Positions 1 through 64,000 of a DNA stretch of 64,000 bases are shown here, piece after piece. Source of the DNA: Scyliorhinus canicula (taxonomy: Eukaryota); the NCBI RefSeq assembly GCF_902713615.1, contig NC_052153.1:133713879-133777878 (forward strand), in the 5' to 3' direction. Each line of letters opens with the position of its first letter. Position 1 is the first letter of the stretch. Under the pieces are notes generated by a model. That model ran no database searches, had not been told where the DNA came from, and was given only the letters and a program-made list of their open reading frames with translations. The position numbers and the translations under genes were made by a program.

Positions 1-320
1 TGCAGCATGAGCCTTGTTTTACCTTCTTTGTGCTGCACTCTGTGATCTCTGCACAGACAACATCAGTCACGTCCTCTGTAGGGAGCCCTTTCCACCAAGG
101 AGCCAACCCAGCAGCCTTTTCAGATCCTGAAAGATGTCAGGGATCTGAGACTGGTTGAGAATGTAGGAGTTGTGGACACTCGCTGGGAATCGTGCACTGG
201 GCTCCAGGTGCATTTGCTATGTTCGCTGACCAGTAGAACATACAGAGAGTGGAAGTCTCAAGGAACACTTGTCAATTTGAACTTTAAGATGAAGCAAGGG
301 GTTAAGAGTGCACTCCACCA
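1..320 (-). pseudogene. Degenerate PIF/Harbinger (HARBI1-like) DDE transposase fragment
   Basis: Minus-strand translation gives FHSLYV...ARFPASVHNSYILNQSQIPDIF...GWLLGGKG...*NKAHAA, matching the Harbinger motifs HSLNVQ / RWPGSVHD / WLLGDKGY; contains stops. Confidence 0.75.
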
Positions 321-321
321 T

Positions 322-548
322 GGGCAGCACGATGGCGCAGTGGGTTAGCCCTGCTGCCTCACGGCGCCGAGGTCCCAGGTTCGATCCCGGCTCTGGGTCA
401 CTGTTCGTGTGGAGTTTGCACATTCTCCCCGTGTTTGCGTGGGTTTCGCCCCCACAACCCAAAGATGTGCGGTGTGGGTCAATTGGCCACATTAAATTGC
501 CCCTTAATTGGAGAAAATGAATTGGGTATTCTAAATTTATTTTTAAAA
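322..548 (+). mobile_element. Short A-tailed tRNA-derived V-SINE (HE1-related)
   Basis: A box TGGCGCAGTGG, B box GGTTCGATCCC, V-like body, A-rich end; flanked by TSD AAGAGTGCACTCCAC(C/T)AT at ~304-321 and ~550-567. Confidence 0.9.
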
Positions 549-568
549 AAAGAGTGCACTCCACTATG

Positions 569-878
569 CGGGTGACACGATAGCATAGTGGTTAGCACTG
601 TTGCTCCACAGCGCCAGGGTCCCAGGTTCGATTCCTGGCTTGGGGTCACTGTCTGTGCGGAGTCTGCACATTCTCCCCGTGTCTGCATGGGTTTCCTCCG
701 GGTGCTCCGGTTTACTCCCACAAGTCCCAAAAGACATCCTTGTTAGGTGAATTGGACATTCTGAATTCTCCCTCGGTGTACCCAAACAGGTGATGGAGTG
801 TGGCGACTAGGGGATTTTCACAATAACTTCATTGCAGTGTTAATGTAAGCTTACCTGTGACAACAATGAAGATTAATA
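569..878 (+). mobile_element. HE1-head SINE with alternative tail ending ...CTTGTGACAATAAAGATTATT-like
   Basis: Same tRNA head and V body; 3' part homologous to copies at 20484, 51903 and 60670. Confidence 0.85.
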
Positions 879-1166
879 AGTGTTCCGTGGCCACTTATCT
901 AAGGGCATCCTCTAACTCAAACTTGCCCTGTCACCCAGTGGTTCTGCCAAACCACCTTACTCATTGGATTTGGAAGTTGGCATATGAAGTGTAAAATGTA
1001 GAGCAGTAGTCATTGGTTCCCTCAGACATGTGCTGCTTGAGTTTGACCAGCCAGCCTCCAAGCATTTCAAGCTAAACAATATCAGCTGTGATAGAGTGCT
1101 CATCTTTACTTGTTTTTCATTTGCCTGGCAGTTTTCTGCACTCCACCTCCCTAACCTCACCCCCCC

Positions 1167-1515
1167 TGTCGTGATCTCTGTACATGTATTTACACGAAGG
1201 GTTAATATGTAGCCAGTACAGTCAGATGATCACTAGAGGGCAACACTAACAGGGAGTATAAATACAAGCTCAATCTGTTTTTCCGCTCTCTTCAGGTGTG
1301 TTGAGGCTAGAGAACAGAAGTATAGTTAGCTCAGAGTGCAAATTATAATATTCAGAATTAATGTAATTGTATCTTGTTGAATTTGACTACCAGTAAAAGT
1401 ATTGAAGAATCAAACTCACAATTTAATTGATTAGTTACTCAATAAATTATTTGTTATCACTGGACGACATCATCGTCAAAGTTAAGTTCAACTCGGTATA
1501 AACAAATGAGCAACA
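1167..1515 (+). mobile_element. Probable Gypsy-type solo LTR
   Basis: TG...CA ends, TATAAAT at ~1257, AATAAA at 1441; no internal sequence adjacent. Confidence 0.45.
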
Positions 1516-1879
1516 TATGTTACTCCGGGAAATGCGACCCTGACAGTGGAAGGGGACAATCACATCCTGGATATATGCTGCCAGAAAACGTACATAGGGC
1601 CTTCTCGTATTTTCACTGACGCGCCCAACTCAATCGGGTGAGGAAAATCCCAGCCACAGAGTCTACTCACTGCAAACATAAAGGCATCTACCGTTGTTAC
1701 CAAGCTTAAATACCTTGCACCTTCTTCTCAGTAAAACAATCTAAGATTTCCTTTGATCCCTAAAAATCAAGTCATCCAAGTTTACTATTGGGCAGGCGAC
1801 AGAACAGGTCACACGACCCCTTCATTTTCCCTAAATGTAAACCTATATTGCAATCTTCTGAACCTCATAATTGTAACTC

Positions 1880-2090
1880 TGGGTAGAATAGGCAAATTTC
1901 CTTCCCTGAAGGACATCAGTGACCAATTTTCAGGACAATTCAGTAGTTTTATGGCGACCAATACTGAGACTAGCTTTTTATTCCAGATTAATTAATTAAT
2001 TGAATATAAATGTCCTAAATTTCCTTGGTGAGATTTGAACTCTTGCCTCAACAGCATAAATCTGTTTCTAGCCCAGCAACATTCACAGAC
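1880..2090 (-). mobile_element. Old tRNA-derived SINE remnant
   Basis: B-box-like GTTCAAATC on the minus strand (~2030-2041) followed by a body typical of shark SINEs; degenerate. Confidence 0.45.
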
Positions 2091-2309
2091 AAATGCGTGG
2101 CCACATTCACCTTTTCAACCACAGGCAGCACCGACTTACCCTTCTCTGAGGCTGCAAACAAAATGAAAATGTGTCCTTTTTTAAGTCGCCTGAACCTCAA
2201 CATGAGATATTACCATGAAAAAATCTTGGGGAAATGTCAGTCTTCTGATGATGTTGGCGGCTTGTGTATGCCTATTCTATTTTGTTGACAGATAATTGCA
2301 TTCATAACA

Positions 2310-2431
2310 AGGGTACGGGCCAAGAGCTGGAAAGTGGGATCAAGCTGTACAATGTTTTTTGATCAGCACAAGTAGAATGGGCTGAATGGCCTCCTTCTGT
2401 GCATCAATGTTGTATATTTCTATGTCTCTAT
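2310..2431 (+). mobile_element. CR1 LINE 3' end fragment
   Basis: GGGCTGAATGGCCTCCTTCTGTG...TTCTATG tail typical of CR1/HE1 3' ends. Confidence 0.6.
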
Positions 2432-2719
2432 CAAATGGCACAATACTTAGTAATCTTCGACCTGGACTTTTTGGGGTTTATTGATGGCAAGCTAGTCGGT
2501 CTTCACCATCATTATCCCTCTGAAACTGATGGTACCTGAAAATTTCTGCGCATGGATCAGTTAATTTAGAAATCCTGAAGTTAAAGTCTGTCTGCCTCAG
2601 ACTGCCTGCCCCTGCACCACCCCCTCACCCCCACAGTGTGCCAGCAATTAATAACATCAGTTGATGCCCAAATTGCGATGCCATTTCCACCCTCACATCA
2701 CTGTGGAAACATGATAAAC

Positions 2720-3320
2720 GGCACGATTCTCCGGAAAAATTTCCAAGCGTATAGGAATTGCCGCAGGTTTCCCGGCGATCAGCCTGGCGAGGTCAGCAAC
2801 ACTGTTCAACGTTAATTGGTCCACTTAACAAGACCTCATGGGCTTCCAGCTTAGAAGGCTGGCTCGCCAGCTGATTCACCGGGACTGCGCTCGTCAGCCC
2901 CCTTCTATTAACTTACCCTCCGGCCGTGGTCGTGTACCGGAAGCTGTGTCCCATCCACTGGGTGTTCGGATGTTTTCTGCTGCATGTGTGGTGTTGACTC
3001 CAACACAGTGCCCGGGCATCAAGGTTTGATTGGAATGCTAGGCAATGACTCCCACATGCTACATTACCTGCCCTCCCACGGGAATCCACTTGGCATGTGT
3101 CAAGTACTCAATTAACCAAGATTGCCAATTCCCTATTAGCAATTGCCAGCCGCTCAGCCAGAGGTCTCAGCAGTCGGTTGGGGTTACGGGTGATTGGTGG
3201 GGCAGACGGGCAGGGACAGGGGTTGCCCGGAATGGGGTTGGAATCGAGGGTTGGCATGGTGGTGCCGCAAGCGATTGCAGCGAAAGAGTTAGACATTGTT
3301 CAGCCAAGTGTAACTGAGTG
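2720..3320. mobile_element. Harbinger-type non-autonomous element remnant
   Basis: Starts with TIR-like CGGCACGATTCTCCG, similar to the GGGCGGGATTCTCCG TIR at 53002; GC-rich relative to flanks. Confidence 0.45.
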
Positions 3321-3376
3321 ATCTGACGCACAACTATTGTTTGAAAACAGATTTGACCCGGGATTTTATTAAATAT

Positions 3377-3981
3377 TGTTATGGGCCAGGGTTTAGAGAA
3401 CCCCGAAGTGCATCATGGAGGTCACCTGACCCACAATGTTTACTAGATTGTGGTATGGGGAGCAGATGGCCCACTCTACAGGTGTGGTACAGCAGAAATA
3501 GAAAAGTATTTTTTAAAGCAAAACAATGTTTATTCTTTGACCTCAAGTTAACCTTTTTAAAAACATACAGGGAACATCTTAGCAACCATCAATTCAAATA
3601 CAACCCCCAAAGAATATAACACTAAGTAATCCTTTAACTTTCCTTTTAGCATCCAGAAGACTTAAAAAATACCTTCAAAACAGAAGCACATCAGGTTAAA
3701 GTCACTACTGAGAGCAATTATTAGTTTTAAGTCACCAAAAGATCGATTTACAGTCTTTAGATTACAGAGAGAGAGTGACTCATACACCTTCTGTCTGTGA
3801 CTGCAGCTATCCAGCTCTGAAAACGAAAATAAAACACACACTGCAGCACACAGCCTAAAACAAAAGTAAAAAGCTGACAGACAACCCAGCTCAACCCACA
3901 CTCTGACATCACTGATAAACACACATTTCTTAAAGGTACATTTCTTAAACACCCATTTCTGAAAGGTACTTTCACATGACA
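3377..3981 (-). repeat. 3' LTR
   Basis: Direct repeat of 5082-5687; preceded on the minus strand by the PPT. Confidence 0.93.
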
Positions 3982-4240
3982 CCTCCCCCCAAGAAAAGAA
4001 AATAAACCATCAACTTCAAGATGGTTTCATTTTTCACCTTTTCACTATCCTTTAGGAAATGCACACAGTAAATATACTTTTTCATTTCAAAAAAGAACAC
4101 ATGCAAACAGGGATAATAATATAGTCCATTTTTTTCGTTCTTCTTCTGGAATCCTTCTCGATTGACAGTCTCTTTGAACAAGAAGGTCTCTGCATGACCC
4201 ATCCATTTCTCTATGCCTCAGCATGTCTCTTTAAAGTCAG

Positions 4241-4560
4241 TTACTTCAGTTCAATCTGATCACAGAGTCCCTTGTAATTCTCCAACACAGGAGCATTGGT
4301 TAACACAGCTTTCAGGCAGTCAAGTTCTTGTTGAAAGTCCGCTGTCCACTGAAATTTTCGACATGTCTTCAGCAAGTCCATTAGTGGAGCAACCACGTTA
4401 CAAAAGTTTTTCACAAATGCTCGATCAAATCTACTCAAGCCAAGAAATCGCATTATTTCTCTTTGTGTCGAGGGTATTGGAAACTCCTCAATAACTGTTG
4501 TCTTCACATCCCGTGTGACCATTCAAACCTCTCTGTTTGTATGGCCAAGGAAAGTGACTT
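4241..4560 (-). pseudogene. Gypsy RT thumb / RT-RNase H connection remnant
   Basis: IEEFPIPSTQREIMRFLGLSRF..FVKNFCNVVAPLMDLLK..KFQWTADFQ..LKAVLTNAPVL. Confidence 0.85.
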
Positions 4561-4574
4561 GGGCTTTTCCAAAT

Positions 4575-4950
4575 TCACTTTTGTTCGGCTAGGGCCATTC
4601 TTTCTTTGTTTCTTCCTTCTCTCTTCTTTTCTTTTTCTCCAATCTGTATCTCCCTTTCTCTTTCTTTATCTCTCATTACATATTCAAGCTGCTTTAATTC
4701 TTTTTCATGTTCAAGTTGCTTAATCTGCAACTGGATCTTTGCCATTCCTAATGAGTCAGACTGTATCTCAGGCAACTTTAAACGCTCAGCGACCACGATA
4801 AGTACCTCACCTTTTCGCATTTTGTCTGGTAATGTTAACTGCAATATTTTTGCAAATCTAAAAATCTGTTTTTAGTCTCTGTCCGTAAGGTACTGCCTGT
4901 GACCGTCTCCATCACCAAAAACGTCAGAGCCTCTGAAAGAGCCATTGTCC
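4575..4950 (-). pseudogene. Gypsy gag N-terminal coiled-coil remnant
   Basis: Directly downstream of the PBS; E/K/R-rich coiled coil IQLQIKQLEHEKELKQLE...REKEREREIQ. Confidence 0.65.
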
Positions 4951-5059
4951 ACAACACGCTCCCTACTTAAACTAAAATACCACACCTAAAAAGCAACCAC
5001 AATATGCTCCCTCCTCACTGTCTTTAAGTTCACTAAGCCAATCCAATAGATAGAACTTT

Positions 5060-5078
5060 ATCCCGGACCGAGCCCCCA
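5060..5078 (-). promoter_or_regulatory. Primer-binding site, tRNA-Pro type
   Basis: TGGGGGCTCGGTCCGGGAT, 3 nt after the 5' LTR; equals the tRNA-Pro PBS TGGGGGCTCGTCCGGGAT with one extra G. Confidence 0.85.
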
Positions 5079-5081
5079 ATT

Positions 5082-5687
5082 TGTTATGGGCCAGGGTTTA
5101 GCGAAACCCGAAGTGTATCATGGAGTTCATCTGACCCACAACTTTTAATAGATTGTGGTATGGGGAGCACACGACCCACTCTACAGGTGCGGTACAGCAG
5201 AAATGGAAAAGTATTTTTTAAAAGCAAAACAATGTTTATTCTATGACCTCAAGTTAACCTTTTTAAAAATATACAGTGAACATCTTAGCAACCATTAATT
5301 CAAATACAACCCCCAAAGAATACGGAACTAAGTAATCCTTTAAGCTTCCCTTTTTAACATCCAGAAGACTTTTAAAACACCTTTAAAACAGAAGCACATC
5401 AGGTTAAAGTCACTACTGAGAGCAGTTATTAGTTTTCAATCACCAAAGGATCAATTTACAGTCTTTGGATTACAGAGAGAGAGACTCATACATGTTCTGG
5501 CTGTGGCTGCAGCTATCCAGCTCTGAAAACGAAACTAAAACACACCCTGCAGCAAACAGCCTAAAACAAAAGTAAAAATCTGACAGACAACCCAGCTCCA
5601 CCCACACTCTGACATCACTGATAAACACCCATTTCTTAAAGGTACATTTCTTAAACACCCATCTCTGAAAGGCACTCTCACATGACA
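5082..5687 (-). repeat. 5' LTR
   Basis: TGTCATG...TAACA on the minus strand, followed by the PBS. Confidence 0.93.
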
Positions 5688-6112
5688 ATATTTGTAGATA
5701 TTTTTAAAATATCTCCATTATAATTAATTAATAGGTTTTTAAAACATTTTAAAATAAGAAATTCCCTAATACTTCAGCATCTACCTTGTTACAAATACAA
5801 CATTTATAAGGTTGCTATGTTTTGGAACTGTCTTCATTAATTTAAGGTAAAATGCAGGAATGAAGGAGGTCTTGTGATCTGCTTTGAATTGTGCCTGATA
5901 ATGTGGCTTTGTTGGTAAATGTTAAGGATACGTTCAGTTTTTCTTACTGGGAAGAAGGAGCAAGATGTTCACACCCATAGACAATGGTAAGAGCAGTTGT
6001 ACTGACAGTGGGTAGAACACCGGGAGCAGAGAATAATTTTAGTCTGGTTCCAGGTGAAAGCGTCCATTTAAGGCATCGTGTAAACTGAAATTTTTCGTCA
6101 AACATAAAAGTT

Positions 6113-6502
6113 TTTTTTTCCAAATTAAGGGGCAATTGAGCATGGCCAATCCACCTAAGCTGCACATTTTGTGTTGTTGGGGCAAGACCCTTGCAGACAC
6201 GAATGTGCAAACTCCACACATGATGCGGTGATACTGTTGTTGGACTGGGGTGGGCACAGTAAGAAGTCTTACAACACCAGGTTAAAGTCCAACAGGTTTG
6301 TTTTGAATCACTAGCTTTCGGAGTGCAGGTCCTTCATCGGGTGAAGGTGCTGCACTCCGAAAGCTAGTGATTCAAAACAAACCTGTTGGACTTTAGCCTC
6401 GTGTTGTAAAACTCCACACAGACAGTGACCTGGGGCCAGGATTGAGCCCAGGTCCTCACTGCCGTAGGCAGCAGTGCTAACTACTGCGCCACCATGCCGC
6501 TC
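6113..6502 (-). mobile_element. Short A-tailed V-SINE interrupted by a Penelope fragment
   Basis: TSD CAAACATAAAAGTT 6099-6112 / 6503-6516; body split at AAACTCCACACA. Confidence 0.88.
6221..6408. mobile_element. Penelope-like pLTR fold-back (inverted) insertion with hammerhead-like motifs
   Basis: Inverted arms centred at ~6340 (ATCACTAGCTTTCGGAGTGCAG / CTGCACTCCGAAAGCTAGTGAT); duplication AAACTCCACACA at 6209-6220 and 6409-6420. Confidence 0.8.
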
Positions 6503-6703
6503 CAAACATAAAAGTTAAATGGGCAAATTATTTTCTGTAGTTTAGAGTATGAACTGTGAAAAAAATATATTTAATCAATGTTGCCTTTAGTCTGTTTGTT
6601 ACAGTAAAAGTTTTTAAATCATTTGGTATGACCCTTCCAGTCAGTCACTGGAAGTATCAATTTCTTTAAAGCTATTGGTCTCCACACACATCACAATACT
6701 ACT

Positions 6704-7120
6704 CAGCATAGTTTAGCTCAGTTGGCTGGACAGCTGGTTTGTGATGCAGAGCAAGGCCAACAGTGTGGATTGAAGTCTTGTACCGGCTGAGGTTATTAAT
6801 GAATGCCCTTCCTTTTCAACCTTACCCCTCGCCTGAGGTAGGGTGACCCTCAGACTAAATGAAATTAAATGAAAATCGCTTATTGTCACAAGTAGGCTTC
6901 AAATGAAGTTACTGTGAAAAGCCCCTAGTCGCCACATTCCGGCACCTGTTCGGAGAGGCTGGTACGGGAATTTAACCATGCTGCTGGCCTGCCTTGGTCT
7001 GCTTTAAAAGCCAGCGATTTAGCCCTGTGCTAAACCAGCCCCTGTCACCATCTGTCAGCTCTCCCCCTTAAACAGAAAGCAGCCTCTTCTCACCTGGAAC
7101 TATGGTGACTTTACTTACTT
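6704..7120 (+). mobile_element. tRNA-derived SINE (resembles UCON3-type) split by a nested SINE
   Basis: A box TAGCTCAGTTGG; CCTGAGG...CCTCAG hairpin; 3' GGAACTATGGTGACTTTACTT. Confidence 0.6.
6857..7043 (-). mobile_element. tRNA SINE with (TTTCA)n end, nested
   Basis: Near-identical to 38683-38868 in the opposite orientation. Confidence 0.85.
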
Positions 7121-10100
7121 TATTTGTCATTGATATATGTGCTTGATCAACACTCATGTTTGAAGGTTGCAAATCACTTTTTGCATTGAAATTAGGAGGC
7201 CATACAGGTGTGTTTCTATGACCTGATTAAATACTTTAAACAATGATGAATGAAATGTAAAGCATGCTTATTTCCGAAAAAGATTTTTGTGAACTGGAGA
7301 TTGCTAAAACAATGTTGACCTCCAGGCTTTGGAGGTTTCAAGTAAATCACTGCAAACAATCATAGCAACATAATTAATAAAGTATGGTATCATATATTGT
7401 GTTAATAATTTTAAAAATACAAGATGAAGAATTTAACTAAAATCAGGGAAAATAATTTCACCCAAGGACAAAGTACCAGATGTGCTTAAACTTATGGGAA
7501 CAATCAAAGGTGGTCAAGGCTCTGCTGTGGGCCTTATTAAGTCAGGCTGGAATCCAGCACCTTCAACTTATTAAGCTGTCAAGAGTTTCAATGATTAAAA
7601 CCAAAAAAGGTCAGATGCAGACCTTCAGCTTTTCAGTGTACTTTTTTTTTCTCGGCCTTGGACTTAATGAAGATACTTCATTTGATAGGTGGGTTTTCCT
7701 TAAACTCTGCTTATGAGCAGGATTTGCCCAATAACTTGAGAAAATCTTCAATCGACTTTTTTTAACCCATTTCGAAAATTTTGAGAGATTCAGTTATTAA
7801 AAATCATGACCAGCAGATAAAAGACAAAGAACCTCATGGTCAGCTTTTGTATATCGTCACGGAAGAGATCAAAGGAAATAAGATGATGGGATGTAGCAAA
7901 CTTTAATTATAGGTTAGATTGAGACTGAAGGTTAGTGGGAGGTGTGGCTGTCAAGTTTAAGCATTCAGAGAGCTGACAGCTAAATTCTGATATGGTTGTC
8001 TGATATACGACAGAACACTTGATTTTCATAAATTAAAGGGCAACAGGTCTAAGTGCCTGTGTCCAAAAATTCTACTTCTGAAAACACATGACACAAAGCT
8101 ATGGTAATTATTACTATATCAGTTAGGTATGTTAAGGTCGTGTGGCATTTCTCTGAGTTGAAACATAAATATGAGACACAAGATTTGATAGATAGAAGAA
8201 TATATGGATAAGTTTGTATAACACTGCTTGAAGGGCTAACTGAAAGAACTACAGATATATTACTGTGCACATTTGTTCCAGCTTGCATTTAAAACTATCT
8301 GATAAGGCAGAGCCCTTCCTAATTTATAAAAAGAACAGTTTGAGTTTACCACATTAAGCTGTAATTAACACCCATTCCTTGTGATAAGCAGTTACATTAA
8401 ATAATTAAGGTGCTTTATTTTACATTCCTTGGAGAACAGTGACAAATAAACCATGAAACAATCGTCATTTCAAATTTTTCTACCAATTTTTAAATTGTTT
8501 GAACTCTGATTTTATTGTGCTGAAAATATGAATGGGTAATTAGAACACCTTATTTGTAGCTAATGCCTTGTACTAAAAGATTTGCAGTGTTTCCATGCAA
8601 AGCTTAAAACTTAAAAGGCATCATTAATTTTTAATCACTGGTCTGGTTTTTTCCATTTAAATTAACAAGAGCGCACAAATGGCTTGCTTTATCCATTTTG
8701 TAATTCTGACTTTGTTGAGTGTCCCTGGGTAATTACAACTTATTACTTAGTTCACATCCCCAATGGTTTCAATCAAGCAAGCCAGGTAAGCACTAATTGC
8801 TGCCAGAATTTCAAACTGGCATAAACCATTGTATCTGATAATCCTGCCATAATGCTTGTAGATCTGCCTGTCACACCTCTCAATTGATATGGCAAGTGTT
8901 TAAATTAGGATTTCTTTTAATTGATTAATTTCACTGGAAGGATTAAACTATATGATTTCATAAAGCTCATTATGGACACAGTAACGATTTATTTTTGTCA
9001 ACTTGACCCAACGTTTGAAAAGACTTTTAACCTGCGGCCTCATTTAGTGTCAATTTTTACTTGTCAAACTTAAAAGTGACTATCAGAATTTCATGATATA
9101 ACTTTTGCAAAAAAGTTAATGCAACATTTTTCATTACGTACTTCAAAGAAATGTTTTTGTAATGAGGATGCAGCTCAAAGAAAGTTTTAATAGAAAATTC
9201 CCACATAAATCAGTCTGGTAGAAGAATAAAGCATGTCAACACCAATGGTGCAGATCACCTTGAGCACTGTTCTGATGGAAAATCCCCACCTTCAGCACCA
9301 ATCCTGTGTTTCCCTCCATTCCTGCACACTCACTTGACATTGCCAACACTGTTTACCAGAGAGAAAATGGAAGCTATGCTTATATCTGAAGTTATGGAAT
9401 TCTTGAGAGATGCAGAGCCTAATAGAAAGATCCAAGCTGTTACTTGAGCCAGCATTGAGCTTCACCGGAACAGTGTAGAAATTCATGAATGGCACGATCA
9501 GTGTGGGAATGCGATCAAGACTTGAAGTGGGAGTTTAGATTTACGATTGCAGCCAGAATGAAGATGTCTAACAAAGTGGTCAACTAATTCATATTTGGTG
9601 GTCTCGAGTGCAGAAGAGACTGCAACTTAAATAATAAATACAGTATACTGAGTTAGAGGATATACCTGTAATTTGTTTTGTGATGTCGAAGAAGTGTTCA
9701 AGGTCCAGGACCATGTTATGGGTTAAGGTGCCAAGTAAAGGCAAACAAATGGCTGGGATGGTTGAAGAGGGATACGTTGCCACGTGTCACAGAGGTAATG
9801 GTCCTTTCACAGAGGGGTATGGGGAATGTTTGAGATGTGATGATCTGTCAAATACAGAGGTTGGTAACTTGAGATGAGATTGAAGACTGAGCAGTGTAAT
9901 TTAATGGGGGTGGTCAGGGGTGGTGTAATAGCACAGGCACAGGAAATGGAATGGACTCAGTCAACTCTAAAAATTATTTACAGGAGTTTGACAATTATAA
10001 ATTGAGTCTTTGAGGGGTTTTTCTGTTCCTTGTAGAACATTTCTATTGCCTGAGGTGCTTCCACAGGATCGATGTTAACAGGAACTGCAATAACGTACCT

Positions 10101-10496
10101 CTTCTGGCACAGGCGGTTTATCACTATTTGCTTCCACGGAGTTATCGTTATGTCGATAACAGGTCGATCAGGTGCTTAAAGGTTCTGCTGGAGCGTCTCT
10201 CCACTTCTGAAGCAGTCCAGATGTTTGCAAATGATCCGTGCCTCCATATCTGCTTGGTATGAAAGGGGTCCGGTCTGAGAGACAATAGTTCTGGGGATCC
10301 AAATTGATCTACTCGATCTCACATACACAATTTCATTTACCATAAAGGATCATGCTGTACTATGTGAATTATGGCTTGCTTTCTGATTACTTTGGCTGGC
10401 TTCTACCCTCCCTGGCAAATTTGGAAACAGAGGCTCAGATTCTTCTGAGACAATGTTTCATTAACATTTCTGCCAATGGAACTCCTTTGTTACATT

Positions 10497-10855
10497 TATA
10501 GATACATAGATACATAGAACAGTACAGCACAGAACAGGCCCTTCGGCCCTCGATGTTGTGCCGAGCAATGATCACCCCACTCAAGTCAACGTATCCACCC
10601 TATACCAGTAACCCAACAACCCCCCCCCCCCATTAACCTTTTTTTTTAGGACACTAAGGGCAATTTAGCATGGCCAATCCACCTAACCCGCACATCTTTG
10701 GACTGTGGGAGGAAACCGGAGCACCTGGAGGAAACCCACGCACACACGGGGAGGACGTACAGACTCCGCACAGACAGTGACCCAGCCGGGAATCAAACCT
10801 GGGACCCTGGAGCTGTGAAGCATTTATGCTAACCACCATGCTACCGTGCTGCCCT
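10497..10855 (-). mobile_element. HE1-type SINE with CR1-derived tail
   Basis: tRNA head, V body, GGGCCGAAGGGCCTGTTCTGTGCTGTACTGTTCTATGT tail. Confidence 0.9.
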
Positions 10856-11029
10856 GGGGTAGGTACAACAGACATGGCAGTGCTTTCACACAGGCCTGGA
10901 TCTGATTGAGTTCTGCCAGGCTATAGAAGTGTAGTCAGGGTGTCAGACTGAATCCTTTGGTTGACACAGCCACTCCAATTTGCACCAATGTAATGAAAGT
11001 ATTCAGGAGCGGGCATTCAATTCTTGAAT

Positions 11030-23581: not shown

Positions 23582-24634
23582 GGGCGCGATTTCACTAAAT
23601 GGGAACAAAGTCCCATAACGAGCACGTTTAACCTCTTGTTTGCCAGCACTCACAGCGGCGAGAAACTCAACGCTATCAAACGTCACTCGGGTTAGATAGG
23701 GGTCCTCAGCGGGAATGCGGGGCCGAGGCCGCACATAGCCCCGTTTTGAGCACTGAGGAGCTCTGCTCACCAGAATTCCTCAGTATAGCGCGAGATTTAA
23801 ATGGTGCCCCGATCTCTGGAGCCCCCGACACAACCCCAATCCCCAACTCACTATGAGGGGGTCCCTGGGCCCCTCCCAAACACCCACACAGGGCACCCTG
23901 GCCCAATCACCACCACACATCTTTATAGTGCCCCTGCCAGCAGGCAGTGCCACCTGGGCAGCACCAGACTGGCACCCAGGTGGCACTGGCAGCATACCCA
24001 GTTTGCACCAGCAGTGGCAGGGTACCACCCAGCTCAAAGGACAAGCACCTTGGAGCCTCCAATCCCCTGGGAGATTGTGAGTGCTATTCCATCTGAACGG
24101 TGATCGCCCGAGATCTACGAGATGAAGGGATCGATCCGAAGGCCTCGGCTTTCGAAGGAATTTGCACATTAAAGTGAGACTAGCTGTCTCACTCTAATAT
24201 GCAAATTCGCCAAAATGTGATCCCACCAGGGCAGCACGGTGGCCTAGTGGTTAGCACAACCGCCTCACGGCGCTGAGGTCCCAGGTTCGATCCCGGCTCT
24301 GGGTCACTGTCTGTGTGGAGTTTGCACATTCTCCCCGTGTCTGCGTGGGTTTCGCCCCCACAACCCAAAAATGTGCAGAGTAGGTGGATTGGCCACGCTA
24401 AATTGCCCCTTAATTGGAAAAAATAATTGGGTAATCTAAATTTTAAAAACAAGAAGAAAAAAAAAATGTGATCCCACCCACAATGGGTGTGAATTACATT
24501 GCAATGTCTCACAAGATTGCGTTAGATCTCGTGAGGCATTGCGAGCCAGGTAGATACAGAGAGTGGGGTCTTCCGGCTATGTTGTGCCGTGGCGCACTGC
24601 GTTTCAGTTGCAGCGTGGCTATTCGATTGCGCCC
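23582..24634. mobile_element. Harbinger-type MITE with nested SINE
   Basis: Ends GGGCGCGATT.. / ..GATTGCGCCC; related to 31835-32226. Confidence 0.65.
24229..24462 (+). mobile_element. Short A-tailed V-SINE
   Basis: TSD AAAATGTGATCCCACC 24212-24227 / 24463-24478; long A tail. Confidence 0.92.
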
Positions 24635-25387
24635 TCTGAGTTGGTTGTGCAATCAACTCCTGTCAAGCAGCCTAAGTAGTCCTTAATGCATTCGGGTACT
24701 CTGGTGTGCTTGAGAGGGTGCCTTCATTTACTGCTCCTCCTGCAAGATGGCTTCCAAAGAAGTATCAAAAAATGGAGGAAACCTATTCCTTTTCCCATCC
24801 ATGTTCTCTGTTGTGCACATCAAGAATTACACTGGGCTTCTTTTTTATATAGCAGTTGCAGTCTTTGACCATTCTAAAACCGAATGCTGATTGGTTTGTA
24901 CGTGGCTAAAATAATTATCCTTTCTGCTATGAAAAAAAACCTAATAGCACAATAATACAGCAAACTACTGTTTTATCCACATGTTTACCCTTAAGACTGT
25001 ATACTAAATTATAGGTTATTCACATCAAAAATGCATTTGTGATTATATCAATGCATTATAGATCAGTGATCGAGTCAAGATTAATGGATCTCAAAACGTG
25101 AAATCATTGCACCACTTTAAGCAAAATGCAGCAATTTAGATGTTAAACTTCCTTGACCTTATTCACGGGGTTTAAAAAACATCTTTAATCAGTAGAATTA
25201 GTGGTGTAGTGATACACACAGCTGAGAGGGTGAAAATAATTTGACAATAGACTATGATAATACGCTGTTCTGAGAAAAGCTTACTGATTTGTTTAGGATA
25301 ATTTCCAACGTGGATGTTATTGCACTAATTGGATGGTGCCATCATCTCCACAAAGCTGGAGATCATATGGTAGGCCCAGATGAAGAA

Positions 25388-25742
25388 GACAGCACGGTAG
25401 CATTGTGGATAGCACAATTGCTTCACAGCTCCAGGGTCCCAGGTTCGATTCCTACTTGGGTCACTGTCTGTGTGGAGTCTGCACATTCTCCCTGTGTGTG
25501 GGTGGGTTTCCTCCGGGTGCTCCGGTTTCCTCCCACAGTCCAAAGATGTGCAGGTTAGGTGGCTTGGCCATGATAAATTGCCCTTAGTGTACAAAATTGC
25601 CCTTAGTGTTGGGTGGGGTTACTGGGTTACGGGATAGGGCGGAGGTGTTGACCTTGGCTAGGGTGCTCTTTCCAAGAGCCGGTGCAGACTCGATGGGCCA
25701 AATGGCCTCCTTCTGCACTGTAAATTCTATGATAATCTATGA
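25388..25742 (+). mobile_element. HE1-type SINE
   Basis: tRNA head, V body, CR1-like tail TTCTATGATAATCTATG. Confidence 0.9.
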
Positions 25743-26001
25743 AACTCATTTGATCATGTCCTTTTGGAATACTAACGATATATTTTCCCACTACAGTAAA
25801 TAGCTGTTCCTACGGAACATCATCTCAACTAACTGGGCAACTTGCTCGAGAGTTGATTGCTTCATTTAAAGAAATGTTTCCTGACATTTGTGCTCAATTT
25901 TCTCTTTACAACCATGAATGATGCCATTGTCGTGATAACCTGGCATATCTGAAAATATCATTGCAGATTGATTTTATAACATGGTGGCAATAGAAAGATG
26001 A

Positions 26002-26352
26002 AAGAGCTTACATTTCTAGTGTCTTGCATGTCCTCGGGATGTTCCACATTTTTAAAAGCCAATTATTTACTTATTTTGAAGTAAACGCAACACTCAATTT
26101 GCATACAGCAAAGCTGCAATGAGATAAATGACTTGTTAGGCTTATCTGTGTTGGTTGAGAGACAAATGTGCCATGAAATAGTTTTTGCCCACCTGAATAA
26201 ATGTTTAACATCTACCCAAAAGACAGCACCTCGGCAGTACAGCACACCCCTCATACAACACTGAAGAATCAGTTCCTATTATGTAATTATGTCCTGTTGA
26301 GTTTGAACTGATCACCTTATGATTCAGACACAAGAATGCTATTGCTGAGCCC
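26002..26352 (-). mobile_element. Old Deu-domain SINE (SacSINE1-like)
   Basis: tRNA head ~26300-26352; GTGCTGTACTGCCGAGGTGCTGTCTTTTGGGTAGATGTTAAAC; GCTGTATGCAAATTG Deu-like motif; L2-like tail. Confidence 0.6.
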
Positions 26353-27029
26353 AACTACTTTGACATTACAAGAAAGCAGCTCAATCTGTAAGGAGCAGCA
26401 GATGAAAAGATGTCTTTTGACATGCACTCACTTTCAAAAGTCTTTTGACAAAGTTTAAAATAATTACACACCAGCAACAGAAGATAATTTTTGTAACTTG
26501 GGTATCATTGTGGTGAACAGTGACACTGCTGGTCAGTCCGAGAACTATCAAGGGCAAAGAGGTTAAAAACGGGCCCTCGAGTAAGTCACTGGTTGGTTAA
26601 TGTATTATTGTAAATGGCAGAGTAATGCAAAGTGAAAAGAAACAATACAGGACAGAGAAGCATATAAACTGCAAGAGAAAAATGAGAAGAAAAACAATAA
26701 GAATTCAAAATAGTTTAATCTTTTAATAAGGCGATATAAGAACTAATAAGATTCGAAACATTTTGAGAATTCAATTGAAAACAAAGCTTCCAAACTCTGT
26801 GACCTGCATTTCATTCCCATTTACATTTTGTTTACTTTTTCTTCCCATCACATCTTGCTGCACAGGCTGTTAGCATGCTGCAGTACAATTAGCCTTGGGC
26901 ATCTGAGCACCTCTAAATAGTTGCACATATAAAACATTTGTAATTCTTCACTGGATAATAAATTTCATTCCAGTTTAAACATCTCAATCTGAGGAAAGGG
27001 AATTTAACATTTTGTTGTGATGTCCTTTC

Positions 27030-27400
27030 GTTCAGAGCCTTCTTTTGTCAAGAGTAATGGTAGGAGGTAGAAGAGAATCAACAACTGCTTGATATTTGGT
27101 TTTCACAATGTTTCTGTAATAGAGATCAGGCAGTTGCTGCTTCGTGTGCAGCTATATTTTAGGTCAGGATTTGTCTCAGAGAAAACAGATTGTTTCTTTT
27201 AGTTGTAATTTGTGTAACATTGAGAGGTTGCCAAAGGGAGAGGAGTAGCTATTGTTTTTTGAGGTGAAGATTGGAACAGCTATATGTCAAAGAGTAGTGG
27301 AGACTTACATACAAGAATGAGGGTTGAGGGAATAGAGCCAAATAAAAATTAATACTGAAAAAGATGGAGATGAAGCAACAGAACTGGGGACAAACCAATG
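27030..27400 (-). mobile_element. Very old L2/CR1 RT fragment
   Basis: Degenerate similarity to the LDPIP...PLLKK...RPISNL region; many stops. Confidence 0.3.
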
Positions 27401-27429
27401 TTGTGGTTCATCCTTGAGACTAATTATTA

Positions 27430-28130
27430 TTTTTTAAATGTATTTTATTATAAACATGTATCAAAACAGGTTACAGCAAATAAATACCCCAAGAAACATA
27501 CTTCCCAGTAGTCAATTATACAGTCTGTATAGATTTCCCCCCTTTTTCACCCTCCCCCCCCCTCCTCCCTGTGACGAGCAGCTCCTCAAACGTGGTCACA
27601 AACATCTCCCAACCTTTCTCAAACCCCCCTGCAGAGCCCCTTAGCTCATACTTTATCATCTTCAACCGCAGGAAGTCGTACAAGTCACCCAATCAAGCCG
27701 TTAACCCCTGTAGCATGCCGACCGCCACTCCAGTAAAATTCGCCGCCGTACAATCAGAGAGGTGAAGGCCACAACATCGGCCTTCCTCCTCTCCGTGAGC
27801 TCCGGCTTCTCTGAAACCCCAAATATCTCCACCTCCTCCTCCACTATCCTGGCTAGGACCGTGAACACTCCCGCCCAAAATCTTCCCAATTTTTCGCAAT
27901 CCCAAAACATGTGCGCGTGATTTGCTGGCCCTCGCCCACATCTCTCACACTCATCTGCGACCCCCTGCAAGAATCCATTTGTTCTTGCCCGAGCCATATG
28001 CACCCTGTGCACCACCTTAAACTGTATCAGGCTCATCGTTGCACAAGAGGAAGTCCCGTTTACCCTACGCAGTGCCTCACTCTATACTCCCCAATTGATC
28101 TCCCCTCCCAACTCCACTTCCCATTTCTCC
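27430..28130 (-). mobile_element. 5'-truncated L1 3' fragment
   Basis: SLIQFKVVHRVHM...CERCGRGPANHAHMFWDC...FTSLIVRRRILL; AATAAA and A tail at ~27430-27448. Confidence 0.88.
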
Positions 28131-28334
28131 ATCCTTCAGACTAATTATGCTTATCACTTAAATTAGCAATCTAATAGATTATATGCAAAGAGTGGTTCAA
28201 ATTAGATTGGTGTAATAATGCATGCCATTAGATACTAAATTATGAGAGGATAAATCCTGAAACCGTACAACCTTGTAATTACACTACAGCTCAAATGTTA
28301 ACCAGGATGAAATGAGCAAGAGATGTTGACTCCA

Positions 28335-28850
28335 TTTCGAGTACAGTGTTCAGTTTTGGGTTTCGCCCTCAGGAAGGATATTTTGACCTTAAAGTAGTTA
28401 TTGTGTAGATTCATCAGCATGATATTGGGACTTAAACAGTTAAATTATGAGGTAAATGTATCTTGTATTCCCTTGAAATTAGAAGGGTGAGTGGAGATTT
28501 AATCAAGATCTTTAAAACGATAAAGGGATTTGAGAGGAGCTGATACAGAGAAATAATTTCCTCTGAGGGGGAATTCCAGAACAAATGGCCATAAATTTAG
28601 AGTTAGACAAATGACTGATATCAGGAAGCACTTTTTCATACAGAACATGATGGAAATTTGAAACCCTTGCTTTCAAAAGGCCGTGGATACGGCGTCAATT
28701 CAAATTTTCAAGACTAGAATGGATAATTTGTGATAGCTGATGCGAGGTAAGAGTCAAAAAGGGATCTGAAACAAAAACAGTTTAAGTACAGATCAGCCAT
28801 GATCTAATAAAATAGCAGTGCAGGCTTGAGTGACCGAATGATTCATTCCT
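28335..28850 (+). mobile_element. Old CR1 3' fragment
   Basis: EYSVQFW...RKDI; CAGCCATGATCT...GCAGGCTTGAG..GAATG..TCCT tail. Confidence 0.7.
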
Positions 28851-28881
28851 ATTGAGAAAGTATTCCTCATGTCAACCCAAA

Positions 28882-29708
28882 TCCAAATGCAGTATAATTT
28901 GGATAAATGTGAGGTTATTCATTTTGTAAGCAAAAACCGGAAAGCAGATTACTACCTGAATGGTTGTAAATTGGGAGAGGGGAGTGTGCAGCGGGACCTG
29001 GGTATCCTTGCGTACCATTCACTGAAGGTAAGCACGCAGGTGTAGCAGGCGGTAAAGAAGGCTAATGGTATTCATTGCAAGAGGTTTCAAGTATAGAAGC
29101 AGAGATGTGTTGCTGCAATTGTACAGGGCCTTGGTGAGGCCACACTTGGCGTATTGTGTGCAATTTTGGTCTCCTTCTTTGAGGAAGGATGTTCTTGCTC
29201 TCTCTCTCGAGAGTGCAGCAAAGGTTTACCAGACTGATTCCAGGGATGGCGGGACTGTTATATGAGGAGAGATTGACTAGGTTGGGATTGTTCTTGCTGG
29301 AGTTCAGAAGAATGAGGGGGGATCTCATAGAGACTTATAAAATTCTAATAGGACTAGACAGGGTAGATGCAGGGAGGATGTTACCAATGATGGGTGTGTC
29401 CAGAACAAGGGGTCACAGCCTGAGGATTCAGGGTAAAACATTTCGGACAGAGATAAGGAGACACTTCTTCACACAAAGAGTGGTGAGCCTGTGGAATTCA
29501 TTGCCACAGGAAGTAGTTGATGCTAAAACTTTGAATATATTCAAGAGGCGGCTGGATATAGCACTTGGGGAGAATGGGATCAATGGCTATGGGGAGAAAA
29601 CAGGATTAGGCTATTGAGTTGGATGATCAGCCATGATCGTGATGAATAGCGGAGCAGGCTCAAAGGGCCAAAGGCTTCCTCCTGCTCCTATCTTCTATGT
29701 ATCTATGT
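28882..29708 (+). mobile_element. CR1 LINE 3' fragment
   Basis: [19 protein letters not shown]...RGDLIETYKI...FFTQRVVSLWNSLP; tail CTCCTATCTTCTATGTATCTATGT. Confidence 0.92.
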
Positions 29709-29974
29709 AAATAATTCAGGATGAGATTTCTCACTGTAGTGGAAGAACCTACTGGTTGCTGCATAATTATGACTGGCGTCCCTTCAAGTGGCTTTGAAGT
29801 CACATTCTAACCATACATATTGGGGCGAAAATGGTCCATGCCAACATGAAACATGCTGATAATGAATCAGCAACTAGCTTTTCACCGTTCCTCTTAGTTT
29901 TCCCACTGAACTTCACAGAAAAATAATTCAAACTCTTTTTGGAGATGTGTTCCTGCTTCTCATCGTCACTTGGT

Positions 29975-31830
29975 TTGAAATTCAAAATCTTGTTCCAGTC
30001 CTACTTGGGCTCACTGCCTCCATTCTTTTCCTGGTGCATTGGTCACATTGATTCCACGTCCTGCTCTTGTCCTACATTGGAAAATTTCATCAACTTTGCC
30101 TCTAATTTTCACCCTTCTCTCAATTTCACATGGTCTATCTCTGATTCTTTCGTTCCCTTCTTAATGCTTCTGACTCCATTTTGAGTGATAGCGATCAACT
30201 AAAATTAATTATCAGCTCTTGTAGCTCTGACAAAGAGTCATTCAGGCTCAAAACATTAGCTCTTTTCTTCAGCCAGATGTTGTCAGACCTGCTGAGTATT
30301 TCAGTGTTTACTGTTTCTGTTTCCGATTCCAGCAATTTGCTTTTATATTCATTATAAGCCCAATGACTCCCAAGTCTACCATGGCTATACTTCCTAACAC
30401 CCTATCCCCCATAAGGGCGCCATTCCAGTCTCTCAGTTCCTCTCTCTGCATTGCATCAGTCCTGATGACATGACCTTCAACACCAGCGTTTGAGATATCT
30501 TTTTTTCCTCGACCCCCTATTGTGGTTGACAGAGCCTTTGAACGTGTCCGTCACATTTTTCAAACTTCTGTTCTCACCCCTTCCCCTCTTTCGGAGAACC
30601 AAAATAGGGTTCCCTTTGACCTCGCATTCCGCCCCACCAGCGTGCATGTTCGGTGGATAATTTTCAACCATTTCTGCCACCTTCAGCCTTCCACTGAACA
30701 TATCTTCTCCTCCTCCTCCATTTCAGTATTCCAAAGGGATCATTCCCTCTGTAATAACCTGGGTCCATTCTTCAGTCATTCCTAACATCCTATCTCATTC
30801 CTGTGGCACCTTTCCTGCCCTTTTACCACTCCTCTCGTTACCATTCCAAACACTACTAGTAATCATTTACCTGCTCTTCTTTCAGTTTAGATTACTCTAC
30901 TTGCTGTCCACAAGTGATTGCCTCTACTACTGGGGATCCCAAACACAGATAGGGTGAACGCTTTGCAGATCACCTCCATTCAGTCCACGAGCATGACGCC
31001 GAGCTTCTGGTGGCATCTCCTTTTAATTCTCCACCTTTAGAACATAGAACATAGAACAGTACAGCACAGAACAGGCCCTTCGGCCCTCGATGTTGTGCCG
31101 AGCAATGATCACCCGACTCAAACCCACGTAACCCGTATACCCGTAACCCAACAATCCCCCCATTAACCTTACACTACGGGCAATTTAGCATGGCCAATCC
31201 ACCTAACCTGCACATCTTTGGACTGTGGGAGGAAACCGGAGCACCCGGAGGAAACCCACGCACACACGGGGAGGACGTGCAGACTCCACACAGACAGTGA
31301 CCCAGCCGGGAATCGAACCTGGGACCCTGGAGCTGTGAAGCATTGATGCTAACCACCATGCTACCGTGAGGCCCCATGTAGTTATTTTTGTTTGATTTTT
31401 GCACCCCTGTTTATCCCTATGAGATTTAAATTCTTAAAGGGTTACATATTGGGCGGCCAATTGACTTTTGGCCACTCTCCAAATTTTTCGTCCTACTCGC
31501 AACAATGCCCGCCACTGGCAGGGCCAGAAAATCTTGGTCATTGCCTTCTGGAAAGGTTTTCTCTCATGTTGTCAATTCTGTCCATGGCCTGCTGCACTGT
31601 TAGATTGGGAGAATGGTTACAGCGCAGAAAAAGGCCATTCAGCCTAGCATCTCTACGCCTGATCCAGTGAAGCTTAACATAGGTTTGAGGTACAGCATCT
31701 TACCTTTTGATCAGGCATTACTGCCTTCTGGACTCAAGATTACATTCAGCAATTTTAGACCATAAACTCTGTCCCCCTATTTTGTTTCTTTTTCTTTGCA
31801 TGTTTCAGTTTTACTCTTATTTTTGATTTC
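29975..31830 (+). mobile_element. Degenerate Penelope-like ORF (RT C-terminus and GIY-YIG) with internal pLTR copy and nested SINE
   Basis: LFQSYLGSLPPFFSWCIG..LENFINFASNFHPSLNFTWSISDS; YKP.DS..Y; NRVPF..RPTS; R.GERFADHL; degenerate hammerhead-bearing segment 30215-30345. Confidence 0.75.
31038..31374 (-). mobile_element. HE1-type SINE, young
   Basis: Nearly identical to 10497-10855; (TTCTATG)n tail. Confidence 0.92.
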
Positions 31831-31834
31831 AGGC

Positions 31835-32226
31835 TGGCGCCCAGGTGGCACTGCCAGGATGAAAAGCTGCCACTACCAGGATGACAAGGTGGCACCTGCA
31901 GTGACAGGGCACCATCCTGTCTAAAGGGGGAGTTGGGGACCTCCGATGCCTGTGGAGTCCCCCAGAAGTGCCGTTACGTCTAGTTCCCGTTTGTGGGGAC
32001 CAGTACCAAATGTCACTCGCCTGACATCTCTAAGGCGAAGGGGTTGAATGCCAAAGCCTTAGGTACCTCGGGATTCTGCACATTAGAGTGAGACAAACTG
32101 CCTTGAATCTCGCGAGGCATGGCAAGCTAGCTAGATTCCGGGAGCGAGGTCTCCCGCCTTTCAACGGCCATGCTGCGCCGCGGTGAGCAGCTTTTTTGGA
32201 GCAGCATGGCTGTTGGATCACGCCCT
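31835..32226. mobile_element. Harbinger-type MITE fragment
   Basis: Shares CCCAGGTGGCACTG and GCACATTA(G/A)AGTGAGAC with 23582-24634; ends GGATCACGCCC. Confidence 0.55.
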
Positions 32227-32489
32227 AAACATTTGTCAAAGTGGGATTAAAAAGAAACATCATTTTGTTTGGTCAATCTAAATTCCAAACCAGATCCCAC
32301 AAGGGAAAAACAATACACTGGCCAGTTCAAAGAGACGGTAATAAGACACTTGGCATACATTTCAGTTTGTAGGTAGTTGAATTCAGATTTAGTGATGGCG
32401 TGTAGCTAACTGGGACTGATGTAATCTTTAGTACTGAGAAACAATAGTGGTGGACCAACAATGACTCACTTTCATATGGTGTCTTTAAT

Positions 32490-33700
32490 ATAATGACTCA
32501 TGCCAAGGTACCTCACAGGCAGCATCGCAAAACAAAGAATAAATAAATTGAACTGAGACACAGTTGGAGATAATCGGATGATCAAAAACTTGGTCAATGA
32601 GGTAAGTTTCAAGAAATGGCTTAAAGGAGGAAAGTGAGGTAGAGAGGCAGAGAGTTGGAGTGAAAAGATTCCAGAGCTAAGGGCCTAGGTAGTTGAAGCT
32701 GCAGCCATCAACGAAGAATTGGGGATTCACAAGAGGCCAGAATTAGAAGAACACAGATATCTGATGGGGTTGTGAAGTTGGAGGAGATTACAGAAATAAG
32801 GAGGGGTGAGGCCATGGACGGATTTGAAAAAAAAGATAGGGGACGTGATTCTCCATCCTGCCAAACCTGTTTTGTGGTGCGGCATGCCCGGCCGACAGCA
32901 GGATCCTCCGTCCCGTCAGCCGGCTAATGGGGTTCCTGTTATGGCCGCTACCACATGGGCAGGAGGGCACTGCTTGCGCAGTGGAGGATCCTGCTGATGG
33001 AGAATCACGCCCAAGAATTTTAAAATCAATATGTTGCTTGATCAGGGGCCAATCTAGATCATCGAGCACAGGGGTGATAGGGAATGGAACATGCTAGCTA
33101 AGATGTGGCAGCAGAGTTTTGGATGACCTCAAGTTTTATGGGTATAGAATAAGGGAGAACAGCCAGGAGTGCATTGGAATAGTTGGGTTTAGAGGTGACA
33201 AAGTCACAATGAGGGTTTCCACAGCAGATGACTAAGACAGGAGAGAAGTTAAGTTTGAAGATGGAACCAGAGTTTAGTGATGACATGAATGTGAGATTCT
33301 CTTGGGACCAAATATGATGCAAACATTGCAAAGAAACAAGCTCAATCTCAGACTATTGCCAGGGAGAGAGATTGGGTCCGTCACGAGGGACCGGAGTTGG
33401 GAACGGTGATCAAATGTTATGGCTTCAGTCTTCTTAATATTTAATTGGAGGAAATATCTGCTCATCCAGTGCTGGATTTTGGATAAGCAGTCTGATATTT
33501 CAGCGACAGCGGAGAAGTTGAGAGAGTTGGTTAAGAGGTAGAGTTGCGTGTCATCAGCAGACATGTGAAAACTAACTTTGTGCATTCGGATGATGTTTCT
33601 GAGGGGCAGCATGCAGATGATAAGTGGAAGGGGACCAAGAATAGAACCTTGGGGATACCAGAGATAACAGTGCAGGAGCAGGAAGAGAAAGCCATTATAA
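32490..33700 (-). mobile_element. L2-clade LINE 3' fragment
   Basis: PQGSILGPL..I.MLPL.NII..H.VSFH.SADDTQLY...WMS..FLQLN.KKTE; ...NALLAVLP...LEVIQNSAA. Confidence 0.82.
32841..33012. mobile_element. ~170-bp Harbinger-type MITE inside the L2
   Basis: TIRs GGACGTGATTCTCCA / TGGAGAATCACGCCC. Confidence 0.75.
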
Positions 33701-34199
33701 ATCACTGGGCATGGTCTACTGGCCACGCCGCACCAGACCGAGAGCGTGGCGTGGCGAATATATACCAGGTGAAGCCTCCTACATGCTTCCTGACAGCCAT
33801 GATGCCTTGGGGATGTATCCAAGGCCCGTGACGCGGCGCAACCAAAATCACACCCACAATGGGCGAGACCAGGTCACGCGTGTTTAAGTCGCAAGCATAA
33901 TTAAATGCATAGAAGTTTATCATTTTAAATAAAATTGTGTTTTAGGTGTTTATCTTACTATTTTTAGTTTAATATTTCAGTAATAAAGCTGCTCTCAATA
34001 ATCGAGTAACATTATTATTGCAAAATCTATGTTAATTATTTTTATAGCGAGAAGTATTACAAGGGAGCTAACTCTACAAGAAAGTAAAGATTCGAAGAGT
34101 TAAGTCTCAAGGTAGTAACTGTCGGAATGGGTAGAATGAAGGGATGACTTTCCGAATGATAGGCCAATTGGAATCTAGGTGTCTTCCTTGGCAACTGTT

Positions 34200-34450
34200 C
34201 GGACTGCTGCCTCACAGTGCCAGGGACCTAGGTTTGATTCTGGCTTTGGCTACTTTGTGGAGTTTGCACTTTCTCCCTGTGTATGAGTGGGTTTCCTCTG
34301 GGAGTTCGGTTTCCTCCCACAGTCCAGGATGTGCAGGTTAGGTGGATTGGCCATGATCAATGCAAAGGGTTGTGGGGATAGGGTGAGGGAGTGGGCCTTG
34401 GTGGAGTGCTGTTTAAGAGGGTCAGTGTGGGGAGTCTATGGATTCTATGT
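34200..34450 (+). mobile_element. HE1-type SINE, 5'-eroded
   Basis: CTGCTGCCTCACAG...GTGGAGTTTGCAC...GATTCTATG. Confidence 0.75.
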
Positions 34451-37400
34451 ATTCAACTTACCTTAAATAAAACTTACATTGAACAAATTGTGATTAGTTT
34501 CTGGGGAGCTAAAATTGGCTGCTTGTGCCAGATCCTCACATTATTAGTTGTGTTGAATGTTGACACAGGCGGAAAAAGCAATATTCATGCAATAAAGTTG
34601 GCTCTGAACAACTATTTAGGAAAAAGGAGTCAGTGGTGTCAATCTATTTTTCTTGATTTGGGGACTTTGAAGATAAAAACTGGGTTGTCTTTTCCACGTT
34701 TGTTTTACAAAAATTGTCCGTTGACCAATTTGGACATGGTAGTTTGTGAAACTACATTGGCACTAGCAGCACAACTGTGACACCTTTGTTGCTCAAAGTA
34801 GTCATGTAAAGATTGCCACCTCATTAGCTAAAGGAGAAAATTCATTTTATTCTAACAATGTGATAAATTAAATTATTTTCTGAAGGCTTGACTGAAAAAT
34901 GCATCTAGCTATGGGACCAATCCATTTTAGCGTTTTACAGGATGAAGAAAAAGGCAATGATGAATCATGAGGATGTGCATTTATCATGGGTTTTAAGAGC
35001 CAGCGTTGTGCTCGAATAGGATGAAGTTGATTGTTAAAGTCTGCCCTATAAACCGAGGCAAATATACATCTTCATGTTCACAAGATGCTTTGCTCAGGCA
35101 GTAGCGGTACAAACAATATTTTAGATATAACAGAAATATTGATTTTTCTTTACTGGAGGTGATGGTTAAAGAAAGTGGCAATGTTTAGACCAGTTGTTGA
35201 AAAATGTTCAGTTGCTGACACAGGGAATTGATTTAAAGAGTTATATGAAAAGTCAATGTGGATGACATCAGCACACTGCATATAATGGATGATAATGGAT
35301 TGTGGGCATGATTTTATACCACTTGACATCACATTACGATACTTGCACTGAATAAATGTTAACCTATAATCTCTTTAGTAGAAATGGCATTGTTTATCTT
35401 CACTAACATTGAACACATTGATTTTTTTAATGAATGCTCAAACAATCTCTGCACCCCAGATTGATTGTTTAGATTTTCATTTTTATAGATTGTTTTCCAT
35501 CAGGTTCAACTGTAAACTGAATCACAGACATCTAGAAGCTCAGCCTGCGCATATTCCAATTTAATTTCAAATTCTTTCCCTTTCCCATTTTGTCACTGAA
35601 ACTGCTGTTCAGCTGACCTCTGCTCTGCTCCTTTGACCTTTGACTTGGAGAAATATGACCAGTCGCAGATCGAGGAGTAGCAAATTAATAGGAGTGCTGC
35701 ATGTTAATTGCATAAGAGAACAGCAAAGAATTCATCACCTCAGTCATGGCCATTGCCTCCCTTTGACCCTTTCTCCCACAAGGTTTTTTGCTTGTGGTCA
35801 CATCTGCTTCTTTTCCATGTTGACTACATAATTATTCAGAATCAAACCTTATTAATCAAGTTGATCCTGCATTTTAAATGGAAATTGCAGGATTAATACG
35901 AGCATCCATTTCATCCTCAAAATCTGGATGGATTTAGCATGGAATCCAATTGGAATACAAAAGAAGGGTGTAGGGACCCAACTGAATTAGAAGCTCTGAA
36001 TTGGCCTGTGAATTGATATTCCACAGAGGTGTTCAATTCTCGAAACGAAACAAATAGATTTTCATACACAATTCTTTTCTAACTGTAAAACTGTAGCTGC
36101 CAGTTTCAAATTATTTTGTTAAATGGTTTTAATATCTTTTACCATTGTTATATTGAGTCCATAGCAGCAGCTGGTCAGTTGCGAATCTCACTCACTCACA
36201 ACTATTAGCATTAGTATAGCAAGTTTACTGCTGAAAAAGCAGAGGAACAGAAAATAAGACCTGATTGTCAATGGCTTTTTTACATTTGGACGGCAAGTTG
36301 ACAATCTTCCTTCTGTGCTATGTCCTCACTGCATCCTGTAGGTTTTTAATTACCTGTTATTAAACGCTATGCTGTTTAATATTCTGGGATGGCCGGAGGT
36401 TTGCTTTTCCGATTTTGTGGTATTTCTTTAACCCTGCACTTAAAATAGCAGGATATAAAAACAGTAACCAAATTTTTATTGCATCCATTTTCCCCACACA
36501 TTTGTAACAGACAGCCAAAGAAGGAAAGTCTGACCAAAACCATTTTGGAAAGTATTTGATGGGCTTGCGTTGTGGCTTGCAGACTGGGCGATCCTGAAAC
36601 TGGGAAGTGCTGTGGCTTGCAAAGAAAAATATAAATGACACATAAAATGACCCTTTTACTCTTTACACTTGCGCATTTAAAAACACACCCCTTGGCAACT
36701 TAACCATAAAATGATAAACGGTTAGTGCTTAAAAAAACATGGCTGTAGAAACTAACAATCACGTGAAAGACTAACTACAGTGTTAAAATGCTCAGAGAAT
36801 TTTGTTATAACAAAGGTACTTCCCAAAGTATCTCTGTCTGAGAAACCCGAAATAATTTTTGTTATACCTTAAAAAGATGATATTTGGGGAACTAATTTTT
36901 CTGAAATGAGCTTTTACAGAGTATTTATTTCGACAGAAGTTACATGTTATAATTCCCCATGTTATTACACTGGGTGGAAGTTACAAATTACATTTAAATT
37001 AAACACTTAGAAACTGAGAGTTTTACAATTAATGGCATCTGCGAAAAAGGACGGGATGTCATGTTCTGCCACTTCTGTTTCCAACACAAGACATGTATTA
37101 TCATTCTTTACTGAATTTATAAACAAAATTAGGTGCCAATCTAATAATTACAGAGTTTGAACCTTATTAAAACAATTGAGGCATGACTATCCATTATTCT
37201 GTATAGGGTGCTAACAGAAGCAATTCAATTTCCTAATGCACTTTTGAACATTTTAACTTTGTGCAAAATTCAAGATCTACATTGCAGATGAACTTTGCAG
37301 ATGAGTTCAACATATTGTTCCTGTAATTCTTTCATTGTTTTTTCAATCTTTTTCTCTCTCACCCACACATAGGAGCAAACACACACACTACAAGGATGTC

Positions 37401-38682
37401 ATTGAATGTTTAATAGTATACAGCAAACTTTTAAGGTCTGGACTATACCATCCTCACACACAAGTTATTCTGATAATTCTGGACACCTCAACAAACACTT
37501 GAAATGCTACCAAACTGCCACTTCAGATGATTTATGATGTCATTAATGTCAAGCTATCAGTGGACGAGAGCAGAAGAGACAACAGGAAAGCTGAGTAAAA
37601 ACAAATAGTTTTGATTAAATTCAAGGACATTCAGTACAGCTTTCAGCTAAAAGCATTCATCATCCAAAAGCAGCCCCTGCTTTTATCCCAAATGTACACT
37701 ATAGTACTTCAATGTTTCTGAACAGCTGCTCCTAACAGAGTTCTTAAAGGAGCAGAATATGGTTGTTCTTCCTATGTCCTCTCTTCGCTCTTTAAGTGCA
37801 TTTGTTCATCTTGTTAGTGTGAATACTAGGCAGTTTCTTCAAAGATTTCTCTTACTTGTGTTTGTTTATGATAAATGTACAAGGCATTAAAGGTTTTTAT
37901 GCTATGAACAAGAATGCTACATGTATGCAAAACAGATATAAATTGCTGACGGTAGAAACAATGGAAAAATACATTGCATTAAGAATTATACCATTCACTG
38001 AAACATATTAATTGAAGCAAATTACATAGCCTATCAGAGTTTCGAGGACTGCTTTCTCAGATGATCCAAGCTATACCGTCTGAAGCTGAAGTAATTGAAT
38101 TTGAAAGGCAGTGTTATTTTCATTGTACGATGCACAGAATATAATTTATTTCTTGGTGATCTGCTGCCAAGAAATCTCCCATTATTACTTTGGTACCAGT
38201 CACATAATGCCACATACCTTCAGGTCCTTTAACCCTTATTTTCCTTCATTACTTTTTCATCTATCTCATGCTGACTGTACCACGCCCAACCTGATGCATG
38301 GATAGTACGAAAGTCAAAAGCAAATTTTTATTTTGTTACCAAATGTTATTAAATAATACAAATGTTTGTCACTTAGCTTAAAGTAGTTATTCAATCTTTG
38401 GGTTTTCTCAAGGTTTATAACATCATCAGAACTTCTCAGTTCTATTACTGCTTGAGAACTTACTGCCAGACACACATTATTAGATATGTTTGTGTAAAAT
38501 CATTATACTACATACTGCAAATATATGTCGAAATCATGGGTTAGAGTTTGACCTGGAATCCTACTGTTCAATAAGCTTGATCAAATCAGGCCAAAATGGC
38601 AACAGCCTTGGACTGATAGGGATGTTGATGTACAAAGGTAATTCCCCTTGCTGATATTTGAATTGTGGCATTTAACCCATTA

Positions 38683-38868
38683 CAGGGCTGGTTTAGCACA
38701 GGGCTAAATTGCTGGCTTTGGAAGCAGACCAAGGCAGGCCAGCAGCACGTTTCAATTCCCGTACCAGCCTCCCCGAACAGGCGCCGGAATGTGGCGACTA
38801 GGGGCTTTTCACAGTAACTTCATTTAAAGCCTACTTGTGACAATAAGGGATTTTCATTTCATTTCATT
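38683..38868 (+). mobile_element. tRNA SINE with (TTTCA)n end
   Basis: GGGCTGGTTTAGCACAGGG..TTCAATTCCC head; tail module shared with the 569-878 family. Confidence 0.85.
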
Positions 38869-38878
38869 TGAACAGGTT

Positions 38879-39103
38879 TTTAAATAATAAATTTAGAGTC
38901 CCCAATTAATTTTTTCCAATTAAGGGGCAATTTAGCGTGTTCAATCCACCCACCTTGCACATCTTTGGGTTGTGGGGGCGAAACCCACACAAACACGGGG
39001 AGAATGTGCAAACCCCACACGGACAGTGACCCAGAGCCGGGATCGAACCTGGGACCTCGGCGCCGTGAGACTGTAGTGCTACCACTGTGCCACCGTGCTG
39101 CCC
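38879..39103 (-). mobile_element. Short A-tailed V-SINE
   Basis: TSD TCATTTGAACAGGTT 38864-38878 / 39105-39119. Confidence 0.92.
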
Positions 39104-39169
39104 GTCATTTGAACAGGTTAACGACTCTGCTAAAATAATGGGGAATAAAAATTCAGACTAATACGTTTT

Positions 39170-40560
39170 TAAAAATGAATTTTACATGGTGTGGGCATCA
39201 CTGGCTAGGCCAGCATTTATTGCCAAACCCTAGTTGCCCTAGAGAAGGTAGTGGTGAGCTACCTACTTTAACTGCTGCGGTCCCTGAGGTGTGGGTACAC
39301 GCACTGTGCTATTCGGAAATGAGTTCCAGGATTTTGACCCAGCAATAGTGAAAGAATGACAATATATTTCAAAGTCAGAAAGGTGAGTGGCTTGGAGGGG
39401 TACTTCCTGGTAGTGGTATTCCCAGGTTTCTGCTGCCCTTCTCCTTCTAGATGGTAGGGGTCGTGGGTTTGAACGGTGCTATGTAAGGAGCCTTGGTGAG
39501 TTCCTGCAGTGCATCTTGGATGCACTGCTGCCACTGTTCATCGATGGTGGAGGGAGTGAGTTGAAAGGGTATTTTAAAAAAAATTTAGAGTACCCAATTA
39601 TTTTTTCCAATTACGGGGCAATTTAGGGTGGCCAATCCACCTAACCTGCACATCATTGGACTGCGGGGGTGAACCCAAGCACACAGGGAGAATGTGCAAA
39701 CTCCACAGACAGTGACATGGGTCGGGATGGAACCCTGGTCCTCAGCACCGTAGGCAGCAGTGCTAACCACTGCACCACCGTGCTACCAAGTTGAAAGGGT
39801 ATAAATCAAGCGGGCTGTCTTTTCCAATATGGTGTCAAGCATCTTGTGTGTTGTTGCAGCTGTACTCATCCAGGCAACTGGAGAGTATTCCATTACACTC
39901 CTGACTTGTGCCTTGTAGATGGTGGACAGGCTTGGGGAGTCAGGAAGCGCGTTACTTGCCACAGGATTCCTAACCTCTTACTTGCTCTTGTAACCACAGT
40001 ATTTGTATGGCTACTCCAGTTCAGTTTATGGTCAATGGTAACCTCCAAGATGTTAATATTGTGGGAAATCAGCAATGATAATGCCATTGGATGTCAAAGG
40101 GCGATGGTTAGATCCTCTCTTGTTGGAGATGGTCATTGCCTGGCACTTGTGTGGCGCGAATGATACTTGCCACTTGTCAGCTCAAGCCTGGTTATTTTTC
40201 AGGTCTTGCTGCATGAGGATGTGAACTGTTTCAGTATCTGAGGAGTTTAGCAAATGATGCTGAACATTGTGCAATTCTCAACTGTGCAATCCTCAACGAA
40301 CATCCCCACTTCTGACCTTATGATGGAAGGAAGGTCATTGATGAAGCAGCTGAAGATGATCGGGCCCAGGATGCTACCCTGAGGAACTCCTGTAGTGATG
40401 TCCTGAAACTGAGATGATTGACCTCCAACAAGCACAACCTGCTTCCTTTGAAGCAGGTATGACTCCGGATTCCTATTGACTCCAGTTTTTCTGGGGCTCC
40501 TTGATGCCATACCCGGTCAAATGCTGCCTTGATATCAAGGGCAGTCACACTCACCTCACC
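39170..40560 (-). mobile_element. CR1-group LINE 3' fragment with nested A-tailed SINE (39573-39788)
   Basis: ALDIKAAFDRVWH; GVPQGSILGP.IFSCFINDLP; nested SINE TSD AGTTGAAAGGGTAT 39559-39572 / 39789-39802. Confidence 0.85.
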
Positions 40561-40576
40561 TTAACCATTAATTTCT

Positions 40577-40690
40577 CAGTAAGAAGTCTTACAACACCAG
40601 GTGATTCGAAACAAACCTGTTGGACTTTAACCTGGTGTGGTAAGACTTCTTACTGTGCTCACCCCAGTCCTACACCAGAATGTCCACATT
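40577..40690. mobile_element. Penelope-like inverted pLTR fragment (same family as 6221 and 63030)
   Basis: CAGTAAGAAGTCTTACAACACCAGGT ... ACCTGGTGTGGTAAGACTTCTTACTG inverted arms. Confidence 0.75.
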
Positions 40691-41364
40691 CATTTCTCAG
40701 TATTTTGTATATATTTTCAAGGTCTATGGGTTAAAGGAAAGAACTGCTGGGGCTTCCAAAATACCTGATGATAAAAATGCATTACTTAGTATGGTACTAA
40801 ATCAAGCCAACTATGAAACCCAGGTTCCTCTCTAGTCTATGCTATGTTAACTGACTACTGCCAAAATTCAAGCTACTGCTTGAATAAGCTACTGCTACTG
40901 CTGCGCATTGCCTCAGTATTTATGTGTCTATAGATATAGATAGTTTAATAGAACAGTACAGCACAGAACAGGCCCTTCGGCCCATGATGTTGTGCCAAGA
41001 TGGTAGGGGAGATTGTGTCGTGAAGTAATAAAAAAGGCTAATATTTCTGCTCCTCTTTGCAATCAGTTACTGTTATCAGAAAGTATATATATGATTATTA
41101 GGTTGTTTCTTGGTTGTGCTGGTTCCCTCACATTACCAATTGTCTGCCAAAATTCACTACAAATGTTCACATTTCAAAAATGGTCACTTGGATAAGGTTC
41201 AATACAACTGCTGGTACAGATGGCATGATACCCAATGGAAGCAGAGCTGTCAACATTTGCGAATGTGTGACGTTAGGGCTGGGAATCTCTGTTTGGAAGA
41301 CTGCGTTCTCCCACTGGAGGATAATTACTACTGATTAGAGATTACTCCTGCTGGGATTAATAGG

Positions 41365-42493
41365 AACCCTCCCCCCCCCCCCCCCAGGATCCCTTAACTA
41401 AAGGGCTCCCCAGAGACCCCCAACTAAAGGGACCCCTGACATGGATCCCCTAACCAAAGGGACCCCCCTCCAAAGAGAGTTAAGCACATTCCAATCTCAC
41501 CCTTCATGCTTGAGTGCTTTTGAAGTGCTCAGCTGGAAATTGACAGCACTTAACTCTCTTTGATGTGGTTGATATTTGTAAACATTATAATTACAGCACT
41601 TAAAGTTATTCATCCATGAAGAAGATGAATGAGACAAGACTCACAGGTGGTTTGTGGAAGCTATCAATCACAGCCACTACGAGAAATTAATGAATGTCTT
41701 GCATTTAAAGGATCTGAGGAGTCTAAACACAAGTCACAGCTGTCCTCTTTCCTGGAATTGACACATAGTGCTTCCAGGTGAGTGTCACAAGTTTAATTTT
41801 TTCCACTGCCCCTTTCTGGACTGCTTCCTAGCTTACAGACAGGGATCTCTTTTTTTTTGGGGGGGGGGTGGTCTGTGGGTTGGGGGTATCCCTTTAGTTA
41901 GGGGATCCCTGTGGGGTGCCTCCCAATTTAGGAGGTCTCTATAGGGGTTCCTTTAGTCAGCGAGTCCCTGGAGGACTCTATGAGGGATCTCCCGAGGGGG
42001 ACTCTTTGGGGGATCTTCTTATTTAGGGGATCTCTGGGGCAGAGTTGGCGATGGGGAGATATGGTAGTGGAGAGGTGGACTGGTTGTGCATTGTGATTGG
42101 GGAGATGGTGGTCCTCGGATGGACTTTGGGGGCAACTCCCTTAAGGAGTTATCCCCTTGGCCCATCACGTCGGTTTCACGTATGGTGATACCTGTAGTAA
42201 TCCCCACCCTAATTCCGGTAATTCCCGTCAAGAGGAATGGAGAATCGCAGGAGTCCAGAGAATCTGCTGCCGAGCCCATTAAGTGGATGCAAATCGCTCC
42301 TTAAGACCCATTTGCATCCGTTGGCATGCTCACGCTGTTGTGTGGGCGCAGACCCAGAACCCGCCACCAGAGCGGGGCTGGAATATAGCGGTTGGTTTGA
42401 CGCCCGGCACAAACCTCGATTTCAGCCGGGCGCCTGATTCTCCGCCTGATCGTGATCCACATTGCCAGGGTCGCGAGGCGGTGAATCCAGCCC
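41365..42493. mobile_element. Harbinger-type non-autonomous element with internal inverted repeat arrays
   Basis: Repeated CTAAAGGGACCC-like units at 41390-41470 mirrored at 41880-42030; TIR-like end GAATCCAGCCC. Confidence 0.5.
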
Positions 42494-42861
42494 TCAGTAT
42501 CAGAAATGATACAGATTGCAAAGTTAGTTAAACACAAGGTAAGTTGCTTAAAGAATGAGTTATGTTGAAGTTGATTATATTTTTTAAAACAATATGAGTC
42601 AATCTCACTCTGAATGAATGTTCTAATTCTGAGTATGTGTTAGGAACTTTCAGGAGATGAAAGATTAGTGATTAAAAACCAGAGAAAACATACATGTTGT
42701 TCAAAAGAGAATTGAAATTGCAGTGCTTGTGACTTTAGGTATATGTATCTGATGGATTTGAACACTTTCTGTGGTAAATAGTAGAGTTCTGTCAGTGCAA
42801 ATCCATGCAGGTGTGCATTTTATTTTGATTTTTGTGCCAATTAGCCAAAGATTAAGAACGT

Positions 42862-43439
42862 GTAAAATATTAGCGTGTAAAATTAAAACACATGGGATTG
42901 GGCATAGTGCATTGAGATGGATAGAAAACTGGTTGGCAGACATGAAATAAAGAGTCGGAATTAATGGGTCTTTTTCAAATTGACATGCACTGACTAGTGG
43001 GGTACGACAGGGTTTGGTGCTAGGACGCCAGCTATGCACAATGTATATTAATGATTTAGGTGAGGCAACAAAATGCAATATCTCCAAATTTGCAGATGAC
43101 ACCAAGTTGGGTGGGAGGGTGAGCTGTGAGGAGGATGCAGAGATTATTCAGCGTGATTTGGACAAGTTGAGTGAGTGGGCAAATGAATGGCAGATGCAGT
43201 GTAATTTGGATAAATGTGAGGTTATCCACTTTGGTAGCAAAAACAAGAAGGTAGAATATTATCTGAATGGCCATAAATTAGGAGAGGGGAATGTGCAACG
43301 AGAGCTGGGTGTCCTTGTACACCAGTCACTGAAGGTCAGCATACAGATGCAGCAGGCAGTAAAGAAGGCAAATGATATGTTGGCCTTCATTGCGAGGGCA
43401 TTTGAGTACAGAAGCAGGGATGTCTTGCTGCAATTATAC
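42862..43439 (+). mobile_element. CR1 RT fragment
   Basis: SGVRQG.VLG..L.TMYINDL...SKFADDTKLGG...KCEVIHFG. Confidence 0.9.
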
Positions 43440-44198
43440 ACCAATTCCAACCTACAACAGATCTCCCTCATGCCGTTCCGCGCCCTCTCCCCCTTCCACT
43501 GAGTGATGAGTGGATAACGGAATGGGCGGGGTGCAGGAAGAGAATGGGTGGGAAAGAAGGGAATGTGGGGCGGGTTTCTCCATCGGGATTCTCTGTTTCG
43601 CCAGCTGGTCAATGGGGTTTCCCATTGTGGAGAAGCCCCGTCGGCGGATAATTCAGCCTGAGGTCTCCGGCCTCCACACTGCATCATCAGCCTGGACCTT
43701 AGTGGGTATCCCTTATCCACCAGGAGCCAACCCGTCATCCTGGGATGGTCCTTGAAGATTCCAGGGATCTCCCAGTGTCCCAGGATGTAGCTGTCATGCA
43801 CGCTCCCTGGGTAGCGGGACACACAAGTGCATGATCCGGAGGTGTTGGTCGCACATTCAGGGATTGGAACCCCTTCTTCTTTTTTTTTTAAAATAATTTT
43901 TATTGAAATTTTTCGATACAAACATTTACCCCTACTACATTTTAAATTATAACACAACAAATCCCCCCTGGAAAATCCTCCCCACGCCCTCCCCCGTGCG
44001 CACCCCCCCACCCTTCCCCCCCCCCGCGCTACCAGTCTAGCAACCAAACCGTTTTTCCCTTCTGCCGATGGCCTCGGGCAGTCATTGCCCGCGACCCCCC
44101 GCTGACGTGCTCCCTTCGTTGCTATCCCCCCCCCCCTCCCTTCCCCCCCCCCCCCCCCCCCTTTCTCCCCGGGTTGCTGCTGTTTCGGCCTCCAGTTC

Positions 44199-47100
44199 CT
44201 ATCTCTGATCCAGAAAGTCAAGGAAGGGCTGCCACCGCCGGAAGAACCCCTGTACCGACCCTCTCAGGGCGAATTTGATTCTTTCCAATTGGATGAAGCT
44301 TGCCATGTCGTTTAACCAGGTGTTAACACTTGGTGGCCTTGTGTCCCTCCACTGAATCAAGATCCTTCTCCGAGCTACCAAGGACGCAAAGGCCAATATT
44401 CCGGCCTCCCCTGCCTCCTGTACTCCTGGCTCCACCCCAACCCCAAAAATCGCTAGCCCCCACCCTGGTTTGACCCTGGTTCCCACCACTCTCGATACCG
44501 TCCCCGCCACCCCCTCCCAGAACTCTTCCAGTGCCGGGCACATCCAGAACATATGTACATGGTTCGCAGGGCTTCCCGAACACCTAACACACCTGTCCTC
44601 ACCCCCGAAGAACCGACTCATCCTAGTCCCCGTCATATGGGCTCTGTGCAGCACCTTAAATTGGATGAGGCCCAACCTTGCGCACGACGACGACGAATTG
44701 ACCCTCTCTAAGGCATCCGCCCATGTCCCATCTTCTATCTGCTCTCCCAGCTCCGCTTCCCACTTGTCTTTCAGCTCCTCTATCGATACCTCCTCCACCT
44801 CCTGCATTATTTTGTAGATGTCCGAGACCTTCCCTTCTCCGACCCAGACCCCTGACAGCACCCTATCACTCACCCCTCTATCGGGAAGCAAGGGAAATCC
44901 TGCCACCTGTCGTCTGGCAAATGCCTTCACCTGCAGGTATCTAATCGTGTTCCCCGGGGGGAGCTCAAATTTCTCCTCCAGCTCTCCCAGGCTCGCAAAC
45001 CTCCCCTCTATGAACATGTCCCTCAGTTGCCTGATGCCCGCCCTGTGCCAGCTCTGGAATCCCCCGCCAGTGTTCCCCGGGACAAATCTGTGGTTCCCTC
45101 TCAGTGGCGCCGCCATCAGACCCCCCACTTCCCCCCTGTGTCGCCTCCACTGCCCCCAGATTTTCAGGGTGGCCGCCACTACCGGACTCATGGTATACCT
45201 TGTGGGGGGGAGCGGCCATGGTGCCGTTACTAGCGCCCCCAGGCTTGTATTGCCGCAGGACGCCCTCTCCATACGTTTCCAAGCTGCCCCCTCCCCCTCC
45301 ATCACCCACTTGCGCACCATCGATGCGTTCGCCGCCCAGTAGTATCCGGAAAGATTGGGTAGCGCTAATCCTCCCCTGTCCCTACTCCGTTCCAAGAAAA
45401 TCCTTCTCACTCTAGGGGTGCCATGTGCCCACACATAGCCCATAATGCTGCTAGTTACCTTCTTGAAGAAGGCCCTGGGGAGAAAGATGGGCAAGCACTG
45501 AAACAGAAACAAGAACCTCGGGAGGACCGTCATTTTGACTGACTGCACCCTCCCTGCTAGCGACAGCGGTACCATGTCCCACCTCTTGAACTCCTCCTCC
45601 ATCTGCTCCACCAGCCTTGAAAAGTTCAGCTTGTGGAGGGTCCCCCAGTTCCTTGCCACCTGCACCCCCAAGTACCTGAAGCTCTTTACTGCTCTCTTAA
45701 AGGGGAGCCGCCCAATTCCCTCCCCCTGATCTCCCGGGTGTATCACAAAGACCTCACTTTTACCCACATTTAATTTATATCCCGAAAAGTCCCCAAACTC
45801 CGCTAGTATTTCCATTACCTCCGGCATTCCCCCTTCCGGGTCCGCCACATATAACAACAAATCATCCGCATAGAGTGATACCCGATGTTCCTCCCCTCCC
45901 CTTGTCAGTCCTCTCCACCCCCCTGAACCCCTCAGTGCCATCGCCAACGGTTCGATCGCTAATGCAAATAGTAAGGGGGATAGGGGGCATCCCTGCCTGG
46001 TACCTCGATGGAGCCCAAAATACTCTGACCTCCTCCCGTTTGTAACCACACTCGCCATCGGGGCCGAATACAGCAGCTTCACCCACTTGATAAATCCCTC
46101 CCCAAACCCAAACCGTTCCAGCGTCTCCCACAGGTATTCCCACTCCACCCTATCGAATGCCTTCTCCGCATCCAGTGCTACCACTATCTCAGCCTCCCCC
46201 TCCACTGCTGGCATCATAATCACATTCAACAGTCTCCGGACATTTGTGTTAAGTTGTCGTCCCTTTACGAACCCCGTCTGGTCCTCATGGATTACCCCTG
46301 GCACACAATCCTCTATTCTGGTTGCCAGGACCTTTGCCAACAGTTTGGCATCTACATTCAAGAGGGAGATAGGCCTGTAGGACACGCACTGTACAGGGTC
46401 TTTGTCCCGCTTCAGGATCAAGGAGATCAGGGCCTGTGACATTGTCGGGGGCAGAACCCCCCCCTCTCGCGCCTCATTGAAGGCTCGCACCAGCACTGGA
46501 CCCACCAAGTCCACATACTTCTTATAAAATTCCACCGGGAACCCATCCGGCCCCGGCGCCTTCCCCGCCTGCATCTGGCCTATCCCTTTAACTAGCTCCT
46601 GCAGCTCTATCGGCGCCCCCAGCCCCTCCACCCGTTCCTCCTGGACCTTTGGGAACCTCAATCTATCGAGGAAGTTCTCCATTCCCCCCCTCCTCCTGGG
46701 CGGCTCAGACCGGTACAATTCCCTGTAGAAATCCCTGAAGACCCCGTTCACCTCTTGCCCCTTCTGCACTACGTTCCCTCCCTTCTCTCTCACTCCCCCA
46801 ATCTCTCTGGCTGCATCTCGCTTGCGCAGCTGGTGTGCTAGCATCCTGCTCGCCTTTTCCCCGTACTCATAGACCGCGCCCTGTGCCCTTCTCCATTGCG
46901 TCTCCGCCTTCCTAGTGGTCAGTAGGTCAAACTGGGCCTGTAAACTGCGCCGCTCCCTCAACAGCCCCTCCTCTGGTGTCTCCGCATATCTCCTGTCCAC
47001 TTCTATAAGTTCCCCCACCAGTCTCTCCCTCTCCTGTCTCTCCTTCCTTTCTCTGTGTGCCCTTATGGAGATCAGCTCTCCTCTGATCACTGCTTTCAGG

Positions 47101-48047
47101 GCCTCCCAGACTACCCCCACCTTCACCTCGCCCGTGTCGTTCGTGCCCAGATATCTCTCAATGCCCTTCCGGACCCTTCCGCACACCTCATCGTCCGCCA
47201 GCAGCCCCACATCCAGGCGCCACAACGGGCGCTGGTCCCGTGCTTCCCCCAGTTCTACCTCTACCCAGTGTGGTGCATGGTCCGAAATCGCAATGGCCGA
47301 GTACTCCGTGTCCTGCACTCTCGAAATCAGCCCCCTGCTCAGTACAAAAAAGTCTATTCTGGAGTACACCCTGTGGACGTGGGAGAAAAAAGAATACTCC
47401 CTCGCCATTGGCCTGCCAAATCTCCAAGGGTCTACCCCCCCCATCTGCTCCATGAACCCCCTTAGCACCTCTGCCGCTGCCGGCCTCCTATTCGTCCTGG
47501 AACTCGATCTGTCCAGCCCAGGGTCGAGCACTGTATTGAAGTCCCCCCCCATGATCAGGCCCCCTGCCTCCAGACCCGGAATGAGGCCCAACAGGCGCCT
47601 CATAAAACCCGCGTCATCCCAATTCGGGGCATACACATTCACCAGCACCACATTCTCTCCCTGCAGCCTACCCTTCACCATCACGTACCTACCCTCCTTA
47701 TCTGCTACCACCTGCGCCGCCACGAACGACACCCTCTTTCCCACCAAAATCGCCACCCCCCGGTTCTTTGCGTCCAAGCCTGAGTGGAACACCTGTCCCA
47801 CCCACCCCCTTCTCAGGCGTACCTGGTCTACTACTCTCAAGTGAGTCTCCTGCAACATTGCCACATCCGCCTGCAGTCCCTTTAGGTGTGAAAAAACCCT
47901 TGCTCTCTTGACCGGCCCATTCAGCCCCCTCACGTTCCAAGTAATCAACCGGGTCGCGGAGCGACCTGTCCCTTTCCCCTGTCTATTAGCCATGTCCTGT
48001 CCCCTGTTCGCCCCGGGTCGACCCTCCCCTTCTGACCCGTTCCCCAT
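44199..48047 (-). CDS. L1 ORF2p: APE endonuclease, reverse transcriptase, C-terminal CCHC
   Basis: TWNVRGL, LQETH, NVYAPN, GGDFN, SRIDFF, SDH; PGPDG, YRPISLLN.D.K, DAEKAFD, GTRQGCPLSP, YADD, YLG; C-x2-C-x7-H-x4-C-like knuckle. Alternative start at 47993 (MANRQ). Confidence 0.97.
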   Translation of the reverse strand: MGNGSEGEGRPGANRGQDMANRQGKGTGRSATRLITWNVRGLNGPVKRARVFSHLKGLQADVAMLQETHLRVVDQVRLRRGWVGQVFHSGLDAKNRGVAILVGKRVSFVAAQVVADKEGRYVMVKGRLQGENVVLVNVYAPNWDDAGFMRRLLGLIPGLEAGGLIMGGDFNTVLDPGLDRSSSRTNRRPAAAEVLRGFMEQMGGVDPWRFGRPMAREYSFFSHVHRVYSRIDFFVLSRGLISRVQDTEYSAIAISDHAPHWVEVELGEARDQRPLWRLDVGLLADDEVCGRVRKGIERYLGTNDTGEVKVGVVWEALKAVIRGELISIRAHRERKERQERERLVGELIEVDRRYAETPEEGLLRERRSLQAQFDLLTTRKAETQWRRAQGAVYEYGEKASRMLAHQLRKRDAAREIGGVREKGGNVVQKGQEVNGVFRDFYRELYRSEPPRRRGGMENFLDRLRFPKVQEERVEGLGAPIELQELVKGIGQMQAGKAPGPDGFPVEFYKKYVDLVGPVLVRAFNEAREGGVLPPTMSQALISLILKRDKDPVQCVSYRPISLLNVDAKLLAKVLATRIEDCVPGVIHEDQTGFVKGRQLNTNVRRLLNVIMMPAVEGEAEIVVALDAEKAFDRVEWEYLWETLERFGFGEGFIKWVKLLYSAPMASVVTNGRRSEYFGLHRGTRQGCPLSPLLFALAIEPLAMALRGSGGWRGLTRGGEEHRVSLYADDLLLYVADPEGGMPEVMEILAEFGDFSGYKLNVGKSEVFVIHPGDQGEGIGRLPFKRAVKSFRYLGVQVARNWGTLHKLNFSRLVEQMEEEFKRWDMVPLSLAGRVQSVKMTVLPRFLFLFQCLPIFLPRAFFKKVTSSIMGYVWAHGTPRVRRIFLERSRDRGGLALPNLSGYYWAANASMVRKWVMEGEGAAWKRMERASCGNTSLGALVTAPWPLPPTRYTMSPVVAATLKIWGQWRRHRGEVGGLMAAPLRGNHRFVPGNTGGGFQSWHRAGIRQLRDMFIEGRFASLGELEEKFELPPGNTIRYLQVKAFARRQVAGFPLLPDRGVSDRVLSGVWVGEGKVSDIYKIMQEVEEVSIEELKDKWEAELGEQIEDGTWADALERVNSSSSCARLGLIQFKVLHRAHMTGTRMSRFFGGEDRCVRCSGSPANHVHMFWMCPALEEFWEGVAGTVSRVVGTRVKPGWGLAIFGVGVEPGVQEAGEAGILAFASLVARRRILIQWRDTRPPSVNTWLNDMASFIQLERIKFALRGSVQGFFRRWQPFLDFLDQR

Positions 48048-48938
48048 GGCGATGCCCCCCCCCCCCTCTCTCCTCCCGTTCTTCCCTTCCCGTCCTCGGC
48101 CTTTCCAGCAGCAACCCGGTATCCCCCCCTAACCCCCCTTCCCCCCCCCCCCCCCCCTGGCTAGGACCCCTCCTAGCCGCGGTGTATCCACCATCGTACT
48201 CCCGAGAGTCAGCTGATTTTCGCTGACCCGGCTGCCCCTGCCACACTCCGACTCCTCCCGATGTGGGGGGGGAGGGGCCTCCCCCCCCCCTTGCCATCCC
48301 TCTCTGACCCCGCTTCAGCGCGGGAAAAGCCGCCATTGCTGGCCACACCCCACTCTTCTCTCCTCCCCCTTCCTCCGTCCCGCGCGCGGGAAACAGGGGA
48401 AAGCCCGCGCTTTCGCCCGGCCACACCCTACCCCGCCATCTTCAATTCCACCCCCGTCCCCATCCAAGCCCATAAAAAAGCCCCCTTAAAACGAGAGGAA
48501 GAAAAAAGAGAAAAAGAAAACACGCATAACCAACTTGCACCCCCCCCGTCCCGCCTCCCCAACTTAACAATATAACAATATAAATAACAAATCTCAAATA
48601 AATACATAAATACATAACTATGCCTGCATAACTAAATAACTACCCAATAATAACGTATTTAACCATCACCCTCCATCGAACAGAACAGTAACCATAACCC
48701 TTAAAGAACAGATCAAAAAACAGTAAAAAAGTCCCCCCTACAACAACAATAATTAAGGGAAGTTGGCAACGGGAAGAGACACACAAAAAGGAACAAAGAA
48801 ACCCCCCATAACACAAGTTTCAAAGAAACCAAACGATCCATCAACTTTAACCAAGTTCCGACCTGGCCTAAGAAAGACATGGGCCACTTGATCAGTCAAG
48901 GGTACTCGGGCGGCCTCGACCGCCGGCGTTCCCAAGTT

Positions 48939-49784
48939 CTAGTTCAGGTCCAGCTTTTCCTCCCGAACAAAAGTCCATGCCTCCTCTGGGGTCTCAAAGT
49001 AATGGTGCTGGTCCTTGTAGGTGACCCACAAGCGCGCTGGCTGCAGCATTCCGAACTTGATCCTCTTTGCGTGCAGCACCGCCTTCGTCCGGTTAAACCG
49101 GGCCCGCCGCTTTGCCACCTCCGCACTCCAGTCCTGATATATCCGCACCGTCGAATTCTCCCATTTGCTGCTTTTCTCCCTCTTGGCCCACCTCAGCACT
49201 TTCTCCCGATCACAGAAACGCTGGAATCGCACCAGCACCGCCCTCGGGGGCTCGTTCGCCCTAGGCCGCCTAGCCATGACCCGATATGCTTCTTCCAGCT
49301 CCAGAGGCGATGGACCGGCCCCCTCTCCCATCAGGGAGCTCAGCATCTCCGCTACATATTTCGGGAGATCAGGCCCCTCCAGGCCTTCTGCTAGGCCCAG
49401 GATCCTCAAGTTCTTCCGCCTCATTCGAGTGTCCAGCTCCTCAAAGCGGCTCTGCCATTTCAGGTGGAGTGCCTCGTGCACCTCCACCTTTCCCACGAGG
49501 ACCGTGGCCTCCTCCTCCCTTGCAGTCATCTCCTGCTCCAGCTCTCTTATCGACGCCTCTTGGGTCGCCTGGGCCCCCATCAGCCTTGTGGTCGTCGCGT
49601 TCATAGACTCTAAGAGTTCCACTTTCAGCTCCGTAAAACACCGGAGGAGAGCGGCCTGCTGCTCCTCCGCCCATTTTCTCCAATCTTCTAGTGCGCCACC
49701 GGCCGCCATTTTGGTCCTCTTCCCCCGCTTTTTTCGGGGAGCTGCTGCCGCTTTTTTTGTCGCCCCACTCCGAGTACCGACCAT
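48939..49784 (-). CDS. L1 ORF1p (coiled coil, RRM, CTD)
   Basis: RMRRKNLRILGLAEG, LEEAYR, PRAVLVRF, VRIYQDWS, PARLWVT. First ATG at 49784; the frame stays open upstream to at least 49895. Confidence 0.93.
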   Translation of the reverse strand: MVGTRSGATKKAAAAPRKKRGKRTKMAAGGALEDWRKWAEEQQAALLRCFTELKVELLESMNATTTRLMGAQATQEASIRELEQEMTAREEEATVLVGKVEVHEALHLKWQSRFEELDTRMRRKNLRILGLAEGLEGPDLPKYVAEMLSSLMGEGAGPSPLELEEAYRVMARRPRANEPPRAVLVRFQRFCDREKVLRWAKREKSSKWENSTVRIYQDWSAEVAKRRARFNRTKAVLHAKRIKFGMLQPARLWVTYKDQHHYFETPEEAWTFVREEKLDLN

Positions 49785-50899
49785 AAAGTTGGTCTCACTC
49801 TCCTCAGGGAGCCTTCCCCCACCGGGATTCGTCTTTACAGTACCGTCGGGGCCCTCCAATCGGCCCTTAAACACCTTTGTCGCAGGAGCTGCCAAATGTG
49901 CGACTTAGCTGGTCATAGCCGCAACCGGAAGTCCTGTTCAATGTTCTCGAACCCCTTCTTCTTAATCAAGAGCATTCCCTGATGGCCCAGCGCAAGCAAG
50001 CCAACATGCATGCCCCATAGTATATTGTCTCCTGGAACTGGGGCACCCGGCGATAGTGGAGAATCCTGCAGCCCTGGCATCTTGGTGGATCTGGCCCACA
50101 TCAAAGTTGATATAACCTGATGCCCGGGCACACAAGGCAGCCGTTACCTCACGGATGCACTTGTGGGCTGTAGCTTGGGAAATGCTGCACAAGTCCTTGT
50201 TCAATCCCTGGAATGATCCGGTTGCAGGGAAGTTCAGGGCTGCGGTAAACTTCAGCAGGCCACCAGGAGTGGGTGTCCTTCTCCTCCACGGGGTTGGAAG
50301 GATATCCCAGTGCTGAAGCCCAGCTCTTGAGTGTGTGATTGTTGGCTGCTGCCTCTTAGGTGCTCATGCTTCTGGAGTTCAGGCAAACTGTTCAGGCTTC
50401 AAAGTTTGATTGAAATGCGATGCAATAATCATCATTTGAGACATGGCAAGTGGACTCTTGAGAAGACACGTGAGAATATTTTGTTTATTAAACAGTCAAC
50501 AGTAACTAAGATTTGAAAACCAGCCATGCACCATTAGACACATCACACCAACCCAGCAAACAAGAAGGAAACATCAACACTCCACACTGGCATAATACAA
50601 AACTACAACAGTTTATCTTCTAAGAAAAACACACAGCATCACCCCTCGCCGGTTCCTCAACAGAAATGGAGGACAAGCCCGAGAGTGTGCCACCATGTCC
50701 AGAATCCTGTCGCAGAAAAGATCTGTCCATCAATGTGTGACATGTTCCACGTATCAATGCCATTCGCCATCCAGGAGCCGTAGTTGTGCAGGCCCTCCCA
50801 CATGGCCCAATCTCACCGGAACCAAATCCCAGCATCCACACACTCCACTGGTGCTCAAGGTGCAGCCTAACATGGTACCTGCCTAAACTGAAACCATCT

Positions 50900-51346
50900 G
50901 CACTTATGGAGTCTGTATCCTTCCATTCCCAGCCTATTCATATAGTCTAGATATCCCTTAAATGTCGCTATCGTACCTGCTCCCATCACCTCCCCAGGCA
51001 GCGCGTTCCATATATTTACCACCCTCTGTGTAAAAAACGTGCCTCGCACATCTGCTCTAAACTTTTCCCCACACACTTTAAACCTATGTCCCCTAGTACT
51101 TGACTCGCCTACCCGAGAAAAGAGCATCTGACTATCCACTCTGTGCATGCCACTCATAATCTTGCAGAGCTCTCAATCTCTATCACGCCAGTGAGAACAG
51201 ACTGAGTTTATCTAACCTCTCCTCATAGCTAATGCCCTCCATATCAGGCAACATCCTAGCGAACCTCTTCCGTACCCTCTCCAAAGCAACCAAATCCTTC
51301 TGGTAGTGTGGTGACCAGAATTGTACACAGTATTCCAAATGAGGCT
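50900..51346 (-). mobile_element. CR1 3' fragment
   Basis: TRGHRFKV...FFTQRVVNIWNALP. Confidence 0.85.
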
Positions 51347-51902
51347 TTTCCTGAAAATGGAAATGATTGCTGACCTCCTCAGTTCCCCTCAGCAGCTATT
51401 GCGCCAGCTTAATGTTTTTAAAAAGGAGTACTAAACAACACCTGGGTAATTTCTCACTGGGGAGCCAGTTATTCACGGGAGGCCGTTGCATTTGAATTTA
51501 ATCTTGCTAATGAGATGGAAATTAATGCAAATTTGGGTTAATGATATGCTCTCCATATTTGGGCGTGATCGGGAACTCGCCATCGGGAATGGGTCGGTTA
51601 GATAACAAGCTGTTTCACACCCGCATGAACTTTGAATTTGGCCTTTCCTGTTATTTAACCAGCACGCCCAGATCCCTGCCGGGCGCAATACGGTTATTAT
51701 ATTGCATCCATGGTGTCAGTTTTCACATGTATTATGTGCAGGTTATGTGGATTGGCCATACTAAAAAAATCTGCCTCTTAGTCTCCAAAGATGTGCAGGT
51801 TAGGTGGTGTCACTACCTACTTATTATCTAAATGGGGGAGACTTCGGGGTGCTCTGGTGCAGAGGGATTGTGCATGAGCCGCAGTTAACTAGCATGCAGG
51901 TG

Positions 51903-52188
51903 ATAATAATCTTTATTGTCACAAGTAGGCTTACATTGCTACTGCAATGAAGTTACTGTAAAAAGCCCCTAGTCGCCATATTCCAACACCTGTTTGGGTA
52001 CACAGAGTGAGAATTCAGAATGTCCAAATGACCTGACAACACGTCTTTACTTGTGGGCGGAAACCGAAGAAAACCAACGCAGACACGGGGGGAACGTGCA
52101 GACTCCGCACAGACAGTAACCCAAGCCGGGAATCGAATCTGGGACCCTGGCGCTGTGAAGCCATAGTGCTAACCACTATGCCACCGTG
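51903..52188 (-). mobile_element. HE1-head SINE with (ATT)n tail
   Basis: Homologous to 569-878. Confidence 0.85.
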
Positions 52189-53001
52189 TATAGCAGGTAA
52201 TAACAAAAGCGAATGGAATGTCGGCATTTATAGCTAAAGGAGCAGACTATAAAGGAAAGAAAGTGTTGTTGCAATTATACAAGGCATTGGTGAGACCACA
52301 ATTGAGCACAGTATTGGTCCGCTTATTTGAGAAAAGATGTAGTGGCATCAGAGGAGGTTCACTAGATTGATTCCAGGGATGAGGGGTTTGTCATATGAAG
52401 AGAGATTGAACACTTTAGGCCTATATTCTCTGAAGTTTAGAAGAATTAGAGGAGATCTAATAGAGGTATATAAGATGATGAAAGGTATGGATAAAGTAGA
52501 TGAGGAGTGGATACTTCCTCTTGTGGAGCATTCTAGAACGAGATGTCATAGTCTCAAGATAAGAGATAGCAAATTTAAAAGAGAGATGAGGAGAAAATAC
52601 TTCTCACAAAGGACATTAGTGTCCTCGTGCATCAGTCTCTGAAAATAAGCACGCAGATACAGCAGACAATAAAGAAGGCAAATGAAATGTTGGCCTTCAT
52701 AGCGAGAGGATTTGAGTAAAGGAATAGGAATGTTTTACTGCAATTGTATAAGGTATTGATGAGGCCAAACCTGGCATATTGTGTGCAGTTCTAGTGTCCT
52801 TACCTGAGGAAGGATGCTATTGCTGTGGAGGCAGTCCAGCAAAGGTATACCAGGCTGATCCCTGTGATGGTGGGACTGTCATATGAGGAGAGACTAAGTT
52901 GGTTATGATTACATTCATTGGAATTTAGAAGAGTGAGAGCAGATCTCACAGAAAATTATACAAATTCTAGCAGGATTAGACAGGGTAGATTCAGAAAGAA
53001 T

Positions 53002-53610
53002 GGGCGGGATTCTCCGACCCCACGACGGGTCAGAGAATCGCCGAGGGGGGGATTGCGAATCATGCAACGCTGCTCCGACGCCGCTCAATGCGGTACCCCT
53101 GGTGATTGTCCCCGCCGAATTAGACCAAGTCCCGCCAGTTCTTGTGTGGTCCTACCCGGCAGGACCCTGGTGGGGGGGGGGGGGGGGGGGGGGGGGATCC
53201 GAGCCTGGGCGAGGCCTCCACGGTGGCCTGGCCCGCGATCGGGGCCTACCGATCGGCAGGTGGGCTTATCCCGGTGGGGGCCTATGTTCCTCCACCCCAG
53301 GACCCTGGAGGTCTCCGCCATGTTGCTTCGGGGCCGACGCGGAGATGGCAACCTATGCGCATGCGCGAACTCGCGCCAGCCATTGTGTCCATGCGCGAAC
53401 TCGCGCCAGCCTTGGCGCGCATGCGCGGACCACGGCGACCGTGCTGACACCCGTATCGGCAGCTGGAGCAGCGTGAGGCTCTCCAGTGCCATGCTGGGCC
53501 CCTGTGCAGCGCAGGATCGCTGATCCGAAGGGCCAGATGACACCACCATAAAACGTTCTGGTGTTTATGACGGCATCAACACTTAGCCCCAGGATCGGAG
53601 AATCCCGCCC
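53002..53610. mobile_element. Intact Harbinger-type MITE
   Basis: Perfect 16-bp TIR GGGCGGGATTCTCCGA; 3-bp TSD AAT (52999-53001, 53611-53613); removing it restores the CR1 sequence. Confidence 0.92.
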
Positions 53611-54444
53611 AATGTTCCAATGGTGGGGTAGAACTAAGGGTCATAGTTTTGAGGATGCAGGGTAAACCTTTTAGGACTGAGGTGAGGAGTAATTTCTTCA
53701 CTCAGAGAGGGATGAATCTGTGGAATTCATTACCTCAGCAAGTAATTGAGGCCAAAATATTATGTAATTTAAAGAAAAAATTAGATATAGCTCTTGGGGC
53801 TAAAGGGATCAAGGGATATGGGGGAAGGCGGGATGAGGGTATTGAAATTAATGATCAGCCTTTTTAAAAAACAATTTAGAGTACCTAATTAATTTTTTTC
53901 CCAATTAAGGGCAATTTAGCGTGGCCAATCTACCTACCTTGCACATCTGTGGGTTGTGAGGGCGAGACCCATGCAGACACGAGGAGAGTGTGTAAACTTC
54001 TCATAGACAGTGACCCGTAGCTGGGATCAAACCCAGGTCCTGGACACCATGAGGCATCAGTGCTAACCACTGCCCCACTGTACTGCCTCGATGATCAGTC
54101 ATGATCATAATGAATGGTGGAGCAGGCTCGAAGTGCCGAATAGCCTCCTCCTGCTTCTATTTTCTTTGAATGAGATCAGCCATGATTGTATTGCATGGTG
54201 GAGCCAGCTGAAGAGGCTAAATTGCTTACTCCTGCTCCTAGTTCTTATGCTCTTATGTTCTAAGAAAGAACTATTCTGTCTAATTCCACCTCCCAGCTCT
54301 TGGTCTGTAGCCCTGTAGGTAACAGCACCTCAAGAACAAATAAGGTGTTCTTGATTAACGAGGGGATCAGGGGTTAGGGGGAGAAGGCAGGAGAATGAGA
54401 AAGAGTAAGATATCAGCCATGATCGAATGGCGGAGCAGATATTC

Positions 54445-54855
54445 AGAAAGGTGACTGAAAGCTTGATCAAAGAAAAGGGGGATAACAGGATAGAGAGGTT
54501 TGACTGGGAAATTCAAGAGCTTGGGGCCTTGGCAGTGGAGCACACAACTTCCAATGAAGGGTAATGGAAATCAGAAATCGCTGAAAGCCAGAATTTCAGG
54601 AATGCAGAGATATTGGAGGGTCGTGTGGCTGGAGGAGGTTACAGAGATAGGGATTGATGAGGCTGGAGAGGAATTTGAAAGCAAGGATGAGAATATAACA
54701 TGAGAATTTTAAAAGGCAGTTGCTGTCAGATTGGGGTCAGGTTAACAAGCATACAACTGATGGGTGAACAGGATCTGATGCGAATTAAGATGTGGGCAGC
54801 AGAGTTTTGGATGACCTTAGGTTAATGAAGGCTAATAGGTGGGAGATCAGCCAGA
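54445..54855 (-). mobile_element. L2 LINE 3' fragment
   Basis: Homologous to 32570-33180. Confidence 0.65.
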
Positions 54856-56574
54856 ATTTGTTTTTTCGACTAAATGTTAGTAACCATGTATTTTGGCATG
54901 TTAATAGATTGATAACGATTTTAGTACTTCACAAAGAAGGTGCAACCGTGAAATATGATTAATTGAGACATGGTATTAGCCTGGCTCTTGTTGCTGTGAT
55001 AGGTTTGATTTACAAGGCACTACTGGACAATTTGATGGCATTTATTTTTATCAAAAAAAAGGATGTGGTTTATAGTGAAACATGTGTCTGAGAACATTTG
55101 TAATATTATCCTTGGAGAATAATAAACAGATACTTGGAACATAAAATGGAGCATAGTTTACAGAAAATAATCCAAACATCTGTTTTAATGACATGGACCT
55201 TTAAGTGGATGAGATGTACATGGGAAAACAATGTTGATTCTGTAACTTTATAAAGTTTTATCAAAGCACAGTGCACTGCGGCACAGAGCTGCTAATATAA
55301 ACAATTTTCTCAATGTTTCTAGGCCACATGCCAAGTCCCAGGCTTCACTTACAAGCAAAAGGTCAGGAAGAAAGCAAAAGAAAAGAAATGACATGACAAT
55401 AAAACTTTAATGGACACTTACAGCAAAACTAACAGAAAGACACCTTGTGAAGTTTTAGAACATTTAAGGCACATTAGGTCATTCAATTTTCGTCAGTTAT
55501 TTTTATTCTTTCTCTTTTGTCCACATACATTTGATTTTGTTCATGGTGATGTAGGCCCCATTTCACTGCCTCTCACTGTGGAATTGATGAGGTGAACTTT
55601 ACAACCGGCCATATTGCTCACCCCCACCCCCGTAGATAAGCCGTTCTTGAGTCCGCCAACTTTAAAAAGAACTATCCCGCAGCAATATTATGCTGGGTGG
55701 GGCGGGTGACCCTAGCAAGGTGAGAGTCAGATTTACACCCCTCAGATGCAGGAAGTCCTGACCTCAAGATCTTCCCACCAATCTGGCTGGCTGGCAGTGT
55801 CAGAATGTAGAAGTAGCCATTGCTGGGACTACAAGGGAGTCCTAAGAAGAAGATCATGGATTCCAGGGTTTTTTGGATGGGGAGGGATTGGATACTCCAA
55901 CAAGCTTGGGACGGGGGTGGTGAGGGTCAGGTTGAAGTGGATGAGGAGGGGGAAGTACAAAAGGAGCTACTATGTTGGGGAGAGTGCCCTCAGTGAGCAG
56001 AGGGGACCCCCAAAGAATGTACCCTCTCTTCCCCTCTGCCTTTTACCCCCACTTGGGAAGTAGAAGGCTGGCCATTTCCTTTCTGCCTCCCCCCTCCCAC
56101 TGTATTATGGTGGAGAAGGCAGAAAGCTATCCTTAATTGGCAACTTACAGGCTTCAATAAGCCGAAGGGTGGATGGGCTGCTGATACCATATTCACCCAA
56201 AAAAATAGCTTTTCATTCTCACCATTTCTAATTATAAAATTAAAGATTACTTTCCTGTGCAAGTTTAATTTAATTTAATTTGCCAAAATTCCACTTGGGG
56301 GTAAAATAAAACACAGTAGCCTCAGAATTGGGCTGTGCGACAATAGGAGAGCAAGGTTACATTTGCTTATTGGAAATTAGTATCTTGCTGTTTTAGCAAG
56401 GAGCCAATCTGTTTAACACAACCTTATCACTTGTATTTGACATAATGGCTTAGATTTTTGTGGAGGCTCTGCACCTTTTCCAAAATGGTGCCCGGACCCC
56501 CAAACTGCAAGTCCCACCCCCATTTCCAACAGATCCTATTTTTACCATGAGTGAAAACGGCAAACTAGTTCACA

Positions 56575-56937
56575 CATGATCGGCAGGCCGGCCTCTCAAG
56601 CTGGGGGCCTCTTTTGCTCTGCACCGGCCCCTGTAGCCCTACAACATGTTGCGTCGGGGCCAGTGCGGAGAATGAAGCCACTGCGCATACGAGCATTGGC
56701 ACCGGTCCCACTGTGTATGCGTGCATTGGCGTTGGTCCCACTGCACACGCGCAGACCAGCGGCGCCTATTTGACGCCGGAATTGGTAGCTGGAGTGGCGT
56801 GGGCCTCTCCAGTGCCGTGCTGGCCCCCTGTAGGTGTCAGAATCGCTGATCCTGAGGGCATGTTGACACTGCCATGAAACGCGACGGCATTTACGATGGT
56901 GTCAACACTTAGCCTCAGGATCAGAGAAGCCCGCCCC
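56575..56937. mobile_element. Truncated copy of the 53002 MITE family
   Basis: GATCGGCAGG...TCAACACTTAGCC.CAGGATC..AGAAGCCCGCCC matches 53250-53610. Confidence 0.75.
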
Positions 56938-57173
56938 ATATTTTTGCTGTATTGAGGGCTGTTTCCCGGAGTGCGCGACTTACAATTTTTTTAGTATCGA
57001 TGGAAATGCTCTTAAAAGGTGGATAAGGTCTATGACACGATAAGGCTGCAGGATTATTTAAATCCCCTGCCCATTAAATAAAAAGAATACAGCCTGCCTA
57101 TGTCTCTGAGTTCAAAATAACTTGTGCTTGCAGTTTCAATAGCTGTTTATTGATGTAATCCTAAGTGCTAATG

Positions 57174-57503
57174 TGGCAAGGTGGCTTAGTGGTTAGCACT
57201 GCTGCTTCACAGCACCAGGGACCTGGGTTCAATTCCGTCCATGGGTGATTGTCTGTGTGGAGTTTCACTTTCTTCCAGTGTCTGCATGGGTTTTCTCTGG
57301 GTGCTCCGGGTTCCGTCCCACAGTCCAAAGATGTGCAGGTTAAGTGTATTGGCCATGCTAAATTGGCCCTTAGTGTCCAAAGATTAGGTGGGGTTTTGAG
57401 GACAGTGTGGGGGACTGGGCCTAGGTAGGGTGCTCTTTCAGAGGGTTGGTGCAGACAAGAAGGGCCAAAGGACCTCCTTCTGCACTGTAGGAATTCTATG
57501 TTC
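57174..57503 (+). mobile_element. HE1-type SINE
   Basis: tRNA head, V body, GAATTCTATG tail. Confidence 0.88.
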
Positions 57504-58149
57504 TTTCATTACAGCATTATTACAGGATGACTGCTTCCACAACCTGTTATTATCACAGTGGGGAGCTGTAAGATCACGGTATTATTGATAGCTCCAAGAG
57601 GTTATGAAAGGATTTTCTGTCTTTGATGTAGGGTTATGAATACAAATGTTTGTTTTTATCAGGGGTAAGCAATTGAGGCAATTTAAGTATATTGATTGGG
57701 CTTTTTTAATGAGTGATAATTTTATATAATGAAGTCTGTAATCAAACATAATTTCAGTTCAGCATGACTCCTGAGGTCTGCCCAAGGTGGATACTGGATG
57801 AGTTGGCACGGAGGATGTCAGGATAAAGTGTGATGGGTGAGGGGAATGGATTGGCATTAATTGGCACTAAGTTGCCATAGAGGCCACAAGGGGACATGCA
57901 GATAAATTAAAGGGTATGGGTTCGCACAGAGAATATGAGCGGCCATTGGAAATAAGTGAGGGGCGTGGGATGGCATGATTTGACATGGATAAACATGGGA
58001 AGTGTGTAGGGCGGTGAAAGGGTGTGAGGCATGTTGGCTAGAGAGCTTAATATTCAATACAACAACTGGGAAAAAGTTCCGTAGAATTGCAGTGAGCCTT
58101 TCACCAGCCTGCCTCAGCACTTGACAGCCTCCATGTCTGTAAATTTCAG

Positions 58150-59340
58150 ATGTAAATCTGAAATAAAAAAAACAGATCATCTCAGAAACACTCAGCAGGA
58201 CAGGCAGCAACTGTCAAGAGAGAAACAGAGTTAACTTTCCACGTCAAAAACTATTTTTCAGACTGGAAGATGTTTGAGGTATAACAGGTTTTGAGCCAAT
58301 ACAGGGACAGACAAAATGGAAAGGGATGAAAGCAGGAGGAATGTTTATGAAAGGTAGGAGCGAATAACTGACAAAAGAGAGGATGTTGTGAGGTAAAATG
58401 GATGTTAATGAGACAAGTAAAGACACAAAAGCTGACCTAGAGGAGTTGTGAATCGCAATAGCAAGATTGTTGCTAACCACCTATTATCTGAAAAAAAATA
58501 GGAGCAGTGGTTATGATCTGAAATTGTTGAACTCAGTGTTGAACCTAAAAGACTGTAAAATACCTATTTGAGAGATGTGGTAGCAGTCCTTGAGCTTCCA
58601 TTAAGCTTCACTAGAATGATATAGAAGGCTGAGGACAGAAAGTTTAGGTTGAAAGAGGCCGGTGTTCTGGCCTTTGCGTCCCTAGTAGCTCGGCGGAGGA
58701 TCTTGCTTCAATGGAAGGATGCGAGGCCCCCAAGCGTGGAGGCCTGGATCAATGATATGGCGGGGTTCATCAAATTGGAGAAGGTGAAATTTGCCCTGAG
58801 GGGATCAGTACAGGGGTTCTTTAGGCGGTGGCAGCCTTTCCTGGACTTCCTGGCGGAAAGGTAGGGAAATAGGCTGGCAGCAGCAGCAACCCAGGGGAGG
58901 GGGGGGGGGGGGGGGGGTTTGGTTCGGTGGGAGGGAGATCTGTGTACAAGGGTTGTGGGATGTGGCGGGTGTTATCTCTTTCCCTTTTGTTGTTTGGATT
59001 TTTTTTTCTTTTGTTTGCAGTTGCTTTTGTAGTTGGATGGGTGTTGTTCTTGGGTTTTTACCATGGTTGTTTTGTTAATATTGTTTTGTTGTTTATATTT
59101 TGTGAAAATCTTAATAAAAATTATTTAAAAAAAAAGAAAGTTTAGGTTGGATGGAGAATTAAATGACAAGTGACTGGAAGCTCAGGGTCATGCTTGCTGG
59201 CTAAACAAAGCTGTCCAGCAAATATGGCACCCAAGCAATGATTTGTCTCCTTATTATGGATATGAGCATCAAACACAGTACAGTATGTTAAAAGTACAGG
59301 TAAATTGTTATTTCACATGTAAGGCATATTAAGGATCTTG
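58150..59340 (-). mobile_element. Old Penelope-like 3' fragment interrupted by an L1
   Basis: AATCTGAAATAAAA..CTCAGCAGG.CAGGCAGCA.CTGT..AGAGAAACAGAGTTAAC resembles 22540-22630. Confidence 0.6.
58652..59134 (+). mobile_element. Young 5'-truncated L1
   Basis: C-terminus nearly identical to ORF2 above (LAFASLVARRRIL...FFRRWQPFLDFL); TSD AGAAAGTTTAGGTTG 58637-58651 / 59135-59149; AATAAA and A tail. Confidence 0.93.
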
Positions 59341-60039
59341 AATGGTGGGAAGGGAGAAGGTGAAAGGACAGGTGTTGGCATCTTTTTGACCCATCTTTTG
59401 TTCTTGTACTTGTCCCATTATCAATCCATTTTACCATTCTTCTCTTCAATGTCATCACTGACCTTCCTGTTTGTTCTTTACTGCCCACACCCCAATTTTC
59501 CTTTTCCTGTCTACGAACTTGCTTACACCTGTGACACCTCCAACGTCTGCCAGCCTGGCAAGATGTCGCTGCCCTGAAACATTTGGCCTCTGCTGCGACA
59601 GATATAGAGGCAGGCAGCTGCTAAAAATAGTGCCACTGGCCTGCATGCCAGCTCCCTAGTTCAATCCTGACCTGATTAAACTCATAATGGTCACTTAAGG
59701 CCAATTGAAGGGGATTGAGTGGGACTTTCCTGTCGGTCTCCAAACTCCTGGAAGTGGCAGGAGCCAGTTCAGGTGCTGGAGGCGGCAAGTGTGCAGCAGA
59801 CCAGATGCTGCTCTGTAGATGTGCCCTGCACCCCCACCCTCCCCCCATTGAGGACAAATAAAGGCTGGGATTGACAGGTTTTTAACCTCTCAGGAAATTA
59901 AGGGAAATGGGGATCAAGTGGGAAAATGTATTTGAAGCCCAAGGTGAGCCAGTATCATATTCAGTGTTGGAGCAGGCCTGATGGGCCTTATGGTCTACCC
60001 CTGCTACTATTTCTCATGTGGTTCTTTTCTTGTGAGCCT

Positions 60040-60660
60040 CACCACTCAGGCAGTTGAGTTATGGATGACCACAATTTCATGGAGGATAGAATATGAGTGA
60101 TCAGCCAGTAGTGTGTTGGAATAGTCAAATCAAAGCTTAATGAAGGCACGAATGAGTTTGTCAGCAGCAAAGGAGCTGAGACAGACGCCAATGTTACGGA
60201 GGTGGAAATAGGCGGGGGTTTTTCCAATTAAGGGACAATTTAGTGTGACCAATCCACCTATGCACACCTTTGGGTTGTGGGGGTGAAACCCACACAGACA
60301 GTGGGAGAATGTGCAAACTCCACACAGACCGTGACCTGGGGCCGGGATCGAACCTGGGTCCTCAGTGCCGTAGGCAGCAGCGCTAACTACTGTGCCACCG
60401 TGCCGCCCTGGAAATAGAAGCCTTATGGATGAGACAAATATGAGTTAGGAAGATCATCTCAGGATCGGATGTGACACAAGAACTGGCTAAATCTGACTGT
60501 TCCCAGGGAGAGGGATGGAGTTGTTGCTTAGGAATAGAGTTTAGAGGGGTACCGGAAGCAATGGTTTCAGCCTTCACAATATTTAAGTGAAAGATATTTC
60601 CACTCTTCCTGTACTGGATGTCAGGTGAGCAGTCTGATAATTTAGCGGAGTAACGACGAG
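60040..60660 (-). mobile_element. L2 fragment with nested A-tailed SINE (~60220-60408)
   Basis: Homologous to 33100-33540. Confidence 0.65.
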
Positions 60661-60669
60661 GTAGTGTTG

Positions 60670-60948
60670 GTTGGCATTAGCTTACTGTTTCTTCACAGCG
60701 CCAGGATCCCAGGCTTGGGTCACTGTCTGTGCAGAGTCTGCACATTCTCCCTGTGTCTGCGTGGGATTCCTCTGGTTCCTCCGGTTTCCTCCCGCAAGTC
60801 CTGAAAAACGTGCGGTTGGACATTCTGAATTCTCCCTCCTTGTACCTGAACAGGCGCCGGAATGTGGCGACTAGGGGCTTTTCACAGTAACTTCATTGCA
60901 ATGTTAATATAAACCTACTTGTGACAATGAAGATTATTATTATTATTA
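60670..60948 (+). mobile_element. HE1-head SINE with (ATT)n tail
   Basis: Homologous to 569-878. Confidence 0.82.
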
Positions 60949-62272
60949 AAACTAATGTCATGCTTTCAGACGAAAGCCTTAAAGGAAGCATGTGAATGGG
61001 AAACAAAGCGGGGTTGTGGGAGGGGGGGGGGGCGTCTTCAAGAACAGAACATGTGACATGCAGGGTAACATCATTAGAGGCAAGCAGGAGAACCCCATGG
61101 GATTTCACCTGCTCCCTCAGGCTCATGCTTGAAGCCAATCACTTCGGCAAAGTAACCGAGGACTACAAGTGCTTGTGTTGTCTTAGAAGAAGTAATGCCT
61201 TCAGGAAAGGAAATGAGAGCGGAAAGGAGAAAGTTAGGGGGAGGAAATGAACTGTGACATTTTACAATAATCAATATAATTTAACGTGCTCTGATTTCAG
61301 TTTTTGCAATATAATTTTTTTCTCTTGACAAAATGCAGAGCCTTTACATTGGCACCAAGATGAAGCTACAAAGGAAAATGGGATTGGAGCTCAAGAATAT
61401 ATACAGTGAGTCTTCAACACAAGTTTATGATACATGATAGCTGCATTTCTGAAAGGAGGAACCTAACAAATGCATCTACAACTTCCGCACCTCTCATATT
61501 AATCACTAGATAGCCAAACATCGATAGGCCGCTTTTCATGCATTTGGATGCACATGTGTGTCTCTATATCTGTGACACTGACTAATTGTTGCCAGTTTTG
61601 AAATAATAGAAGTGTCTTAAAATGTCTCAATGTAATTTGTTATATAAACAGGAAAAAAATTCAGCGAGAAACAATTTCCATAATGGAAATGCAGAATCTC
61701 CTATTAAATGTAAGCTATTGTGGATCTTGCAATTGAGCTGAAGTAACATTAGACTTCAAAAAAACCCATTTAACACTTGCAGTTTCCAACTTACAGAACG
61801 GACTCAATTACAAAGGAAAGAAGATTAAAACAATATGCAAGTAATAATCATAAGTTCTCTAATATTTGGAAACACACAAAACACATTGCAAGCCGAAAAA
61901 GTATTTTGAATATAGTACATGTGCATACAGGACATCGACAGCAATCTATATTCTATTAGAATAAACAAACAGAAAAATAAATGGTTTGCAACATCCAATT
62001 ACACAATTCAAAATTGTCACTTCAAATCCCTGCCTTTTAAGAATTGGAAATTATTTGTCTTTGGTAATATGAAATTGCATTGAAGATACAATATTCTATG
62101 TATGCAACTTTGTTTTTAGAAAAAATTGTAATCACTTGTATTAATGAAGCAACGGGGATGGTGTTACCCATTTCTCTGTATATGCTGAACAAAAGCTCTT
62201 GTAGGCAAATAAAACCAATTTAACAGATGCCTGAAGCCTCAAAGTGGATGGTCAGTATTGCAGGTGCAAACG

Positions 62273-62506
62273 TTTTTTTATTTTTATAAATTTAGATTGC
62301 CAAATATTTTTTTTTACAATTAAGGGGAAAATTTAGAATGGCCAATCCACCTACCCTGCACATCTTTGGGTTGTGGGGGGGTGAAACCCACGCAGACACG
62401 GGGAGAATATGCAAACTTCACACGACAGTGACCTGGGGTTGGGATCGAGCCCGGGTCCTCAGCACCGCGAGGCAGCAGTGCTAACCACTGCGCCTCCGTG
62501 CCACCC
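62273..62506 (-). mobile_element. Short A-tailed V-SINE
   Basis: Imperfect TSD CAGGTG(C/A)AAAC. Confidence 0.85.
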
Positions 62507-63029
62507 AGGTGAAAACTTATTATGATATTTAATTGGAGTCCAAGATTAGTTTTAAGACACCCTAACGTAATTTTCAATTACCAATGGGTGGAATGGCAAT
62601 CACTGCCCAATAATCATGGCTGTGAATTGATTGAAACAGCACTCCTAAAAAAAGAACACAGGAGGCAACTCCACCAGCATTGCAGTAAGTGTTCAGTAAG
62701 CCCCACACCCCGGCATCCCTCTCTTCCTATCAGGATTGTTTTATTGCCAAAAGTTTTGATATCAATGCAAATAAAATGGGGCGAGTTGTGAAACCAGCTG
62801 TCAATTCCCTTTCACCCACCTATTTGACCAGCAGTCGATGTTAAAGTACAACCAATAAATGAACAGCTTTGATAATTGTGTTGGTGGAGGGAGGAATGTG
62901 ACCCTGGACATTGGGATAATAGGATTTCGGCTTAATGTTCATGCTAAATGACAGTAGGGAATTTTATTCCCAAAGCACAGACAGGTTTGCATTGGCTAGA
63001 AGGTTAGATTACATTCATCCATCTAAGGA

Positions 63030-63120
63030 CAGTAAGAAGTCTTATAACACCAGGTTAAAGTCCAACAGGTTTGTTTCAAATCACTAGCTTTCGGAGCACT
63101 GCTCCTTCCTCAGGTGAATC
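63030..63120 (-). mobile_element. Penelope-like pLTR fragment
   Basis: Same sequence as the arm at 6257-6343. Confidence 0.8.
63081..63117 (-). ncRNA. Minimal type I hammerhead ribozyme motif, canonical core
   Basis: TCAC-CTGAGGA-A-GGAGC-AGT-GCTCC-GAAA-GCT-A-GTGA on the minus strand. Confidence 0.75.
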
Positions 63121-63221
63121 ACATTTGCACATTCAAATGGACAGTGACCCGGGACCAGGATTGAACCCAGGACCTCAGCACCATAGGCAGCAGTGCTAAC
63201 TACTGCTCAACTGTGCTGCCC

Positions 63222-63446
63222 TATAGCACGGCGGCACAGTGGGTTAGCCCTGCTGCCTCACGACGCTGAGGTCCCAGGTTCGATCCCGGCTCTGGGTCAC
63301 TGTCCGTGTGGAGTTTGCACATTCTCCCCGTGTTTGCGTGGGTTTCACCCCCACAATCCAAAAATGTGCAAGGTCGGTGGATTGGCCATGCTAAATTGCC
63401 CATTATTGGAAAAAATTAATTGGGTACTTTAAATTTATTTTTAAAA
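63222..63446 (+). mobile_element. Short A-tailed V-SINE inserted head-to-head into another SINE head (63120-63222, minus)
   Basis: TSD AACTGTGCTGCC 63209-63220 / ~63447-63458. Confidence 0.85.
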
Positions 63447-64000
63447 ACTGTGCTGCCTGATGAAGTACATCCTTCTCGGTATGGCTGTCATCCATTCAGC
63501 TCACAGGACCCAGCTAATTGAGTCACTGCTGACTCAAGAGGACAAACATGGTGGGGATCTATGCACACTGGCGTACTTCCATATTCAGTACTCTGCCTTT
63601 CATGAGTTGGGTGGTTAAAGTAATATAACTTTGAATCTCAACACCTAACCCACTTGTGGCGAGAGGTGGGTTAACAGTTTTAAAGATTATAATTGTTATA
63701 ATCCCAGTGAAGACCACGGGGAAAACATTGTTGATCTCCTTGTAGGACACATTGAGTGTGAGCTTCCCAAATAGGGGGCTCATTCTGAACAAACATAAAA
63801 GCTGGCACATAGCAGGGCCTGGTGTGGTTCGTTCTCCCAGCATTAATTGCACTGGGAGCAAGATGTTGCCTGGAACAGGACTTTGTAGATTGTTTAATAA
63901 ACCCTCTGTTCTCTTACTGCTGGCTTCCTCAAGTTACTAAAATAACGATGATGCCAGCCTCATTTCTATACGCCATTTTGAATTTAACTTTACAATGACC

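What the first reader, a model, noticed from the sequence alone, without database searches (positions are those of the whole stretch)
44169..48119. ORF2 is clamped by a long-range inverted repeat with a symmetric GAAA/GAAA loop: candidate undescribed L1 RNA panhandle
Seen: on the L1 sense strand the spacer before ORF2 reads CCGGGUUGCUGCUG-GAAA-GGCC (48119-48098), and the 3' UTR starting 9 nt after the stop reads GGCC-GAAA-CAGCAGCAACCCGG (44190-44169). These form 14 perfect base pairs, a 4x4 GAAA/GAAA internal loop and 4 more pairs, enclosing the ~3.9-kb ORF2. Both arms abut poly-G tracts. The related L1 at 58652 keeps CAGCAGCAACCC just after its stop although the rest of its 3' UTR differs. 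Inference: the helix would bring the ORF2 stop and 3' end next to the ORF2 start, which could support ORF2 (re)initiation across a ~900-nt spacer, ribosome recycling, or cis-preference, analogous to viral 5'-3' long-range pairings. I know of no such description for L1 but cannot search the literature.
Basis: partly seen in the sequence, partly recalled or inferred. Interest (0 to 1): 0.78.

Follow-up and report, generated by a model that had tools for sequence, protein, structure and literature searches.

The report
Shark L1 ORF2 bracketed by complementary arms
A young, intact L1 jumping gene in a shark genome carries two short sequences, one just before and one just after its reverse-transcriptase gene, that could pair in the RNA and close that gene into a loop. 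The match is real and unlikely to be chance, but whether it is conserved or does anything could not be tested here.

Summary
Observation confirmed. On the L1 sense (minus) strand, 48119-48098 and 44190-44169 form 14 perfect pairs, a GAAA/GAAA 4x4 loop and 4 more pairs. They lie 50 nt before the ORF2 ATG and 8 nt after its stop.

For the pairing:
- It appears in the full-length minimum-energy fold. The two arms are each other's best partner in the whole element.
- The leader/3'UTR interaction energy is -43.8 kcal/mol, against -13.4±4.5 for shuffles (0/150).
- The 3' arm core (CAGCAG..AGCAACCC + G-run) is a conserved island in two sister subfamilies.

Against, or limiting:
- A 14-nt inverted repeat somewhere in the element occurs in 6% of shuffles.
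- Seven distant fish L1s (about 41-47% ORF2 identity where measured) show no such bracket.
- The closest relative with a spacer (71% aa) lacks the 5' arm.
- No sister copy with both arms could be fetched, so covariation is untested.

New here:
- The 3' arm has a second strong partner inside ORF2 (46062-46084).
- The G-tracts beside the arms are direct repeats, not inverted.

Best reading (about 40%): a lineage-specific long-range RNA duplex, function unproven. Another reader noted the same bracket on another piece of this genome (s1-249249).

The parts
43882..49948 (-). Full-length L1 element: 5'UTR, ORF1, 891-nt spacer, ORF2, 317-nt 3'UTR with a short poly(A)
   Evidence: Pfam Exo_endo_phos and RVT_1 in ORF2. 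ORF1 is homologous to ORF1 of other L1 loci by tblastn. Boundaries read.
49949..49963 (-). Target-site duplication, 5' copy (15 nt)
   Evidence: Identical 15-mer at both ends.
43867..43881 (-). Target-site duplication, 3' copy (15 nt), directly after the poly(A)
48939..49895 (-). ORF1 open frame. No Pfam hit, but related to ORF1 of fish L1 loci.
48048..48938 (-). ORF1-ORF2 spacer, 891 nt. The 5' half is T-rich and the 3' part G-rich. It holds 16 ATG triplets.
   Evidence: In public runs, contig depth over most of the spacer (48280-48879) is about 5-20-fold lower than over the ORFs.
48120..48157 (-). G-tract immediately 5' of the 5' arm. It is a direct repeat of the 3'UTR G-tract.
   Evidence: Self-BLAST, 38 nt at 89% identity. 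Sequence.
48098..48119 (-). 5' arm: 14-mer + GAAA + GGCC
48048..48097 (-). Purine-rich ORF2 leader between the 5' arm and the ATG. In the minimum-energy fold it pairs weakly with the CT-rich last 50 nt of ORF2.
44199..48047 (-). ORF2, 1282 aa, intact (APE endonuclease + reverse transcriptase)
46062..46084 (-). ORF2-internal site in the RT domain (peptide WVKLLYSA). It is complementary to the 5' two-thirds of the 3' arm, with a 1-nt bulge. This pairing excludes the 5'-arm pairing.
   Evidence: Duplex -34.4 kcal/mol; none of 200 permuted arms finds a partner that good, best -31.3.
44169..44190 (-). 3' arm: GGCC + GAAA + 14-mer, starting at the 9th nt after the ORF2 stop
   Evidence: Core conserved in two sister subfamilies.
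44123..44159 (-). G-tract 9 nt 3' of the 3' arm. It is a direct repeat of 48120-48157.
58655..59138 (+). 5'-truncated sister L1, 78% nucleotide identity. It has its own target duplication and keeps the 3' arm core with one change (G to A after ACCC).

Best explanation
The two arms are a lineage-specific long-range RNA-RNA interaction in the transcript of this young shark L1 family.

The start of the 3'UTR is a CAG-rich, unusually C-containing island in an otherwise G-rich, C-poor RNA. It pairs with a site 51-72 nt upstream of the ORF2 ATG. This closes the 3.9-kb ORF2 into a loop. It also sets the ORF2 stop codon and the 3'UTR G-tract beside the purine-rich ORF2 leader and its own G-tract.

The same 3' island can instead pair with a coding site in the RT domain, so two mutually exclusive conformations are possible.

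The most likely role is control of ORF2 expression:
- The 891-nt spacer with 16 AUGs makes scanning or reinitiation from ORF1 improbable.
- A helix that ties the ORF2 landing region to the place where ORF2 ribosomes terminate could hand ribosomes back to the ORF2 start, or shut that start off.
- A terminating ribosome would cover the first pairs of the helix and melt it.

Shown: the complementarity, its energy, its exclusivity within the element, the local accessibility of both arms, and conservation of the 3' island. Inferred: that the helix forms in cells, that it is selected, and everything about function.
For: - Exact 14+4 bp helix with a symmetric GAAA/GAAA loop. The arms alone cofold at -38.3 kcal/mol, and exactly these pairs appear in the 6.1-kb minimum-energy fold.
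- Forbidding the 3' arm from pairing costs 13.5 kcal/mol.
- Leader x ORF2-end/3'UTR interaction is -43.8 against -13.4±4.5 kcal/mol in shuffles, z -6.7, 0/150. The helix score is beaten by 0/100 shuffles.
- Each arm's best partner over the whole element is the other arm.
- Both arms lie in sequence that folds locally no better than shuffles, with unpaired centroids.
- The loop and the flanking G-tracts keep the same strand sense on both sides. An inverted DNA duplication would not give that.
- The 3' island is conserved in sister subfamilies, while the 13-16 nt between it and the stop are not.
- The family is high-copy in all 20 listed runs that hold the stretch, from 8 studies of one organism.
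Against: - No covariation evidence. No sister copy with both arms was obtainable.
- A 14-nt inverted repeat occurs somewhere in 6% of shuffled elements, and the positional restriction is post hoc.
- The closest relative with a spacer (L001, 71% aa at the ORF2 N-terminus) has nothing like the 5' arm.
- Seven distant fish L1s show no significant bracket. One of them has its own 10-bp bracket at similar positions, but its 68%-aa relative has not kept it.
- Most of the spacer upstream of the 5' arm is the least shared part of the family in public runs; the 200-nt bin that holds the arm is intermediate.
- The helix has no G-U pairs, so it does not tell which strand matters.
- Translating ribosomes and ORF1p coating would oppose a 3.9-kb-range helix in vivo.
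Confidence: 0.4

Rival explanations
1. Historical by-product. The three related short motifs are the 5' arm, the ORF2-internal site and the reverse complement of the 3' arm. On this reading they descend from short copy or template-switch events during the frequent remodelling of L1 spacers and UTRs. The complementarity is then a neutral relic in a young family that has had no time to decay.
For: - All three share a GGGT..GCTGCTG..GGCC layout.
- The element is very young: perfect 15-nt target duplication and intact ORFs. Perfect pairing therefore needs no selection.
- The 5' arm is missing from the 71%-aa relative L001.
- The spacer is highly variable in the family, with several indel joints.
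Against: - No homology extends beyond 14-16 nt around any motif.
- No known mechanism places 20-nt inverted copies 2-4 kb apart.
- 18 of 18 stem positions match, while all 4 loop positions differ from what an inverted copy would give, yet are identical on the RNA strand.
- The 3' island is older than this family.
Confidence: 0.27
2. Pure coincidence, helped by low complexity. CAG/CTG triplets pair with each other, and a G-rich RNA pairs readily with any C-containing stretch. The coincidence was picked out of a very large scan.
For: - An inverted repeat of 14 nt or more occurs in 19/300 shuffles of the element.
- GCTGCTG occurs three times and CAGCAGC twice in the element.
- The plain duplex-energy test over 150-nt windows did not separate the real sequence from shuffles, 68/200.
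- The scan covers some 250,000 windows.
Against: - Position-restricted tests give 0/100 and 0/150.
- Permuted arms never find a partner as good as either real partner, 0/200.
- Two separate extensions of the shared CAGCAGC core, one toward each partner, would both have to be accidents.
- The 3' island is conserved.
Confidence: 0.15
3. Replication-side role or side effect. The helix brings two directly repeated G-tracts together at its base. A reverse transcriptase copying from the 3' end could then jump across the stem and skip ORF2. That would produce the ORF1-only 'half-L1' elements that other readers report in this genome.
For: - Direct-repeat G-tracts flank the outer ends of both arms.
- One public-run contig joins 44029 to 48140, a G-rich part of the 3'UTR to the spacer G-tract (table 5c, depth 19).
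- Four first-stage notes describe 1.8-3.3 kb ORF1-only elements (three of 1.83-1.87 kb) in this genome. These notes are unchecked.
Against: - The predicted product, about 1.96-2.07 kb, is longer than three of the four reported sizes (1.83-1.87 kb; the fourth note spans 3.28 kb).
- The single joint may be an assembly artefact across G-runs.
- Spacer depth is low, so abundant half-L1s cannot carry this spacer.
- None of those elements could be read here.
Confidence: 0.1
4. A double-stranded DNA motif bound by a host or element factor in either orientation, for example for an internal promoter or for silencing, rather than an RNA structure.
For: - The same motif layout occurs three times, twice on one strand and once on the other.
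- Another reader thought the spacer looks like an internal promoter (s1-213930, unchecked).
- GTTGCT/AGCAAC hexamers recur in the 3'UTR.
Against: - No known binding site was identified.
- One copy lies in conserved coding sequence, where its letters are explained by the protein.
- The placement flanking ORF2 is not explained.
Confidence: 0.08

Closest known systems
Flavivirus genome cyclization sequences (5'CS/UAR with 3'CS/UAR)
   Same: Short (about 10-20 nt) complementary stretches kilobases apart in one positive-sense RNA. They close the coding region into a loop and act as a switch between translation and copying of the RNA by a polymerase that starts at the 3' end (from general knowledge of the family).
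   Different: The viral elements lie near the true RNA ends and enclose the whole polyprotein. They are conserved with covariation across species and are experimentally required. Here the 5' arm is internal, after ORF1 and most of the spacer. Conservation is shown for one arm only, and nothing is tested functionally.
Long-distance 3'UTR-to-leader base pairing of plant-virus cap-independent translation elements, and tombusvirus long-range readthrough/frameshift elements
   Same: A 3'UTR element pairs with a leader upstream of a translated ORF to deliver or regulate ribosomes. In the readthrough/frameshift cases a helix begins 6-9 nt after the recoding site. Here the 3' arm begins 8 nt after the ORF2 stop.
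   Different: Those interactions are usually 5-8 nt loop-loop contacts between folded elements. Here it is a linear 14+4 bp duplex. The partner of the post-stop arm lies upstream, not downstream. No extended read-through product of evident function exists.
Fish and other vertebrate L1 intergenic regions and proposed ORF2 IRES or reinitiation (Boissinot and Sookdeo 2016, PMC5381506)
   Same: Long, T-rich ORF1-ORF2 spacers are typical of fish L1. ORF2 translation is thought to need an unconventional mechanism close to the ORF2 start.
   Different: That study folded the spacers alone and found no shared secondary-structure pattern. Spacer-to-3'UTR pairing does not come up in the passages retrieved. 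It also describes G-rich 3'UTR tracts as essentially mammalian, whereas this shark L1 has them.
Mammalian L1 3'UTR G-rich polypurine tract (G-quadruplex)
   Same: A G-tract at the start of the 3'UTR, also seen here in three to four shark L1 subfamilies.
   Different: Here a second, directly repeated G-tract sits before ORF2, and the helix would juxtapose the two. No G4 test was done.

Membership tests
L1 (LINE-1) clade non-LTR retrotransposon | ORF2 with an N-terminal APE-type endonuclease and a reverse transcriptase | tested here: met
   Pfam Exo_endo_phos (E 9e-16) and RVT_1 (E 2.5e-39). 41-47% identity to teleost proteins named LINE-1 reverse transcriptase.
L1 (LINE-1) clade non-LTR retrotransposon | Upstream ORF1, poly(A) tail and target-site duplication | tested here: met
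   ORF1 is homologous to ORF1 of other L1 loci. Poly(A) and a perfect 15-nt duplication.
Conserved long-range RNA cyclization/panhandle element | Complementary arms far apart in one RNA that are thermodynamically favoured over alternatives | tested here: met
Conserved long-range RNA cyclization/panhandle element | Both arms conserved in relatives, with compensatory changes | tested here: inconclusive
   The 3' arm core is kept, with 1-2 changes, in two sister subfamilies. Their 5' arms were not obtainable: one copy is truncated, the other is cut by the locus edge. L001 (71% aa) lacks the 5' arm. Seven distant L1s have no bracket.
Conserved long-range RNA cyclization/panhandle element | Pairing demonstrated in the RNA and required for function | not testable with these tools
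   The public runs are held as contigs only, so there are no probing or ligation data.
DNA-level inverted duplication (foldback or terminal-inverted-repeat type) | Reverse complementarity runs through the whole duplicated block, including interruptions and flanks | tested here: not met
   The 4-nt interruption is GAAA on the same strand in both arms. The flanking G-tracts are direct, not inverted, repeats. No extended homology.
Known Rfam RNA family | Match at the gathering threshold | tested here: not met
   No Rfam 15 family matches anywhere in the window.

The most novel reading that the evidence does not exclude
A retrotransposon-encoded long-range RNA switch. The first 30 nt of the L1 3'UTR pair alternately with the ORF2 leader, closing all of ORF2, or with a site in the RT-coding region. 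The first conformation sets two G-quadruplex-prone direct repeats side by side. The switch would gate ORF2 translation against reverse transcription. By letting the reverse transcriptase jump across the stem base, it would also spawn the ORF1-only half-L1 elements seen in this genome.
Probability: 0.15. Interest if true: 0.75.

Novelty: new variant of a known kind. Interest (0 to 1): 0.45.

Why it matters
How L1 ORF2 gets translated from a bicistronic RNA is a long-standing open question, and it is sharper in fish-type L1s with spacers of 600-1300 nt. How the RNA is then handed from ribosomes to its own reverse transcriptase is equally open.

Long-range RNA pairing solves similar problems in many RNA viruses. 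The full-text searches here found no such description for L1. A shark L1 family with a strong, specific pairing at the ORF2 boundaries would give a concrete, mutable element to test. It is high-copy, intact and probably active.

If the pairing turns out to be an accident of one young family, the finding is a curiosity only.

Tried and rejected
1. Finding close relatives.
   - Exact-protein look-ups of ORF2 and ORF1 found nothing.
   - Word search with the whole ORF2 gave only relatives of 47% or less.
   - The N-terminal piece gave L001 at 71%, which has a spacer but no 3' end.
   - The C-terminal piece gave nothing.
   - The exhaustive representative search gave one 77% fragment. Its locus, L079, holds two sister copies. 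Both lack the ORF2-internal site through internal deletions. One is cut by the locus edge 2.6 kb short of its 5' arm.
2. Metagenome scans. The protein scan found no relative. The 19-nt 3'-island pattern gave 14 hits, none in L1 context, so they are chance.
3. Read laying. It shows a high-copy family and a poorly shared spacer. Only 40 of 1107 variant rows are printed, none of them in the arms, so conservation of the arms within the family could not be measured.
4. RNAduplex over 150-nt windows is dominated by G-rich spurious pairing and did not discriminate. It was replaced by a helix score and by cofold interaction energy.
5. A general L1 'bracket' is rejected.
   - Five of eight distant loci show nothing.
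   - Two show only a polypyrimidine tract before ORF2 against a polypurine tract in the 3'UTR.
   - One has its own 10-bp pair, which its relative has not kept.

6. A local 3'UTR hairpin as the reason for conservation of the 3' island. The 3'UTRs of the three subfamilies fold no better than shuffles, and the arm is unpaired in the centroid.
7. The genome-contig scan returned about 50 L1-like contigs in bacterial assemblies at about 33% identity. I take them for host contamination, very likely human and mouse. I did not compare, search or use them.
Full report
**What is there**

The finding lies in a full-length L1 retrotransposon on the minus strand, 49948-43882. It is bounded by a perfect 15-nt target-site duplication (49963-49949 and 43881-43867) and ends in a short poly(A). 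It inserted into a gene of a Harbinger-type DNA transposon; the downstream flank hits DDE_Tnp_4.

ORF2 (48047-44199, 1282 aa) is intact and carries the APE endonuclease and reverse-transcriptase domains. Its nearest database relatives are teleost L1 ORF2 proteins at 47% identity or less. ORF1 (open frame 49895-48939) matches the ORF1 of other L1 loci. An 891-nt spacer with 16 ATG triplets lies between the ORFs. The sense strand is G-rich and C-poor throughout: 36-44% G and 12-22% C.

**The observation**

- The 5' arm is 48119-48098 and ends 50 nt before the ORF2 ATG.
- The 3' arm is 44190-44169 and starts at the 9th nt after the stop.
- Together they give 14 perfect Watson-Crick pairs, a symmetric GAAA/GAAA 4x4 loop and four more pairs.
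- G-tracts abut both arms.
- The 5'-truncated sister L1 at 58655-59138 keeps the 12-nt core followed by a G-run.

**Is it more than chance?**

The evidence is mixed, and I report both sides.

Against significance:
- Anywhere in the element, a perfect inverted repeat of 14 nt or more turns up in 19 of 300 dinucleotide shuffles. The 14-mer alone is unremarkable.
- The restriction to the two ORF2 boundaries, used in the tests below, was chosen after the fact.

For significance:
- Restricted to the 150 nt before the ATG and the 150 nt after the stop, no shuffle approaches it. The longest match is 14 against a mean of 6.3 and a maximum of 9. The helix score is 38 against 23.6±3.2, 0/100.
- The cofold interaction energy of the leader with the ORF2 end and 3'UTR start is -43.8 kcal/mol, against -13.4±4.5 for shuffles (0/150, z -6.7).
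- Scanning each arm against the whole element, the other arm is the best partner (-39.8 and -40.5 kcal/mol). Two hundred permutations of either arm never reach that.

Allowing for the post hoc choice and for the size of the scan, I judge pure chance unlikely, about 15%, but not excluded.

**Would it form?**

- The arms alone cofold at -38.3 kcal/mol.
- The minimum-energy fold of the whole 6.1-kb RNA contains exactly these pairs.
- Forbidding the 3' arm from pairing costs 13.5 kcal/mol.
- Both arms lie in stretches that fold locally no better than shuffles (z +1.1 and +1.0), with unpaired centroids. They would therefore be free for a distant partner.
- The fold extends the contact a little inward, where the purine-rich leader pairs with the CT-rich last 50 nt of ORF2. 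It also extends outward, where the G-tracts pair with the T-rich half of the spacer. These extensions add only about 5 kcal/mol and are compositional.

1. The two G-tracts (48157-48120 and 44159-44123) are direct repeats of each other, 38 nt at 89% identity. The GAAA interruptions are also direct. The layout is therefore G-tract, stem, GAAA, stem ... stem, GAAA, stem, G-tract. Only the stems are reverse-complementary. A DNA-level inverted duplication would give TTTC and C-tracts. This pattern is what strand-specific constraint on an RNA would produce. GGCC is its own reverse complement, so that part of the match is cheap.

2. The 3' arm has a second strong partner inside ORF2, at 46062-46084, in the RT domain (peptide WVKLLYSA). 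This site is complementary to the 5' two-thirds of the arm with a 1-nt bulge. The duplex is -34.4 kcal/mol, and the best of 200 permuted arms reaches -31.3.
   - The two partners share the CAGCAGC core of the arm, so they exclude each other.
   - No homology extends beyond 14-16 nt around any of the three motifs.
   - The codons at the ORF2 site are the commonest ones for this ORF, so they carry no separate signal.

**Comparative evidence**

Close relatives were very hard to reach. Three 3' ends could be compared: this element, the sister at 58.8 kb (78% nucleotide identity), and copy A in L079. L079 comes from a 406-Mb chromosome of assembly GCA_047496885.1, and copy A is about 71% identical.
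- In all three, the 13-16 nt after the stop differ. A CAG-repeat followed by AGCAACCC and a G-run is kept.
- There are two variable positions: C to T in the fourth place, and G, A or T after ACCC.
- The 3' arm core is thus a conserved island that predates this family.
- Its 5' part (GGCC-GAAA) is specific to this element's lineage.

The matching 5' arms could not be seen. The sister in the window is truncated. L079 copy A runs off the locus edge. Both L079 copies have internal deletions that remove the ORF2-internal site.

The closest relative with a spacer is L001, from a JGI metagenome. It is 71% identical over the best-matching stretch of the ORF2 N-terminal query. Nothing in its 413-nt spacer resembles the 5' arm.

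Seven to eight distant fish L1s with both flanks were tested for an analogous bracket.
- None is significant by interaction energy.
- Two related elements (L018, L077) only oppose a polypyrimidine tract before ORF2 to a polypurine tract in the 3'UTR.
- One (L021) has its own 10-bp pair about 90 nt before the ATG and 9 nt after the stop (2/100 shuffles). Its 68%-aa relative L076 has not kept it.

The bracket is therefore not a general L1 feature. At best it is specific to a shark lineage.

**Family context from public runs**

Twenty of the 24 listed runs, from 8 studies of one coded organism, hold 69-75% of the element's sampled words.

Laid contigs show the following:
- The family is very high in copy number.
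- Most of the spacer (48280-48879) has about 5-20-fold lower summed depth than the ORFs.
- The spacer has several indel variants.
- One low-depth contig joins 44029 to 48140, that is, a G-rich part of the 3'UTR to the spacer G-tract with ORF2 missing.
- No variant in either arm is among the 40 printed rows. Another 1067 rows are hidden, so this says little.
- All runs are contigs, so neither transcription nor RNA ends can be judged.

**Literature**

Full-text searches found no description of a long-range or panhandle pairing in L1 or other non-LTR elements. Boissinot and Sookdeo (PMC5381506) describe long, T-rich spacers in fish L1. They found no shared structure when the spacers were folded alone, and pairing between spacer and 3'UTR does not come up in the passages I retrieved. 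Rfam has no match in the window.

**Interpretation**

I commit, at about 40%, to a real, lineage-specific long-range RNA duplex. It would close ORF2 into a loop and tie the ORF2 landing region to the place where ORF2 ribosomes terminate.
- The 16 AUGs in the spacer argue against scanning from ORF1, so some local recruitment at the purine-rich leader is needed.
- A helix that starts 8 nt after the stop would be opened by every terminating ribosome. That suits a switch or a hand-back of ribosomes to the ORF2 start.
- The second partner inside ORF2 suggests two alternative conformations.
- All of this is inference. Only complementarity, energetics, accessibility and one-sided conservation are shown.

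Rivals:
- A neutral relic of short copy events in a very young family (about 27%).
- Coincidence helped by CAG/CTG low complexity (about 15%).
- A replication-side effect, in which the stem lets the reverse transcriptase jump between the juxtaposed G-tract repeats and generate ORF1-only half-L1s (about 10%). This is compatible with the main reading.
- A DNA motif bound in either orientation (about 8%).

**Earlier notes of this scan**

- Another first-stage reader reported inverted-complementary 13-14 nt motifs bracketing L1 ORF2 on another piece of the same genome (s1-249249). This shows that the feature is not private to this copy. Copies of one young family are not independent evidence, and I could not read that stretch.
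- Notes on ORF1-only half-L1 elements and on a purine-rich element before ORF2 (s1-203733) gave leads that I could not test.

**Limits and restraint**

The L1-like contigs found in bacterial genome assemblies are, in my judgement, host contamination, very likely human and mouse. I left them unused.

Noticed in passing
window 46062-46084 (-): An ORF2-internal coding site (WVKLLYSA, RT domain) is complementary to the 5' two-thirds of the 3' arm with one bulged base. The duplex is -34.4 kcal/mol, better than any of 200 permuted arms finds anywhere in the element.
   Followed up: partly
window 48120-48157 and 44123-44159 (-): The G-tracts next to the two arms are direct repeats of each other (38 nt, 89%). 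Both end in GGGGATA. The helix would put them side by side, so a two-part G-quadruplex or a template jump is conceivable.
   Followed up: partly
window 43259-43866 and 49964-50200 (-): The L1 sits inside a Harbinger/PIF-type transposase gene (DDE_Tnp_4 hit in the downstream flank). An open frame runs from the L1 3'UTR across the poly(A) into that gene only because G-rich sequence lacks stop codons.
   Followed up: partly
window 58640-59151 (+): A 5'-truncated sister L1 (last 69 codons of ORF2 plus a different, T-rich 3'UTR) has its own target-site duplication (GAAAGTTTAGGTTG).
   Followed up: partly
window 14965-18726 and 27460-28129: Further, much more divergent L1-like fragments (32-55% aa to this ORF2, 34% to ORF1). 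The one ending near 27580 (-) also has a G-rich tract right after the end of ORF2.
   Followed up: no
L079:2-2750 and L079:6735-8960: Two sister L1 copies lie on a 406-Mb chromosome of assembly GCA_047496885.1. Both have internal ORF2 deletions that overlap: the equivalents of aa 578-823 and aa 649-853. The second also lost the ORF2 end and the 3' arm at a TCTTG microhomology.
   Followed up: partly
L021:1444-1474 and L021:5369-5398: A distant L1 (47% aa) on a TARA metagenome scaffold has its own 10-bp perfect pairing (GGACAGAACC with GGTTCTGTCC). It lies about 90 nt before the ORF2 ATG and 9 nt after the stop, so the geometry is similar but the sequence unrelated. Its 68%-aa relative L076 does not have it.
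   Followed up: partly
L018 and L077, upstream of ORF2 and in the 3'UTR: In one teleost L1 lineage a polypyrimidine tract just before ORF2 is complementary to a polypurine tract 80-150 nt into the 3'UTR. This complementarity comes from base composition, not a specific helix.
   Followed up: partly
window 44029 / 48140 (table 5c): One low-depth public-run contig joins a G-rich part of the 3'UTR directly to the spacer G-tract with ORF2 absent. It is either an ORF1-only derivative or an assembly artefact across G-runs.
   Followed up: no
loci L026-L075: About 50 L1-like contigs sit in assemblies labelled as bacteria or archaea, at about 33% aa identity to this ORF2. They are most likely host contamination, human and mouse. 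I did not examine them further, on purpose.
   Followed up: no
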